Assembly: GCA_021812985.1 (NCBI GenBank)
Contig: JAKAMG010000010.1
Span: 7,853-71,852 of the forward strand
From: Bacteroidota bacterium
GTDB taxonomy: Bacteria > Bacteroidota > Ignavibacteria > Kryptoniales > JAKASW01
Length of the DNA: 64,000 bases
Direction: 5' to 3'
This document shows positions 1-64,000 of this stretch, piece by piece. Under the pieces are notes generated by a model. That model did not search any database, was not told where the DNA came from, and saw nothing but the letters and a program-made list of their open reading frames with translations. Position 1 is the stretch's first letter. Each line of letters starts with the position of its first letter. A program made the position numbers and the translations under genes.

Positions 1-164
1 GATTGATAAGCGTGCCGTCAGGCACGCAATTCTTCTTGCGGCCTCAGCCAAAATTCTTGCCGTTCCGTAGGGGCGGAATATCTTCACAAAAAAAAGCCGG
101 CACAAGAAGAGCTTAGGCACATCGTCAATCGCAAATGGCCGTGCGAGCGAACGTCGACCGGGCT

Positions 165-1157
165 CTATCGCAGTGGATGCTTCTTTATGAAATCTACAAC
201 CTCATCAACCCTGCCAAAAGCCAGTCCGGTCACCGTGTCAGCGGCTCCATAATAAATGGCCAGCCTTCCCGTGGGACCGTCACACAACATGGCACACGGA
301 AACACGACATTCGGAACATCGCCGACGCACTCGTACTGGGTCTGCGGAGAAATGAGATACGGCTCTCCGCGCACAATCACCTTCCAAGGCTGGTCAAGGT
401 CGAGGAGGACCGCGCCGGCACTGTAGACAAATCCATTACACGACTGCAACACACCGTGGTACAGGAGAAGCCAGCCTTCCGTGGTCTCGATCGGTATCGG
501 TCCGCTCCCAATCTTCGTATACTGCCATGAATCCCCGACAGTGCCCATTACAAACCTGTGTTTCCCCCAGTAAACAAGGTCGGGGCTTTCGCTCAGAAAT
601 ATATCTCCGAATGGGGTGTGCCCCCTGTCAGACGGCCTGGACAAAAGGACATACTTGCCGTTTATCTTTCTTGGAAAGAGGACACCGTTTCGGTTGTACG
701 GGAGGAGCGCGTTTTCCATCTGGTGAAACGTCTCGAAATCCTTTGTCCATCCGATCCCTATTGTCGGGCCGTGATAATAATTGCACCAGGTAACATAGTA
801 CCTGTCTTCGATCCACACTACGCGTGGATCATAACCATAGATAAAATTTCCGATTTCCCTGTCTTGACATTCGAACTTCAGCGGATCGGAATCGATATCC
901 CAGCTGATGCCATCCCTGCTGAATCCGCGGTGAAGCCGCATCTGCCTCGCCCAGTTATCACACCGAAACACGCCAGCGAACTCGCCGTCGTGCGAGACGA
1001 CAGCGCTGTTGAAAATGCTGTTTGAGGTCGGGAGCAGGTCGCGCGGAATAATCGGGTTCTTCGAGTAACGCCAGAGAGGCTTGTTGTACCCCTCCGGCCT
1101 CTCTTCCCATGGTATGTTAGGGATCTGATTCTGGTTAACGATTTTCAGTGAGCTCAT
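165..1157 (-). CDS. GH130 beta-1,4-mannooligosaccharide phosphorylase (RaMP2/UhgbMP-like subgroup)
   Basis: Motifs [73 protein letters not shown]; no signal peptide. Confidence 0.9.
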
Positions 1158-1215
1158 GCTGTCCTCGCAGTCTTTTGGAATTCAGGCACGGGGTTCCTGA
1201 CGCGGCAGATCCAAT

Positions 1216-3261
1216 TTACCTGCTCAACATCTTAATGAAGATTCCCCCTACCACGCTTCGCGCCTGGAAACCGTCCTTCCGGGCGGTCTTTGTATCGTAC
1301 CAATCGCTGAACGGCACCCTGTCCGGAGTGTTGTTCAGATAGTTCACAATAGTGTGCATGTATGTTTCGAAATCCCTTTTATCTGGATACATAGTGGCGA
1401 CCCAAGTCATCCATTCCGGTTTCGTAAACGCTGCGCGATTGTCGAGCGGGAGCCCGTACTCGTTGAGCTTGGTCTTGTAGAAGCTCAGTTCCCGATTTTT
1501 CACCTCATTCGAAAACAGGTTGAGACTGAACAAATTGTCCCAGACCATGTTGTACTTCATGCTCCAGGTACCGGGCTTGTCAAACGCGAGCATGTAGTGA
1601 TCGTTGTCAAGATCCATCTCCGACCACTTCTTCGCATAGCTTGCGGCCAGCTTCCAGTATTCTATGGCCATTTTCGGTTTGTCGGCCATCTCGCAGATTT
1701 TTGAGAAACACCCGAGCGCCACGATAGCCTTCACTGAAAGATTTGCATTGTGAGCCAGGTGTCCGGTGAAGTCATCCGTGCAAAGCTGATTTGCTGGGTC
1801 CAGTCCTTCCTGCTTCAAGTAGTTCGCCCATTTCTCAAGGCTGTTCCAGTACTTCAGAGCAAAGTTCGCGTTATGGTCGTTCCTGCAAACCGCATAGGTC
1901 AGTATGATCATGTTACCCGATTCTTCCACCGGCATCTGGTCCACCGCGCTCCTCTCGCCGCCGCCGTAAACCTGACCGTTTGCCTTCGGAAAGGTGCCGA
2001 GATCATGCGGCGCGAACGGGAATTTCCATCTCGGCATTTCGGAATATTCGAACACCGGGGTCAGGAGTGCTTTCAGGAGAGTAATATTGAAGTACATGAA
2101 GAAAGGCGCGGACGGATATATGACATCGACGGTACTGATGCAGCCGTTGCTGAAATCCTCCTTGGGAAAGAGCATCGGAGTGCCGTCCACGTCGGCCACC
2201 AGCTTGTGTGCGGCGAAGACCTGCCTGTATGCCAGCGAACAAATCGAGGCGTAGTCTTCTCCTCCGCTAGCCCTGAGTTTTTCAGTAAGTGTGCTGTCAA
2301 AAGTTGAGCATTCATTCATAAGTTTGCTGTACCGGTTCAGTCGATCGGCTATCATGTCGGCGATACCGGTTCCGTTTCTTTCCCAATATGCAGGAAGCCA
2401 TCTGTGGAAATACTCTATCGAGAAGATCTGATCGTACGCGACCATGATGTGTCTCTTTTCCGAATTGTTACCGATGCGGCCAAGATTGAAGACAAAAGCC
2501 GAAACGGGCCATCCGTCGCTCGCCTGTCGGGGCATGCCGAAGTCATCGCTCGCTGGCAGGGAGTCACCATCGATGAAAGCGCGCCGCGCGACATCGGCCG
2601 GAGCGATAGCACTCAAACCTTGCTGGCTCTCCGGCGAGCAGAAGTAGACATATCCCCAGTCAATCCGTAGATCATCTCCCTTCTTTTGGAGTATCGGCTG
2701 CATCTGCGAGCCCATTTCAATGACATTCACCCCAGGAACCCTCAGCCTCCCCCATGTAACGCGCTGGTCCGGAGTATTCACGCAGAATTCCGCGTCACCA
2801 TCGAAGTAAAGGCTGACTTCGTGCTGGTTGCCATCAATGGATCTCACTTCCCACGTGACGTACGACGCATCTTCGGAAATCAGGTCGAGTGAATCAGGAA
2901 GGAGCGGCGTTGTGAATGTGACTTTCAACTCGATACCAGCGCCGCTGAAAACGTATCTCGTCTGCGTCGGCGCAATCGTCGTCCCCTTCAGTTTGAGAAC
3001 GGGGAGGCCGCGTTCGCTTCCGCCGACGATCCTGTAGTTCTGTCCGTCGACCTTCGCCATCATTAAGATGCCCATCGTCTTTCCTGTCCAGTGCCTCGTG
3101 TAGTCGTTCGCGGGATCATTCGCGAAAGACCAGACGCTGAAGTAAGGGTCGCCAGTCATGAGCGGGATGGCGGGAGGCCTGGTAATTGTTCCCTGTGAGT
3201 ATGCGTTCGACGATAACGTTAGACTTGCGAGGAGTAGAAAAATGATGGTCAATTGTTTCAT
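1216..3261 (-). CDS. DUF5127/DUF4965 GtaA 'glutaminase A'-like secreted protein, probable six-hairpin glycosidase fold
   Basis: RPPAIPL..DPYFSVWS, KEDFSNGCISTVDVIYP, APHDLG, MPVEESGNM, QLCTDDF, FQARSVVGG motifs; Sec signal MKQLTIIFLLL; start moved to ATG 3261 with GGAAGG upstream. Confidence 0.8.
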   Translation of the reverse strand: MKQLTIIFLLLASLTLSSNAYSQGTITRPPAIPLMTGDPYFSVWSFANDPANDYTRHWTGKTMGILMMAKVDGQNYRIVGGSERGLPVLKLKGTTIAPTQTRYVFSGAGIELKVTFTTPLLPDSLDLISEDASYVTWEVRSIDGNQHEVSLYFDGDAEFCVNTPDQRVTWGRLRVPGVNVIEMGSQMQPILQKKGDDLRIDWGYVYFCSPESQQGLSAIAPADVARRAFIDGDSLPASDDFGMPRQASDGWPVSAFVFNLGRIGNNSEKRHIMVAYDQIFSIEYFHRWLPAYWERNGTGIADMIADRLNRYSKLMNECSTFDSTLTEKLRASGGEDYASICSLAYRQVFAAHKLVADVDGTPMLFPKEDFSNGCISTVDVIYPSAPFFMYFNITLLKALLTPVFEYSEMPRWKFPFAPHDLGTFPKANGQVYGGGERSAVDQMPVEESGNMIILTYAVCRNDHNANFALKYWNSLEKWANYLKQEGLDPANQLCTDDFTGHLAHNANLSVKAIVALGCFSKICEMADKPKMAIEYWKLAASYAKKWSEMDLDNDHYMLAFDKPGTWSMKYNMVWDNLFSLNLFSNEVKNRELSFYKTKLNEYGLPLDNRAAFTKPEWMTWVATMYPDKRDFETYMHTIVNYLNNTPDRVPFSDWYDTKTARKDGFQARSVVGGIFIKMLSR

Positions 3262-3418
3262 TATAATTCCTTCCACAAAAGTATTGTTCTTTGAACAATC
3301 AACGAGGTCCCGCGAACCGTCAAGGCGGTCGCCACGAATTATTGACTGGGAAAGACGGTCACGGACATCGACGGATTATACTCAGCTTGGTCTACGTGCC
3401 GCACTGTTTTATGATAAG

Positions 3419-5449
3419 TCATTGCGGCCAATCGTCTGTTCTGAACGTCGATGCGGGCAATCCCTCCTTGTTGAATAGGGTTGCTTCTTCGGCATTGCCC
3501 CACGTGTATCTTACCGCGACCGGGCGCTTTACTTCAGGGCTGTACACCTCCAGAGTATTACCTACCACCTTCGCGTCAGCAACGACAAAATTACTGTCCT
3601 TCCCGGCAATAACAAAATTTGTCCTGCCATTCAGCGGTTTCATGACCAGGCCTGCGCCGGTGTACTCGAAGGAGATTATTGCCTTGCCGTTTTTCACTTT
3701 CATTGATCTATAAATCGGACCGGAATAGGCGAGATGTTTTCGGTATTGTTTGGCAAGCGCCCATAACGCGAGGCGTTGCCCGACGTCCTCCTTGTCCGGC
3801 GGATGGATTGTGGTTAGGCTGCCTATGTCGAGCGTGACCGCCATCCCGGTATTACGAATGGAAAGCGTCAGTCTCTGCGCGTCGCGAATCATATATGACT
3901 TCGACTTCGCGCCGTATGTCCAGGGTGCGATCTGCACCCAGTAGAAAGGCAGGTATCCCTCTTTCCAATCCACCCGCCAGTTGCTGATCAGCAGCGGAAA
4001 CAAATTCCTGTAGTTGTTGTAATCGCCGGGGAGATCCGAATTTGATTCCCCCTGGTACCACAATATCCCTTTGAGATGATAAGGAATTAGAGGAGCAATC
4101 ATACCATTAAAAAGCATTGTCGGAGTGTTTGGTCCGACGCTGAGAGCGGTCTTCGGACGTGAATAGAACGGCATGCCCGCGGCACCGTACACATAGAACT
4201 TGCTGTTAATGTACTCTGCCACAGGGAGGTACTTCCAATCGCCAGAGAGAGGAAGCGTGTCAATTGAGTCGGACTCGGGAAAGACTTCCATCCTGACGCC
4301 ATTACCCCAGATGCCTCCTCCACCGCCGTTGTCGATCACACGAACGGCTATCGTAAGAGTCGTATCGCGCACCAGGCTCCCTGGTACGTCGTACACTCTT
4401 GGTGTTTGCCAGAACCCTCCGCCAAGAAGGCCACCTACCTTGACGCCATTTACCCAAGTCTCGTCCATATCATCGATAGGTCCGAGGTGAAGCACGAGCG
4501 TCGAATCAACCCAACTTCTCGGAATCTCAATTGTCTTCCTGTACCATACCGCACCGTCGAAATCACCGACTGGCGTGGCCTCCCAGTATGTCGGCAACAT
4601 CATGGTCTTCCAGCCGCTGTCATCGAAACTCTTTTCTGAGCACAAACTGTCATCGAAGTCGAGATTTTCGAATTGATGAAGCGGGACCCGGCTGCCAATG
4701 TCTATTGCCGGATGAGAACGGACCCACCTGTTAAGCGCATCAACTTCTCCACTCAGGCTGTCAATCTTCCCGATAACAGGCTTGTATTCGGGGAGCCTCG
4801 ATAGATAATTGCCGCTGATCCACGACTGGATTTTCGTTCCACCCCAGACGGACCAGATGAGACCAATAGGCACATGGAGTTGTTCGTATAACTTTCTACC
4901 GAAGAAGTAGCCGACCGCGCTGAACCTGGCTGCGGTCTGCGGATTACACTCAGTCCACGTTCCGGCACAGTTAAATTCAGGCTTTGCTGATACCGCACGC
5001 GCGACCGCGAAGAATCTGATGTCCGGGTAACTAGCCGCCGCGATCTCCCGATCCGAATTCTTTATCGGATTCTCAGGCGGCCAACCCTGAAGTGGTATTT
5101 CCATATTCGACTGGCCGGAACAAAGCCAGACCTCGCCGGACATGACGTTCCTGTAAGTCAGTGTCGAATCTCCTGCGGCAACATGAAGTGTGTACGGTCC
5201 CCCCGCCCTTGGTGTACGGAGATAGAGTTCCCACGCGCCGTCAGACTTCACTACGGTTCTTCCGCTCGCCCCCCAGCTCGCTGTTACCGTTACTCTTAAA
5301 CCCGGCTTCGCTTTTCCCCAGATTGGTACGCGCGCCTTTTGCTGGAGTACCATGTTGTCCGAAAATAGGGACGGCATGGCCAGTCGATTAGGGTTCGATT
5401 GCGGCATCGCGACCGAAACAAGCATAAGGATCATCAAAGCAGACTTCAT
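3419..5449 (-). CDS. SASA/sialate O-acetylesterase-like SGNH esterase with inserted jelly-roll domain (CE20-like architecture)
   Basis: FSDNMVLQQ, GEVWLCSGQSNM, WYQGESN, IHPPDK; central GAVWYRK..LGPIDDMDETWVNG beta-sandwich; signal peptide. Confidence 0.85.
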   Translation of the reverse strand: MKSALMILMLVSVAMPQSNPNRLAMPSLFSDNMVLQQKARVPIWGKAKPGLRVTVTASWGASGRTVVKSDGAWELYLRTPRAGGPYTLHVAAGDSTLTYRNVMSGEVWLCSGQSNMEIPLQGWPPENPIKNSDREIAAASYPDIRFFAVARAVSAKPEFNCAGTWTECNPQTAARFSAVGYFFGRKLYEQLHVPIGLIWSVWGGTKIQSWISGNYLSRLPEYKPVIGKIDSLSGEVDALNRWVRSHPAIDIGSRVPLHQFENLDFDDSLCSEKSFDDSGWKTMMLPTYWEATPVGDFDGAVWYRKTIEIPRSWVDSTLVLHLGPIDDMDETWVNGVKVGGLLGGGFWQTPRVYDVPGSLVRDTTLTIAVRVIDNGGGGGIWGNGVRMEVFPESDSIDTLPLSGDWKYLPVAEYINSKFYVYGAAGMPFYSRPKTALSVGPNTPTMLFNGMIAPLIPYHLKGILWYQGESNSDLPGDYNNYRNLFPLLISNWRVDWKEGYLPFYWVQIAPWTYGAKSKSYMIRDAQRLTLSIRNTGMAVTLDIGSLTTIHPPDKEDVGQRLALWALAKQYRKHLAYSGPIYRSMKVKNGKAIISFEYTGAGLVMKPLNGRTNFVIAGKDSNFVVADAKVVGNTLEVYSPEVKRPVAVRYTWGNAEEATLFNKEGLPASTFRTDDWPQ

Positions 5450-5520
5450 GTACATCCTCTCCATGTTTGCCGGGTGCGATCCGGCAGAATTATCGGCTCA
5501 GGAAGAAAATCCGCCGCGCC

Positions 5521-7371
5521 TCATCTTTGTTCCTGTCCGAGCGTAACGATGTCAGGGTTGGGTTTCCTGAGCTTCGAGTATATTATCTCAACCCTGCTCA
5601 ACTCAGACGGACCTTCGTATTCGATCTTTAGAAACCTGCTGTGCTCGGGGAACTCGCCGCAGGTGTACATCGCCGGGACGTACGCCCCATAGAGATTGAA
5701 GTAGGGGGGGAATGTCTCGACCTTGGCCGGGATCTGCTTCAGATTGCTCAGCGAATCAGACGCGTAAAAGCTGAGGCCGCAATCCCCCTTCGTGAAGAAC
5801 GCCTCGACTATAATAGAATCGATGTCCTGCGGTACTTCGTAGACTACGTAGGCCCCCTTAGAGCCTTCCAGTCTGCTGAAATCAAACTTCGCCTTTGCCG
5901 CGCTCGCAGAGGAGGCGAATCTCAGGCTGTCGGAGGCAATGAGCATCTTCGACGTATCCGCGACTTCATCGACCAGCTTCCTGTAGCTGACAGTCACGGG
6001 ACCAACCACGTTAGAAGGCTCCGATTCTCCGGACGCGTTCTGGGCAATCACCCTGTAGTAATACGCCTTCCCAAGCTCCGCGGTCGTATCTTCATAGAGA
6101 GGCCTGAAGGAAATACCGGCGTCCGTGGCGCTCTCCGCTATGGTCTCCCATTTGGCCGAGCCCTCTTCCAACCTCTCGATTTTGTACGAGGCAGCGCCCG
6201 TAGAACCGCGCCATGAGATATCATACACGTCCCGCATGCCGAAAAGATGCGGAGGATCCGGGATCGGAAGTGGTGGTTCAACTTCGCCATTGATCTGGTA
6301 CGCCCCGGCTCTCATCATGTCGACAAGCTGTTTTTCATGGTACGCCGAGTCTGCCGCGAATCCGGGGAAATGATAACAGAGGTCATGCTGATAAAACCCC
6401 CCGTCCTCGGCGTGTCCCCTGAGGCTCCAGATCATCATTCCAGAAATGCCGTTGTTGATGACGGTGTCGATGAGAGCGCCTGTGTTCAGGGGATTCTTCA
6501 GCCCAAATTCTCCGATGAAGTATGGCTTCTTCCCCTTCGTCAACTCCCTGTTCAAAAGGGCATCATGGACCGCCGTCTTGAGGTCCGTGTAATAGTGGGT
6601 GGACAGGACATCGAAGTTTGAATCCGCAACCTCTTCCTTGGTAAGCAAACGCTGGTAGGTTCCTTCGAGGACGAGATGATTCTTGTCGATGCTTTTGATG
6701 TACGCTGCCACGGTGTCCTGCCAGGCGAGCGGAGCCTCGAGTTCGTTCCCTGTTTCCCAACCAAGTATCGCCTTGTCGTCCTTGTATTTCACACCTGTGT
6801 ATGTGTTCTTCCTGTCGAGCACAAACTTGATAGTCTTCTTGAAATCCGAGATGACCTGCGGGTCAGTCCAGAAGTCGTCCGGCTTCATTCCGCGAAAGGC
6901 AGCGTACTCTCCCCTACCTCCCCACCACCACCAGTTGTCGACGAACGGGATGATGAGTCTCACCCCCTCCTCATTAGCTATCTGGAGAACCTTGTCGAAT
7001 GTCCTGAAATATGACTCGCTGAACTCGCCCGGCGCTTCCACGGCGCGAATGATGTTGCGCGTCTCGCCTGCCCTCCTCACCGAGAAAGTGTATATCCTCG
7101 CGACCTTGCCGCCGTCCATCTTGATCGTCTTAAGCGCGTCGCGTATTTCATAGGGAGTAGGGAGGCGCCAGGGACTCTGCGCCTTAAACGCGTCATAATC
7201 CTCTATGTACGCCAGATTGGGAATGTTGTAAGAAACAAACCTCAACTCCTTGTCGCCGGTCATCAGTTTGTCTTTGTCTGTCGTAACGAAATTCTTAAAC
7301 TGACTCGTGCTCCCGCAATCCACCAGGAACAGACTGAGCAACGGCAAAAGCAGTATCAGCGATCTCTTCAT
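5521..7371 (-). CDS. GH5 endo-beta-1,4-mannanase-like lipoprotein with Fn3-like domain
   Basis: Acid/base WETGNEL, nucleophile IGEFG, DNWWWWGG, WSLRGH; lipobox-like LFLVDC; Fn3-like YYYRVIAQNASGESEPS. Confidence 0.8.
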   Translation of the reverse strand: MKRSLILLLPLLSLFLVDCGSTSQFKNFVTTDKDKLMTGDKELRFVSYNIPNLAYIEDYDAFKAQSPWRLPTPYEIRDALKTIKMDGGKVARIYTFSVRRAGETRNIIRAVEAPGEFSESYFRTFDKVLQIANEEGVRLIIPFVDNWWWWGGRGEYAAFRGMKPDDFWTDPQVISDFKKTIKFVLDRKNTYTGVKYKDDKAILGWETGNELEAPLAWQDTVAAYIKSIDKNHLVLEGTYQRLLTKEEVADSNFDVLSTHYYTDLKTAVHDALLNRELTKGKKPYFIGEFGLKNPLNTGALIDTVINNGISGMMIWSLRGHAEDGGFYQHDLCYHFPGFAADSAYHEKQLVDMMRAGAYQINGEVEPPLPIPDPPHLFGMRDVYDISWRGSTGAASYKIERLEEGSAKWETIAESATDAGISFRPLYEDTTAELGKAYYYRVIAQNASGESEPSNVVGPVTVSYRKLVDEVADTSKMLIASDSLRFASSASAAKAKFDFSRLEGSKGAYVVYEVPQDIDSIIVEAFFTKGDCGLSFYASDSLSNLKQIPAKVETFPPYFNLYGAYVPAMYTCGEFPEHSRFLKIEYEGPSELSRVEIIYSKLRKPNPDIVTLGQEQR

Positions 7372-7513
7372 TGAATCTCCGGATGTTTTGTAAATGAATT
7401 ACGCAATAATTCTCTTCGTCCGCTCTAAGGCCGGTCACATGTTTACTTCTGGGGCAAGCATGCGACTGGCAAATCGATCGACATTTAAGAAGCGCGCCAA
7501 TAGATGATGCGCC

Positions 7514-8932
7514 TCAATTAAGTTTGCGCGCAGTGTCGCGCCAATGGGAAATAAAACTGCCGAAGTTCTCCGCCGACCTTCTCAACCCATGGAACTCCTT
7601 CATGGGCGAGAATCCATCGGAGGCAAGCATGCTTACGCAGTTCATCATGGCCCGGCCAGTGTGGTAGTTTGCCTTCCAGATGTGCCCTTTCGGTCCCTTT
7701 CTGAAATGAGGCTCCTTGTCAAGACCGCCCTCGAACCAGTCTCCCTGTTCGTAATCGAGAAGATACTTCTTCACGTATTCCCATTGCTTCGCGAAATATT
7801 CCGGATAGACACTGCTCTCCGGAAAAATCTTCGACATCATCAGCAGGACGTTCAAAGCTTCGGCCTGTGCCCACCAATTCTTCGTGGACTGTATTATGGT
7901 ACACTTGTCGTCGCCTTTGAAATAGTACCCAGCGTCGAAGAAGCCGCCGTTTTCCTTATCCCATCCGTTCTCGATGGCGTGGTCGATCATCCTCTTTGCT
8001 GTGCGGAGGGTTTGAACATCGTCTTCAAGTCCGAGCGCATGGGAAGCTTCGAGGAGGAGAAAGCCGGTCTCGTAATCGTGACCGAACGAGACGTGGTCGA
8101 GCCTGTAGTTTTTTTCCCGCTCCTCCTTCGGCGCTTCGCGGAATGAAACCGGCGTCCAATCGTATCCGAAAAAGAGATTCATGTACCCCCTCTTGGTGGT
8201 AATCACGTCTCTGATAAGCGACAGGAGGGCGGCCAGCTTTTCCCTAACCTTCGGATCGGGCCATACATTATATAGCTCAGTGTATGCTTCAAGGAGGTGG
8301 ATCGAGGAGTTCTGGTCCTTGTATCCCAGTTCCACGTCGTCATAAGCTTTGGTCTTGTAAAGACTTGTCCGGTCGAACGGCTTCCCGTCCGGCGCGATGA
8401 ACTGGAAGTAACCTCCAAGCTTGGGGTCGAAGGCGTGGTTCTCAATCCAGTCGAATCCCTCCTTCGCGAAGCCGATGACTTTTTCGTCACGGGTCAGTTC
8501 ATAGAGTGCCGACAGGGCGTAGACTCCGAAAGCATTGCCGTAAGTCCGCTTTTCGTCGAAGAAGCCGAGATAATCGCAGACCCTTCCCGCGCCGTCCCGC
8601 ATCTGGTAGAAACCGCCGTATTTCTGGTCCCACATTGAATTCCGGAGAAAGTCGAATCCGTGCCGGGCTGAGTCGGCGTATACTTTGTCGCCGAACATTA
8701 AAGCAGCCTTCGAGGCGGTCCACACGTACCGGGCCTGTGTGACGATCATCTTGTGCTGGACAGGTTCGATTTTCCAGTCGCAGGATATGTCCGTGTAATA
8801 TCCTCCGTTCTCCTTGTCGATCACAAGCGGATACCATTTGTCGAGCAGTTTTCCGCGAAGATACTCGTACATTTCATTCAATATCATACGGCCACTTCTT
8901 TCCGCCGTAGTGTCGAACGCTTCATTTGTCAT
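7514..8932 (-). CDS. AGE-family cellobiose/mannobiose 2-epimerase, cytoplasmic
   Basis: QARYVW, DQNSSIHLLEAY, SFGHDYE, WWAQAE, WKANYHTGR catalytic motifs; no signal peptide. Confidence 0.88.
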   Translation of the reverse strand: MTNEAFDTTAERSGRMILNEMYEYLRGKLLDKWYPLVIDKENGGYYTDISCDWKIEPVQHKMIVTQARYVWTASKAALMFGDKVYADSARHGFDFLRNSMWDQKYGGFYQMRDGAGRVCDYLGFFDEKRTYGNAFGVYALSALYELTRDEKVIGFAKEGFDWIENHAFDPKLGGYFQFIAPDGKPFDRTSLYKTKAYDDVELGYKDQNSSIHLLEAYTELYNVWPDPKVREKLAALLSLIRDVITTKRGYMNLFFGYDWTPVSFREAPKEEREKNYRLDHVSFGHDYETGFLLLEASHALGLEDDVQTLRTAKRMIDHAIENGWDKENGGFFDAGYYFKGDDKCTIIQSTKNWWAQAEALNVLLMMSKIFPESSVYPEYFAKQWEYVKKYLLDYEQGDWFEGGLDKEPHFRKGPKGHIWKANYHTGRAMMNCVSMLASDGFSPMKEFHGLRRSAENFGSFISHWRDTARKLN

Positions 8933-9079
8933 GTGACTCCCTAAGAATGCATGTTTGATATAAGCCGTTTCCAGAAACCAGTCTCAATGAAGCGCCCCGT
9001 CTCCGTGACCGCCGCGGGTTCCTCCAGGTTTCTGTCGATGTGCTACATTAACAGGACACAGATCGGCGCGATGAAAGCT

Positions 9080-10462
9080 CTACAACTTTTCTTCAAGTCT
9101 TCTTATACAGTTGATCAAGCCTCTCGTGGTATGATAATCCACCTTCCAGATAGTGGCCTTCGGACCCTTCTCATTTTGGGGGGCCTTATCGACACCTCCC
9201 CAGTACCAGCCGCCGTATTTCCGGTCCAGGAGATATTTCTCTATATAATTCCACTGCTCGCAGAATTTCACGTAATAATTCATCTTATCGTGCGGATAGA
9301 GTTCGGACATCATCAGAAACGAATTGAGCGCCTCTATCTGGCTCCACCACTGTTTCGTCGGCATAATGATTGTGACATTCGTTTCACCCCGAAAAATATA
9401 TCCGCTGTCGTAAATCCCGCCGAGCTCTTTGTCCCAGCCGTTTTCAAGCGCGTAGTCGTCCATCCACTTCGAGATCCTGATCGTCTCCTCGTCGTTCTTC
9501 AGACCGAGAGCCTTGGAAGTCTCGAGGAGGAGCCAGGCAGTTTCAACGTTGTGCCCAAACGAAATGTGATCATCTTCAAAATGCGCTGTCCGCAGGTAGT
9601 TGCTTGAATCGCGATATGATATCGGCGTCCAGTCGCGTTTGAAAAAAAGCGTGAGATAGGGATGGCCATCTATCGCTATGTCTCTCACGTCGTGGAACAG
9701 AGAATCGAGTCGAACCCGCAACTCCGGGTTGGGCCACACCTGATACAATTCGGTGAACGCTTCCATGATATGTATCATCGAGTTCTGGTCTTTAGGCGGA
9801 ACCGGACCGAGACCGTCCTTGAACGGCTCCCCTTCCCTCGAGATGTTCTGGAAATAGCCGCCATACTTTGGATCGTAACTGTGCTGGTCCATCCAATTGT
9901 ATGTTCTGACTGCAAGGTTGAGCGCGGATGTATCACCAAAGGCCCTGTAGTAAGCCGCGAGACCATATATTGCAAAAGCATTCCCGTACGCCGTTTTCAT
10001 GTATTGACCATGCGAGCCGAGAGGCTTTCCCTCCCTGTCCAGGATATCGTAGAAACCGCCATATTTCTTGTCCCACATGACATTTTGGATAAATTCGAAG
10101 CCTTGGCGCGCGTAATTAAAGTACGGTTCTTTCTCATTGAAGTAAATCGAGGCGTTCGCATTCGACCAGACGAGGCGGGCCTGCGTGACTATCATCTTGT
10201 TCTGCGAGCCTTCGAGTTCCCACTTGTAGTTCATGTCGGTGAAATAACCGCCGTATACGGTATCTATCGTGCCACTCCCGAAATGATCGAGCTCTTCCCT
10301 CAACTGCTCCTTCAGCTCGGACAATATGACTTTGCCGTCTGTCTCGACCTTCTCTTTGTGAGCCTGACATCTTCCGTCTACCGGGCTCGACAAATTCAAA
10401 AAGAGGATTGACATGAGGAGAAACGCCGACGATAGCGGCCCTGAAACACGATTGGTCGTCAT
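9080..10462 (-). CDS. AGE-family cellobiose 2-epimerase with putative N-terminal signal peptide
   Basis: QARLVW, DQNSMIHIMEAF, SFGHNVE, WWSQIE, WKVDYHTTR; hydrophobic N-terminus AFLLMSILFLNL; start uncertain (10462 or 10486). Confidence 0.85.
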   Translation of the reverse strand: MTTNRVSGPLSSAFLLMSILFLNLSSPVDGRCQAHKEKVETDGKVILSELKEQLREELDHFGSGTIDTVYGGYFTDMNYKWELEGSQNKMIVTQARLVWSNANASIYFNEKEPYFNYARQGFEFIQNVMWDKKYGGFYDILDREGKPLGSHGQYMKTAYGNAFAIYGLAAYYRAFGDTSALNLAVRTYNWMDQHSYDPKYGGYFQNISREGEPFKDGLGPVPPKDQNSMIHIMEAFTELYQVWPNPELRVRLDSLFHDVRDIAIDGHPYLTLFFKRDWTPISYRDSSNYLRTAHFEDDHISFGHNVETAWLLLETSKALGLKNDEETIRISKWMDDYALENGWDKELGGIYDSGYIFRGETNVTIIMPTKQWWSQIEALNSFLMMSELYPHDKMNYYVKFCEQWNYIEKYLLDRKYGGWYWGGVDKAPQNEKGPKATIWKVDYHTTRGLINCIRRLEEKL

Positions 10463-10633
10463 TGCTCCAAGGTTGTCCTGGAGCATTTCTTTCCGCTTTC
10501 GGCCACGGTCGTCCGCAGGCGGGAGGGATAGATCAACACGTTGCCTTCGGCTGGTCAGAGCTGCATGCACGATTCCACACAAATTACTTTTCATCATCAG
10601 GAATGTCAATTACGGCCCATTCGTTTGACCGGC

Positions 10634-11629
10634 CTATTCACCCGGCTGCCTCTCATACGCCTTAATAACTTTTTCGAAGAGATCATTCGTACGCTCCCTT
10701 ATCACTCTCCTTCCGGGGTCGGCTTCGAACCAGGCAAGTGTCCTTTTCACTCCCTCGCTGAAGGGTATAGTAGACTTGAAGTCGGGAACGAATGCTTTGA
10801 TCTTCGAATTGTCAAAGATCGCGGAGTGTGCCTTGTCGCCGAGAAGCGTTCCCTCGAACGACTTGTCGAACCTGATCAGAAAATCGGATGACACGTGCAC
10901 TATCCTGGCCTCGACGCCGGCAGCTTCCGCGACAAGATTGTATATCTGATCCCAAGTCAGGACCTCGTCAGAAGTAATTGTAAACGGGTGGCCAATCGCT
11001 CTTCGATTGCCGATCAGACCGACGAAGCCCTTCGCAAAATCCTCCGAGTGCGTAATGGTCCACAACGATGTGCCATCGCCATGGACTATCACCTTCTTTC
11101 CCTTCTTCATCCTGTCCACTGCAGTGTATTCATCCCAGCCGCCAATCGCCAGGGGTATGACGGTGTCGTATGTGAAAGAAGGCCTGACGATGGTAATTGG
11201 AAACGCGTCCTCGCGGTAGGCTCTGTTAAGCCTTTCCTCACAGGCTATCTTGTTCCTCGAATATTCCCAGAATGGATTGAACAGCGGAGTAGATTCCGTA
11301 ATGACCGGAAAAGTCGGCGGTTTCTGATATGCTGACGCGGAGCTTATGAAGATGTACTGCCGCGTCTTCCCGCCAAACAGCGCGATGTCTCTCTCCACCT
11401 CCTGCGGAACGTAGGCGATCCAGTTTACAACGGCGTCCCATTGTTCCTCGCCCAATGTCCGGGCAATGTCATCAGGCCTGGAGATGTCACCTGGGATCGT
11501 CCTGGCCCCGGCTATGCTTACTCCCCTCTTCCCGCGATTCAATAGAAAAAGATCCATCCCTCTCTCGACGCACAACCTGCTGACCGATGCACTGATGTTT
11601 CCAGTTCCGCCGATGAAAAGCACTTTCAT
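10634..11629 (-). CDS. NAD-dependent epimerase/dehydratase (extended/atypical SDR)
   Basis: Rossmann motif GGTGNIS, ISSASAY, YSRNK (YxxxK), IVRPS. Confidence 0.85.
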   Translation of the reverse strand: MKVLFIGGTGNISASVSRLCVERGMDLFLLNRGKRGVSIAGARTIPGDISRPDDIARTLGEEQWDAVVNWIAYVPQEVERDIALFGGKTRQYIFISSASAYQKPPTFPVITESTPLFNPFWEYSRNKIACEERLNRAYREDAFPITIVRPSFTYDTVIPLAIGGWDEYTAVDRMKKGKKVIVHGDGTSLWTITHSEDFAKGFVGLIGNRRAIGHPFTITSDEVLTWDQIYNLVAEAAGVEARIVHVSSDFLIRFDKSFEGTLLGDKAHSAIFDNSKIKAFVPDFKSTIPFSEGVKRTLAWFEADPGRRVIRERTNDLFEKVIKAYERQPGE

Positions 11630-11833
11630 ATATTTGTTCCTTACTATTGGGACTTCTTAAACTCACATCTCGCCTGCGAGGGCATTTAAAGATAAGAACA
11701 GCTGTCCGCAATTCCGTCCGGCCGTTATTCTCTGCAGCCTTCAGACTCATTCGGCTCCAGACAACGCCGCCTCCTGGCGTTTCAGATCGTCGACTGAACA
11801 TTTCGGGAAGTAAGATGCCTAGTCAGTACCACG

Positions 11834-12892
11834 TCAAACGTCTTTGCGTGCGCTCTCCATCATGATGAAGAAGGCCTCCCCTTCGGTCGCGGTACCTGGA
11901 TGGTTGAATTCCGGCGAGCCGCAGACTCCCTGAACAAGGCCCAGGTTATCCACCCTGGTGACTGCGGCATCGCGCATCATTTCAGCCTTCGCGAGATACT
12001 CGGCACGTATCCAGCCTCCCTTTACTCCGCGGTAGATCGTGTATGCGAGCATCTGCGATAGATTTGTCTCAACAAACGAGTTCCTGTCATCAACGATATT
12101 ATGGAACAACCCGTCCGGCCTCAAATATGCAAGGCACCCTTCGAGCAGCTCATTAAGGTAACTTACCAGATATTCCCTGTCGCTCTTCATCGAATCTGGG
12201 AGCGCACGTATGACCCTTGAAAGCCCGGCGGCAGTCCATCCGTTGCCTACTCCCCAGAAGTCTTTTCTTACAAAAGCCAATTTGTCGCAATCCCACATAT
12301 GGGAGAGGAGCTTCTTCCCGCCGTCCCAAAGCATAGCGCGTACCCCCCTTACCTGCTTCATCGCCTCATCATACTTGCCAGCGGCGGCGAGAAAGGGAGG
12401 GAGCATGTAGTTGATGTCGCTCCAGACCTGCGGTAGGTTAGTGAAGTGATAAATTATTCCGTCACTGTTTCTGGGAGCTTCATTCGTGACGTAGTTCACC
12501 ATTTTGCTGAAGCCGTCCATGAGGAGCGGGTCCCCTGTTCGCCTCGCCGCCCAAAGCACGGCTTCACCTGGAGAGGCGGCGTCGCTCAGCGCGAACTCCT
12601 CGCCAAGCATTGCCAGGCGTCCGTCGCTCGATTGTCTGAGCACCGCATCCTTGGCCATGAGCACGACCATATCTTCCTCACCGGATTCAAGCATGGCCTG
12701 CATCGCGACGCCCTGCTCCCAGGTAGCCCGCTGCATGCTCAGCATTGCCATCTTCACTCTGTTCACCAAGACGTCATCTTCCCCGATGTGGCGGTCCGGG
12801 CCGGGGTTAAGAACCGTCCTCGCCAGTCCGGATGGAAAGGCCGCCGCCAGAGCGGCGAGAGGAACTCCCGCTACGAAGCTTCGCCTTCTCAT
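11834..12892 (-). CDS. GH88/GH105-like unsaturated glycuronyl hydrolase homolog with Tat signal
   Basis: WEQGV, VWSDINYMLPPFL, LLSHMWD, FWGVGNGW, DGLFH, ETNLSQM; twin-arginine MRRRSFV with GGAGG RBS before ATG 12892. Confidence 0.75.
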   Translation of the reverse strand: MRRRSFVAGVPLAALAAAFPSGLARTVLNPGPDRHIGEDDVLVNRVKMAMLSMQRATWEQGVAMQAMLESGEEDMVVLMAKDAVLRQSSDGRLAMLGEEFALSDAASPGEAVLWAARRTGDPLLMDGFSKMVNYVTNEAPRNSDGIIYHFTNLPQVWSDINYMLPPFLAAAGKYDEAMKQVRGVRAMLWDGGKKLLSHMWDCDKLAFVRKDFWGVGNGWTAAGLSRVIRALPDSMKSDREYLVSYLNELLEGCLAYLRPDGLFHNIVDDRNSFVETNLSQMLAYTIYRGVKGGWIRAEYLAKAEMMRDAAVTRVDNLGLVQGVCGSPEFNHPGTATEGEAFFIMMESARKDV

Positions 12893-13007
12893 GCATCGCC
12901 CTCCAGAATTTGAAGTCGCTGACAGCCGCTTAGATATCCCTTCCCTTCTCAAATGCCGGACAGCACCCATCATTGGAAAAAATCGAGAAGAGAGCCGGCT
13001 TGTTACT

Positions 13008-13043
13008 GAGAAGGCCGGACGCCTCACGGCACCCGGCCCTCTC
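13008..13043 (-). terminator. Intra-operon stem-loop after the T9SS gene (weak terminator or mRNA-stabilising hairpin)
   Basis: GAGAAGGCCGG...CCGGCCCTCTC inverted repeat, no strong adjacent U tract. Confidence 0.4.
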
Positions 13044-13099
13044 CTATTCCATCCGCTGTGTGGCTGTCTTGGCTGCAGACATCCACAAACCGATGCCCA

Positions 13100-15751
13100 C
13101 TACTTAATCAGCATCATCTTCTTGGTCACGGAGTAGTTTCCTGCCTGGAGCCTGTAGAAGTAGACGCCGCTCGCATACCTGCCAGCATTGAAGGTGGCTT
13201 GGTAGCTGCCGGGGCTCTGATAACCCGAGAAGAGAGTTTCGACTTTCTGACCGAGGACGTTGTAAACGGTCAGGGTCACCAGACTCCGCTTCGGAATGGA
13301 ATAATTGATCAGCGTAGTCGGGTTGAACGGGTTCGGGTAGTTTTGCTCGAGCCTGAACGAGGCCGGCAGTCCCGGTGTCACTTTTACAGCAGTCAGTTCA
13401 GAAATCAGTTGCACATAATCGACGTTGGCGTTTCCACCGCCAACGACGAGATCGTGCTGGCCGGCTGTCAGAGTGAACGCAGTCGAGAATATGTCGGAGC
13501 CGGTCGAATCGGCCTTCTTTGGAAGTACTGGGCTCGCAAGAGTCGTTGATCCCTCTTTGATGGTTAAGGTTTGATCAGATCCTGACACGTTCTGACCAAA
13601 TACGCGGAGATGATATGGACCCGCGCTCGCGGCATTTACTCTGAACGTCATGGTTCCGGCCGATCCAAGCTTCACGTACTTGAAGCCCGAAGTGGCAACC
13701 CACTTTAGTCCCACGCTGCCCGGGGTGCAGAACTTCGCAACCGCATCCGGCGCTTTTAGCCTTATAGTGTCAGTACCGCCATGAACGACAAGGTCTACCT
13801 CGGCAAAGTACATCTCGCCCCAACCTCCGGAAAGGACGGCGAGTGTATTCTGACCGGCCTTTAGCGTGAAGGCGGCTGAGTCACCCGGAGACCAAGTGCC
13901 AGTCCCGCCGACGGAGTCCGCTGTGATCGGCACCCATATCCACTGATTGTTCGACAGCCCTGCGGACACCCCGCTTGCTACGTCAAAGACGAACTGCCCC
14001 CACATATGAGCCTTATCATGGACCTGAGTCCCGTTAAACGCAATGACCGGACCGCTCGTTCCCCTGCCGGTTTCATTAACGTACCATCTTGTATCATATT
14101 CGCCCGGCGTCGTGACGTTGAACGTCCAGGTGATGGAGCCTCCACCGTTGTAGTCGTAATAAGTCAGTCCTTTATTCGTATCGACAGCCGCCGTCCCGCC
14201 GAGTGTGGCAGAATTCGCGGCGATCGACGAGTCGACCGGATAAATAATGACCGGTCCTGCTATCTTCTCGATCTGCTGGACATAGCTCGCCTGGTTCGCA
14301 AGGAAGGTTGCCTTCTTCGCGGGGAACCAGTTCAAGTCGCCTATGGGCAGTCCATCGGTACCCGCGGTCATGAGAGTGGCGTCCGTGTAGGTGAAATTCT
14401 CCGGGAGAGGCCAGGTCTCATCGCTCGGGTGCACCGTGGGATGATAGAAGTAGTTGGTCCCGCCTGTCGTCCCCGCCCTCAACTGCGTTATCATGGCCCA
14501 CATGGAATCGCCCATAGTGGCCCCCGTGACGCTATTGAGAGGCTTCTGCCAATCCGCATCGGCCAAAGGATATGTGGCCAATCCCGCGGGAAGGCTGCTG
14601 AGCCAGACAGTATCCTGTATCTTCATGTGGTCGGGGTACTGACTTACGTAATCGAGCACCGAAACCGGATCTATGAAGTACGCCCGCTGGACAGTTGTGC
14701 CATACTTGTTGATGAAGAACGGATCTAGATACGCGTATATGTTCGTTATCACGACTCGTCTTCCCTGTTCGGGTCCGTAGGCCGAGGGAAGAATGCCAAT
14801 CGTAAACAATCCGCTGTACTTCTCTCTGGGATCACGGCCGGAAGATGTAAGGTCTGCCTGACCTTCGCCTTCCCACCACCCGTTGATCACCAGGTTGTTC
14901 GCGAAATACGCATTCTGCCACCAGTCACCTGAACCCGACACAACCCCGCGCCCAACGTTGACGAGAGTGTTGTGATTGAACCTCAGATAATAGATGGATC
15001 CGTTCTCGGCCTGGAAGGCCATGAACCCCATATTGAAGAAGGTATTGTTCTCAATTATCACCGTATCCTGATCCGCCCAGAAGGAGAGACCACGACCGGT
15101 CCACTGCTGAGTGATAGGAGTCTCGAGCAAGTTACGGAATTTGTTATTTGTGACCAGGATCGTGTTCCCCGTTCCGGTCCACGCGAATAGCGAAAAGTTG
15201 CTTTGCTCGAGAATGCAGTTGTCAATCACGAACCTGTGGTTACTCGCGTTGATCTGGCACGGCTGGTAGAAAGTCTGTTTTCCGCTTGAGGTTGTCCGCC
15301 CGGAGATGTAAACATTCTTGATTGTGATATCATGCTGGCCGGTAATCAGGCCTCCCGCGGCAGTTGTTCCATCGGCCCTGAGGTCGGTTTGCTGAAGCAC
15401 GGCGGGCCAGTCGCCGGAAACCGTGTTACCATAAGGTTGGCCAATCAGCCTCAGTGGAAAACCCGTGTTAACTATCGGGTCCGATTCCCAGTAGTAGCCG
15501 TTCGCTTTGAGGACATAGACGCGGTTCATGTTCGCTCTTCCTCCGCTGCTCAAGGTGTCCCCTTTGACCGCAGCGTACAGAGCGTTTATCCTGGGAGTAC
15601 CGTCGGACTTCATCCATGCGACGTACATCGTGTCGCCCGACACCACATTGGTGGTGTCGCTCTGCGTGATTTGCGCCCTGGATTCCTGCATCGGTAGAAG
15701 CAGTACTCCGCCCAACAGCAGCGAAAGCGCAAAATAGAAACGAGCTTTCAT
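13100..15751 (-). CDS. T9SS type A-sorted protein: parallel beta-helix region, two CBM6/35-like modules and C-terminal sorting domain
   Basis: Signal peptide MKARFYFALSLLL; Asn-ladder repeats (IDNCI, TNNKF, IENNTFFN, FNHNTLVN, FANNLVIN); jelly-roll modules SITWTFNV/TMTFRVNA..VDYVQL; CTD LEQNYPNPFNP..ASGVYFYRL..TKKMMLIK. Confidence 0.85.
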   Translation of the reverse strand: MKARFYFALSLLLGGVLLLPMQESRAQITQSDTTNVVSGDTMYVAWMKSDGTPRINALYAAVKGDTLSSGGRANMNRVYVLKANGYYWESDPIVNTGFPLRLIGQPYGNTVSGDWPAVLQQTDLRADGTTAAGGLITGQHDITIKNVYISGRTTSSGKQTFYQPCQINASNHRFVIDNCILEQSNFSLFAWTGTGNTILVTNNKFRNLLETPITQQWTGRGLSFWADQDTVIIENNTFFNMGFMAFQAENGSIYYLRFNHNTLVNVGRGVVSGSGDWWQNAYFANNLVINGWWEGEGQADLTSSGRDPREKYSGLFTIGILPSAYGPEQGRRVVITNIYAYLDPFFINKYGTTVQRAYFIDPVSVLDYVSQYPDHMKIQDTVWLSSLPAGLATYPLADADWQKPLNSVTGATMGDSMWAMITQLRAGTTGGTNYFYHPTVHPSDETWPLPENFTYTDATLMTAGTDGLPIGDLNWFPAKKATFLANQASYVQQIEKIAGPVIIYPVDSSIAANSATLGGTAAVDTNKGLTYYDYNGGGSITWTFNVTTPGEYDTRWYVNETGRGTSGPVIAFNGTQVHDKAHMWGQFVFDVASGVSAGLSNNQWIWVPITADSVGGTGTWSPGDSAAFTLKAGQNTLAVLSGGWGEMYFAEVDLVVHGGTDTIRLKAPDAVAKFCTPGSVGLKWVATSGFKYVKLGSAGTMTFRVNAASAGPYHLRVFGQNVSGSDQTLTIKEGSTTLASPVLPKKADSTGSDIFSTAFTLTAGQHDLVVGGGNANVDYVQLISELTAVKVTPGLPASFRLEQNYPNPFNPTTLINYSIPKRSLVTLTVYNVLGQKVETLFSGYQSPGSYQATFNAGRYASGVYFYRLQAGNYSVTKKMMLIK

Positions 15752-15820
15752 AGTCTTACTTCTCCTTCTCTGGTGATTAGTTAGGGTTTTGTTTATTGCC
15801 ATACTGCTAGCAATCCTCTT

Positions 15821-18811
15821 TTATAACGAGACTCGGATACCGACATCTATTGTCCGCCCGTAGTACTGGAGCGATGACGGGTTTATCTCACGGTAACCGA
15901 GGAGGCTCTCGTCATGCCTGTTGTTAAGATTATTGAAGTTGGCGTAAAGCTGCGTGAAATCGTTCAGCTTCTGCTGAATGGCGAGATCCCAGCGGCCATA
16001 CGCCGATGTGTAAGCGTCCGTAAGTGGCGTCGGACCTATGAAGGTTACCTTATCTGACTGATAGAGGTAGGACAGACGGACCGAGAAACCTTTGAAGTCA
16101 TACCCCATAGTCATATTCAGGAGATGAGCCGGCTGATCTGGCATCCTGTCCGTCTCTGTGATTGTGTAGAGCTTCAGGAGCTGATAGAAACCGTGTCCGT
16201 TTGGGTTCGGCAGTGTGAGGACAGAATCCTTGAACTGCTGAACATTTATGGAAGATTGTATGTATGTCCAGTTAAGATCGAAAATGAGACCCTGCAGGAA
16301 TGAAGGGAGGTACCAGAAGCGCGTCTGCCAGTCGAACTCAATTCCCTTGTAAACAGCCGGGTGTGGATTATTGATGTATGTATCTACCTGCGGCGCCGAT
16401 TTCAGCCATGAAGTCGGTATGTTGAGCTGGGCATTCAGGGCCTTGTACACGTTTGTGTCCATCTGTGGAATCGTCGAATAGAGTACCAGATTGTCTATCT
16501 CTTTGTAGAAGGGGGATATGTTGAGGAAACCGATGTAGTTCTGATAGACCGAGATTGACGCGTCGAGATTCTTAGAACGTGAGTCTTTCAATCCGCCATT
16601 GGCGGCAAACGCGTAGGACCCGTATTGGTTTATGTGTGTGATGGGGGCGTACATGAAATAATCAGGTCGCGTGATGGTCTCGGTCGCAGCCAGATGTATC
16701 GTCAGCCAGTCGAACGGAGTCATCTTGAGATGTATCATCGGGAGCCAAAAGACGTTCGTCCTGACGTTCTCGTTATGCTGCATGTCTGCCGGTGGTTGTT
16801 GGATTCTCCCGTTGGTCACGACTTCACGGAAACTCTGGCCATGGTACCTGGAGTAGTCAGCGTCATACCTCACTCCGGGTAGGAACGTTACGCTGTTGCC
16901 GAACCTGATCTCCGACATTATGTAACCGGCCTGATATCTCTCGATGCCGTCATAGTCGTAACCGAGTGAATTAAGAGCGTAATACATCCAATTCGTGCCG
17001 CCGAGTGTCTGCCAGACGTCAGTCATTTCCTGCATCAGCCTCAGATCAGGAGTCTGCCCAAGCATGTACTTCCCGCCCAGGAAATTCGAAGGTTGATAAT
17101 TGGACGCGAAGCGGTAGAGCGGCCAGACCCCGCCCTTATTTTGGAATATCAGGGTCGAGTCCCTTGCAACGTTGAAGTCCTGCGGATACTTCAACGCGAG
17201 GGCGTGGAGAACATCCGATATTCCCCCCTGCCAGCCGCCACCGTATTGGAGATTGCTGTCGCCCCATTGCTCCTGGTCGTACAACCTGTTCAGCCACCTG
17301 AACTTGCCGCCAGTCTTTACATAGCCCGTTACGTCACTTGTAATCTTGAAGGGAATTTCGAAATTGAATTGCACCGCCCTTTGTGTCTCGTTAAGTTTGG
17401 AATTGAGGATGTAGAGTTCCTGAAGACCAGTTCCAATGGTGTCAGGAGTTTCAAGTTTGTACACCGAATCGAGGGGCATTGCCGCCGTAGGCGTCCCACT
17501 GGATGCGGAATACTCCTGCACAAAATGCCACTGGTAGTCATTGGGTTCCTTTGTGCTGGAGCCGGTAACCGAGTAACTCACATCATACTTGATCCACCCG
17601 AAGTCCTGTCTGATTCCGAGATCGCTTGTGTAGAGAGCGGTGGTCGAGACGTTGGACTCCAGTTGGTAATAGTGACTGTTGTGCTGGAAGTCCAGATAAT
17701 CCTGCCTGTAAACGCCGTCGGTCTTCGCCTGGCTGTAAAATCCGTTGCCGGTTATTTTCCCCATTGGGATCCTGTAATCCGCAAGCAGGCTCCCGCCAAG
17801 GCGATTCTTCATTGCCGCCTCGTTTCTCAGGGTCAGGTTGGTGACTTGAATGTCATCGGCGATGAAATTTGAGGCCGTGGTTGTATAACTTGCGTTGAGC
17901 TTGTCCGCATCACGGTTGTTCCTGTCTGCGTTCCCGCTCGCGATGATCCCGAGTTTGTTCTCCATAAACCTGCCGCTTAAACTCAGGCTGGTGCTGTAAT
18001 TGCCATAATAATTCCGCAGGGAGCTGTACCCCCCTTGGGCCGTGGCATCGGCATGCAAGCCTTGCGGAGCCTCCTTCAAGTGAAGGTCCACTGTTCCACC
18101 AAGCGCGTCCGCGTCCATGTCTGGAGTGTTCGCCTTCTTCACGCTGATCGCGTCGAGGAGATTTGACGAGATAAGTGACATGTCGACGCTCCTGTCCTGA
18201 TCATTTGTCGCGGGGAGCGCCACGCCGTTGATCGTGATCGTATTGTACTTCGGCGCCAAACCGCGAATGCCTACTCCAGTCGCCTCGCCGTTATATCTGT
18301 CTATCGAAATTCCCGGAAGACGCCCGATCGACTCTGCCGCACTGGCATCAGGCAACTCTTGAATGCGTGCTTTTGACACGACGCTCTCTATCGTATTGGA
18401 CGACAGTTGCTGGTTTATCGCGCCGAGTTGTCCGCTGGCCTGCGCTGTCACGGTGACTGCCTTGCCATGTATCGCGGCCGGTTCAAGGTATATGTCCCTG
18501 GACACTTCGCCGTTCTCCACCACCGTCACAACAACGGTCGTGGAGACATAACCAACATATGAAACCACGAGCGTCTGAGAGCCCGCCGGCACGACCGGTA
18601 TGTTGTATTCTCCGTTTAGGTTCGAAGCGGCACCGAGGCTCGTCCCCTTGACGAGTACAGTGGCGCCGGGGAGCGGCTCTCTCGTCTCACGATCGAGTAT
18701 CTTTCCCTTGACAATGCCAGACCCCGCCGCCATGACGGTCTGCGCAATCAAGAGCAGCACGCATATTGCCGATAGCGCGCGCACCTTAGTTCCGTAACCA
18801 ATGCACGACAT
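15821..18811 (-). CDS. TonB-dependent receptor, non-SusC carbohydrate-uptake type, with N-terminal CarboxypepD_reg-like domain
   Basis: EPLPGATVLVKGT, LPDASAAESIGRLPGIS, IRGLAPKYN, KANTPDMDADALGGTVDL, C-terminal YGRTIDVGIRVSL. Confidence 0.92.
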   Translation of the reverse strand: MSCIGYGTKVRALSAICVLLLIAQTVMAAGSGIVKGKILDRETREPLPGATVLVKGTSLGAASNLNGEYNIPVVPAGSQTLVVSYVGYVSTTVVVTVVENGEVSRDIYLEPAAIHGKAVTVTAQASGQLGAINQQLSSNTIESVVSKARIQELPDASAAESIGRLPGISIDRYNGEATGVGIRGLAPKYNTITINGVALPATNDQDRSVDMSLISSNLLDAISVKKANTPDMDADALGGTVDLHLKEAPQGLHADATAQGGYSSLRNYYGNYSTSLSLSGRFMENKLGIIASGNADRNNRDADKLNASYTTTASNFIADDIQVTNLTLRNEAAMKNRLGGSLLADYRIPMGKITGNGFYSQAKTDGVYRQDYLDFQHNSHYYQLESNVSTTALYTSDLGIRQDFGWIKYDVSYSVTGSSTKEPNDYQWHFVQEYSASSGTPTAAMPLDSVYKLETPDTIGTGLQELYILNSKLNETQRAVQFNFEIPFKITSDVTGYVKTGGKFRWLNRLYDQEQWGDSNLQYGGGWQGGISDVLHALALKYPQDFNVARDSTLIFQNKGGVWPLYRFASNYQPSNFLGGKYMLGQTPDLRLMQEMTDVWQTLGGTNWMYYALNSLGYDYDGIERYQAGYIMSEIRFGNSVTFLPGVRYDADYSRYHGQSFREVVTNGRIQQPPADMQHNENVRTNVFWLPMIHLKMTPFDWLTIHLAATETITRPDYFMYAPITHINQYGSYAFAANGGLKDSRSKNLDASISVYQNYIGFLNISPFYKEIDNLVLYSTIPQMDTNVYKALNAQLNIPTSWLKSAPQVDTYINNPHPAVYKGIEFDWQTRFWYLPSFLQGLIFDLNWTYIQSSINVQQFKDSVLTLPNPNGHGFYQLLKLYTITETDRMPDQPAHLLNMTMGYDFKGFSVRLSYLYQSDKVTFIGPTPLTDAYTSAYGRWDLAIQQKLNDFTQLYANFNNLNNRHDESLLGYREINPSSLQYYGRTIDVGIRVSL

Positions 18812-19339
18812 TTGCTTCTCCCTAAGTTTTTGAACGGCCCGGTTACTTCCTACATTTCTTTTCCCCTACATCTTCAGATAGTGGTGCGAAATACACACGC
18901 ATTTGGCGTCCGTCCATCCGCAGGCACGTTGCCCCGGACGCATCAACGGAGCCAGGAGTATGATATAAGACCGGTATGATGCTGAAGGAAACTCTGGTGT
19001 GGGATTTGTTCCTAAAGGGAGCGTGACTTGAAAGAGTCCCCGTCGATGCCGTGCCGTGACGGCATCCTGCTTAAGGACACTTCGCGAAGCGGCATGTCCA
19101 CCCGTCTCCTGGGGTGGAAACATGTTAGAACACGGCGGACTTTCGCTTCGCCGTAAACTGGAATTAGGCTGCGCAGTGCCCGCGCGCAGTGCCCTACGCT
19201 GTACCACTTTAGTTGCCTCCCTGGCATTGCAACAGGCGCCTCGAATGCGCCGATTAACAACGATACGCCCGCCTATCAGACGAGCACGGCAGAGATAATC
19301 TGCAGCAATCTAATGGTGGTTGTGAAGCACGACAGTGGT

Positions 19340-19368
19340 ATTATACGAGGTGGGAAATCTTCATGCAA
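19340..19368 (-). promoter_or_regulatory. sigma70-type promoter of the PUL
   Basis: Minus strand TTGCAT-17 bp-TATAAT. Confidence 0.65.
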
Positions 19369-19466
19369 GTCTTTTTTCCTGGAGCTGATTCCCTGGACAA
19401 ACGGCCGTAGGACTTCCGCCATCGATATTTCGCATGAATATGAAACAGGTCGGTCTCGCTGAGACA

Positions 19467-19495
19467 GTTAACACTTAACGATCTTAACCGGTAAC
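19467..19495. promoter_or_regulatory. Quasi-palindromic TTAAC-rich putative operator
   Basis: GTTAACACTTAACGATCTTAACCGGTAAC: four TTAAC/GTAAC units with partial dyad symmetry, ~100 bp upstream of the PUL promoter. Confidence 0.35.
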
Positions 19496-19995
19496 TTGCC
19501 TGTCTGAGTCATGGGCGCGTGGGAAAGAGGAAATAACCGTTCCACAATTACCTCTTCTGTCTCTCCACGTGCATCTCGTTCGACTGTCGCCGGGAAGGGA
19601 AAATTGACTCGGACAATCCGTTCAGGCCCGTCGCGGACTCCTTGCACCAACACAAATCATCCTCGGTGTCGCTCTTAAGCGACGCCGGGTGGCTATTATT
19701 CCGGTCTCTCCAAGAAAAGCCCTGGCCCGTCATTGCCCGCACGGAAACGCTGCCGAGATCTGAAATTGTCAGTTTCAGACCGAGGAAAAAGAACGAATGT
19801 GTCGGTAACGTGGGCATGGAGGACGCGATATTCGTTCTCATAACGCCGCCCCTGAACGTCGTCGTCTCCAACAGACCCAAGTTTCAGAGCGGTTATCTCG
19901 TGGCAGCCGATCGATGGATACGAGACAAGTGAAGAGGAATTTGGGGACAATTTCACGAGAGTTGTTTTTCTACTCTCTCATTTTTATTTTATCAA

Positions 19996-21189
19996 GTGCA
20001 AAGCGGGACCTCCTTCTCGAGTCGAGAGTTTTTCTACTTTACACCCCCACTGTCTTTAGATAATCCATCTGAATCCCAGGCATACCTCACTAGAAGAATA
20101 GTCCTTTCGATCGTCGGAGCCATTGTCACCCTTGCGTATCTGACGGTCGTCTCCTTCACAGACGCGAGGGGCCCATTCATCAGTATCGCCGGCGCATCAG
20201 GAAACATCTATATATCGTTCCTCATTTTCGCTTTCGCCCTCCAGATTGCGCTCTCTCTTCTGAAATCGCCATTGGAGTTTTATTCCGATTTCCTCCTCGA
20301 GCACAGGTACGGTCTGTCCAACCAGAAATTCCTGACATGGCTCTTCAGAAAGCTCAAGGCCATGCTTGTCGGATGGGTTTTTCTCGTGGTCATTCTAACC
20401 GCATTCTATTTCCTCCTTGTGAACTTCCCGGGCACGTGGTGGCTTATGTTCGCCGGCTTCTTCTTTCTGTTCCAGATACTGGTCGCGCAGCTATTTCCGA
20501 CGCTGATTCTCCCATTGTTCTACAAGCTGAAACCGCTCGATAACGAGCCGCTGAATTCCCGTCTGAGGTCGCTGGTGGAGAAATCCGGATACAAGATGAG
20601 CGGAGTCTATTCTTTCGACCTAAGCCGTGAGACAAAAAAAGCGAACGCGGCGCTTACCGGACTTGGGAGGAGCCGCAGGATAATAATCAGCGACACGCTG
20701 CTCGGGAACTTCTCGGACGACGAAATAGAAGTAGTGCTGGCGCACGAGCTGGGTCACCTGGTAAAGCACCATATGATGAAAGGGATTCTCGTCAGCGCGG
20801 TGGTGAGTCTCTTGGGATTCTCTATCATGGCACACATTTATTCCGGTTACGCGTCGCGCCTCGGGCTCCCCCTTCAGAGCCTCGCGGCAATCCCGTTCCT
20901 GGCCCTGATCGTCGCGATCTTTGGCATGCTCGCGATGCCTTTGGGTAACCTGTACTCAAGGAGGATCGAACACGAGGCAGACACGTTCGCCATTTCAGAG
21001 ACGGGCATGAGGAATGTGTTCGCCGATTCGATGAGAAAGCTTGGGCGGCTCAACCTCACGCCTGAAAATCCTCCTGCATGGATGGAGAAGATTTTCTTTA
21101 GTCATCCCTCTATAGGGGCGCGAATCAGGTTCGCCCTTGGGACGGATGAGAAACCGCACGGTACCGGCGTGGGCGAGGTCGGGACATGA
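19996..21189 (+). CDS. M48 (Ste24/CAAX protease-like) membrane zinc metalloprotease
   Basis: NAALTGLG..RRIIISDTL, AHELGH, EHEADTFA, SHPSIGARI; multiple TM helices; start uncertain. Confidence 0.88.
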   Translation: MQSGTSFSSREFFYFTPPLSLDNPSESQAYLTRRIVLSIVGAIVTLAYLTVVSFTDARGPFISIAGASGNIYISFLIFAFALQIALSLLKSPLEFYSDFLLEHRYGLSNQKFLTWLFRKLKAMLVGWVFLVVILTAFYFLLVNFPGTWWLMFAGFFFLFQILVAQLFPTLILPLFYKLKPLDNEPLNSRLRSLVEKSGYKMSGVYSFDLSRETKKANAALTGLGRSRRIIISDTLLGNFSDDEIEVVLAHELGHLVKHHMMKGILVSAVVSLLGFSIMAHIYSGYASRLGLPLQSLAAIPFLALIVAIFGMLAMPLGNLYSRRIEHEADTFAISETGMRNVFADSMRKLGRLNLTPENPPAWMEKIFFSHPSIGARIRFALGTDEKPHGTGVGEVGT

Positions 21190-21923
21190 GATTCCTTGTT
21201 GGCTCGCTCACGGCAGCGATCATGACGCTCATTTTTGGCGTTTTTTACGCCATTTCAATCCCTTTCGACCGCAACCACCGCTCCTTCTCGTTCATAGCGT
21301 ACTGGTGGTCCAGGGCCGTTTTCGCCGTGACCGGTGTCAGCGTGCGTGTTGAAGGCCTCGACCTCCTCGACAAGTCACGGCCATACATCTACGTCTCCAA
21401 TCACGCGAGCCTCTTTGACATAACGGCCGTTGTCCTGGCGATCGACCGGCGCGTGCGCTTCGTGGCAAAGAGGGAGGTCGCAAGAGTACCGATATTCGGC
21501 TGGGCAGCCGCGAGAGAAAACGTAATGCTGGACAGAAAGAGCGGCACCGACTCGGCTCATGGACTTCAGAAAGCGGCCGGGAGGATCGCCCTGGGCCAGA
21601 GCGTGATCGTATTCGCGGAGGGAACTCGGACTAGGGACGGCAACTTACTTCCCTTCAAGCGGGGAGCCTTCCTCCTCGCGACTCAGGCGGGCGTCCCAGT
21701 GGTTCCGTTGACTATACTGGGCAGTTACCGCATCATGAAAAAGGGACATCTGCACGTCAACAAAGGAGTCATAACTATCGTGGTACACCAACCGGTGGAT
21801 GTGACCCCGTTCAGAGGAAGACACGGTGCCATGGAACTTATGCAGAGGGTACGAGATATCATCGAGCGGACGTACACTAAGGCGGGCCATGCCGGCCTGC
21901 AGCCGACACTGCTCGGAAGCTGA
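21186..21923 (+). CDS. plsC: 1-acyl-sn-glycerol-3-phosphate acyltransferase
   Basis: NHASLFD, FVAKRE, FAEGTRT, PFKRGAF, VPVVP motifs. Confidence 0.85.
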   Translation: MRFLVGSLTAAIMTLIFGVFYAISIPFDRNHRSFSFIAYWWSRAVFAVTGVSVRVEGLDLLDKSRPYIYVSNHASLFDITAVVLAIDRRVRFVAKREVARVPIFGWAAARENVMLDRKSGTDSAHGLQKAAGRIALGQSVIVFAEGTRTRDGNLLPFKRGAFLLATQAGVPVVPLTILGSYRIMKKGHLHVNKGVITIVVHQPVDVTPFRGRHGAMELMQRVRDIIERTYTKAGHAGLQPTLLGS

Positions 21924-21959
21924 TGAAGAGGAAACAGAAAGGATGACAGGAGAAACAGG

Positions 21960-22250
21960 ATGGACGTTACAATAAAAGATGTCGAGCATATCGCGAAGCT
22001 CGCAAAACTGAACTTCTCTGATGAAGAGAAGGAGAAATTTACGGCACAATTCAACGAGATACTTTCGTTCATGCAGAAGCTGGACGAGCTCGACACATCG
22101 AAAGTCGAGCCGCTCTCACATGTGATTGAACTCGAAAACGTGATGAGGGAAGATGTAGTGAAACCGTCTCTGCCGACCGGGGATGCGCTCAAGAACGCGC
22201 CCTCGAAGACAGACAAGTTCTTCAAAGTGCCCAAGGTCATCGAGAGGTAG
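21960..22250 (+). CDS. gatC: Asp/Glu-tRNA amidotransferase subunit C
   Basis: VEHIAKLAKL, LDELDT..VEPL, NVMRED, FFKVPKVI. Confidence 0.93.
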   Translation: MDVTIKDVEHIAKLAKLNFSDEEKEKFTAQFNEILSFMQKLDELDTSKVEPLSHVIELENVMREDVVKPSLPTGDALKNAPSKTDKFFKVPKVIER

Positions 22251-22309
22251 AATAATGCCGGACATGACTTATCCTCGCGTCATCGAAACGTGGAAAATCG
22301 CGAGCCACA

Positions 22310-23086
22310 ATGGCTGACCGGTCAAAGGCAGTGGCCATCATCCCTGCCCGTTATGCGTCTACGCGTTTCCCCGGGAAACCACTCGCCTTGATAGGAGGTG
22401 TCACGATGATACAGCGAGTGTATGAGCGTGTCAGCATGGCGAAGCTGGTTGGGGAAGTCTACGTGGCAACCGACGACAAGAGGATAGCAGAGGTGGTCGA
22501 AGGGTTCGGTGGAAAGCACGTTATGACATCCCCAGCCCTGAGGAGCGGAACTGACCGCTGCGCCGCGGCCGCAAGGAAAATCAAAGGGGACATCATCGCG
22601 AACATACAGGGTGACGAACCATTCATATCACCTAAGACGATCGACGCGGCCATATCCGCACTTCTAAAATCGCCAGACGGCATGATGTCCACGGCCGCGA
22701 TTCGAATCAAGGATCCCGAACTGTTGACATCTGAGAATGTTGTAAAAGTAGTAACAGACAGGAACGGTAACGCACTCTACTTCAGCAGGGCGGTCATCCC
22801 TCATTTACGAGGGAAGTCAAGCCGCGAGTATGTTTCCGGCTTCCCTTTCCTCAAACACCTCGGCATTTACATTTACAGGCGAGATTTCCTTCAAAAGCTC
22901 ACGAAATTCGCCGCGACGCCACTCGAATTAGCTGAGAAACTGGAACAGCTGAGAGTACTGGAGAACGGCTACCCCATCAGGGTTGCGGTTGTCAAGGAAG
23001 AGAGCATATCTGTCGATGTCCCGTCGGACATCGCCGCCGCGGAGAAACACATAATGAACTTAACCTCAAAAGCAAAGAGGAACTGA
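22310..23086 (+). CDS. kdsB: 3-deoxy-manno-octulosonate cytidylyltransferase
   Basis: [46 protein letters not shown]. Confidence 0.95.
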
Positions 23087-23087
23087 A

Positions 23088-24704
23088 TTGGCAAAGAATA
23101 ACATTAAGTATATTTTTGTAACAGGCGGCGTGGTTTCGTCGCTCGGAAAGGGGATCGCCGCCGCATCGCTCGGTCTCCTCCTGAAATCAAGGGGCCTCAG
23201 GGTCGCCATGCAGAAATTTGACCCATACATAAACGTCGACGCGGGAACGATGAACCCGTTCCAGCACGGAGAGGTCTACGTAACGGATGACGGCGCCGAG
23301 ACTGACCTCGACCTCGGGCACTACGAGCGGTTTCTCGACATTACAACCACACGCGCCAGCAACACCACCACCGGCCAAGTCTACTACGAAGTGATCTCGA
23401 AGGAGAGGCGCGGCGACTATCTGGGCGCTACCGTCCAGGTCGTCCCCCACGTCACCGACGAGATAAAGAGGAGATTCTCGGCACCTTATGAGAACGGCAA
23501 CTACGATGTCGTCATCACCGAAATAGGCGGCACGGTCGGAGACATAGAAGGTCTTCCCTTCCTTGAGGCAATGAGACAGTTCATGCTGAAGGTGGGAAAG
23601 AAGAACGCGCTCAACATACATGTCACGCTCGTTCCCTACATCGAGGCTGCAGGCGAGATCAAGACGAAGCCGACTCAGCACAGCGTCAAGAGCCTGCTGG
23701 AAATCGGAGTTCAGCCCGAGATCCTCATCTGCAGAACCTCCAAGCGCATAACGCGCGACGTCAAAGAGAAGATAGCCATGTTCACGAACATCGAGCCGGA
23801 TTCGGTCATCGAGGGAAGGGACGTAGAGACGATTTACGAGATGCCCCTCATACTGAGGAAGCAGAGGCTCGATCAGATAGTCATGCAGAAACTGAACCTG
23901 CGCGCGAAGGAGCCAGCCCTTTCGGACTGGGAAGAGCTTGTCCAACGCATAAAGAACCCGAAGCACACGGTGAAGATAGGGGTATGCGGCAAGTATACTG
24001 ATCTCCTCGACGCTTACAAGAGCATAAGAGAATCCTTCATACACGCCGGAGCGGAGAACGAAGCGAAGGTGGAACTGAAATGGGTGGCCGCCGAGGCGGT
24101 TGAGAAGGAGGGCGCCCAAGCACTTTTATCTGATGTCGACGGCCTCCTCGTACCTGGCGGGTTTGGCGAACGCGGAATAGAAGGGATGATAAAGGCGATA
24201 CAATTCGCGAGAGAGAGTAAGCTCCCTTACTTCGGAATCTGCCTCGGTATGCAGACGGCGATCATAGAATTTGCCAGGCATGTCGTGGGATGGAAGGACG
24301 CCAACTCCACTGAATTCAAGAAAACCCAGCACAGTGTCATAGACATCATGCCCGGACAGAAGAACGTCAAGGAAAAGGGGGGCACGATGAGACTGGGCGC
24401 TTATATCTGCATGCTCCAGAAAGGAACAAAGGCATACCAGGCATACGGCACGGAGGTCATCAGCGAACGCCACAGGCATAGATTCGAAGTAAACAACAAG
24501 TTCAGGAGGAGGCTGGCGGATGAAGGGATGAAGTTCAGCGGACTCTCCCCAGACAGCGAGCTCGTCGAAATGGTAGAGCTTCCCGACCACCCCTGGTTTG
24601 TGGGATGTCAATTCCATCCTGAGTTGAAGTCACGCGCCACAAAGGCTCATCCTCTCTTCAGAGAGTTCGTCAGGGCGACCGTTGAACACCTTCACAAGGG
24701 TTGA
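23088..24704 (+). CDS. pyrG: CTP synthase
   Basis: [38 protein letters not shown]; TTG start. Confidence 0.97.
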
Positions 24705-24744
24705 CTTTGAATTCAGTCTGAGCCGCGCCATTCGATGACGCAGT

Positions 24745-24773
24745 AAGGCCCCGGAATCTTCCGGGGCTTTTTT
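24745..24773. terminator. Rho-independent terminator between convergent pyrG and hypothetical gene
   Basis: AAGGCCCCGGAA-TC-TTCCGGGGC followed by T6. Confidence 0.8.
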
Positions 24774-24774
24774 G

Positions 24775-25326
24775 TCACTTCGCCTTTGCAATGGAGTAGC
24801 CGATAATTATCCCCACCCTGCTCCCAGAAGGGCTGGTCGCCCAGACCAGATCGATCGGTATACTAACTCCGCCGTAGTTGAAGCTCTTCCCGATGGCCGT
24901 CACCAACGCGCTGTTTACCCCCTTCTCTCCCCCCACCAGAATGTTCGGCCCCAGGCCAAACTCGAAACCGTTTGGAAATCTCACGCCGAGGGCAAGGCTG
25001 GCGCTCGGGATGAGTGTTCCATATTCCACTCCGGCAACAAGAGGGACGAACTGGACCGCGAACATTGGCCCGCCTCCCTGTGGTACGACCAGATATTCGA
25101 AATGCCAGCCGAACTGACTCATGAACGAACCGAGCCCGCGCGACTTCAGGCTCTGGCCGAGAGCCCCGCTGTTGGGGACAAAAGTAATCCCAAGGCGGGG
25201 ACCACCGAGGTTTCGTTCGGCAAACTCCGTCTCGCCTTCGGGTATGCTGTACTGTGCCGCGACTGGCGAACAGATGAGCGCAATTACCGCAAGCGATGCG
25301 ACCATTGAACATGTCAATCTTCTCAT
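24775..25326 (-). CDS. Secreted hypothetical protein, probable small outer-membrane beta-barrel
   Basis: AGGAGG RBS, signal peptide MRRLTCSMVASLAVIALICSPVAA, alternating Gly/aromatic beta-strands (GPRLGITF, SQFGWHFE, FEFGLGP). Confidence 0.6.
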   Translation of the reverse strand: MRRLTCSMVASLAVIALICSPVAAQYSIPEGETEFAERNLGGPRLGITFVPNSGALGQSLKSRGLGSFMSQFGWHFEYLVVPQGGGPMFAVQFVPLVAGVEYGTLIPSASLALGVRFPNGFEFGLGPNILVGGEKGVNSALVTAIGKSFNYGGVSIPIDLVWATSPSGSRVGIIIGYSIAKAK

Positions 25327-25632
25327 TTCAAACCTCCTTCGGTTAGGATTCTCTTGTTCTGAACATGAGAATCTAACGGCACACCGCCAGGAGCTTGTCA
25401 ATGATTTGTAAAACATATACAATGATTTTGCTGGTCGAAGGATTTGATCAGGATTTAGGGCAGATATGGCCACGGGGTGAGTCAAAGCCGGCGTGAATCT
25501 CCGCTTTTATTTTAGGGCTCGGAATGGTAATTTTTACAACGAATTCAGTGAAGAGGACAAGTGACAAACATGCCAAGGAAATGTTCGGCCTTGTTCCCGC
25601 GCACGATATGAACGGAATTGGAGGCTAACTCA

Positions 25633-26286
25633 ATGAAATTCTTTATAGACACCGCGAACCTCGACGAAATCAAGGAAGCCGCTGAGCTCGGCGTGCTCGA
25701 TGGAGTCACAACCAATCCCAGCCTTGTGGCGAAAGAAAAATACGACATCAGTTTCAAGGAGCTGATCGGGGAAATCTGCAAAATAGTTCCGGGTCCCGTC
25801 AGTGCGGAAGTCGTATCCACAGATGTCGAAGGGATGATGAAGGAGGCGCATGAGCTCGCAAAGATCGCCAAGAACGTAGTAATTAAGATACCGCTCATAA
25901 AGGACGGACTGAAAGCGGTAAAGCGTCTGAAGTCTGAGGGGATCAAGACAAACGTGACCCTCTGCTTCTCGCCAAACCAGGCACTTCTCGCCGCAAAGGC
26001 GGGCGCTTCATTCATAAGCCCGTTCATCGGAAGACTCGATGACATAAGCACCGAAGGGATGGAATTGATCGAGCAAATCGTCACGATATACGGGAATTAC
26101 GGCTTCGAAACCGAAGTGCTCGTCGCAAGCGTGAGGCACCCGATGCATGTGGTACAGGCCGCGCTCCTCGGAGCCGACGTAGTTACGATGCCCTTCAAGG
26201 TAATAGACCAGCTCATCAAGCACCCCCTGACGGACATCGGTCTTCAGAAATTTCTCGACGATTGGAAAAAAGTGAACAGCAAATGA
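25633..26286 (+). CDS. Transaldolase / fructose-6-phosphate aldolase (TalC/Fsa family)
   Basis: [23 protein letters not shown] (Schiff-base Lys), [24 protein letters not shown]. Confidence 0.92.
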
Positions 26287-27371
26287 AGAAGACCCCTTTC
26301 AACGAAATTCACAGGCAGCTCGGCGCCAAACTCGTAGAGTTCGCCGGCTTCGAGATGCCGGTACAGTATTCCGGCATAGTCCAGGAACACAAACAGGTCC
26401 GTCAGAGCGTCGGCGTGTTCGACGTCTCCCACATGGGCGAATTCTTCGTGAAGGGAAAAGACGCGGAAACGTTCCTTCAGAGAAACACGCTGAACGACGT
26501 CACGAAGTTGGCCCCGGGAAGGGCTCAATACACCGCACTTGTGAACGAAAAGGGCCTTCTTCTCGACGACCTCATAGTCTACAGGTTCGCGAACTCATAT
26601 ATGATAGTGGCGAACGCCTCGAACATCGATAAGGATTTCGCCGCTTTCTCTTCGAGGAGGAACGGGGACGTGTCGCTCGAGAACGCAAGCGACGAAACGG
26701 CGCTCCTGTCCGTCCAGGGACCGAACTCCGTAGCCACTCTGAAGAAACTGACAGAGGTCGATCTGTCCGCGATACCGTACTACCACTTCGTCGAAGGAAA
26801 AATTTCCGGCATGGATGCGATCATTTCGAGAACGGGTTACACGGGAGAAGTTGGGTTCGAGATATTTTTCAAGGCCGACGGCGATAAATGCGGAAAGATG
26901 TGGAATTCGATATTCGACGCCGGAAAGGAATTCGGCATACTCCCAATCGGGCTCGGCGCGAGAGACACTCTCAGGCTCGAGATGGGCTATTGCCTCTACG
27001 GAAACGACATCGACGAGACGACCAACCCGATCGAGGCGGGACTTGGCTGGATCACGAAGGTGGACAAGGGTGAGTTCGTCGGGAAAAACGCGATAGTGAA
27101 GGCGAAGGAAAACCTAACGCGGAAACTCGTCGGCTTCGTCATGGATGAAAACGCGATACCCCGCCACGGCTATTCCATTTACAACCAGGCCGGAGAGAAA
27201 GCGGGTGTCGTGACGAGCGGGACATTCTCACCGACACTCGAGACAGGTCTCGGGATGGGTTACGTGGAAACCTCCGCCGCCGCCGTAAACAATCAGATAT
27301 TTGTGGACATTCGCGGGAAGCGGGCACGCGCCCATGTCGTAAAGCTTCCGTTCGTCGCGAAGAAGAATTGA
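26283..27371 (+). CDS. gcvT: Glycine cleavage system aminomethyltransferase T
   Basis: [38 protein letters not shown]; ATGA overlap with upstream gene. Confidence 0.96.
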
Positions 27372-27379
27372 GAGAATAG

Positions 27380-28138
27380 ATGAAGATTGAAGTTTTCTTT
27401 TCGCCCGCGGGGGTGGACGAGCTCAGTATGCGCGGCCGCAACGTGGTCATAATTGATGTCCTCCGGGCGACAAGCACCATCTGCACCGCTCTTCGCAACG
27501 GTGCCCGGGAAATTATTCCTACAGCAGACATAGAGAACGCTACAAAGATAGCTGCAAACCTAAGCGGCGCTTCGAGACTCCTCGGAGGCGAGCGACAGGG
27601 GAAAAAGATTGACGGTTTTGATCTCGGCAATTCCCCTTCCGAATACGCCCCCGAAAGAGTTTCCGGAAAGACGATAATATTCACGACGACGAACGGCGCG
27701 GGCGCCATCTACAAATGCAGATACGCCTCGACCGCACTCATCGGCAGCTTCTTGAACATGTCCGCCATAGTCAACGCCATCGTGGAGATAGGCGGCACGT
27801 GGACGATACTCTGTTCAGGGAGGCAGGGAGCTTTTTCCGTGGAGGACGCCACTTGCGCCGGAATGATCATTTCACAGGTCCAGGCATTGACGGACGTCGA
27901 CACTGAAGATGCAGGCCTGACCGCTGTCATCCTTTACAAGAATTACAAGAGAAGCATTCTTGGAATGATGAAAAAGTCGATGCACGGAAAGTACCTCATG
28001 TCTATCGGGTTCGGCGACGACCTCGCCCTCTGCTCGTCTGTCGACAGCGTCCCTGTCGTGCCCGCAGTCAACGGCGTTGAAGTAAAGCTGCGGCAGCCCG
28101 CGACCGAAACCGCGTCAAAACCGGAACAACCAAGTTAG
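27380..28138 (+). CDS. 2-phosphosulfolactate phosphatase (ComB) family protein
   Basis: IDVLRATSTI, GERQGKKIDGFDLGNSP, TTTNG, EDATCAG. Confidence 0.88.
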   Translation: MKIEVFFSPAGVDELSMRGRNVVIIDVLRATSTICTALRNGAREIIPTADIENATKIAANLSGASRLLGGERQGKKIDGFDLGNSPSEYAPERVSGKTIIFTTTNGAGAIYKCRYASTALIGSFLNMSAIVNAIVEIGGTWTILCSGRQGAFSVEDATCAGMIISQVQALTDVDTEDAGLTAVILYKNYKRSILGMMKKSMHGKYLMSIGFGDDLALCSSVDSVPVVPAVNGVEVKLRQPATETASKPEQPS

Positions 28139-28144
28139 AGGCAA

Positions 28145-30652
28145 ATGGCCGAAGAAAAAGAGACTCAGGAGAAAAACGGCAAGAAGAAAAAGCAGCAGAA
28201 GAAATCACTTCGGACCGAAGTGGTCAACTTCTCGCTCATCATTGTTTCCATACTCGTCGGCCTGAGCATACTTTCATTCTCGCCTGCCGATGACGCCAGA
28301 TCGGAAATCGGTTTCTTCGATACGTTCAAGCTCCTTCTCGGAGATGAAAGCGTAAGGTCAAAAGCCGACACCATTCACAACTGGCTTGGCATATTCGGTG
28401 CCTACATTGCCAACTTCTTCGTAAACTCTACCCTCGGATATTTCTCCATAGCCTTTCCGATAATCCTCCTCCTCTTCAGCTGGACGGCACTGCTGAAAAG
28501 AGAGTATTCGAAGACCGCGAGAGCCAGCACGATGATCCTCCTCTACGCCCTGATGATTTCCGTATTCTCAGGTTACCTGAAGACTTTGTTCGGGACTGAT
28601 CAGTACGGAAAGGAGTGGTACGGAGTGATAGGGCAGTTTGTGTCGCTAGCCCTCGTCAGAGCATTCGGCGCGGTCGGCGGAGGAGGGGTAATCTTCATAC
28701 TGATTTTCGCCCTCATCGTTTTCACGCTGAAAATCTCGCCCCGCGAGCTTTTGGACATGCTCAGTTCCGGGGCTGAATGGCTTCTCGGCTACCTGAAGGG
28801 CCTCCTGTCATCTGTAGCGGGAGCAGGCAGGAAGGACGCCGGAGACGTGAAGATAGTCAAGCCTCAGGCCGAAAAGGGGACCGTTTCAAAGGGAGAAGCC
28901 GCTCCGGTGAAGATTGTGCGGGAGGATGCGAAGCCAAAACAGGATACGAGCCTGATAGACGAGGCAAAAGAACTTGTCAAGCGTGCCCTGCCGAAGCAGG
29001 AACTCCCTGAAGACGAGGACCAAGAACTGGAAGGCGAGCCCGAGAGTGAAGAGGAGGCCGGGGTCGAAGGGGAAGAAGAAATTAAACGTCGCCCCGCGGC
29101 GCCCAGGATGCCGGCAGGAATGCGCGCGTCCGGCGAAACTTTCGATACAGAGAATGTCGACGAGGACATAGACTACAACTTTCCCCCTCAGGATCTCCTC
29201 GACGTACCGGTGGAGGTCGACAAAATTTCGGACGAAGAACTCCGGGCAAACGCGGACCTTCTCCGCTCAAAGCTGGAAGTGTTCGACATTCAGATTGAGA
29301 GCGTCAGCGTGATACCCGGTCCGGTAGTGACATTGTATGAGCTCGTCCCGGCGCAGGGGGTCAAGATCAGCCGCATTACGAGTTTGGCAGACGACCTCGC
29401 ACTGGCCCTCCAGGCACGCGGTATAAGAATAATAGCCCCGATCCCCGGCAAGGGGGCTGTTGGCGTCGAGATTCCGAACAAGAAGCCTCAGATGGTTAAG
29501 TTCAGGAGTATAGTCGCTTCTCCCAAGTTCAAGGACATCAGATTCAACCTCCCGCTCGCCATGGGAAAGACGACCACCGGCGAAGTGGTAGTAGATGACC
29601 TCTCGAAGATGCCGCATCTGCTCATCGCAGGCGCGACGGGATCCGGAAAGAGCGTCGGAATCAACACGATCATGATGAGCATGATCTACAAGCTTCACCC
29701 GAAGGATATCAAGTTCCTTATCATCGACCCGAAGAAGATCGAGCTCTCGCTCTACAGGAGCCTGAAGAACCATTTCCTCGCCGTCACGCCGGACGTTGAC
29801 GAAGAGATTATAACGGAGTCAAGCAACGCGGTGCTCGCACTAAAGGCGGCCGAGGCCGAAATGGACAAGCGCTATGGAATTCTTGCAAAGGCCGGCGTCA
29901 GAAACATTCAGGATTACAACAAGAAGCTCGAGGAAGGAAAGCTCAAGGACACAGACGAGATCAGGTTCACGAGACTTCCATACATAGTGGTATTCGTTGA
30001 CGAGCTCGCAGACCTGATGCTGACGGCCGCACGAGAAGTGGAAGACCCGATAACGCGCCTCGCCCAGCTGGCGCGTGCGATCGGCATACACCTCGTGCTG
30101 GCCACACAGCGCCCATCTGTCGACGTCATCACGGGACTTATCAAGGCGAACTTCCCCGCCCGAATTGCCTATCAGGTCGCCTCACGCATCGATTCGAGGA
30201 CCATACTCGACCAGAACGGCGCGGAACAACTCCTCGGAAACGGCGATATGCTCTACCTCGCCGCCGGGAGCTCAAAGCCCGAGAGAATACAGAATTCGTT
30301 CCTCTCAACCGAAGAGGTCGAGAAGGTCGTGGACTACATCTCCAAACAGCAGGGCTTCTCAAAACCATACCAGCTTCCTTCTATCCTGAACAGGAAGAAG
30401 GGGGGCGGAGGACTAGCCGCCGAGTTCGACGAGATGTTCGAAGAGGCCGCCATTCTTGTCGTAAGGCATCAGCAGGCCTCGACGTCCTTCCTGCAGAGAA
30501 GGCTTAAGCTCGGATACGGAAGAGCCGCCCGTGTAATCGACGAGCTCGAGTCAGCCGGCGTCATCGGCCCGTTCGAAGGGAGCAAGGGGAGAGAAGTTCT
30601 TCTCGAAAGCGAGGAGGCCCTCAACGACAAGCTCCGCGAACTCGGGATGTGA
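28145..30652 (+). CDS. ftsK: DNA translocase FtsK/SpoIIIE
   Basis: N-terminal TM domain, PHLLIAGATGSGKS, DELADLM, ATQRPS, gamma domain LQRRLKLGYGRAAR. Confidence 0.96.
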   Translation: MAEEKETQEKNGKKKKQQKKSLRTEVVNFSLIIVSILVGLSILSFSPADDARSEIGFFDTFKLLLGDESVRSKADTIHNWLGIFGAYIANFFVNSTLGYFSIAFPIILLLFSWTALLKREYSKTARASTMILLYALMISVFSGYLKTLFGTDQYGKEWYGVIGQFVSLALVRAFGAVGGGGVIFILIFALIVFTLKISPRELLDMLSSGAEWLLGYLKGLLSSVAGAGRKDAGDVKIVKPQAEKGTVSKGEAAPVKIVREDAKPKQDTSLIDEAKELVKRALPKQELPEDEDQELEGEPESEEEAGVEGEEEIKRRPAAPRMPAGMRASGETFDTENVDEDIDYNFPPQDLLDVPVEVDKISDEELRANADLLRSKLEVFDIQIESVSVIPGPVVTLYELVPAQGVKISRITSLADDLALALQARGIRIIAPIPGKGAVGVEIPNKKPQMVKFRSIVASPKFKDIRFNLPLAMGKTTTGEVVVDDLSKMPHLLIAGATGSGKSVGINTIMMSMIYKLHPKDIKFLIIDPKKIELSLYRSLKNHFLAVTPDVDEEIITESSNAVLALKAAEAEMDKRYGILAKAGVRNIQDYNKKLEEGKLKDTDEIRFTRLPYIVVFVDELADLMLTAAREVEDPITRLAQLARAIGIHLVLATQRPSVDVITGLIKANFPARIAYQVASRIDSRTILDQNGAEQLLGNGDMLYLAAGSSKPERIQNSFLSTEEVEKVVDYISKQQGFSKPYQLPSILNRKKGGGGLAAEFDEMFEEAAILVVRHQQASTSFLQRRLKLGYGRAARVIDELESAGVIGPFEGSKGREVLLESEEALNDKLRELGM

Positions 30653-30765
30653 GCCGGCCAACTAAGCCGACAATCATCTCTCCAATCCGAACCGATGAGA
30701 CGACCTGTTTCATGTGGACAGCATCTTTGATGGAACAGAGACAGCCGCTGTCAGCAGTTGCTAGC

Positions 30766-30794
30766 TTGAATGTTTTTGCCATGAACAGTATAGT
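30766..30794 (+). promoter_or_regulatory. sigma70-type promoter upstream of lolA
   Basis: TTGAAT-17 bp-TATAGT. Confidence 0.5.
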
Positions 30795-30809
30795 TCGAAA
30801 AAGCCCAAT

Positions 30810-31451
30810 ATGAGAAAATTCCTGACGTTTTTAACTGTCGTTGCGGCGACAGCCCTCCCCGCCCTCGCCGGCACCCCGACCGCGGGGGAAATCGTAAAGC
30901 ACATACAGGACAAGTACAGCCGAACCGACGATGCCACGATAAGTTTTACACAGACGGTCGTCTTCCCTCTCTCAAAGATCTCGAAGACCACGCGGGGAAC
31001 CCTTCTTTTAAAGAAGGGGAACAAGTACAGGATAAACACCGACGACAAGACGATGGTCACCGACGGAAAGACATCCTGGGTATACCTTCCCGGTTCACAG
31101 CAGGTCCTGATCGACAAATTCCGCGACGACAAGAACACAGTCACCCCCGACAAGTTTCTTCTCAGCGTTCCGTCTGATTATTTCGCGGTGCTCCTATCCA
31201 CGAAAGAGACAGCCGACGGTGACGAGTACACTCTGAGGCTTACGCCGAAAAGCGACGACTCGTTCATACGCTCGATCAGGATAGTCATAGACAGCAGCTG
31301 GGCTGTGAAGAGCGCGGAGGTGTCGGACATGAACGATACTAAATACACATACACCGTTGAGAGCCTGAAGATAAACACAGGGCTCCCCGACTCCGATTTC
31401 GAGTTCATCCCCCCAAAAGGCGCGCAGGTCGTCGACCTTCGCCAGCACTGA
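30810..31451 (+). CDS. lolA: Outer membrane lipoprotein carrier LolA family
   Basis: Signal peptide, FTQ..G.L..K...YRI, VTDGKTSWVY, FEFIPPKGAQVVD; follows ftsK as is typical. Confidence 0.82.
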   Translation: MRKFLTFLTVVAATALPALAGTPTAGEIVKHIQDKYSRTDDATISFTQTVVFPLSKISKTTRGTLLLKKGNKYRINTDDKTMVTDGKTSWVYLPGSQQVLIDKFRDDKNTVTPDKFLLSVPSDYFAVLLSTKETADGDEYTLRLTPKSDDSFIRSIRIVIDSSWAVKSAEVSDMNDTKYTYTVESLKINTGLPDSDFEFIPPKGAQVVDLRQH

Positions 31452-31493
31452 CGGGCAAATCATAAAATTGAAGAAGCGAATCTCGGAAGGCTC

Positions 31494-32528
31494 TTGAAGA
31501 AGAAGGACATTGCGCGGACCCTTGTCGGGATACTGATTGCGGCCTTCTTCGTGTTCTTCGCCTTCAAGGGGATAGCCTTCCACGCCCTTCTGCGCGACGC
31601 TCTCCGCGCCAACTACTACGTACTTCTCGCCACCGTGGCGGTGGTACTCCTCAGCCACGTTGTTCGGGCCATGCGCTGGCGGGTCATCCTCCAGGAGCTC
31701 AAGGAGGACGTCTCCCTCGTCGACACATGGGGGAGCATAATGGTCGGCTATCTCTTCAACAACTTTGTCCCCCGGCTCGGAGAAATCGTGCGCGCCTACG
31801 CCACCGGCAGGCTTGAGGACATAAGCGTCAGCGGCGTGCTCGGCACGATAGTTCTCGAAAGACTCTTCGACATGCTTTCCGCCGGCATCCTCTTCGGGCT
31901 CGCGCTCTTCATGTATCACGGCAATTTCATCGAGTCGTTCCCGTACCTGCGTCTCGCCGGAGTAATCATGGTCGGCGGCTCGCTCGCGGTCGGGACGGTG
32001 CTCTACGTCGCTTCGGTATCAGAGAAGTTCCAGAGGACATTGATGAGAATCATCGCTGCCGTCCTTCCAAAGAAACTTGCCGGCAAAGCGGAATCGGTAA
32101 TACTCTCTTTCCTGACATCGTTCAAGCTCCTGCGGTCTGGGAAGCGGCTCGCTCTCGCCTCGCTCTACACGGCAATCATCTGGGTCGTGTACGTTTACAC
32201 ACTGTACATTCCTTTCTTCGCCTTCGGATTCGGCGCGAGGCTCCATCTGACTTTCTACGATGCGTTCCTTCTGATACTCGTCACGAGCATAGCGTGGTCT
32301 GTCCCGAGCCCCGGAGGGGCGGGCGTGTACCACCTCTTCGTGTCGCAGGCCCTGATGGCTATATCTGGAGTGCCGAAAGACGAGGCGCTTGCCTACGCGA
32401 CCCTCACCCACCTCTTCGGGTACATTGCCATAACTGTCGTTGGCGGTATCTTCGCGATCATATTTACCCGAAAGTTGAAATCGAGATCGCTCGGTAAACT
32501 CGTGGAGCAGGATACTCCAAGGGAGTGA
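31494..32528 (+). CDS. Lysylphosphatidylglycerol synthase TM (flippase-like, UPF0104) protein
   Basis: RAMRW, NNFVPRLGEIVR, ERLFD, PSPGGAG; about 8 TM helices. Confidence 0.82.
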   Translation: MKKKDIARTLVGILIAAFFVFFAFKGIAFHALLRDALRANYYVLLATVAVVLLSHVVRAMRWRVILQELKEDVSLVDTWGSIMVGYLFNNFVPRLGEIVRAYATGRLEDISVSGVLGTIVLERLFDMLSAGILFGLALFMYHGNFIESFPYLRLAGVIMVGGSLAVGTVLYVASVSEKFQRTLMRIIAAVLPKKLAGKAESVILSFLTSFKLLRSGKRLALASLYTAIIWVVYVYTLYIPFFAFGFGARLHLTFYDAFLLILVTSIAWSVPSPGGAGVYHLFVSQALMAISGVPKDEALAYATLTHLFGYIAITVVGGIFAIIFTRKLKSRSLGKLVEQDTPRE

Positions 32529-32639
32529 AGCGCTTCGACGCGCATGGACTATCCGGCGGGCTTTAAATATACGGCCTCGATTCGAAGGGAACGACCGAAT
32601 CCAGGAAAATGCTCCTCGCGAAATACTACTAAGTGACGT

Positions 32640-33329
32640 CTATTTCTCGATTACGAGAACGAGGTAAGCCGCCCTGTCGAGGAGCTTGTTCGCCGTCCAA
32701 TCAAGTGCCCGCCAGACTCCGAGTGGAAGTTTGTTCAGGATCGGATAAATCCTCATAATGGCGAAGAGTTTACTCCCGAGCAGATACGTCCGCTTCCTTC
32801 CGCCTGCGAACAGGGCCGAGAGCTTGTCGGAGTCGAATGAGTGGAGGTGGGAATTCCAGGGAGTGAGTTTATTGCAGTGGATGCAGAGAGTATATCTGAT
32901 CTTCTCTTTGTAAGGGGTGGTTATGACAGCCGTACCGCCCGGCTTGAGCACCCTAAGCACCTCAGCGGCGGCCGTCTCAGGGTCGTTGAGGTGTTCAAAT
33001 ATCTCTGAAGCTATCACGAAACTAACCGACTCATCCTTGAGCGATAATCGATGCGCATCTGACAAAACAGCTGATGCCTCATCGGAGACGAGATTCTGAA
33101 GGTTCTTTCTGGACAGGTCCATGAAGATCATGCGTTCGTGCGGGATGACTGTCGTCCACCCTCCTCCGCTTCCTATATCGACAACTTCCTTCTGTTCTCC
33201 GGCAAGCTTCACCACAAACTTTCTGAAAAGAACGTCGAAGGCCGAGGCGTGCCTGTCTTCGTTGCTGAAATAATCGAACTCATTACCATCGGTTTCGTAG
33301 TGTGCGACATAATCTTCGCAACGGTTCAT
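32640..33329 (-). CDS. Class I SAM-dependent methyltransferase (type 11-like)
   Basis: VVDIGSGGG, SEIFEHL, RVLKPGG..ITTP; extra CIHC/HLH motif. Confidence 0.8.
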   Translation of the reverse strand: MNRCEDYVAHYETDGNEFDYFSNEDRHASAFDVLFRKFVVKLAGEQKEVVDIGSGGGWTTVIPHERMIFMDLSRKNLQNLVSDEASAVLSDAHRLSLKDESVSFVIASEIFEHLNDPETAAAEVLRVLKPGGTAVITTPYKEKIRYTLCIHCNKLTPWNSHLHSFDSDKLSALFAGGRKRTYLLGSKLFAIMRIYPILNKLPLGVWRALDWTANKLLDRAAYLVLVIEK

Positions 33330-33412
33330 TCTATCCCCTGCCAATCTCGCGTGTAAGCATAGACTATTTCCATTCCTTTGCCTTTACCGGGCTGTGAGGT
33401 GCTGAATTTCAT

Positions 33413-34228
33413 TCAGACCGGCCCTTTGTGCTCTCGGGATGCGACTCGCGCTCCCACATGCGTCGGGGCGGTTTCAGAAGTCACTGTGAGTACTGAGAAA
33501 GGCCTGAAACCTACCCTGTATTTGAAACCGGACAACGTGTCGTGCTCTCTGTCTTCCATCATCAGATAGTTAATGTAGTCAATCCCGTTCTTCATCCCAT
33601 GCCGGACAGACGCAGCGACGAGGCCGTTCATGACGCCCGTATTCAAGTATTCCTTATGCCCGAGTATCCGGTTCACAAAGGCGAAATTGCCACAGACATA
33701 CATCTCAACATAGGCGACAAGCTTATGGCCGACGAACCCGCCGATGTGCAGGATACCGTACGTCGACCTCTCCGCCGGATCCACGCGCTCGGGATAATTT
33801 CTGTAACCTGCAGTCATTCGGTGTCCCTGCCTTGTCTCCGACGACCGATTGATCTCGTAAATGTCATCAAGTCTTTCGTTCCAATCGAATTCCCTGAAAA
33901 CAACGCCCGATCTCTCGGCCTTCCTTATCATGTTTCTTGTCTTTGGACCTACGTCATCGAGATACTGTTCGTAGTTCGATGGGACCCTTATGATGGCCGC
34001 TTCTCGCAAGTGGACTTGCGTCCCATCGACTGATACAGTCCCGGCGAATGTGTCGTCGAGATAACCTCGAAGAAGTGACGCCTGCGCGGGATTGCCGCAA
34101 ACCGGCGACACAACGCGCCCCGTTCGGATATTTTCCGAGTGGAGGACGGCATAGCGTCCTTCATATTTTCTTCTCAACAGGAATCTTGAAATGCCCTTCG
34201 GGGCCAGTTTCCTGATCAGCTTCTTCAA
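33413..34228 (-). CDS. GNAT/FemAB-like fold protein
   Basis: KTRNMIRKAERSGV, C-terminal LSGFKYRVGF; probable TTG start at 34228 behind AAGGA. Confidence 0.6.
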   Translation of the reverse strand: MKKLIRKLAPKGISRFLLRRKYEGRYAVLHSENIRTGRVVSPVCGNPAQASLLRGYLDDTFAGTVSVDGTQVHLREAAIIRVPSNYEQYLDDVGPKTRNMIRKAERSGVVFREFDWNERLDDIYEINRSSETRQGHRMTAGYRNYPERVDPAERSTYGILHIGGFVGHKLVAYVEMYVCGNFAFVNRILGHKEYLNTGVMNGLVAASVRHGMKNGIDYINYLMMEDREHDTLSGFKYRVGFRPFSVLTVTSETAPTHVGARVASREHKGPV

Positions 34229-34342
34229 AAGACTTCCTTTCCTAGCCAGAGAGAATTCATTCGGACAGGGCTGAAAAAATATAACAGCGCGTAAAAAGAT
34301 TAACAATCGGTTAGTGATTCGCGGTCAACATGCCTCGCAGGC

Positions 34343-34384
34343 TTGACTTTTCCTGACCACGTTAGTAAACTCACTTAAGTTTAC
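34343..34384 (+). promoter_or_regulatory. Promoter with overlapping palindromic operator upstream of radical SAM gene
   Basis: TTGACT(34343)-17 bp-TAAACT(34366); perfect inverted repeat GTAAACT-N6-AGTTTAC at 34365-34384. Confidence 0.6.
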
Positions 34385-34534
34385 CGAATATACTTCGGCT
34401 TACATATATACACGGTTTCAGATCGGGGATTCAACAGCACTTTTTCCATATAAATGTGGAGGCAGCAGGCGCGGCGCCTGACTCCGCCGGTGTCCTTTTC
34501 GGTTACGCGTCGAATCATTCGAAAGGAGATAAAT

Positions 34535-35821
34535 ATGGAAAAACCGATTGTCGACCAGAGCGAGCTCTACCGACTGCCATGGACTATGTCTGACAACGGC
34601 ATAACGTGGCTCGAGCCGACGGCGCAGTGCAATCTAAACTGCTACGGCTGCTACAGGAAGAATGTGAAGAATTCACATAAATCGCTCGAAGATGTAAAGC
34701 ATGAGCTCGACTTCTTCCAGTCAATGAGGAAGACGGATTGCATCTCCATCGCCGGAGGCGATCCACTTCTCTACCCGGATATAGTCCCTCTGGTTGCGGA
34801 CATAAAGCGCCGCGGCCTGAAACCGATAATCAACACAAACGGCATAGCCCTCACGAAGGAGCTCCTTCATGAACTCAAGAAAGCGGGAGTCTTCGGCTTC
34901 ACTTTTCATATCGACAGCAAGCAAGGAAGAGGAAGAGAGAAGGAGTGGCTCGGCAAGAACGAGCTCGAGCTGAACGAGCTGAGACTTCATTACGCGGAGA
35001 TGCTCGCCGCCGAGGGAGGGATAGCCTGCTCCTTCAATTCCACCGTTTATGAAGACACTCTTCAGTACGTGCCGGAACTCGTTTCGTGGGCACAGAAGCA
35101 CATCGACATAGTCCACACGATGGTCTTTATCCTTTTCAGGTACATTACCCCCGACACGCCGTTCGACTACTATGCCGGCGACAAACGCGTGGTCATGGAA
35201 GATATCCATTATCACTCGGAACGAAGCGAGGTCACAGACTTGATGGCACCGGATGTCGTCTCGAAGATTCGCGACAAGTATCCCGACTTCCGCCCCGCGG
35301 CTTACCTGAACGGAACACACAGGCCGGACCACTTCAAATGGCTTCTTACGGAAAGGGTCGGAACAAGGGACACGATTTTCGGTTACGCGGGAAATAAGTT
35401 TCTTGAACTAGTCATGACGCTGTACCACTACAAGCACGACAGGTACATATCGTACGCATCGCCCAAGACGCTCGGCCTTGGAAGGACGACGATGCTTGCA
35501 GCGTGGGGAGTCGATAAGGGCATCAGGAAAGCGCTCGGGCGCTACATGAAATACTTGGCTTTGAACCCGATCCGGATTTTCAGGAAGGTGTACATGCAGT
35601 CCATCATGATTATTCAGCCTGTAGACTTGATGCCGAACGGAGACCAAAGCATGTGTGACGGCTGCCCGGACATAACTTACTGGAAAGATGAGAATGGGCG
35701 CGAGCAGCTGGTCTGGTCGTGCAGACTCGAGGAGCTTATGAAGTACGGCGATTTCCTCAGGATGGTGCCAAAGAAGGAAATGGAGGTCGAAGAAGAGAAG
35801 GAGAAGGTGCTCGTCAAATAG
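34535..35821 (+). CDS. Radical SAM protein with C-terminal Cys motif
   Basis: CNLNCYGC, IAGGDPLL, INTNG; C-terminal CDGC..SC; AAGGAG RBS. Confidence 0.88.
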   Translation: MEKPIVDQSELYRLPWTMSDNGITWLEPTAQCNLNCYGCYRKNVKNSHKSLEDVKHELDFFQSMRKTDCISIAGGDPLLYPDIVPLVADIKRRGLKPIINTNGIALTKELLHELKKAGVFGFTFHIDSKQGRGREKEWLGKNELELNELRLHYAEMLAAEGGIACSFNSTVYEDTLQYVPELVSWAQKHIDIVHTMVFILFRYITPDTPFDYYAGDKRVVMEDIHYHSERSEVTDLMAPDVVSKIRDKYPDFRPAAYLNGTHRPDHFKWLLTERVGTRDTIFGYAGNKFLELVMTLYHYKHDRYISYASPKTLGLGRTTMLAAWGVDKGIRKALGRYMKYLALNPIRIFRKVYMQSIMIIQPVDLMPNGDQSMCDGCPDITYWKDENGREQLVWSCRLEELMKYGDFLRMVPKKEMEVEEEKEKVLVK

Positions 35822-35841
35822 GGGTAGCTGTGCGATGGGCG

Positions 35842-35880
35842 GGGGAGCGCCGGACAGAGGGTGCTCCCCTTTTTTTATTT
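35842..35880 (+). terminator. Rho-independent terminator
   Basis: GGGGAGCGCC...GGTGCTCCCC followed by T7. Confidence 0.8.
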
Positions 35881-36108
35881 TCCCGCCAGCGTTGTCCTAA
35901 GGAGTCTGTCTGCATCGTAATTGGGGCTCCAGGTCTGTCTTGAAACACATAGGCACATAAGAACCATATAACCATCGACTCTAAATGGCCGATGAACGAC
36001 ACAACGGCAGACGATCGCGTGCATTTCTCCCTGCCATCATCATTCCTCGAGTTAGTGCGGTCAAGGACTGGAGGGCACGTCAGGCGACCCCGCCTCCATA
36101 GACGACCA

Positions 36109-36667
36109 TCATTTGGCCAACAACATTTTCTTCGTCGAGACATAATTCCCCGGCCACGAGCTTGTAGAAATAAGCCCCGCTTGGCAGCCGTGATCCATCA
36201 AACACCGCCTGATAGTGTCCAGGGGATTTGTCGCCGTTGTCTCCCGAAACGAACACCCCGCCAAAGGTTCCCGCAAACAAATTTGCGCCGTCCGCGCCAA
36301 GGGCATAGACATTCATGTCCGTCAGGCCGGAACTTACTGGAGCCCAACTATCACCATTGTTCGTCGAGAAGAACACTCCGCCGCCCTGACTCCCGGCAAC
36401 CAGATTGGAGTCGCTCACCGCGAAAGCATTTACGTATACGTCTGTCAATCCGGAATTAACTTGAGTCCAGTCGGTGCCGTTGTTCGTGGAACGAAACACG
36501 CCGCTGTAACCTGTACCGACAAAAACGTCAGGGCCCTTCACAGCGATAGCTTTCGGATAAGAATTCGCCACCGCGGAATCTGTCGCCGTCCAATTCGCGC
36601 CGCTATCCGCGAAGAAGAACAGCATGAGTGCGGTGGCTGTAAAGATGACGCGAATCATCCGATTCAT
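36109..36667 (-). pseudogene. Decayed T9SS-sorted BNR/beta-propeller protein (internal deletion plus frameshift)
   Basis: Signal peptide, repeats GVFRSTNNG..W / GVFFSTNNG..W, abrupt join to half a CTD (PGHYQAVFDGSRLPSGAYFYKLVAG); CTD end GNYVSTKKMLLAK* lies in another frame after the C4 run at 36148-36151. Confidence 0.75.
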
Positions 36668-36752
36668 GACTCTTCTCCTTTCGGAAAAGAAAGTATTTTG
36701 AAAATGGAACAGCCCTCGATAATAATCGAAAGAGGTGACCAGCCTTGAAGGG

Positions 36753-37157
36753 CTATTGATGTATGGCGACGGTGTTCGTCTGCGCGCTGTTTACGGATAT
36801 GATGATGTCTGCTGAATCTCCGTACATCTGCTGCCCTGCGAGCATCTCCGCAAGTGCGATTGGGTATCCGGTGTTGGACTGTGGAGCGCCCGTAAAATTG
36901 CGCGGCAGGTAGGCAGGCCAGGCTTCCGCCAACGCTTTCGAGTCATTCAGGTCGGCCCAATCTGCCTGAACCCTGATCGTTTGTGTAGAGCTAACGTAGA
37001 ACCGCCATATGTCCACCGCGTACTGCAGCGCAGTCCCCGCATCGCCGGCCGGAAAGTTGTCTGAATATTGTATGCTCCAGGTCGATGCCATGGTCTTTCC
37101 CAGTTGTTGTCTGAACATGAATATTGGCGGGGGACCGACCTTAGTGAAAGCATTCAC
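36753..37157 (-). pseudogene. Fragment of a secreted zinc metalloprotease-like protein
   Basis: ALQYAVDIW..IRVQADW..RNFTGAPQSNTGYPIALAE..ADIIISVNS resembles the region preceding HExxH in secreted FCB metallopeptidases; stops before any HExxH; in-frame TAG upstream and no signal peptide. Confidence 0.55.
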
Positions 37158-37472
37158 GTTTCCAGGCTGGATACCTGGTGGCCCCTAACCGTCATAGCTA
37201 TCTGAAGTGCCATTGTTGCCTTCTGAACCGTTGCACTTAACGGCGCGTGGTCCCGAGCTCTCACGGATCAGTTTATCAGCTTAAAGAGAGATTGCATACC
37301 CTGCTCTCTTAAATTCGAGAGAAGATATCCACAGCTTAAAGCAAAGGCAAATCTCAGAGTATTTCACCCAAATCTCACTGCTTCATCCAACATCTCCCGG
37401 AGAATGCTTCAGTTTTTTATGATTCCCTTTTCCCATCATTCCAACATTCCCCCACAGGCCATAGCCCAGGCC

Positions 37473-37538
37473 TTACCACCTCGCTTCACAAATCCTTAAC
37501 ATAGCTTTAACGCGCAGGTTACAGCCCGGGGGTAGATT
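37473..37538 (+). promoter_or_regulatory. Pho-box-like direct-repeat array plus -10 element upstream of porin-pstS
   Basis: TTCACA(37485), TTAACA(37496), TTAACG(37507), GTTACA(37518) at 11-bp period; TAGATT at 37533. Confidence 0.7.
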
Positions 37539-37565
37539 AAGAGCAAAAAAGGAGTTACATACCTC

Positions 37566-38603
37566 ATGCGACGAACTTACGCCTTTGCGGCTCTTCTGCT
37601 TTTTGCGGGAGTGTCTTTCGGGCAAAACCTCCCGAAATTTTCTGGACTGTTTTTCGGCGACTACTATTACGTTTTGGGACACGACGCGGCAAACACGTCG
37701 GTCAACCCTACCTCTATCTACTCAACGACCGGTGCATTGACCAAGGACATGCAGGCGTTCGATTACAGGCGTATCTATCTAACCGCCGCTTACGACTTCG
37801 CTCAGGATTTCACAGCTCAGTTCCGGTTTGAGTCGGACCCGAGCGCCTCGAGCCTTCCAAACGGCAAGCTCTCTTCAATGATCAAGGACGCCTTCATCAA
37901 CTGGAAGAACGTCACGGACGGCGGGAACATCATAATCGGTTTACAGGGCACACCCCAGATCAACATGGCCGAGGGAATATTCGGATACAGACCGGTCGAG
38001 AAGACAATCGAGGACCTTCACGGGATTTCACAGTCCAGGGATATGGGGGTGTCCTACAACCAGAAGTTCTCAGATTCGTTTACCGCAGGACTTCTCATTG
38101 GGAATAACAGCGGCAACAGCATACAGACTGCAAATGGGAGATACAAGGCGGCCTATCTTTATCTGCAGTACAACCCAATGAAGGAGCTTACGGTACTTCT
38201 CAACGGCCAGTATAATGGCACGGGTCCCCATGGGTACAACAGAGTTGGGGACATCATCGTCAACTACGCAAACAGCTCATTCAGTCTGGGCGCGCAATAT
38301 TTCTTGAACGGCATAACCGCAGCCGGCGGATCCACACTTGAGCGGAACGGCCTCAGTCTGAACGGATGGGTCTCGCTTGTCGATAACCTTCGCCTCTTCG
38401 CCAGATATGATAATTACACACCGAACGCGAATACAAAGAACACCACGTTCGCGAACAGCAATCAGAACCTCATAATCGGCGGGCTGGACTGGAGTGTCAG
38501 AAAGAACGTTCACTTCATGCCAAATGTTGAGTATGTATCATACGGCATGTCCGGATCTAATCCGGATGTCGTCGCCAAAGCGACTTTCTTCATAAGCTTC
38601 TAA
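37566..38603 (+). CDS. Outer membrane porin, probably phosphate-starvation (OprO/OprP-like)
   Basis: Signal peptide, FDYRRIYL, IKDAFINW, amphipathic beta-strands, C-terminal Phe; directly upstream of pstS. Confidence 0.7.
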   Translation: MRRTYAFAALLLFAGVSFGQNLPKFSGLFFGDYYYVLGHDAANTSVNPTSIYSTTGALTKDMQAFDYRRIYLTAAYDFAQDFTAQFRFESDPSASSLPNGKLSSMIKDAFINWKNVTDGGNIIIGLQGTPQINMAEGIFGYRPVEKTIEDLHGISQSRDMGVSYNQKFSDSFTAGLLIGNNSGNSIQTANGRYKAAYLYLQYNPMKELTVLLNGQYNGTGPHGYNRVGDIIVNYANSSFSLGAQYFLNGITAAGGSTLERNGLSLNGWVSLVDNLRLFARYDNYTPNANTKNTTFANSNQNLIIGGLDWSVRKNVHFMPNVEYVSYGMSGSNPDVVAKATFFISF

Positions 38604-38671
38604 CGGAAAAAGATATCGTGTCAAAAGAGTTATACTTAAACGAATTATACAAAACTAAGAGGAGCACTGAG

Positions 38672-39715
38672 ATGCTTAAAAAAGTTCTTATAGCCGTGGC
38701 TGCCGTTCTAGTGTCCACCGTCATGGTGAGCGCGCAGACGCTGATCAACGGCGCGGGTTCAACCTTCATCTATCCGATGTTTTCAAAGTGGTCTGATGAG
38801 TACCATAAGATGCATCCGGAAGTGGAGTTCAACTACCAGGCCATCGGTTCGGGCGGCGGAATCAACCAGCTCACTGCCGGCACGGTGGAGATTGGCGCAA
38901 GCGATGCCCCGCTGAACGACGAGCAGATAGCGGCTTGTGAGAAGGCGCATGGCCCCGTCGTCCACCTCCCGGAAGCCATGGGAGCAGTCGCAGTTTCTTA
39001 TCACATACCCGGCTACAATGGCATACTCAAGTTCACGGGCCCCGTGATCGCAGACATCTTCCTCGGCAAGATAAAGACCTGGGATGATCCTGCCATAAAG
39101 TCACTTAACCCCGGCGCGAATCTCCCCCACAGGCCGATCATCGTGGTACACCGTTCTGATGGCAGCGGCGACACCTATATCTTCGTCGATTATCTCTGCA
39201 AGGTTTCAAAGGAGTGGAACGACAAGGTCGGCAAAGGAACGAGCGTCAACTGGCCCATCGGCCTCGGCGCGAAGGGAAACCAGGGAGTGACCGGCCAGCT
39301 CGAGCAGATACCTTACTCGATAGGATACGTTACGCTCATCTACGCCCTTCAGAACAATGTTCCTTTCGGTTCGATACAGAACAAGGCTGGTGAGTTCATT
39401 CATCCGACCATACAAAGTGTGAGTGAAGCAGCGGCCAACGCGGCGAAGATCGTCCCGAAGGACCTCAGGTTCTCGATAACTGACGCTCCCGGCAAGACTT
39501 CCTATCCCATCTCCAGCGCCACCTGGCTCATCGTTTATGTCAATCAGACGAACTACCAGGTTGCCAAGGAGACAGTGAAGTTCCTCCACTGGGTCCTTAC
39601 TAAGGGACAAGAGATGGAGCCCGCTCTGGACTACGCCCCCATACCCAAGCCGATCCAGAAGATGGAATTGAACCTTTTGAAGAAGGTTAATTACAAGGGA
39701 AAGAGCCTACTCTAA
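38672..39715 (+). CDS. pstS: Phosphate ABC transporter substrate-binding protein (copy 1)
   Basis: GAGSTF, YQAIGSGGG, GASDAP, HRSDGSGDT, GAKGNQGV, YPISS. Confidence 0.95.
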   Translation: MLKKVLIAVAAVLVSTVMVSAQTLINGAGSTFIYPMFSKWSDEYHKMHPEVEFNYQAIGSGGGINQLTAGTVEIGASDAPLNDEQIAACEKAHGPVVHLPEAMGAVAVSYHIPGYNGILKFTGPVIADIFLGKIKTWDDPAIKSLNPGANLPHRPIIVVHRSDGSGDTYIFVDYLCKVSKEWNDKVGKGTSVNWPIGLGAKGNQGVTGQLEQIPYSIGYVTLIYALQNNVPFGSIQNKAGEFIHPTIQSVSEAAANAAKIVPKDLRFSITDAPGKTSYPISSATWLIVYVNQTNYQVAKETVKFLHWVLTKGQEMEPALDYAPIPKPIQKMELNLLKKVNYKGKSLL

Positions 39716-39746
39716 GACGACGTTTCACATTTCGGGGCAAGAGGAT

Positions 39747-39788
39747 GCGGGGCTCGCGGCCTAAAAACTGCGGCCCCGCTGTTTTTTT
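39747..39788 (+). terminator. Rho-independent terminator after pstS copy 1
   Basis: GCGGGGC..GCCCCGC stem followed by TGT7. Confidence 0.7.
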
Positions 39789-39942
39789 CGGCGGGCCGGC
39801 AACACCGAAATATTTCCGTTTATCCGCCAGAGCACCATTCATGCTTGCATTCCATCAAAGGACACAGACTAAACCCTCGGCGATTCCCATCCGTCGCAGC
39901 CTTTCCCTCGTCATCCGGATATCGGCGTGAGGAGTCGTCCTC

Positions 39943-40007
39943 TTACCCAGCATTTCGCGAAAGCTTAACGTCAGCTTGATGCAGGTTTCACCGGTCGTTG
40001 CTAACTT
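39943..40007 (+). promoter_or_regulatory. Pho-box-like array plus extended -10 upstream of pstS copy 2
   Basis: TT-initiated hexamers at 39943, 39954, 39965, 39976, 39987 (11-bp period); TGcTAACTT with hexamer at 40002. Confidence 0.65.
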
Positions 40008-40090
40008 CATGGTGAGCATAAGGGCAATGTGCGCGCGATTTCCATATTGCACTCTTTAACAACTCATAAAACAATTAGGGAGAAAAGACG

Positions 40091-41137
40091 ATGCTGAATC
40101 GTATTGCAACAGTAAGCGTCGCCGTCATTCTGTCTGTGATGGGTGCTAGCGGACAGACCCTGCTGAACGGTGCTGGAGCAACCTTCCCGTATCCGCTGAT
40201 TTCAAAGTGGTCGGACGAATACCATAAGAAGGAACCGACCGTTCGCGTCAACTACCAGGCCATCGGAAGCGGTGGCGGCATAAGGCAGCTTGTCTCTGGA
40301 ACTGTGGACTTCGGGGCAAGTGATGCCCCGATGACAGAGGAACAACTTGAAGACGCGAGAAGGGCGCATGGCGAAGTCCTGCACATACCGGAAACGCTGG
40401 GGGCGGTCGTCGTTGTCTACAACGTTCCTGGTGTGACGCAGAAATTGAGACTCGACGGGTCTGCGATCGCCGACATCTTCCTCGGCAAAGTTACAACTTG
40501 GGATGACGCAAGAATTAAAGCGCTCAACCCGGATATTAAATTGCCGAACACGAGAATCCTTGTCGTCCATAGGGCAGACGGGAGCGGAACGACCTACATA
40601 TTTGCTGACTACCTTTCCAAGAACAACAGCGAATGGAAGGAGAAGGTTGGCAGATCCACCAGTCTCAACTGGCCCGTCGGCATAGGGGGAAAAGGGAATG
40701 ATGGTGTTTCCAGTCAGGTGTCGCGCTCACCCGGCGCTGTCGGTTACGTGGAGCTTGTTTACGCGCTACAGAACGACATAGCCTTCGCGGACGTCAGGAA
40801 CGCAGCGGGCGAATTTGTCCGCCCCTCGATTCCGGGAGTCACGGCGGCACTTGCCAACGCGTCGAGAACCCTCCCGGAAGATTTGAGGTTTTCAATAACC
40901 AACGCGCCTGGCAAGGAGTCCTACCCAATCTCAAGCGCGACTTGGTTCCTCGTTTACAAGGAGCAGTCAAACCTGGAACGCGCCAAAGCGCTGCTGGAAT
41001 TCATCCGATGGGCAGTGACGGACGGACAGAAGTATTCTGCCTCTCTCGGCTACGCTCCCCTCCCTCAACAGATCCAGAAGCTCAACATTGAGAAGCTGAA
41101 GTCCGTCATGTGCAATGGAAGAGTGATTTTGAATTGA
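40091..41137 (+). CDS. pstS: Phosphate ABC transporter substrate-binding protein (copy 2)
   Basis: GAGATFPYP, YQAIGSGGG, DFGASDAP, HRADGSGTT, GGKGNDGV. Confidence 0.95.
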   Translation: MLNRIATVSVAVILSVMGASGQTLLNGAGATFPYPLISKWSDEYHKKEPTVRVNYQAIGSGGGIRQLVSGTVDFGASDAPMTEEQLEDARRAHGEVLHIPETLGAVVVVYNVPGVTQKLRLDGSAIADIFLGKVTTWDDARIKALNPDIKLPNTRILVVHRADGSGTTYIFADYLSKNNSEWKEKVGRSTSLNWPVGIGGKGNDGVSSQVSRSPGAVGYVELVYALQNDIAFADVRNAAGEFVRPSIPGVTAALANASRTLPEDLRFSITNAPGKESYPISSATWFLVYKEQSNLERAKALLEFIRWAVTDGQKYSASLGYAPLPQQIQKLNIEKLKSVMCNGRVILN

Positions 41138-41231
41138 ACGCTCAGCTGAAGGACAATATGTTTGTCACGTCCGTACGTCTAACGTACAGGTATTCGATGA
41201 GTGATATGAGTGCCGGATGAATTTCAGAGGA

Positions 41232-41270
41232 GCGCTCCCCCGTCCTCTGTTTTAGAGGCGGCGGGAACGC
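41232..41270. terminator. Imperfect hairpin between convergent pstS and sigma54 activator genes
   Basis: GCGCTCCCCCGTCCTCT-GTTTT-AGAGGCGGCGGGAACGC. Confidence 0.4.
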
Positions 41271-41288
41271 CATGATCGTGCAAGACGC

Positions 41289-42644
41289 CTAATCTTTGCC
41301 GTTAGGCGTGTCTATTTCGTAGCCCTTTATTTTGAGGTAAAGCGTCTTCAGGCTTATTCCAAGTGCCTTTGCTGACCTGTTGCGGTTATAGTTGTTTGCC
41401 TTCAGCACGTTCTCGATATGTATTTTCTCGAGCTCCGCAAGAGAGAGGCGCGTTGGGATCCTCCGCAGGTCTGTCGATTTCGACTTGGATGTAAGGGCAA
41501 TGAACTCGGGGGTAATCTCGTCTCCGCCAGCTAGTATAGCGGCCCGCTCGATGACGTTCTCAAGCTCCCTGATGTTTCCCGGCCAGTCATACTCGAGGAG
41601 AAGGCTCAAAGCGTCCTCCGATATCCTGGTCGCCCTGCGGTTCCGCTGCTTCTTCGTCAGGAAGTGATCGACAAGAAGCGGTATGTCTTCCCGCCGCTGA
41701 CTCAATGGAGGAACTTCCAAGTGGACAACATTGAGACGGTAGAGGAGGTCTTCTCTGAATTTACCCTCCTCCACTTCACGTTCGAGGTCCTTGTTCGTGG
41801 CCGATACTATGCGGACATTGACCTCCATCTCGGCGTTTCCACCGACTCGGCGAAACGTGCCTGTCTCAATGAACCTCAGGAGCTTCGGTTGTACCAGGAA
41901 GCTTATGTCGCCGACCTCATCGAGGAAAAGCGTGCCGCCATCCGCAATTTCCGCCAGCCCCTGTTTGAGAGAATGCGCGTCCGTGAATGCCCCCTTCTCG
42001 TGTCCGAAGAGCTCGCTTTCTATGAGCGTGTCGGGAATGGAGGCGCAGTTCAGCGCGACAAATGGTTTCTTCGCCCGCTCGCTGTTCTCATGTATCAGGT
42101 GAGCGATAAGTTCTTTTCCGGACCCGCTCGGCCCGGTGATCATGACGGAGGCATCGCTTGGCGCCACCTTCAGCGCGACGTCCACTACCTTCTGCAGCGC
42201 TGCGCTCTTCCCGACCAGCTGGAACTTCCCTTCGCCCAGCTGCATCCTCATCACCTTGTTGTCCACGATGAGACGCCGCATGCGCAGGGCGTTGTTCACT
42301 GAGACGAGGAGCTCGTCAAAATTGTACGGTTTGGGGATAAAATCGAAGGCGCCCATCTTGATTGTATCGACGGCGGTCTTTATGTCGCCGTATCCGGTGA
42401 GTATGAGTACCTGCGCGTCGGGCTGGGTCTCCCTCGCGAACTTCAGGACTTCGAGGCCGTTCACGCGCGGCATCTTCAAATCGAGAAGGATTACATCATA
42501 TCTCCGGGACTGGATCTTGTTGATGCCGACTGCGCCGTCATTGGCGACGTCAACGGAAAACCCGACTTCGTCGAGCTGAAGCTTTAGGAGATCCGAGACG
42601 TTTTTTTCATCGTCGACGACGAGTGCACTGAGGAGTTCGGCCAT
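41289..42644 (-). CDS. NtrC/AtoC-family sigma54-dependent response regulator (REC-AAA+-Fis HTH)
   Basis: LVVDDE, LLDLKMP, GPSGSGKE, ESELFGHEKGAFTDA, FLDEVG, WPGNIREL, HTH SAKALGISLKTLY. Confidence 0.93.
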   Translation of the reverse strand: MAELLSALVVDDEKNVSDLLKLQLDEVGFSVDVANDGAVGINKIQSRRYDVILLDLKMPRVNGLEVLKFARETQPDAQVLILTGYGDIKTAVDTIKMGAFDFIPKPYNFDELLVSVNNALRMRRLIVDNKVMRMQLGEGKFQLVGKSAALQKVVDVALKVAPSDASVMITGPSGSGKELIAHLIHENSERAKKPFVALNCASIPDTLIESELFGHEKGAFTDAHSLKQGLAEIADGGTLFLDEVGDISFLVQPKLLRFIETGTFRRVGGNAEMEVNVRIVSATNKDLEREVEEGKFREDLLYRLNVVHLEVPPLSQRREDIPLLVDHFLTKKQRNRRATRISEDALSLLLEYDWPGNIRELENVIERAAILAGGDEITPEFIALTSKSKSTDLRRIPTRLSLAELEKIHIENVLKANNYNRNRSAKALGISLKTLYLKIKGYEIDTPNGKD

Positions 42645-42648
42645 TCGC

Positions 42649-43383
42649 TCATTCAGAAAGATCGATCATCTTGATATTGCCAATATAGGCCGTCACCTTG
42701 TCACCCTTGAGATCCCTGAGCTTCGCCACCACCCCTTCAATCCGTTCGGTGTTCTCCTTCATGATGGCGAGGTAGCTTAGTATGTCAGGAGGTATCTGCT
42801 TTCGCTGAAGGACGTTTATGGCAAGCTTAAGCGCGGCGAGCGGGTTGTTGAGCTCGTGCGAGATTGTCACTATGAGGCTCTTTATCCCGTCTATCCTCTC
42901 TCGCTGCGCGATCTTGTTCACCTCGGCTTCCGCAAGCTTGTCGCGAAGTCTAACGCGTTCGACGACGTTAAGTATTATGCTCGGGAGAATTGAAGTTATG
43001 GCCTCTTCCTTCAGCAGGTAGTCTTCCACATCTAACTTCATCGCCTCGATGGCGATCTTGAAATCGATTGCGTTTGTGAGGAAGACCAGTGGAATACGGA
43101 TGCCTTTCTCGCGAATCATGCGCGCCGTCTCAAGGCCATTCATCCCCGGAAGCTGATAGTCCAGCAATATGACATCGAGGTTTTGACTGTCCTGCAGGAA
43201 CTTCAGCGCGTCCTCGCCAGTCTCAACCCACACAAGATTGAACTCCGCGTCCTTGTAGGGTTTTAGATAAAGACGAGCCAGTTTTGGAATATCCGGATCG
43301 TCTTCAATCATCATTATGTTGAGTTCACGCTTTTCCATCGCAAAAAGCTTCCTGATGTCGGTAACAGAGTTTAAGGCTTCCAT
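42649..43383 (-). CDS. Response regulator receiver fused to HisKA/DHp domain without HATPase_c
   Basis: IEDD, ILLDYQLPGMNG, FLT, DYLLK; H-box ISHELNNPL; protein ends ~65 aa later with no N/G1/F/G2 boxes. Confidence 0.8.
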   Translation of the reverse strand: MEALNSVTDIRKLFAMEKRELNIMMIEDDPDIPKLARLYLKPYKDAEFNLVWVETGEDALKFLQDSQNLDVILLDYQLPGMNGLETARMIREKGIRIPLVFLTNAIDFKIAIEAMKLDVEDYLLKEEAITSILPSIILNVVERVRLRDKLAEAEVNKIAQRERIDGIKSLIVTISHELNNPLAALKLAINVLQRKQIPPDILSYLAIMKENTERIEGVVAKLRDLKGDKVTAYIGNIKMIDLSE

Positions 43384-43413
43384 GTGATTATTCCAATCCT
43401 GTTTTTCGGGGTA

Positions 43414-44658
43414 TCAGTCCATCACCTTTCTCAGAAAAGCGGGTCTCTCGCCAGGTTTTGGCGCCGGAGAATCGTCAGGATTCTCTTCCTCATCCAGCTT
43501 GTTGAGGTGAATGTTGATGCCATTTCGCTCAAAAGTGGGCTCGTCGAATGAGCGCCAGTCCGGCTTGAGCGTCCAGGTCTGCTCTTTGGTCTTCTCCTTA
43601 TCCTTGATTGTCAGCCTGCGTCTCGGATCGGGCGTAGGAGTGGGAAGAGGCTGGGGGCGATTGTTCAGGCCGGCGGCGATCACGGTCACTATCACTTCCT
43701 TCTCGATCTTCTCGTCTATCGACACGCCGACAATCACCTTGCTCTCGTCGTCGCCGTTCTTGGCCACGCCGCGGACGGTCTTGACGATCTCATCGTATTC
43801 ATGAAGTCCGAAACTGGATCCGGCCGTAATGCTGACAAGGATTCCCTCGACCCTCTCGAGCGAGATCTCTTCGAGAAGAGGGTTCGATATGGCCGCAGAG
43901 GCGGCCTCCGCCGAGCGCCTGTCTCCGCTCGCAATGCCGGTCCCGATGATGGCATCCCCTCTGGAGGCAAGGACGGTCCTGACGTCTGCAAAGTCCACGT
44001 TGACGAAACCGGGTCTCGTGATTATCTCGGATATTCCGCGTATGGCATCGTAGAGCACATCGTAGATCTTCTGAAGCGACGCGAGGTAGCCCGCCGATTT
44101 ATCCGAAATAGTCAGGAGCTTCTCGTTCGGAATCACTATCAACGCATCGACATACTTCTTCAGCTCTTCGATGCCGGTTTCGGCGTTGCGCATGCGCTCT
44201 TTAGCCTCGTTGCTGAAAGGCTTCGTGACCACGGCAACGACAAGTGGGGTCGGCTCCTCCTGTCCGTCTTTCTTCATTTCATCGCGGTCGACTCCCTTTA
44301 GGATGCTCGCGATCACCGGTGCGGCGCCAGTTCCGGTTCCGCCACCCATGCCGGCAGTCAGGAAGACCATGTCGCTGTCCTTCAGCGCGCGGTATATCTC
44401 GTCGCGCGCTTCGAGCGCAGCCCGCCTGCCAATTTCAGGATTGGACCCAGCGCCGAGTCCGCGCGTCGTGCTCTTGCCGATCTGGATCCTGTTCGGCGCG
44501 CTGCTCCTCTCGAGGTCCTGCATATCTGTGTTCACCGATATCAGATCTACGCCATGGATTCCTCGCTTGGCTATGCTGTTGATGGCGTTCCCGCCGCATC
44601 CGCCAACGCCCACTACTCTTATCCGCGGCCCTTGTTTCTCTGTGTCTAACTCGAACAC
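43414..44658 (-). CDS. ftsZ: Cell division protein FtsZ
   Basis: GVGGCGGNA, GLGAG, GMGGGTGTG, NVDFAD, C-terminal PAFLRK. Confidence 0.96.
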   Translation of the reverse strand: MFELDTEKQGPRIRVVGVGGCGGNAINSIAKRGIHGVDLISVNTDMQDLERSSAPNRIQIGKSTTRGLGAGSNPEIGRRAALEARDEIYRALKDSDMVFLTAGMGGGTGTGAAPVIASILKGVDRDEMKKDGQEEPTPLVVAVVTKPFSNEAKERMRNAETGIEELKKYVDALIVIPNEKLLTISDKSAGYLASLQKIYDVLYDAIRGISEIITRPGFVNVDFADVRTVLASRGDAIIGTGIASGDRRSAEAASAAISNPLLEEISLERVEGILVSITAGSSFGLHEYDEIVKTVRGVAKNGDDESKVIVGVSIDEKIEKEVIVTVIAAGLNNRPQPLPTPTPDPRRRLTIKDKEKTKEQTWTLKPDWRSFDEPTFERNGINIHLNKLDEEENPDDSPAPKPGERPAFLRKVMD

Positions 44659-44675
44659 GTTGTTATGCCTCCTTC

Positions 44676-46007
44676 TTAGACATTGTCTATGTTTTTGTTA
44701 ATAAACTTCTTGAGGAACTGGACACCTTTTCCAATTCCAAACGGATCCTTCTTCTGCGAAGCCGGATTCTTTTCAGGCTTCTCGCCCTTTGCCGAAGGGT
44801 TATCAGCAGGTTCCTCACGCTCATGAACCTGTTCTGGAAATTCTATCGTAGACTTGCCCACGCCTCTCTTAAGACCGTACTGAACGAGTCCCACAGCGGT
44901 GGCATACATGGGATTCTCCACTTCACGGGCGAAACCTCCGTCAAACGTCTGCGGTATTCCGATCTTCGCCGGCACGCCAAGCACGTATTCAACGAGCTCC
45001 GGCATTCCCTTGAGCAGCGCCCCGCCGCCCGTCAGGACTATGCCCGCCGACAGATGACGCGAATAACCCGACCTCTTAACCTCCATCGCCACGATGTCGA
45101 GCAGCTCTTCGATACGGGGCTGAATTATCTGAGCAAGGAGCTTCTTATTTATCTCTATCGGCTTCCTTCCACCAATTCCCGGGATGAGTATCGGCTCGTC
45201 GTCCACCACTTCCGACACCATCGCATAGCCATGATTGACCTTAAGGTCCTCAGCCTGCTCCGGGAGTATTCCCAACCCTTTTCGGATATCCGTCGTTATG
45301 TGGTCACCCGCTATTGGTATGACCGCCGTGTGCCTTATGGTCCTGTCTTCGAAAACGGCTAGGTCAGTCGTGCCACCTCCGATGTCAAGCAGCGCGACGC
45401 CGACTTCCTTCTCGTCCTCCGTGAGAACCGAATAGCTTGAGGCGAGAGGCTGGAGCACGAGTTCGTCCACCTTAAGTCCCGCACGTTCCACGCACTTGTG
45501 TATGTTCTGCGCGGCGGTGACGAGGCCGGTCACGACGTGCATGGATGCCTCCACACGCACCCCCGCCATACCGATCGGATCATGCGTAACCGTCTGACCG
45601 TCGATGATGAACTCCTGCGGGATGATGTGGATGATCTCCCTGTCGCGCGACAGATGGACCCGCTTCGCGTCCTCTATCAGCCTGTCGATGTCGGACTCGG
45701 TGATCTCGTGGTCCGGATTGCTTATGGTGATTATGCTGTTAGTCTTGAAACTGTCTATGTGCTCACCGGCGATGCCAACTATGGCGCTCTTTATCTTCGT
45801 GCCGGGTTTTGACTCGGCTATCTGTATGGCCTCCTGAATCGACTTGACTGTCCTGTCGATATTGGCGACCACGCCGCGGCTCATGCCGCCGGATTTGCTC
45901 GTCCCGATTCCCAGAACGTTGAGCCTGCCGTTCTGATCGCTCTCGACGACGAGTGCGCAGACTTTCGTCGTACCGATGTCGAGGGCTACAATTATGCTGT
46001 TATTCAT
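44676..46007 (-). CDS. ftsA: Cell division protein FtsA
   Basis: ALDIGTTKV, DIGGGTTD, VLTGGG, YATAVGL. Confidence 0.96.
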   Translation of the reverse strand: MNNSIIVALDIGTTKVCALVVESDQNGRLNVLGIGTSKSGGMSRGVVANIDRTVKSIQEAIQIAESKPGTKIKSAIVGIAGEHIDSFKTNSIITISNPDHEITESDIDRLIEDAKRVHLSRDREIIHIIPQEFIIDGQTVTHDPIGMAGVRVEASMHVVTGLVTAAQNIHKCVERAGLKVDELVLQPLASSYSVLTEDEKEVGVALLDIGGGTTDLAVFEDRTIRHTAVIPIAGDHITTDIRKGLGILPEQAEDLKVNHGYAMVSEVVDDEPILIPGIGGRKPIEINKKLLAQIIQPRIEELLDIVAMEVKRSGYSRHLSAGIVLTGGGALLKGMPELVEYVLGVPAKIGIPQTFDGGFAREVENPMYATAVGLVQYGLKRGVGKSTIEFPEQVHEREEPADNPSAKGEKPEKNPASQKKDPFGIGKGVQFLKKFINKNIDNV

Positions 46008-46016
46008 TTAAATGCC

Positions 46017-46793
46017 TCAGTTTTCTTTTCCGCCTGGTCCCTTCATCGCAATCTGATTGTGAAGGCTTCCGGATAGCGTTCCGAGAACGATCTGTCCGTT
46101 GAACCTCAGATCGACGTAACTGTAATTCGGGGTGGCATTGCTGTTGTCCACATCTGTCAGAAACTTCTGGAGATAAAGGAGCTTCCTCTCGAAATCGTTC
46201 GTGCCTATGATTACGGGAAGGGATGAAGCCGTGGTGTAGGCAACGAGATTGCCGCCGTCCAGCCTTACCTCTGCGATATTAGCAGTCAAAGCAGGACCGT
46301 ACGCCTGAGTGTCCTGGATAAACTTCACAGCCTGCATCAGCGCGCCCCTCGCCGTGTCGCCCACCCCGAGCTGGCCCTGCACATTCGTTATAACAGGCAT
46401 GTTGTTTTTCCGCTGCATAGGAAGAGGAAGCATGATCCCGTTCCCGTCAACCGATAACATCGTGGAACCCGTCGCGACGATCGCTATCGGGTCGCGCTCG
46501 CTGACTGTTATCGTAAGGTCGTACGGAAGTGCTCTGACCACAACGGCGCGGTCCACGAATGGACTCTGCTCGACGTTGCGCGCTATCTTCATGAGGTTGA
46601 GCGCGTAAAGCGGCGCGCCTATCGGTACCTCAGCGAGCGAGCGCACCTCGTCTCCCGTCAGGATCCGCGTGTCATACACCTTCACCTTCTCAACGGCAAG
46701 CTGCCTTTTCCAATTCTGGGCGAGGAGAAACAGAGCCATCAAAAGGCTTATCGACAGTATGAAGCTCAGGTATGTCCTTTCTATCTTGGGCAT
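46017..46793 (-). CDS. ftsQ: Cell division protein FtsQ/DivIB
   Basis: Single TM, POTRA-like region, ERDPIA, YVDLRF; upstream of ftsA. Confidence 0.88.
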   Translation of the reverse strand: MPKIERTYLSFILSISLLMALFLLAQNWKRQLAVEKVKVYDTRILTGDEVRSLAEVPIGAPLYALNLMKIARNVEQSPFVDRAVVVRALPYDLTITVSERDPIAIVATGSTMLSVDGNGIMLPLPMQRKNNMPVITNVQGQLGVGDTARGALMQAVKFIQDTQAYGPALTANIAEVRLDGGNLVAYTTASSLPVIIGTNDFERKLLYLQKFLTDVDNSNATPNYSYVDLRFNGQIVLGTLSGSLHNQIAMKGPGGKEN

Positions 46794-46796
46794 TCT

Positions 46797-48218
46797 CTAT
46801 CTTCCGGGCTTCTGCCTCGTCCCCTTTCCCTTAGCCGGCGATCCCTTCGAGAGAAGGCCGATAAATTCTTCGCCATACCTGGAGATGTCTCCGGCACCCA
46901 GCGTGACCACTATGTCGCCGGGCCTCCTTATCTTCATCAGAAATTCAGGCAACTGCTGTTTGTCCTGGACGTAATGCGCTTCCTTGTGTCCGAAGGCACG
47001 CGCGTCGTTGACGATAAGTTCCCCCGTGACTCCCTGTATTGGCTCCTCGCGGGCCGGATACACCTCCGTCACGACGAGCACATCTGCGTTCAAGAAGCTC
47101 CTCCCGAACTCGTCGTGGAAATCCCTTGTCCTTGAATAAAGATGAGGCTGAAACACGGCGACCACTCTTCTCTGAGGCCAGCCAGACTTCAACGCTGACA
47201 AAGTTGCCTGCACCTCCGTAGGATGGTGCGCGTAATCATCCACGACCATCACCCCTTCCGTTTCGGCCTTTATTTCTATTCTCCTGTAAACGCCTGCGAA
47301 GGACTCCACGGCCTTTCTTATCTTCTGGAAATCGATCCCGAGTTCGAGCCCAATCCCTATTGCGGCCATCGAGTTCTTTATGTTGTGCAAGCCGGGGACG
47401 TTCAGCGTTATCTCACCTAGATTCTTCCCGCGGTGGAGGAGACTGAAAGTGCTCCTGCTCTCGTGGAAGGAAATGTTCACCGCGCGAAGATCGGACTGCG
47501 CATTCAGGCCGTAAGTAACGACTTTCTTCCTTATCAGCGGCAGTATTTCCTGTATCGAAGGCTCGTCGAGACACAGAATTACGAAGCCGTAAAATGGGAC
47601 TTTGTTCGCGAATTCCACGAAGGCTCTCTTGATGTCCTCAAGGTCGGTGTAGATGTCAAGGTGCTCCCTCTCAAGCGTGGTGATCGCAGCAATGACGGGA
47701 GTGAGCTGAAGGAAGGAACGGTCGAACTCATCCGCCTCGACTACTATGTAATCGCCGTGACCGAGCCGCGCGTTCGTCCCGCCGAGGCTTGAGAGCTTTC
47801 CCCCGACGATGACGGTCGGGTCGAGGCCGCCTTCCATAAGGATCAGGCTTGCCATGCTCGTCGTCGTCGTCTTGCCGTGCGTCCCGGCAATCGCGATGCC
47901 GTACTTCATCCTCATAAGTTCAGCAAGCATCTCCGCCCTGCGGATCACGGGTATCTTCTTTTCCGCCGCGGCCACAAGTTCCGGATTGTCCATGTGAACA
48001 GCGGACGAGTACACGACTACATCCGCCTCATCGAGGTTCTTTGCTGAGTGTCCCTTGTAAATTCTCGCACCGAGTTTCTCAAGCCGCTCAGTTATATCGC
48101 TCAGCTGTCGGTCTGACCCGGAAACCTCAAACCCCTGATCCAGAAGGATTTCGCCGATTCCGCTCATCCCTATTCCGCCGATGCCGACCATGTGTATCTT
48201 TCGGACGCTCTTAAACAT
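46797..48218 (-). CDS. murC: UDP-N-acetylmuramate--L-alanine ligase
   Basis: GIGGIGMSG, AGTHGKTTT, EADE, DDYAHHP, FQPHLYSRT. Confidence 0.96.
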   Translation of the reverse strand: MFKSVRKIHMVGIGGIGMSGIGEILLDQGFEVSGSDRQLSDITERLEKLGARIYKGHSAKNLDEADVVVYSSAVHMDNPELVAAAEKKIPVIRRAEMLAELMRMKYGIAIAGTHGKTTTTSMASLILMEGGLDPTVIVGGKLSSLGGTNARLGHGDYIVVEADEFDRSFLQLTPVIAAITTLEREHLDIYTDLEDIKRAFVEFANKVPFYGFVILCLDEPSIQEILPLIRKKVVTYGLNAQSDLRAVNISFHESRSTFSLLHRGKNLGEITLNVPGLHNIKNSMAAIGIGLELGIDFQKIRKAVESFAGVYRRIEIKAETEGVMVVDDYAHHPTEVQATLSALKSGWPQRRVVAVFQPHLYSRTRDFHDEFGRSFLNADVLVVTEVYPAREEPIQGVTGELIVNDARAFGHKEAHYVQDKQQLPEFLMKIRRPGDIVVTLGAGDISRYGEEFIGLLSKGSPAKGKGTRQKPGR

Positions 48219-48705
48219 TTCCCGCTTCCTTCGCCTCCCGATTTTCAGTGATGGGGTCAACTTTTTGACTTAATTCCCTGAAAGTCTCGATCATCCCATT
48301 CTCGTCATGGAAGTGCACGGGATTGATGCGCATCGCCCTCAGATGAGACTTCAACTTCAACCTTATCACCTTGTAACTCCCGCGCACCTTCATGCGCTTC
48401 GCCTTGCCAACCTTGATCCACTCGACATCCGACAGGGGGACTTCCCTGCTGTCGAACCTGTTCCTGAACACGATCGATCTGTCAGTCACTTCAACGTCGC
48501 GCTGGTACAGCATGTTGAAGCCGAGAACAATCACGGAGTAAACAAGGACCGCGATGAAGGCGTATACGATCGGGTCCCTGAATACGAACCTGAACTCGCT
48601 TTCGCCGAAAGTCCCTCTGACGACGGCATAAAGTATGGTGGCAAGCGCGTAGACGGCCACCGACTGATAATAGAATTCGAACCTGCGCTTGAAGTGCCTA
48701 CTCAC
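48211..48705 (-). CDS. Hypothetical two-TM membrane protein with PH-like cytoplasmic domain, inside dcw cluster
   Basis: Two hydrophobic helices then VEVTDRSIVFRNRF..EVPLSDVEWIK; overlaps murG and murC by 8 bp each. Confidence 0.7.
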   Translation of the reverse strand: MSRHFKRRFEFYYQSVAVYALATILYAVVRGTFGESEFRFVFRDPIVYAFIAVLVYSVIVLGFNMLYQRDVEVTDRSIVFRNRFDSREVPLSDVEWIKVGKAKRMKVRGSYKVIRLKLKSHLRAMRINPVHFHDENGMIETFRELSQKVDPITENREAKEAGNV

Positions 48706-49795
48706 GTCCCGCGATCCTCAGCACAGACTTAGCTATGACTTCAGCCGCGTCCTCGTGGGACATGGCTTGAAGGTTATCCCTCATCGACACAAGGCGAGAA
48801 GGCTTATCTACGAGTCCCAATATTTCAGCGGCGAATTTTTGTTCCGCCCCGGATTCTTCAACCATTACCGCCGCGCCTCCTTCCACGAGAGCGCGCGCGT
48901 TTTCAACCTGATGGTTTGCCGCGGCGTAAGGATAAGGGACTATAAGCGAGGGGAGATTGAAATAGATGAGTTCGGCAACGGTAGTAGCACCGCCTCTGCA
49001 GACGGCAAGGTCAGCCGCCGCGTAGGCGTGATCCATTTTCTCTATGAATTTTTCTATCCTGATAAACTCCAGCCTATCAGGATTATCTTTGAAGCTCCCG
49101 ACGATTCTCTCGTAATCGACGGAGCCCGTCTGCCAAATCAATTGGTAATTGCGGCTTATTAACTCGTCAACGACTTTTAATACGGCACTGTTGAGATTCA
49201 CTGCTCCAAGACTGCCGCCCGTGACAAGGAGCGTTTTTCTCCCCGTGCCAAGACCGAAGAACTTAAGCGCTTCCTCTCGCTCAAGCTTCGGTAATTTTCT
49301 TACGGGGCTACCCGTGACAAACAAGCTGCGGCGCACACGAAAATACTTTTTGGATGACTCAAATGCAATGTGGATCTCGCGCGCGAAAGGAGAGAATAGC
49401 CTCGTCATCGCTCCCGGATAACTGTTATGCTCCTGGAGCACGATCGGTGTTCCCGTAATCACGGCAGCCGCGCAGACCGGACCGGACACATATCCGCCCG
49501 TGCCCACGACGACGTCAGGCTTGTAGCTGATAAGAAGCTTCATGGACTGCGCCACGGACACGACTACCTTCAGCGGAAGGAGGAAGTTCGAGAGTTTGAG
49601 CTTCCTCGAGAAGCCGCCGATCCAGATAGACCTGAACTTGTATCCGAGCTGCGGCACGATCCGAGCCTCTATCTTATTTTTTGTTCCTACGAACATCACA
49701 TCCACATCCTTAGTCGTCAAGAGCCTCTCGGCAATCGCGATTGCCGGAAAGACGTGTCCACCGGTGCCGCCTCCCGCGAATACCACGCGCACCAT
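48698..49795 (-). CDS. murG: Lipid II GlcNAc transferase
   Basis: GGGTGGHVFP, GTGGYVS, EHN, GGSLGA, RGGATT, NHQVENA. Confidence 0.96.
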   Translation of the reverse strand: MVRVVFAGGGTGGHVFPAIAIAERLLTTKDVDVMFVGTKNKIEARIVPQLGYKFRSIWIGGFSRKLKLSNFLLPLKVVVSVAQSMKLLISYKPDVVVGTGGYVSGPVCAAAVITGTPIVLQEHNSYPGAMTRLFSPFAREIHIAFESSKKYFRVRRSLFVTGSPVRKLPKLEREEALKFFGLGTGRKTLLVTGGSLGAVNLNSAVLKVVDELISRNYQLIWQTGSVDYERIVGSFKDNPDRLEFIRIEKFIEKMDHAYAAADLAVCRGGATTVAELIYFNLPSLIVPYPYAAANHQVENARALVEGGAAVMVEESGAEQKFAAEILGLVDKPSRLVSMRDNLQAMSHEDAAEVIAKSVLRIAGRE

Positions 49796-51021
49796 CAGCT
49801 GTATATCCTCCCGACGACGGGATCATTGTTCCTCACATTTGTCTTCTTCGAAACATTCCGCTCCGACGGCGGGGCGGCTGTCGGTGATTCGCCTGCAACT
49901 TCTGACAGCTCAGGAATCTGCTTCGACACGTTGAGCAGTATTCCCACGGCTATGGAATTGGTTATCATGGCGGTCCCGCCGTAGCTGATAAAGGGCATCG
50001 GTAGGCCGGTGGTCGGGAAGAGCCCGATCGCGACCCCCGCATTGACGAACGCGTAAAAACATATTCCGCTCGTTATCCCGATTGCGAGAAGATATCCAAA
50101 CCTGTCGGGCGCCCGTTTGGCAATTGCGGTTCCTCGAAAAGCGAGGAAGAGAAAGACAAGAAGTATGAGGAGCGAACCCCACAACCCGTACTCTTCACCG
50201 ATGATCGAGTAAATGAAGTCCCCGTACGATTCGGGGAGGAAGAGATTGCGCTGTTTGCTGTTGCCCGGCCCGACGCCGAATATTCCGCCGTTGCCGAACC
50301 CTATTATTGACTGCCTGACCTGGTAATTGCCGGAGCCATGGTTGATCCAGGTTTCAATTCTGTGGACGCGGTATGCCTCGAAGACCAGGACCACAGCTCC
50401 TATCAACACAGCGGCTCCAACGAGCGCCGCGAAGTGCGACTTCCGCACGCCTCCCGTTAGGAAAATCATGCCCACCACCGCAATAATCATCAAAGCCGTG
50501 CTGAAATTCGGCTGGAGCACAATCATACCCGCGATTAGCGCAGTCGCCCCTATCGGGGTTATCAGGTTCCTGTAATCCCCCAGCTTCTCCGCGTTTTCCG
50601 CCAGATAGCCGGCAGTAAAGAACAGTATTGCCATCCTGGCGATCTCGGACGGCTCGAAGCTGAATATTCCGAGATGGATCCATCTGGCCGCGCCCTTTAT
50701 AATGACGCGCTGACCAATCGCTACAAGAAGTAAAAGTGCCGACAGGGCGAGGAGATGGACCGCATACTTCTGATACTTGTGGTAATCAATTTTGGCAATG
50801 GCGAAAATTAGAACCATCCCGATTACGACTTTGAAGAGATGACTCCGGAGAAGATACGCGGGGTTCTGGAATTTCAGCTCCGCCCAGAACGCGCTGGCGC
50901 TGTAAACGACGACGAGGCTCATGAACATCAGCGAGAGTACGGCGAAGAGGAACCACTTATCGGCGGTCCTGAACGGCGTACGGGGTGACTTCCCGGATGT
51001 ATTTGAAAGTTGTCGGCTCAA
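49795..51021 (-). CDS. ftsW: SEDS peptidoglycan polymerase FtsW
   Basis: VYSAS, GAARWI, EPSE, FLPESYGDFI..IGEEYG, GLPMPFISYGG. Confidence 0.94.
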   Translation of the reverse strand: MSRQLSNTSGKSPRTPFRTADKWFLFAVLSLMFMSLVVVYSASAFWAELKFQNPAYLLRSHLFKVVIGMVLIFAIAKIDYHKYQKYAVHLLALSALLLLVAIGQRVIIKGAARWIHLGIFSFEPSEIARMAILFFTAGYLAENAEKLGDYRNLITPIGATALIAGMIVLQPNFSTALMIIAVVGMIFLTGGVRKSHFAALVGAAVLIGAVVLVFEAYRVHRIETWINHGSGNYQVRQSIIGFGNGGIFGVGPGNSKQRNLFLPESYGDFIYSIIGEEYGLWGSLLILLVFLFLAFRGTAIAKRAPDRFGYLLAIGITSGICFYAFVNAGVAIGLFPTTGLPMPFISYGGTAMITNSIAVGILLNVSKQIPELSEVAGESPTAAPPSERNVSKKTNVRNNDPVVGRIYS

Positions 51022-52373
51022 AGCTCCATCACCAGCCTTTTGAATTCCCTTCCTCTGTGCTCATAGTCCTGGAACATGTCGAAGCTGGCGCATGCCGGGG
51101 AGAGGAGAACGACGTCGCCCCTCTTAGCCTCCCGCCTCGCCTTGGCGACCGCGTCTTCCATTGAAGACGCCATGACGCACTTCGTCTTGTCCTGAAATTC
51201 CTTTTGCATCTTCGGGGCAGCCGTGCCGATCAATATCATGGCACGCACCTTCCGCTTCACCGGCTCGAAAAGGGGAGAGTAGTCATTCCCCTTGTCCTTC
51301 CCGCCGGCAATCAGAACGATCGGTTCCTCGAAGCTTCCAAGCGCATACCAGACCGCGTCGACGTTCGTCGCTTTCGAATCGTTCACGTACCTCACGCCGC
51401 CGAGGCTGCGCACCGGTTCGAGCCTGTGCTCAACGCCCGCGAATTCTCTGAGCGTGTCCGCGATGACATCCAAGGGGACACCGAGCGCCCTCGCGGCCAG
51501 TGCAGAGGCCAGCGAATTGTATAGATTATGAACGCCGCGGATCCTGATCTCTTCCCAATCGATCAGATGAACCGGCTCATTGTCCTCGACCAGGAACACC
51601 CTGCCGTCCTCGACATAGCCTCCGCGATCCAATTTGTCCTTCACGGTGAAGGGACGCCTTATCGTCTTCAACGCGTCGCCGTGCGCCACGACTGCAGAGT
51701 CATCATGGCTGTAGACAGAGAAATCATCCGCGGTCTGGTTCATGAATATTTTGAACTTCGCGTTCATGTAAGCCTGGTAACTCTCATACCGGTCGAGATG
51801 ATCAGGCGTGATGTTCAAAAGGACCGCCGCCCTTGGCTTGAATGTGTCGATGTGGTCAAGCTGGAAACTCGACACCTCAAGCACCGCCACCGCGTCCTCT
51901 TCGAGATCCGCTACGTAGTCAGAGATGGGAAGGCCGATATTCCCGGCTACCACAGTCTTCCTACCGGACTTCTCAAAGATTTTGCCGATCAGCGTGGTCG
52001 TTGTGGTCTTTCCGTTCGAGCCTGTGATCGCGACGATCGGCGCCCTGCAAAACCACGACGCGACTTCCACCTCGCTGTAAATATTCAGCCCAACCTTTGC
52101 AGCGTGCTGGACAAGGTTCAGATTGGAAGGGACTCCCGGGCTCATTACAATGAAGTCAGCGTTGAAGAGCCTGTCCGAATGCGCACCGAACTCGTATTCG
52201 ACACCGATGCTTTCGAGCGCCTCGATCTGATGAGCCGCTTCTTCGATCGGTTTCTTATCGCTCACGAACACGCTCGCTCCCTTCGACTTGAGGAGCCTGG
52301 CGACGGCGATGCCGCTCCTGGCGGCACCCAGGACCGAAACCCTTGCTGATTTTATTTTGTCAGGCCTGCCCAA
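51018..52373 (-). CDS. murD: UDP-MurNAc-L-Ala--D-glutamate ligase
   Basis: ITGSNGKTTT, EVSSFQL, DHLDRY, NDSKATN, SPACASFD. Confidence 0.96.
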   Translation of the reverse strand: MGRPDKIKSARVSVLGAARSGIAVARLLKSKGASVFVSDKKPIEEAAHQIEALESIGVEYEFGAHSDRLFNADFIVMSPGVPSNLNLVQHAAKVGLNIYSEVEVASWFCRAPIVAITGSNGKTTTTTLIGKIFEKSGRKTVVAGNIGLPISDYVADLEEDAVAVLEVSSFQLDHIDTFKPRAAVLLNITPDHLDRYESYQAYMNAKFKIFMNQTADDFSVYSHDDSAVVAHGDALKTIRRPFTVKDKLDRGGYVEDGRVFLVEDNEPVHLIDWEEIRIRGVHNLYNSLASALAARALGVPLDVIADTLREFAGVEHRLEPVRSLGGVRYVNDSKATNVDAVWYALGSFEEPIVLIAGGKDKGNDYSPLFEPVKRKVRAMILIGTAAPKMQKEFQDKTKCVMASSMEDAVAKARREAKRGDVVLLSPACASFDMFQDYEHRGREFKRLVMEL

Positions 52374-53483
52374 TTATCTCACCTTGAAAGTCGTCAAACT
52401 GAGTATCGCTAGAAGTATCCCGACGATGTAAAATCTTGTCACTATCTTGGACTCCGGAACGCCGTCGAGCTCGAAATGGTGATGGAGCGGCGCCATCTTG
52501 AAAATCCTTCTTCCCTCCCCGTACCTCTTCTTAGTGTACCTGAAGTAAAGCACCTGCAGAATCACGGAGACCTCCTCCGCCAGGAAAATCCCGCCGAGTA
52601 TTGGAAGGACGAGCTCCTTCTTTATCATAATGGAAAGTCCGGCGATCGCTCCTCCCAACGCTAGTGAACCGGTATCACCCATGAACACCTGTGCGGGATG
52701 CGTATTGTACCAGAGAAATCCAAGCGCCGCGCCGACGAGCGCGAAACAATACACCGTCAGCTCACCGGTCCCAGGCAGGTAGATAATGTTTAGATAACGG
52801 CTGAAAGCTATGTTCCCGGAGACATACGACATCAGGGCAAGTGTCAGGGCGGTGATCCCAACTGTTCCGATCGCGAGTCCGTCCAGCCCGTCCGTCAGGT
52901 TTACCGCGTTCGAAGTGGCAGTAATTATGAAAACCACCACCGGGATGTAGAAATAACCGTAGTCGAAATTCAAGTTCTTAAAGAACGGCACAGTCGTTAT
53001 GGAGTTGAACGGATGCAACTCGGGTGAAAAATAAAGAGCCGCACCGACGATGAGGCCGATGCTAATCTGCCCGATCAGTTTGTATCTGGCTATTAACCCC
53101 TTTCGCTTTTTCTTCACGACCTTTAAATAGTCATCCGTGAAGCCGAGCGCGCCGAGCCAGATCGTTATCAGAAGTATTAGAAGGACATAGGGGTTCGTTA
53201 GATCTCCCCAAAGAACCATTGGTATGACTACGGATCCGAGGACAATAAGTCCCCCCATCGTCGGAGTACCCGCCTTGGAAAGGTGTGACTTCGGCCCCTC
53301 AATCTTTGCCTGCTCGCCAATCTGAAGCTTGTGCAGCTTCCTGATAACCATCGGTCCTATGACAAAACTTATCAGGAGCGCGGTAATAGCGGCTAGCGCG
53401 GAACGGAAAGTTATATACCTGAAAACTCCGAAACCGGGCGGGTGGAACTGTTTCTCCAACAGGTCAAAAAGGTAGTAAAGCAT
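52374..53483 (-). CDS. mraY: Phospho-MurNAc-pentapeptide transferase
   Basis: KAGTPTMGG, DDYLK, NAVNLTDGLDGL, FMGDTGSL, MAPLHHHFE. Confidence 0.97.
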   Translation of the reverse strand: MLYYLFDLLEKQFHPPGFGVFRYITFRSALAAITALLISFVIGPMVIRKLHKLQIGEQAKIEGPKSHLSKAGTPTMGGLIVLGSVVIPMVLWGDLTNPYVLLILLITIWLGALGFTDDYLKVVKKKRKGLIARYKLIGQISIGLIVGAALYFSPELHPFNSITTVPFFKNLNFDYGYFYIPVVVFIITATSNAVNLTDGLDGLAIGTVGITALTLALMSYVSGNIAFSRYLNIIYLPGTGELTVYCFALVGAALGFLWYNTHPAQVFMGDTGSLALGGAIAGLSIMIKKELVLPILGGIFLAEEVSVILQVLYFRYTKKRYGEGRRIFKMAPLHHHFELDGVPESKIVTRFYIVGILLAILSLTTFKVR

Positions 53484-54889
53484 CAGGCCTTCCTCCGCTC
53501 ATTCAATCCGCCTAGAAGGGCATCGACGACTTCTTCCATTTTCATACCGCGCGATCCCTTGACGAGGACCACATCGCCGGGCATCAGTCTCTCGAGGAGT
53601 GTCTTCGACAGAATCTTCTTGTCGCTGAAAGTCTTCGCTTCGGCCCTGCCGTCAGCGGCGGCCGCTATCTGCCGTGCCATCTTCCCAAAGGTCATAAGGG
53701 TGTCGACTCCCTTCCTCGCAACTTCGGATCCGACACGCCTGTGTTCCCTGACGGATGATTCTCCAAGTTCGAGCATGTCACCGAGAACGGCTATCCTTCT
53801 CCCCGTCGTGCGGACAGTAGACATCCATGCCAGCGCCGCTATGACGGATTCCGGATTGGAATTATAGGTGTCGTTAAGAATTGTGACGCCGCCTTTCCTG
53901 AAGACCTGCATTCTCTTGTCATAGGCCCTGAAAGATTCGAGGGCACGCTTGATTTCAGGATGGCTGACGCCATGGCCAAATCCGACCGCCGCCGCCGCCA
54001 GGGCGTTCATCGCGTTGTGCATACCCGGGACTGAAAGATGAACCAACTCAGTCCTTCCGTCAAATTTCATCTCAAAGACGGCGCATCCCTTCGCATCGAA
54101 ACCGAAGAGCTTGCCAGATACCTTTCTGCCGGAGGAGGACCTAAACCCGAACGTGAACCTCTTACGGCTCTTTTTCGACAGACCGGTGAGCCTGGTGTCG
54201 TCCGCATTGACGTATGCAGTGCCACCCGATCTGGCAAGGAACCCGAACAGCTTTCCCTCTTCCCTTGCGACACCCGCCACGCTTCCGAAGAACTCAAGAT
54301 GCTCAGTTCCGACATTTGTTATAAGACCGCCGGTCGGTTCGAGAATTTCGCACAGCCGTTCTATCTCGCCGAAGTGGTTTGTGCCGATTTCGACGACCGC
54401 CGCCTCATGTGAATCCCTGAATCCAAATATCGTCAGAGGGACGCCTATATGGTTATTATGATTCCCCTCTGTCTTCGCAACCCGATACTTTTTTCCGAGA
54501 ACTCTGGCGATCATCTCTTTCGTCGTCGTCTTTCCGTTTGAACCGCCAACCGCGATTACTGGCATTCCGAATTTTCTGCGATAGACCTTCGCCAGGTCGC
54601 CGAGAGCGCGAAGCGTGTCATCGACGACGACAAGCGGCTGGGAGATATTTCGGGCGGAACCCTTGTAGACCTTCCTGTACCAAGCACGGTCGACAACCAC
54701 GCATGCGGCTCCTTTGTGAATTGCCTCGGAGACGTAAGCGTGCCCATCGAACTTCTCCCCCCGCAGAGCGAAAAAGATTTCGCCACTGGAGACGTGCCTT
54801 GAGTCAGTGGACACACCTTTTGCCCGCCTGAACCTCAGGTTCTCCAACGATGCTCCGCCGATGCCACGCAGTTCTTCAAGCGTTATCAA
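53483..54889 (-). CDS. murF: UDP-MurNAc-tripeptide--D-Ala-D-Ala ligase
   Basis: STDSR, GSNGKTTTKE, NNHIGVP, NDTYNSNP, GDMLELG, KGSRGM. Confidence 0.96.
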   Translation of the reverse strand: MITLEELRGIGGASLENLRFRRAKGVSTDSRHVSSGEIFFALRGEKFDGHAYVSEAIHKGAACVVVDRAWYRKVYKGSARNISQPLVVVDDTLRALGDLAKVYRRKFGMPVIAVGGSNGKTTTKEMIARVLGKKYRVAKTEGNHNNHIGVPLTIFGFRDSHEAAVVEIGTNHFGEIERLCEILEPTGGLITNVGTEHLEFFGSVAGVAREEGKLFGFLARSGGTAYVNADDTRLTGLSKKSRKRFTFGFRSSSGRKVSGKLFGFDAKGCAVFEMKFDGRTELVHLSVPGMHNAMNALAAAAVGFGHGVSHPEIKRALESFRAYDKRMQVFRKGGVTILNDTYNSNPESVIAALAWMSTVRTTGRRIAVLGDMLELGESSVREHRRVGSEVARKGVDTLMTFGKMARQIAAAADGRAEAKTFSDKKILSKTLLERLMPGDVVLVKGSRGMKMEEVVDALLGGLNERRKA

Positions 54890-56379
54890 TCTCTCAAGCC
54901 CAGAGCTTTCTCGACTTCCTCCCGGTCGTCAAAATGAATCTTGCGCTCCCTGATTATCTGGTAGTCCTCGTGTCCCTTCCCGGCGAGCACGACTATATCG
55001 TTCCGCTGAGCCAGCTTCATGCTCTCATGTATGGCTTCGCGGCGATCGACTATCTTCATTATCCTGTCGCTACCCCCCGTCATGCCGGACATGATTTCGT
55101 CAGCAATCGCTTCTGGATCCTCGAAACGGGGATTGTCCGATGTGACAATCGTAAGGTCGCTCAGCTCTTCCGATATCCTTCCCATCTTCGGTCGCTTCGT
55201 CCTGTCTCGATTCCCGCCGCAACCGAAGACGGTGATCAGCCTTCCTCCCTCGTTCGCGGAGGAAAGGATCTCCCTTGCCGACTGAAGAGTCTTCTGCAGT
55301 GAGTCTGGGGTGTGCGCGTAGTCTACCACAACGAGAAATCCCTTGCCGGAATCGATTCGTTCGAAGCGCCCCTTCACGCTGTCCACGTCGGCAAGCGCCT
55401 TTGCTGACAGGGAAGGACTGTATCCCAGGCTCACCGCCACAGCGAAAGCTCCGGCAAGGTTATATGCGTTGAATTTGCCGACCAACCTCGAATCAATCGC
55501 GAATTCTTGTCCGTTGTGGCCTATCGTGATGCTCGTGCCAGTGACACTGAAGCTCGACTCGGTTATGCAAAAGTCGGCCCTCGGATCGAAGCCGTAGAAG
55601 ACTTTCTTAGCCTTCGTATCAGCCACAATCCTCTCGCCATACGGGTCATCTATGTTCACGACGGCATGACTCCCCGGCGCCAGCATATCGAACAGTATCT
55701 TCTTGGCTTCGAAATAGTTCTCCATCGTCCCATGAAAATCGAGATGATCCTGAGTCAGGTTGGTGAAGAGAGCAGCCTTGTAGGGTATTCCGTAGACACG
55801 GTCCATCACTAATGAATGGGAAGACACTTCCATGACCGCACAGGTAGCCCCGCGGGCCGCGGACGCAGCCATCATGCTCTGAAGATCCAACGACTCGGGG
55901 GTCGTGTTAGTCGCCTCCCCTATCGCTTCATCGTTCAGCATGTAGCCGATGGTACCGACGAGGAGCACCTTCTCGTCGGCTTTCTGAAAAACTGACTTGA
56001 TGAGATAGGTGGAAGTGGTCTTTCCATTAGTGCCTGTGATGCCGACGATCTTGAGTCTGTCCGCGGGATGGTAGAAGAAGTTGGCGGAGATGAGCGCAAG
56101 AGCGCGGCGGGTACTGGGGACAAGTAGTTTAGTGGTGTGGTGAGAGAGGAAGTAATCGTCATTGACGATACTGTTGTCCTCGACCGCGACCGCGCTCGCG
56201 CCGCTACCTATGGCATCCACGATAAAACGATGACCGTCGATCTGTGCTCCCTTAAGGGCGACAAAGAGCGATCCATCCCGAACTTTCCTGGAATCATAAG
56301 CGATGCCGGTGATGTCAATATTCAGATCACCGATCACCTCGCCGACAGAAACGTTCCTTATGAGCTCGCTCAAGATCAT
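54886..56379 (-). CDS. murE: UDP-MurNAc-dipeptide--meso-DAP ligase
   Basis: TGTNGKTT, MEVSSH, DHLDFH, DYAHTP, DNPR (mDAP specificity), AGKGHE. Confidence 0.96.
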   Translation of the reverse strand: MILSELIRNVSVGEVIGDLNIDITGIAYDSRKVRDGSLFVALKGAQIDGHRFIVDAIGSGASAVAVEDNSIVNDDYFLSHHTTKLLVPSTRRALALISANFFYHPADRLKIVGITGTNGKTTSTYLIKSVFQKADEKVLLVGTIGYMLNDEAIGEATNTTPESLDLQSMMAASAARGATCAVMEVSSHSLVMDRVYGIPYKAALFTNLTQDHLDFHGTMENYFEAKKILFDMLAPGSHAVVNIDDPYGERIVADTKAKKVFYGFDPRADFCITESSFSVTGTSITIGHNGQEFAIDSRLVGKFNAYNLAGAFAVAVSLGYSPSLSAKALADVDSVKGRFERIDSGKGFLVVVDYAHTPDSLQKTLQSAREILSSANEGGRLITVFGCGGNRDRTKRPKMGRISEELSDLTIVTSDNPRFEDPEAIADEIMSGMTGGSDRIMKIVDRREAIHESMKLAQRNDIVVLAGKGHEDYQIIRERKIHFDDREEVEKALGLRD

Positions 56380-58587
56380 TTAATAAAGCCCTGATACGTT
56401 GAATTCTTTGTTTTCACAATTGATTACGACGGTGACATTCTTGCTTATCGGCTGACCGGCCCTGGGTGTCTGCGCAACTATTTTTCCGCTGCCGACAACC
56501 CGGAACGGAACCCCTGCCGACAGGAGAAAACTCGTAGCGTTCCTCACGCTCGTGCCCGTGAAATCGGGCATCTTTTTGACGCGGCTCGCGTCGGCCGTCT
56601 TGATGCTCACTATGGAACCCTTCTTTACCATGGTCCCGGGAGCGGGGCTCTCTGACATGACAACGAGGTTGCGGTGGCCGGAGCTCGAAGGGGCAAGTCC
56701 GAGGTTTTCAAGTATTGCCGCAGCCGTTCCGTAATCAAGAAAGGCGACGTCAGGAACCCGAACGCCGTCGCTGACGATGCCGGAGGGGGATTCTGAGGCT
56801 GAGGCCTTCCCGACACTCTGTCCATTCCCGCCGTTAGACACCATCCGGATTTCACCGTTCGTCAGGTCGTTGGTCCGACGGGACATTATTCCGTAAATGC
56901 GCTCCGCTATCTTTTTGAAAATGGGGGCCGCCACCATGCCACCCGTGTAACCCTTCATCGGGGAGTCGACCATTATGTATCCGACTATCGCGGGGTTCGG
57001 GACCGGGAAGAAACCGCAGAAGGATGCGTGGTAATATTTCTTCGAGTACTTCCCGTCCACAAGCTTCTGAGCAGTTCCCGTCTTGCCGGCGATGAGAAGG
57101 TCCGGTATCCTCGCCTCCTCTCCGGTACCGTGCTCGACGACATCGACGAACATGCCGGTGAGAGTCTGTGCGACGTCCGGCGTCACGACGCGGCGAATCT
57201 GCATGGGAGAATTCTGGAAGAGGACCTGGTTGTCCGGCGAGACAATTTTGTCTATGATGTACGGCTTCATAAGAATTCCGCCATCGGCAATCGCGCAATA
57301 CGCCTGAGCCATCTGCAGCGTCGTCACGAGAACACCATAGCCGAACGACATGAAGGGGAGCGAGACCTTGGACCATTCATACGGCTTTGTCAGCTCGCCT
57401 GGTACTTCGCCGGGAAGACCGATTCCCGTCGGCGCTCCAAATCCGAAATCCCTGGCGTACCTGTAAAACTTGTCGGAGCCGATCTTGCGGCCGACCTTCG
57501 AGAAGACGACGTTGCTCGAAAGCTCGACGGCGCGCCTGAATGAGATCCATCCTCCCGTTCGCTCGAAATCCTGAATGACGCGACCGTACAGAGTGTACCT
57601 GCCGTTTTCGGCGAAGATCAGGTCATTGGGAGTCTCGATCCCTTCCTCCAGCGCGGCGGAAGCGGTGACGACCTTGAAAGTTGAGCCCGGCTCGAAGACA
57701 TCTGTTATCGCCCTGTCACGCGCGTCCGCGTTGCTGTACTTGTCGTACTCGGATGGATCGAACGAAGGATAGTTTGCCATCGCCAAGATCTCGCCCGTGT
57801 TAGGGTCCATGAAGACGGCCGTTGCAGACGCGGCGCCCGTCCGCTGTACTCCTGCCTCAAGCTCCTGCTCGACGATCTGCTCTATGTTCATGTCGAGCGT
57901 CAGCTGTATGTTGCATCCTGGCACCGGGTCAACCTTCGGATAATCGACTGACGGCATCTTCCTTCCGAGACCGTCACGCTGCATTATCTCGTAACCGTTC
58001 GTCCCGGCCAGGAGGGAGTCAAACTCCATCTCGACGCCGCTCGCCCCCTTCCCGTCGACGTTCGTGAATCCGAGAACCTGCCCGGCGGACGTTCCGTACG
58101 GATAAAGCCTTTGCTGTTCCTGGAGACGGATCAAGCCGTACATCTTGAAATTCTGAAGGGCCGCCGATTGAGCGGGGCTCACGTTCCTTGCAAGCCAGAC
58201 GAAGCGCGATTTGCCGTTCAGCCTGCTCATAAAGGAGGAGGCCGGCATGTTGAATACAGATGCAAATTCCGCGGCTAGCTTCGATTTCTGATCGGGATTT
58301 AGAAGTTGCGGGTCGGCGGCATAAGAGAAGCCGTAGCTGTTGGATACTATCAGACTCCCGTTGCGGTCATAAATCAAACCGCGGTTTGCGTGGAGAATCA
58401 CGCGGCTCTCATACTGGTCCTTGGCCACGCGCTGATAATAAAACCCCTTTACTCCCTGAACGAAGACAAGCTTCACGGCGATGCCGAGGAAGATCAGGGC
58501 GAACACAACACGCAGGAAATTTACCCTGCCGTTGTAACTCACCCGCGGATTTGGCTCCGACGGACTATTTTGTCGAGTCTCTTGCAT
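56380..58587 (-). CDS. ftsI: Class B penicillin-binding protein (PBP3) with C-terminal PASTA domains
   Basis: RGLIYDRNG, EPGSTFK (SxxK), SSN, KTGT; PASTA repeats VPDV../MPDF.. Confidence 0.93.
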   Translation of the reverse strand: MQETRQNSPSEPNPRVSYNGRVNFLRVVFALIFLGIAVKLVFVQGVKGFYYQRVAKDQYESRVILHANRGLIYDRNGSLIVSNSYGFSYAADPQLLNPDQKSKLAAEFASVFNMPASSFMSRLNGKSRFVWLARNVSPAQSAALQNFKMYGLIRLQEQQRLYPYGTSAGQVLGFTNVDGKGASGVEMEFDSLLAGTNGYEIMQRDGLGRKMPSVDYPKVDPVPGCNIQLTLDMNIEQIVEQELEAGVQRTGAASATAVFMDPNTGEILAMANYPSFDPSEYDKYSNADARDRAITDVFEPGSTFKVVTASAALEEGIETPNDLIFAENGRYTLYGRVIQDFERTGGWISFRRAVELSSNVVFSKVGRKIGSDKFYRYARDFGFGAPTGIGLPGEVPGELTKPYEWSKVSLPFMSFGYGVLVTTLQMAQAYCAIADGGILMKPYIIDKIVSPDNQVLFQNSPMQIRRVVTPDVAQTLTGMFVDVVEHGTGEEARIPDLLIAGKTGTAQKLVDGKYSKKYYHASFCGFFPVPNPAIVGYIMVDSPMKGYTGGMVAAPIFKKIAERIYGIMSRRTNDLTNGEIRMVSNGGNGQSVGKASASESPSGIVSDGVRVPDVAFLDYGTAAAILENLGLAPSSSGHRNLVVMSESPAPGTMVKKGSIVSIKTADASRVKKMPDFTGTSVRNATSFLLSAGVPFRVVGSGKIVAQTPRAGQPISKNVTVVINCENKEFNVSGLY

Positions 58588-58936
58588 CCTGCTCTTCTGC
58601 TTCCTGAAGCTTGTCCTTGTCTATTTGTATCTGGTCGAGAGTCTGACTGCTGTACACCAGCCCGAGCCTCTCGGAGGCGATTCGCGTTATCCTTTCAGCG
58701 CTCGAAAGCCTTTTGAACTCCGCCTGGAGTGAATCGTTCTGCAGCTTGAGCTCCGAATAAGTCGAGTCGAGAGAGCCGATCTCAGCTGTGAGAGAATCTA
58801 CAGTCACGCTGTTGTTCACTATGAGGAGAAGCACTCCAACCGCGCCGGCCAATACTATCATAAACTTTGATACCGAGAGCGAGGCTCCCTTTGCCGGTTT
58901 CTTCTGCTCGGCAGGTTTCCTGGCTTCCTCGCTCAT
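58565..58936 (-). CDS. ftsL: Cell division protein FtsL
   Basis: Single TM plus coiled coil, LSSAERI..IA...LGL; between rsmH and ftsI. Confidence 0.78.
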   Translation of the reverse strand: MSEEARKPAEQKKPAKGASLSVSKFMIVLAGAVGVLLLIVNNSVTVDSLTAEIGSLDSTYSELKLQNDSLQAEFKRLSSAERITRIASERLGLVYSSQTLDQIQIDKDKLQEAEEQDARDSTK

Positions 58937-59850
58937 GAAATCTTCTCCGCCACCCTCAGCTTCGCGCTTCTCGCTCGGCGGTTGCTCTTCACGGCGTCTT
59001 CGCCCGGAGACACCGGCTTCCTTGTCAGTATCCTGACTCTCGCCTTCTTACCGCAAGTGCAAATGATCGCCTCCGGGGGGCAGACGCACGAAGCAGCCTC
59101 GTACCTGAACTTCTCCTTTACAACCCTGTCTTCAAGGGAATGGTACGATATCACGGCAACCCTTCCCCCTTTTGTTACCGTATCGACCGCCGAATCGAGT
59201 CCCTTAGACAACACCTCGATTTCGCCGTTGACTTCGATTCGAAGCGCCTGAAAAATCCTTGATAACGGCTTAACGGCCCCCCCTAACACTCTAGAGACTA
59301 TTTCGGCCAACTGAACAGTGGTTTCAATCTCCCTGGTTTCCCTCGCCCTTACTATCGCCCTCGCGAGCGAGCGCGACCTCGGCTCCTCGCCGTATCTGAA
59401 AAAGACGTCGGCTAGATCGTCCTGACTGTACGAGTTGACGACCTCGTGCGCGGAAGTCTTTAACCTTTTGTCGAGCCTCATGTCGAGCTTTTCGTCGCGC
59501 CTATAGCTGAATCCCTCTTCGTTGTCGAGTTGATACGAAGAGACGCCGAGATCAAAGAGAAACCCGTTGAAAGATTCCCCCTCATGTTTTTCGCGCAGAG
59601 AACCGATAGAAGAGAAGTTGCTCCTAAAGAATAGCAATCGTCGGTCAGAGGCGGAGAGATCTTCGGCTATGCGTTGTGAGTTGATGTCGACATCGAAGGC
59701 GTAGACTCGCCCTTCGGGTTCGAGCCTGGAAAGTATCTCACGTGTGTGTCCGCCTCCTCCAAAGGTCGCATCGACATATGTCCCCTTCGGGTCGGTAATC
59801 AAGAAGTCAACACTCTCCTTGAGGAGTACAGGTTCGTGGTATATTGTCAT
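58933..59850 (-). CDS. rsmH: 16S rRNA m4C1402 methyltransferase
   Basis: HEPVLL, DATFGGGGH, DLGVSS, LDMR, FQALRIEVN, SYHSLED, RARSAKLR. Confidence 0.97.
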   Translation of the reverse strand: MTIYHEPVLLKESVDFLITDPKGTYVDATFGGGGHTREILSRLEPEGRVYAFDVDINSQRIAEDLSASDRRLLFFRSNFSSIGSLREKHEGESFNGFLFDLGVSSYQLDNEEGFSYRRDEKLDMRLDKRLKTSAHEVVNSYSQDDLADVFFRYGEEPRSRSLARAIVRARETREIETTVQLAEIVSRVLGGAVKPLSRIFQALRIEVNGEIEVLSKGLDSAVDTVTKGGRVAVISYHSLEDRVVKEKFRYEAASCVCPPEAIICTCGKKARVRILTRKPVSPGEDAVKSNRRARSAKLRVAEKIS

Positions 59851-59852
59851 TA

Positions 59853-60311
59853 TTACTTGTTGACATTAACCGCCATGATCTGTTCGACAACTGAGGCGTA
59901 GTTCTCCGGTTGGGAGTTCAGGTATTCAACGAATGTCTTTGGATTCCAGAGTTCGATTCTTTCGAGGGCGCCAATGATGACGACTTCTTTTTCGATCTCG
60001 GCGAATTCGAGGAGGTTCTTGGGAATTATGATGCGTGATTGTGAGTCCAGAGGAAATTCTTCCGAAGCCCACATTAGGAGGGTTCTGATGAAGTATCTGT
60101 GCTTCTCCAGAAATTGGTTGAGGGAGCGGAGCTTTTCTTCAAGTCGCCGCCATTCATCGAGGGGATAAACGTAGAGACATTTTTCGACGCCGCGCGTCAC
60201 GACAAATGTGTCATGAGCCTCGGAGGAGAGGCTTTTCCGAAGCTTCGCAGGAATGCTTAGCCTACCCTTCGAGTCTAAAACGTATTCGTAGCGTCCTTTG
60301 AATGACGACAT
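59853..60311 (-). CDS. mraZ: Division/cell wall cluster transcriptional regulator
   Basis: LDSKGRLSIP, LDSQSRIIIP, IELW; first gene of dcw cluster. Confidence 0.95.
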   Translation of the reverse strand: MSSFKGRYEYVLDSKGRLSIPAKLRKSLSSEAHDTFVVTRGVEKCLYVYPLDEWRRLEEKLRSLNQFLEKHRYFIRTLLMWASEEFPLDSQSRIIIPKNLLEFAEIEKEVVIIGALERIELWNPKTFVEYLNSQPENYASVVEQIMAVNVNK

Positions 60312-60380
60312 CTTCCTCTAAACTTCTCCGAAAATCCTTCGGACACATTTTTTTAGTAAACAATGGGAAAAGCAGGAGAC

Positions 60381-60467
60381 TTCCCCACTTTTCCCCACCA
60401 CGTTGGAAATTTAACCAACCCGCTCCAAAAGTCAAGCAGGATTTTTGCCATTTTTCCCCACACACCC
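60381..60467 (-). promoter_or_regulatory. dcw promoter flanked by MraZ-type direct repeats
   Basis: GTGGGGAAAA-GTGGGGAA (60381-60398, 10-bp period) and GTGGGGAAAAATGGCAAAAA (~60442-60461) around TTGACT-16 bp-TAAATT (60408-60435). Confidence 0.7.
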
Positions 60468-60541
60468 AAAGCCCCCAAAACAGCCAATAATTGCGCCTAT
60501 TTTTAACATTAGTTGCCGTTATAATCTATCATGAAAAAGAA

Positions 60542-60592
60542 GAACAAAAGTTTGGATAATTTCTTGACAGCTAAACTTGTGTTGTGTAATTT
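60542..60592 (+). promoter_or_regulatory. Promoter of lexA-like gene with adjacent GAAC-N4-GTTT box
   Basis: GAACAAAAGTTT at 60542-60553; TTGACA(60564)-17 bp-TAATTT(60587); ATG at 60601 without Shine-Dalgarno. Confidence 0.55.
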
Positions 60593-60600
60593 ATCGTGCG

Positions 60601-61227
60601 ATGGCAAGAGGACTTACTAAGAGGCAGGGTGAAGCACTCGAATTTATCCGCCGATTCATAAAGGATCATTCAAAACCCCCAACGTTCCGCGAACTCGGCG
60701 AACAAATGGGGATAAGCTCCACTCGCGCGGTCAGCGACCTCCTCAAGGCACTCGAAAGAAAGGGCTATATCGAGAGAGAGGCCGGAAGATCTCGTGGCAT
60801 AAATCTCCCCAAAACCGAACTGGCTAACCCAGACCTCCCCCCTTCAGTGCGAACTATACCTGTCGTATCAAGAATAGAATCACGTGAAATCATTTTTTCA
60901 AACATAGTGGATGTCCTCCACTTCGATGCGAAACTTCTCCCCGACGGTGAGCTCTTCGCTGTCAGAGTGTCGGACGACGCCATGAACATAGTCGGCCTCT
61001 TTAAAGGCGATTACGTCGTCTGTAGGAGAGTAACCGAACCCGACCAGAACTCTCTCGTCCTCGGAAGCGCGGCCGGCGTCCTAATAGTAAGGATATACGA
61101 ACTGGCCAACGGGAAAGTACACCTCAAGCCATCCAACAAATCATACCAGATTCTCAGCTTCCCCCCCGACGACAGGCAGTTCTTCGTGGCCGGCGAAGTT
61201 GTGCTGACGTTTCGCAAGACAAAGTGA
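60601..61227 (+). CDS. LexA-family repressor homolog lacking autocleavage residues
   Basis: LexA DNA-binding domain LTKRQ..PPTFREL..LKALERKGYI..SRGI; S24-like domain but VSRIESRE, RVSDDAM, LIVRIY in place of VAAG, GxSM, TVKR. Confidence 0.85.
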   Translation: MARGLTKRQGEALEFIRRFIKDHSKPPTFRELGEQMGISSTRAVSDLLKALERKGYIEREAGRSRGINLPKTELANPDLPPSVRTIPVVSRIESREIIFSNIVDVLHFDAKLLPDGELFAVRVSDDAMNIVGLFKGDYVVCRRVTEPDQNSLVLGSAAGVLIVRIYELANGKVHLKPSNKSYQILSFPPDDRQFFVAGEVVLTFRKTK

Positions 61228-61273
61228 GAATCGCGGGGAATTCCCGCATCTCCTCATCCTCCTTAAAATGTGC

Positions 61274-62764
61274 CTACGTCATATGATGCGGCTTCACGTT
61301 CTGCAGCGTAGCACGCACCTCCGGAAGACTCTCAGCGCTCGCCAGGACAAGAAGGGTATCCCCCTCACGTAGAATTGTCCCACCGCTGGGGACGATATAC
61401 TCGTCGTCTCTCCCTATGAGCACGACAAGTGTATCCTGCGGCAGGCCGAGCTCCACAATCGATCTTCCTACAACTGTCGAGTCATATGGCACGATGAAAT
61501 CTACAAGATCCGCGTTGATTCCCTCCGTCGGCGCAAACTCTATCGGGTGCCTTTGTTTGGGCTCCAACGGAGCATCCACCTTCAGCAACCTGGCTACTAT
61601 TGGAACAGACCATCCCTGCAGCAGTGCAGACGTGAGTACTATGAAGAAGACGAGATTGAAAAGCATCCTCGCACCGGGGAGACCGGCTATGAGCGGAAAG
61701 ATTGCGAGAACGATGGGAACCGCGCCCCTCAGTCCTACCCATGAGACAAAGGCCTTGTCCCGCCACCCATTCCTCGAGAAACTCAATGTGAGGAAGACGC
61801 CCAGCGGACGCGCGACAAACATCAGAAATACTGAGACGAGAAGCCCAATCCCCATCACCGCCATTACCTGGGAAGGAAACACGAGCAGGCCCAATGTCAG
61901 GAACATCCCTATCTGGCTGAGCCAGGCAAAGCCGTCGAAGAATCTGAGCAGGCTCTTCTTCTGAACGAACTCGCTGTTTCCAGCGACGAGCCCGGCGACG
62001 TAGACCGCGAGAAATCCGCTTCCACCTGTAAGCGTCGCCGCTCCGTACGTGAAGGCCACGAACGCCAGCACCATCACCGGGTATATTCCTTCAAACCAGA
62101 TCTTCAGCCTGTTAAGCGCGAGTACCATGACATGACCCGTCATCAGGCCGAACATCACACCTATCCCCATTTGGAGTATGAACTGAGTTACTATTCCGAG
62201 CGGTGATGTGCGGTTTGCGGTGATAAGCTGTATCGCGCCTATCGTAAGGAAGACAGCCATAGGGTCGTTGCTGCCGGACTCGAGTTCGAGAAGGGACCGG
62301 ATATTACCCTTCAAGCTGATATTCCGCGACCTGAGGACGGCGAACACTGCCGCCGCGTCGGTGGAAGAGACCACCGAACCGAGTAGGAATCCTTCAAGCG
62401 GAGAGAATCCGAAGAGATACGAAGTGAAAATCCCGACCGATAGAGCAGTAAGAAAGACACCTAACGTCGAGAGTCCCACCGCCTGCCAGACCACTGGGCG
62501 CACGCTCGACCACTTGGTGTCGAAGCCTCCCGCGAACAGTATGAATATAAGCGCTACTATTCCGATCGATTGCGCAGCCCGCGCGTTGTCAAAATATATC
62601 CCCCCTATCCCCTCTGAGCCGGCAAGCATCCCTATTGCTATGAAAAGGAGGAGCATAGGCAGGCCAAGGCTGTCCGAGACCTTTGCTATGATTATGCTCA
62701 GCAGAACAAGGATTGATCCGACTAGGAGGAGATACTCGATCGGAATCGCGGGAATAGAGTGCAT
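61274..62764 (-). CDS. Potassium/proton antiporter (CvrA/NhaP2 family) with TrkA-C domain
   Basis: GMLAGSEG, SSTDAAAVF, LELESGSNDPMA, WVGLRGAVPI, C-terminal IVPSGGTILREGD. Confidence 0.92.
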   Translation of the reverse strand: MHSIPAIPIEYLLLVGSILVLLSIIIAKVSDSLGLPMLLLFIAIGMLAGSEGIGGIYFDNARAAQSIGIVALIFILFAGGFDTKWSSVRPVVWQAVGLSTLGVFLTALSVGIFTSYLFGFSPLEGFLLGSVVSSTDAAAVFAVLRSRNISLKGNIRSLLELESGSNDPMAVFLTIGAIQLITANRTSPLGIVTQFILQMGIGVMFGLMTGHVMVLALNRLKIWFEGIYPVMVLAFVAFTYGAATLTGGSGFLAVYVAGLVAGNSEFVQKKSLLRFFDGFAWLSQIGMFLTLGLLVFPSQVMAVMGIGLLVSVFLMFVARPLGVFLTLSFSRNGWRDKAFVSWVGLRGAVPIVLAIFPLIAGLPGARMLFNLVFFIVLTSALLQGWSVPIVARLLKVDAPLEPKQRHPIEFAPTEGINADLVDFIVPYDSTVVGRSIVELGLPQDTLVVLIGRDDEYIVPSGGTILREGDTLLVLASAESLPEVRATLQNVKPHHMT

Positions 62765-62949
62765 ATCCTTCCCTCAGCCAGTCTCATTTAAGAAATGCCA
62801 AAGACTCACCATGCCACTATTCGACTCCCGGGACTGCGATCGCGTTCGCATCGTCGGAGAATCAATAGGAGGTACTACAAGATCAACTTAAAGGTATACT
62901 GGCAAGCATGCAAACATGATAGCCGTATTCATCACTAACGGAGACCAAG

Positions 62950-62988
62950 AAAAAGGAACGGCACGATCGCTGTAGACGAATCGTGCCG
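62950..62988 (-). terminator. Rho-independent terminator after acs
   Basis: Minus strand CGGCACGAT..ATCGTGCCG then TTCCTTTTT. Confidence 0.7.
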
Positions 62989-63020
62989 CAACTTGATTCA
63001 AAGAGCCGATCAGGCGATGC

Positions 63021-64000
63021 TTACTCGGCCTTGCCGAAATGCTTTATGTCGTCGGGGGCATCGGCCGCCGGGGCGCGCTTGACCTGCGACTCAACCATGA
63101 CCTTTATATGTTCCACGACGTCGGGATTTGCCAGAGTTGTCACGTCGCCGACGGGCATGCTGTTTGACACGGCGGCTAGAACTCGCCGCATTATTTTTCC
63201 GGAGCGCGTCTTCGGCATGTCTTCCGCGACCCACACGTGCGATGGCCTGGCGATCTTTCCTATCATTTCTTCGATAGCGCTGATGACCTTCTTTTGCACC
63301 TCACCATGATCGACGTTGACACCTGGCTTGAGCGCGATATAGACTTCAGGGACTCTCCCCTTCACCTGATCCACTACAGGTACGACGGCCGCCTCCGCGA
63401 CCTCAGGGACCGTGAGGCACGCCGACTCAAGCTCCTTGGTTCCCAGCCTGTGCCCGGCAACGTTTATAACGTCATCCACGCGCCCGAGTATCCTGATGTA
63501 GCCATCCGCGGCATACAAGGCGCCGTCGCCGGCAAAGTAAGGCCAGTCTCTCCAATCCTTGCTCTTGGGATTCTTGCAGTACTTGGAGTAGTAAGTTCTC
63601 GCGTACCGGTCCGGGTCTCCCCATATCGTTTGCATAATGCCTGGCCAGGGGTTGCGGATGCAGATGTTCCCCGCCTTCTGTGAACCTGGAGGGAGTTCAT
63701 TCCCCTCTTCGTCGTAGATGACCGGATGTATCCCGGGCACTCCGGGACCAGCGCTTCCAGGCTTCATAGGGTCCAACGCCGGCTTCGTGCTGCAGAGGAA
63801 GCCACCAGTTTCGGTCTGCCACCATGTGTCCACGATCGAGGCCTCCTTCTTGCCCACCTCGTCGTAGTACCATCTCCAGACATCAGGTTCGATCGGCTCG
63901 CCGACGGTAACCATGAGTTTGAAGTGGAAGTTGTGTTTCTTTGGCTCATCCGGACCAACTTTCCTCAGCTGTCTTATGGATGTGGGCGCGGTGTGGAAGA
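63021..64000 (-). CDS. acs: Acetyl-CoA synthetase, 3' part (runs off window end)
   Basis: Frame open to window edge (FHTAPTSIR..), TVGEPI, DTWWQTETGG, GRVDDVINVAGHRLGT, PKTRSGKIMRR. Confidence 0.93.
   Translation of the reverse strand, partial: FHTAPTSIRQLRKVGPDEPKKHNFHFKLMVTVGEPIEPDVWRWYYDEVGKKEASIVDTWWQTETGGFLCSTKPALDPMKPGSAGPGVPGIHPVIYDEEGNELPPGSQKAGNICIRNPWPGIMQTIWGDPDRYARTYYSKYCKNPKSKDWRDWPYFAGDGALYAADGYIRILGRVDDVINVAGHRLGTKELESACLTVPEVAEAAVVPVVDQVKGRVPEVYIALKPGVNVDHGEVQKKVISAIEEMIGKIARPSHVWVAEDMPKTRSGKIMRRVLAAVSNSMPVGDVTTLANPDVVEHIKVMVESQVKRAPAADAPDDIKHFGKAE

Follow-up and report, generated by a model that had tools for sequence, protein, structure and literature searches.

LexA is the textbook case of a repressor inactivated by self-cleavage. 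The window analyzed here, a stretch of 64,000 nucleotides from a Bacteroidota genome of the Kryptoniales, contains a lexA-like gene located head-to-head with mraZ and the dcw cluster, in which the residues required for self-cutting appear to be replaced. The locus raises the question of what a LexA that does not cleave itself might regulate, and whether its position next to the division genes is part of the answer.

A full-length LexA paralog lacking the cleavage determinants

The gene (protein P0001, 208 aa) occupies positions 60601..61227 of the forward strand. The open reading frame listing extends it to a TTG at 60577 (216 aa); every ortholog begins at the ATG at 60601 (MARGLTKRQ), so the coordinates originally assigned from the sequence are right. 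Profile comparison confirmed an intact LexA winged-helix DNA-binding domain (residues 3-66, 60607..60798, + strand; Pfam PF01726 LexA_DNA_bind, 80 bits, E 1.1e-22), followed by an S24-fold C-terminal domain without the catalytic dyad (residues 100-201, 60898..61203, + strand; PF00717 Peptidase_S24, 49.3 bits).

Cleavage residues are cited in E. coli LexA numbering, which places the scissile pair at Ala84-Gly85 and the other relevant positions at Gly117, Ser119 and Lys156. In phmmer alignments to the solved E. coli LexA chains 1jhf, 1jhh and 7b5g (E ~1e-16), RIESR is opposite RVAAG, so that Ala84-Gly85 corresponds to Ser94-Arg95 within the former cleavage site IESR (residues 92-95, 60874..60885, + strand). 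DDAM (residues 125-128, 60973..60984, + strand) takes the place of GMSM, with Ala127 at the position of the Ser119 nucleophile and Asp125 at that of Gly117, and IVRI is opposite TVKR, with Arg164 (61090..61092, + strand) in place of the general-base Lys156; Asp125 and Arg164 are both invariant in the family. All three replacements claimed in the sequence-only reading are therefore real, and all 27 orthologs (P0002-P0028, 63-93% identity) have the same changes, in the form IES[RK], D[DE][AG]M and VR. With the scissile Ala-Gly, the Ser and the Lys lost, the LexA Ser/Lys self-cleavage chemistry is predicted to be lost as well, in agreement with the earlier claim: P0001, as judged from these alignments, cannot inactivate itself by RecA-stimulated Ser/Lys cleavage and is to be classified as a non-peptidase homologue of peptidase family S24.

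The AlphaFold2 model of P0001 (pLDDT 88.4) retains the LexA fold. The N-domain, with helices at residues 7-23, 29-36 and 41-53, superimposes on 1lea with a TMt of 0.85; the C-terminal domain matches the C-domains of the E. coli and M. tuberculosis LexA with TMt of 0.78-0.87; and the top matches among solved structures are the LexA proteins of T. maritima and E. coli (E 1e-16 to 1e-15). The region of the former cleavage site is modelled as ordered strands.

The absence of all three cleavage determinants could, in principle, mark a decaying or newly inactivated lexA copy. Such an explanation is hardly credible, given that 23 of 24 relatives within the genus have an unbroken reading frame and the same changes are found in all 27 orthologs and through 13 families. 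Among 20 orthologs from the genus (190 pairs), the median dN was 0.067 and synonymous sites were saturated (pS 0.79); dS was finite in 48 pairs, for which dN/dS had a median of 0.026 and a maximum of 0.043. By part, the ratio was 0.023 for the N-domain, 0.019 for the linker including the former cleavage site and 0.032 for the C-domain, and no part of the gene is more conserved than the region of the former cleavage site (dN 0.043). All three parts of the gene are under strong purifying selection, which argues against strain-specific decay and bears out the original impression that the gene is not decaying. P0001 is thus very probably a functional, non-cleavable protein.

An old clade of non-catalytic LexA paralogs

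In phylogenetic analysis, P0001 groups with a clade of mraZ-linked non-catalytic LexA proteins, the source names of which include Kryptonia, Kapabacteria, Rhodothermus, Salinibacter and Chloroherpetonaceae. In the 87-row tree, 34 non-catalytic rows fall on one side of a single branch (SH-aLRT 98), and the AU test does not reject the grouping of all 37 such rows (p-AU 0.726), both trees being quick searches with long branches. As far as sequences can tell, P0001 belongs to a long-established branch of LexA paralogs that has kept the winged-helix and S24 folds. In the alignments, the signature of this clade consists of an Asp at the Gly117 position, an Arg at the Lys156 position and the lack of the Ala-Gly pair; D125 and R164 are invariant in family alignments A1 and A2, and P0001 carries the full signature. 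Among the 55 non-canonical representatives, the Lys position is occupied by Arg in 50, and the Ser position by Gly, Ala, Ser or Thr. Ser is retained at the nucleophile position in 8 of the 55, so some members may differ.

A second group of non-catalytic proteins (P0041, P0045, P0047 and P0069) yielded no related loci in a search with P0041, and a search with alignment A3 returned only spirochaete LexAs at 33-37% identity. In the literature outside subscription journals, we found neither a LexA paralog beside mraZ nor a study of LexA in Kryptonia, Rhodothermus or Salinibacter; the mraZ-adjoining family is apparently undescribed so far.

Conserved linkage to mraZ and the dcw cluster

In the window, the lexA paralog diverges from mraZ (59853..60311, - strand; Pfam MraZ, 109.6 bits) and rsmH (mraW; 58933..59850, - strand; Methyltransf_5, 328.9 bits), with a 290-bp region between them. 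These are followed by an ftsL/DivIC-like gene (58565..58936, - strand) and by ftsI, encoding a PBP transpeptidase (56380..58587, - strand), which belong to the start of the dcw cluster, responsible for building the septum and the cell wall.

The synteny with mraZ seen in the window turned out to be both old and specific. A divergent mraZ lies within 700 bp at 40 of the 53 loci encoding a non-catalytic LexA, compared with 0 of 41 canonical lexA loci. Of the remaining loci, 2 are cut by contig ends and 11 lack mraZ (10 in family f5 and 1 in family f18). Of the 13 families with the gene, 11 keep the head-to-head order. The downstream neighbor, in contrast, varies between loci, and no conserved partner gene was found beside the lexA paralog among the compared loci.

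Promoters and conserved elements of the intergenic region

A putative promoter of the lexA paralog is located at 60564..60592 (+ strand) and consists of TTGACA (60564-60569), a 17-bp spacer and TAATTT (60587-60592). The initial description of this promoter as strong held only in part: both hexamers and the spacer are conserved in the 18 aligned loci of the genus, but a consensus promoter scan missed it, since only 3 of the 6 positions of its -10 hexamer agree with the consensus. The ATG is 8 nt past the putative -10, so the mRNA may be leaderless.

On the opposite strand, the promoter scan identified a putative mraZ promoter at 60408..60435 (TTGACT, 16 bp, TAAATT), both hexamers of which are in blocks invariant across the genus. 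MraZ binds direct repeats of the GTGGGG type, and downstream of this promoter there are MraZ-type boxes of GTGGGG with a 10-bp period (60380..60398, - strand; GTGGGGAAAAGTGGGGAAG). The box block is likewise invariant in the genus, and its equivalent in the sister family is a triple GTGGT repeat. A single further MraZ-like box lies upstream of the promoter (60451..60461, - strand; GTGGGGAAAAA).

Another conserved element, at 60514..60525 (TGCCGTTATAAT, reading ATAACGGCA on the mraZ strand), is nearly invariant in the genus (17 of 18 loci, with one substitution in L022). Its CGTTAT part is also found in the sister family and at loci L060 and L069, and in three of the four f5/f18 loci shown (L150-L152, not L149) ATAACG[GC]CA separates the inverted-repeat box described below from the mraZ promoter. 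The CGTTAT element was considered as a -10 hexamer and rejected, as no consistent -35 fits. An Rfam scan of 60200-61350 gave a single chance match, far below the threshold.

Putative operators

The region contains inverted repeats that we credit to the non-catalytic LexA by position, co-variation and elimination. The first putative operator, O1 (60572..60585), is the imperfect inverted repeat TAAAC-TTGT-GTTGT located between the -35 and -10 hexamers; TAAAC-N4-GTT[GT]T is found at -29 in 17 of the 18 genus loci. A weaker putative box, O2 (60541..60554; AGAAC-AAAA-GTTTG), lies 31 bp upstream of O1, and [AG]AAC-N4-GTTT occurs at -59 in 6 of the 18 loci, or 12 of the 18 in a looser form. Paired boxes 30-40 bp apart are present at nine other loci (L108, L109, L112-L117 and L119). 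In the sister family, the perfect repeat TGAAC-AAAT-GTTCA lies between -35 and -10 at all nine loci, in the same position as O1. The promoter regions of the non-catalytic lexA genes contain paired GGTGAAA-N4-TTTCACC-type boxes in Rhodothermus, Salinibacter and their relatives, and TGAAC-N4/5-GTTCA pairs in the Chloroherpetonaceae type, so that each lineage has its own inverted repeats with a spacing of 4-5 bp.

These boxes are close to unique. Outside long open reading frames, the genome analyzed here has only O1 itself and one other O1-type site, at the start of an argG-like gene; this single site was taken for chance, and the gene was rejected as a target. Sister-family genomes have 2-4 exact sites each, the extra ones inside open reading frames, and in five Rhodothermales genomes zero-mismatch boxes occur only at the promoter of the non-catalytic lexA, plus one other. 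Across the same set (this genome, five of the sister family and five Rhodothermales), scans with strict patterns, which weak sites would escape, detected no boxes before DNA-repair genes and no convincing target beyond the region of the gene itself.

In all five f5 genomes, a CTGAWW-N4-WWTCAG repeat remains 215-282 bp before mraZ, with the non-catalytic lexA elsewhere; the f5 canonical lexA promoters have a different element at 7 of 8 loci, and the f5 copies of the non-catalytic gene showed no common operator in their own promoter regions.

Because the boxes are near-unique in the scanned genomes, 11 of 13 families have the gene head-to-head with mraZ, and the boxes persist before mraZ after the departure of the gene, we read the protein as a dedicated local regulator. 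It would be a non-cleavable, autoregulated repressor acting at the lexA-mraZ control region and thereby influencing dcw, in either direction, with a partner, a ligand or an outside protease as candidate inputs, a reading that, given its sequence basis, we consider somewhat better than evenly supported. The protein, most likely dimeric, would bind the 4-bp-spaced inverted repeats in the 290-bp region shared with mraZ, and would act alongside MraZ, independently of LexA cleavage. Since O1 lies inside the gene's own promoter, its occupancy between -35 and -10 would result in negative autoregulation, which we regard as likely. An effect on the expression of mraZ and dcw is an even call: no box overlaps the core mraZ promoter, and O2 is ~106 bp from the mraZ -35, so direct repression is not evident.

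The free core promoter of mraZ would be expected if the protein had no target but its own gene, or acted on remote genes by way of weak sites invisible to strict pattern scans, with the adjacency to mraZ being inherited gene order. That the f5 and f18 genes work apart from mraZ fits such an explanation, too. Nevertheless, we regard it as rather unlikely: the linkage is maintained in 11 of 13 families across several classes despite the varying downstream neighbor and is absent from all 41 canonical loci, the boxes before mraZ persist in 5 of 5 genomes that the gene has left, and a regulator with strong sites at its own gene alone has no evident use.

Probable independence from canonical LexA and DNA damage

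The sequence-only reading had suggested looking for a canonical lexA elsewhere, and one was found: the genome encodes recA, a canonical lexA-dinB pair and a second lexA on contig C6 besides the window gene, three lexA-type genes altogether. The coexistence of the three genes, along with the retention of the S24 fold that mediates LexA dimerization, leaves some room for the other earlier proposal, namely, that the protein is a dominant modulator of canonical LexA acting through mixed dimers or competition for SOS boxes. The comparative data run against this proposal and make it very improbable. Five of 5 sister-family genomes (93-98% complete) contain no S24 gene other than the non-catalytic lexA, and hence no partner to modulate; in the present genome, each of the three lexA promoters has its own, different palindrome that is unique or almost unique, so that the putative operator differs from the boxes at both other genes; identity to the canonical copy is only ~32%; and the clade has long been separate from canonical LexA. 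In Candidatus Thermokryptus genomes, no cleavable S24 protein was found.

A related explanation is that the protein is still inactivated by damage through another route, be it an SOS-controlled antirepressor, ClpXP/Lon or capture by the RecA filament, and serves as an SOS-linked brake or accelerator of division. The retention of recA and lexA-dinB in the genome is compatible with such a route, as are the strong conservation and ordered modelling of the former cleavage-site region. Furthermore, the 5' end of the E. coli dcw cluster is said to carry three SOS boxes (PMC3265435). This explanation appears improbable, albeit less so than modulation of canonical LexA: the sister family, having no other S24 gene in 5 of 5 genomes, has no LexA to drive an antirepressor, and no conserved partner gene accompanies the lexA paralog, the downstream gene being variable.

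The local repressor that we favor can be extended to a broader, tentative scenario, which we consider possible but rather doubtful, in which the non-catalytic LexA is an ancestral, cleavage-independent governor of dcw across the Rhodothermus-Salinibacter, Chloroherpeton-type, Kapabacteria and Kryptonia lineages, forming a two-repressor module with MraZ at a common control region, with operators co-evolving with the recognition helix. In the boldest form of this scenario, damage would be read by reversible RecA-filament capture through the former cleavage loop. If so, the module would couple damage to division directly and without proteolysis, replacing a SulA-type inhibitor.

Comparison with known systems

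Canonical LexA, as represented by the E. coli protein (PDB 1JHF/1JHH/3JSO), shares with P0001 the two-domain architecture and fold, and the palindromic operator inside its own promoter has a putative counterpart in O1. P0001 differs in lacking the Ala-Gly, Ser and Lys, in the absence of an SOS-type regulon detectable with strict scans, and in the association of its gene with mraZ, unlike canonical lexA (0 of 41 loci).

MraZ is the known regulator encoded at the start of dcw, and its role is itself not well understood. It acts on the control region proposed here for the non-catalytic LexA. The two proteins have unrelated folds, and MraZ recognizes direct-repeat sites, so the LexA paralog, if it acts on dcw, would be a second, separately encoded input and a second dedicated regulator of the cluster.

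The second LexAs of Pseudomonas putida and Xanthomonas axonopodis undergo cleavage and regulate damage-inducible cassettes. The additional lexA on contig C6 looks like this type, and the window gene does not. In those species, several LexAs per cell with independent binding sequences are described in a review (PMC9578287), matching the three different lexA boxes seen here.

Another analog is the LexA of Synechocystis sp. PCC 6803, in which Ala-Gly is changed to Gly-Gly and Ser to Asp, and which is thought to have non-SOS roles (PMC3091678). This protein, too, is naturally non-cleavable through loss of cleavage determinants. It is the product of the cell's single lexA, changed within one lineage, whereas the proteins described here form a separate old paralog clade in which the Lys is missing too. 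In many genomes this clade occurs side by side with canonical LexA, and it is tied to a constant genomic neighbor, mraZ.

IrvR of Streptococcus mutans, a LexA-like, RecA-independent regulator, is likewise a member of the LexA superfamily operating outside the RecA paradigm; it still autocleaves and has another N-terminal domain and other targets (PMC7101444). The non-canonical LexA of Bacteroidetes is an S24 repressor from the same broad group of phyla. As documented in PMC8565304, it combines a cI-type, phage-like HTH with an S24 domain in which Ala-Gly and Ser-Lys are kept, and mediates a canonical SOS response, unlike the non-catalytic LexA.

A whole old branch of LexA has thus given up self-cutting while still evolving under strong selection, and its presence in the cultured and harmless Rhodothermus marinus and Salinibacter ruber makes the question of its role directly testable. 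Because P0001 exceeds the cut-off of the NCBIfam model TIGR00498 (lexA; 127.1 bits against 110.95), databases name such proteins 'repressor LexA', and the pipeline name 'transcriptional repressor LexA' would invite readers to assume an SOS response in genomes such as those of Candidatus Thermokryptus.

LexA homologs without cleavage residues

The open reading frame is listed from a TTG at 60577; every ortholog starts at the ATG at 60601 (protein start MARGLTKRQ), and the gene is therefore placed at 60601-61227 (+), encoding 208 aa. Its product contains a LexA_DNA_bind domain (residues 3-66; Pfam, 80 bits) and a Peptidase_S24 domain (residues 100-201; Pfam, 49.3 bits), and matches NCBIfam TIGR00498 (lexA) at 127.1 bits (cut-off 110.95). 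In phmmer alignments to E. coli LexA chains of known structure, the cleavage site RVAAG aligns with RIESR, the nucleophile motif GMSM with DDAM, and the general-base motif TVKR with IVRI. Thus, the scissile Ala-Gly is replaced with Ser94-Arg95, the Ser nucleophile with Ala127 and the Lys base with Arg164, and the sequence-only reading, which had described a LexA homolog with lost cleavage residues, was right in every detail. An AlphaFold2 model predicted from 21 relatives (mean pLDDT 88.4) has the LexA proteins of T. maritima and E. coli as its best solved matches (E 1e-16 to 1e-15). A naturally non-cleavable LexA is described for Synechocystis PCC 6803 (PMC3091678), and a LexA-like, RecA-independent protein, IrvR, in PMC7101444.

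An intact ortholog (81-93% identity) is present in 23 of 24 relatives in the genus, the only exception being a genome that is 84% complete. Comparing 20 genus orthologs in 190 pairs shows saturation at synonymous sites (median pS 0.79) and a median dN of 0.067; the 48 pairs with finite dS yield a median dN/dS of 0.026 and a maximum of 0.043, with constraint in the N-domain (0.023), the C-domain (0.032) and the linker that carries the former cleavage site (0.019) alike. The motifs IES[RK], D[DE][AG]M and VR are fixed in all 27 database orthologs (63-93% identity), which, together with these low ratios, rules out strain-specific decay. The gene is very probably functional and non-cleavable.

The window's genome encodes recA and three lexA-type genes, on contigs C39 (223 bits), C6 (154 bits) and in the window (126 bits). 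The C39 gene, followed by a Y-family polymerase gene, retains the AG site, Ser and Lys, so the gene under study is not the cell's only LexA; the C6 gene retains Ser and Lys. Each of the three promoters carries a different palindrome, unique or nearly so: a perfect 7-4-7 palindrome AGTAGAC-CTAT-GTCTACT at the lexA1-dinB promoter (C39 about 54420; locus L001 about 1468-1485), another, GGTATAC-ATTT-GTATACC, at the lexA2 promoter (C6 about 16189; locus L002, upstream of 2088), and the operator described below. Within 3.5 Mb, the lexA1 and lexA2 palindromes occur once each, or once plus one intragenic site. This pattern suggests three LexA circuits that are orthogonal and, for the most part, local; two LexA regulons per cell are reported for P. 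putida and X. axonopodis (PMC9578287). The second LexA (L002 1459-2088 (-)) has A-R-G-G at the cleavage site, compared with A-A-G in canonical copies, and the next gene (L002 678-1316 (-), 212 aa), without a Pfam match, could encode an ImuA-like partner of a mutagenesis cassette.

Distribution and phylogeny

A profile of the non-catalytic members was searched against 201 genomes from the same class and 301 from the phylum, and the motifs were read in the 94 lexA-type loci retrieved: 41 are canonical, and 53 lack the Ser-Lys dyad. The dyad-less loci span 13 family codes (f1, f2, f5, f9, f18, f22, f29, f30, f34, f42, f47, f53 and f59). Exact look-ups returned the source names Candidatus Kryptonia / Kryptoniota, Candidatus Thermokryptus mobilis, Candidatus Kapabacteria, 'Chlorobi bacterium OLB7', Rhodothermus marinus (WP_012845191.1), R. 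profundi, Rhodocaloribacter litoris, Salinibacter ruber (Q2S537), Chloroherpetonaceae and Candidatus Thermochlorobacter, with the proteins annotated as 'repressor LexA', 'LexA family protein' or 'S24 family peptidase'.

A quick maximum-likelihood tree was built with 87 rows, 11 near-duplicates having been left out. One side of a branch in it consists of 34 dyad-less rows (SH-aLRT 98), with the dyad-less proteins P0041, P0047 and P0069 placed apart; joining all 37 dyad-less rows gives a tree of higher likelihood, which the AU test does not reject (p-AU 0.726). The group was set by motif ahead of any tree, long branches being the caveat of the latter. Both family alignments have Asp throughout at the Gly117 position of E. 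coli LexA and Arg throughout at the Lys156 position. The 150 best of 1179 cluster representatives (E up to 1e-30) comprise 95 canonical proteins, 46 that lack both Ser and Lys, and 9 that are mixed; 50 of these 55 non-canonical representatives have the Asp...Arg pair, with Gly in 30, Ala in 9, Ser in 8 and Thr in 3 at the old Ser position. From these comparisons, we infer that the window's gene is a LexA paralog of an old clade.

More dyad-less LexA-like proteins, with the motifs TDNALE...VRR and AFPD...VRR, come from metagenome contigs only (P0041, P0045, P0047 and P0069; P0057, P0063 and P0070); a search for the genomic context and hosts of these seven found none.

Linkage to mraZ

The gene is divergent from mraZ (59853-60311), which is followed by rsmH, an ftsL/DivIC-like gene and the PBP gene ftsI. 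A divergent mraZ lies within 700 bp at 40 of the 53 dyad-less loci, representing 11 of the 13 family codes, compared with none of the 41 canonical loci. Two of the other dyad-less loci are cut by a contig end, and 11 (10 in f5, one in f18) have no mraZ nearby; in f5, the gene lies among unrelated neighbours, with mraZ far off in the same genomes. The downstream neighbour is variable, with a cation/proton antiporter gene in only 9 of 20 genus loci, including the window's. No description of a LexA paralog beside mraZ, or of LexA in these lineages, was found in the full-text literature searched; a catalytic cI-like S24 repressor in use in Bacteroidetes appears in PMC8565304.

The shared control region

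When aligned, the 18 intergenic regions of the genus display invariant blocks despite the saturation of synonymous sites. Next to the gene, the conserved promoter block CTTGAC[AC]GCTAAACTTGTGTT[GT]TGTAATTTA includes TTGACA (60564-60569) and TAATTT (60587-60592) of the gene's putative promoter, with the putative operator O1 (TAAAC-TTGT-GTTGT, 60572-60585) between the two hexamers. The ATG lies 8 nt past TAATTT, which would make the mRNA leaderless or nearly so. A second box, O2 (60541-60554), weaker and 31 bp upstream of O1, is exact in 6 and loose in 12 of the 18 loci. On the mraZ side are MraZ-type GTGGGG repeats with a 10-bp period (60380-60398, minus strand; a conserved genus block), a promoter-like TTGACT, 16 bp, TAAATT for mraZ (60435-60408) and a single extra MraZ-like box (60451-60461). 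The element TGCCGTTATAAT (60514-60525) is near-invariant, being present in 17 of 18 genus loci, with one substitution in L022.

Putative operators across lineages

The sister family aligns without gaps to the gene's promoter block and has a perfect TGAAC-AAAT-GTTCA at the O1 position in 9 of 9 loci, a predicted LexA box of the 4-bp-spaced GAAC/GTTC type; the S. aureus LexA box is given as CGAACN4GTTCG (PMC9578287). Other lineages have their own paired repeats upstream of the gene, 30-40 bp apart: GGTGAAA-N4-TTTCACC-type pairs at loci with proteins named Rhodothermus, Salinibacter and Rhodocaloribacter, GTGTAAA-N4-TTTACAC in f53, TGAAC-N4/5-GTTCA in the Chloroherpetonaceae type, and the E. coli-like CTGTAT-N4-ATACAG in f9. 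In parallel with the boxes, the recognition helix varies as well, reading STNAV with TGAAC, STNGV with GTGAAA and STRAV in the window's genus, a co-variation that is no more than suggestive.

These boxes are close to unique. Five sister-family genomes contain 2-4 TGAAC-N4-GTTCA sites each, compared with 0-3 for the reversed control; apart from the gene's promoter, the sites fall inside ORFs or at their edges. In the sister-family genome G028, GAAC-N4-GTTC is under-represented (23 sites vs 66 for the reversed, non-complemented control), and of the first 15 of these 23 sites, just two fall outside a 100-aa ORF, one of them at the gene's own promoter. At zero mismatches, GTRAAA-N4-TTTCAC in five Rhodothermales genomes matches the gene's own paired boxes and one other site. 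Thus, no SOS-type regulon is visible in box scans of the window's genome and these ten genomes, and the only clear predicted sites are those between the gene and mraZ. In the window's genome, just one other O1-like site falls outside long ORFs: TAAAC-TCCT-GTTTT, at the start of an argininosuccinate-synthase-like gene (C59 22727), which was taken for chance.

In f5, the gene is about 148 kb to 2 Mb from mraZ on shared contigs, or else on another contig. All five f5 genomes examined nevertheless have CTGAWW-N4-WWTCAG 215-282 bp upstream of the mraZ start (two repeats in one genome); in the window, O1/O2 lie at the same distance (230-274 bp). With 1-7 matches per genome vs 0-3 for the control, the pattern is rare, most other matches lie inside ORFs, and a scan of the five genomes found none at dyad-less or canonical lexA genes. 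Since the boxes stay upstream of mraZ with the gene far off, they would belong to the mraZ control region, beyond the regulator's own promoter; this is the strongest evidence here, albeit indirect. A different element, GGTGTTCA-N3-4-GA[AT]GACC, upstream of canonical lexA in 7 of 8 f5 loci (L172-L178, L034), is probably the SOS box of this Kapabacteria-type lineage.

Most likely, then, the gene encodes an autoregulated local regulator of the region that it shares with mraZ. The sequence-only reading had proposed an SOS-independent dcw regulator or, as an alternative, a modulator of a canonical LexA. Further S24 genes do accompany the gene in 4 of 5 other genomes (loci named Rhodothermus marinus, Salinibacter and Chloroherpetonaceae, and f53), with no other S24 gene found in the genome of the locus named R. 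profundi; the mraZ-linked gene is the single S24 gene in all five sister-family genomes (93-98% complete), which speaks against the modulator. As a whole, the sequence-only interpretation is partly supported, and control of dcw by this local regulator is plausible, the chances being about evenly balanced. PMC3265435 mentions that the E. coli dcw cluster has SOS boxes at its 5' end.

Other elements of the intergenic region

Between the LexA-type boxes and the mraZ promoter, a CGTTAT / ATAACG element (window 60514-60525, L024-L033, L060, L069, L150-L152) is kept across distant lineages, even where the dyad-less lexA has moved away; ATAACG[GC]CA, which is the CGTTAT block of the window in reverse complement, occurs between box and mraZ promoter in three of the four f5/f18 loci shown (L150-L152, not L149). 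The element has no consistent reading as a promoter. The mraZ leader can form a 13-pair hairpin, GGGAAAAG...CTTTTCCC (60365-60395 (-)), which takes in the MraZ boxes; both arms are kept in the genus and the loop is variable. A terminator-like hairpin, TCCGAAAATCCTTCGGA and then a T run (60327-60343 (+)), lies right before the mraZ start; it is an indel, found in roughly half of the loci of the genus. Locus L020 (genome G013) has about 260 extra bases between the promoter/O1 block and the start of the gene. The 458-bp intergenic region of L069 (G056, the family's other genus) contains a tandem pair of ~90-base repeats between the CGTTAT element and the gene, and its promoter spacer is without the O1 sequence.
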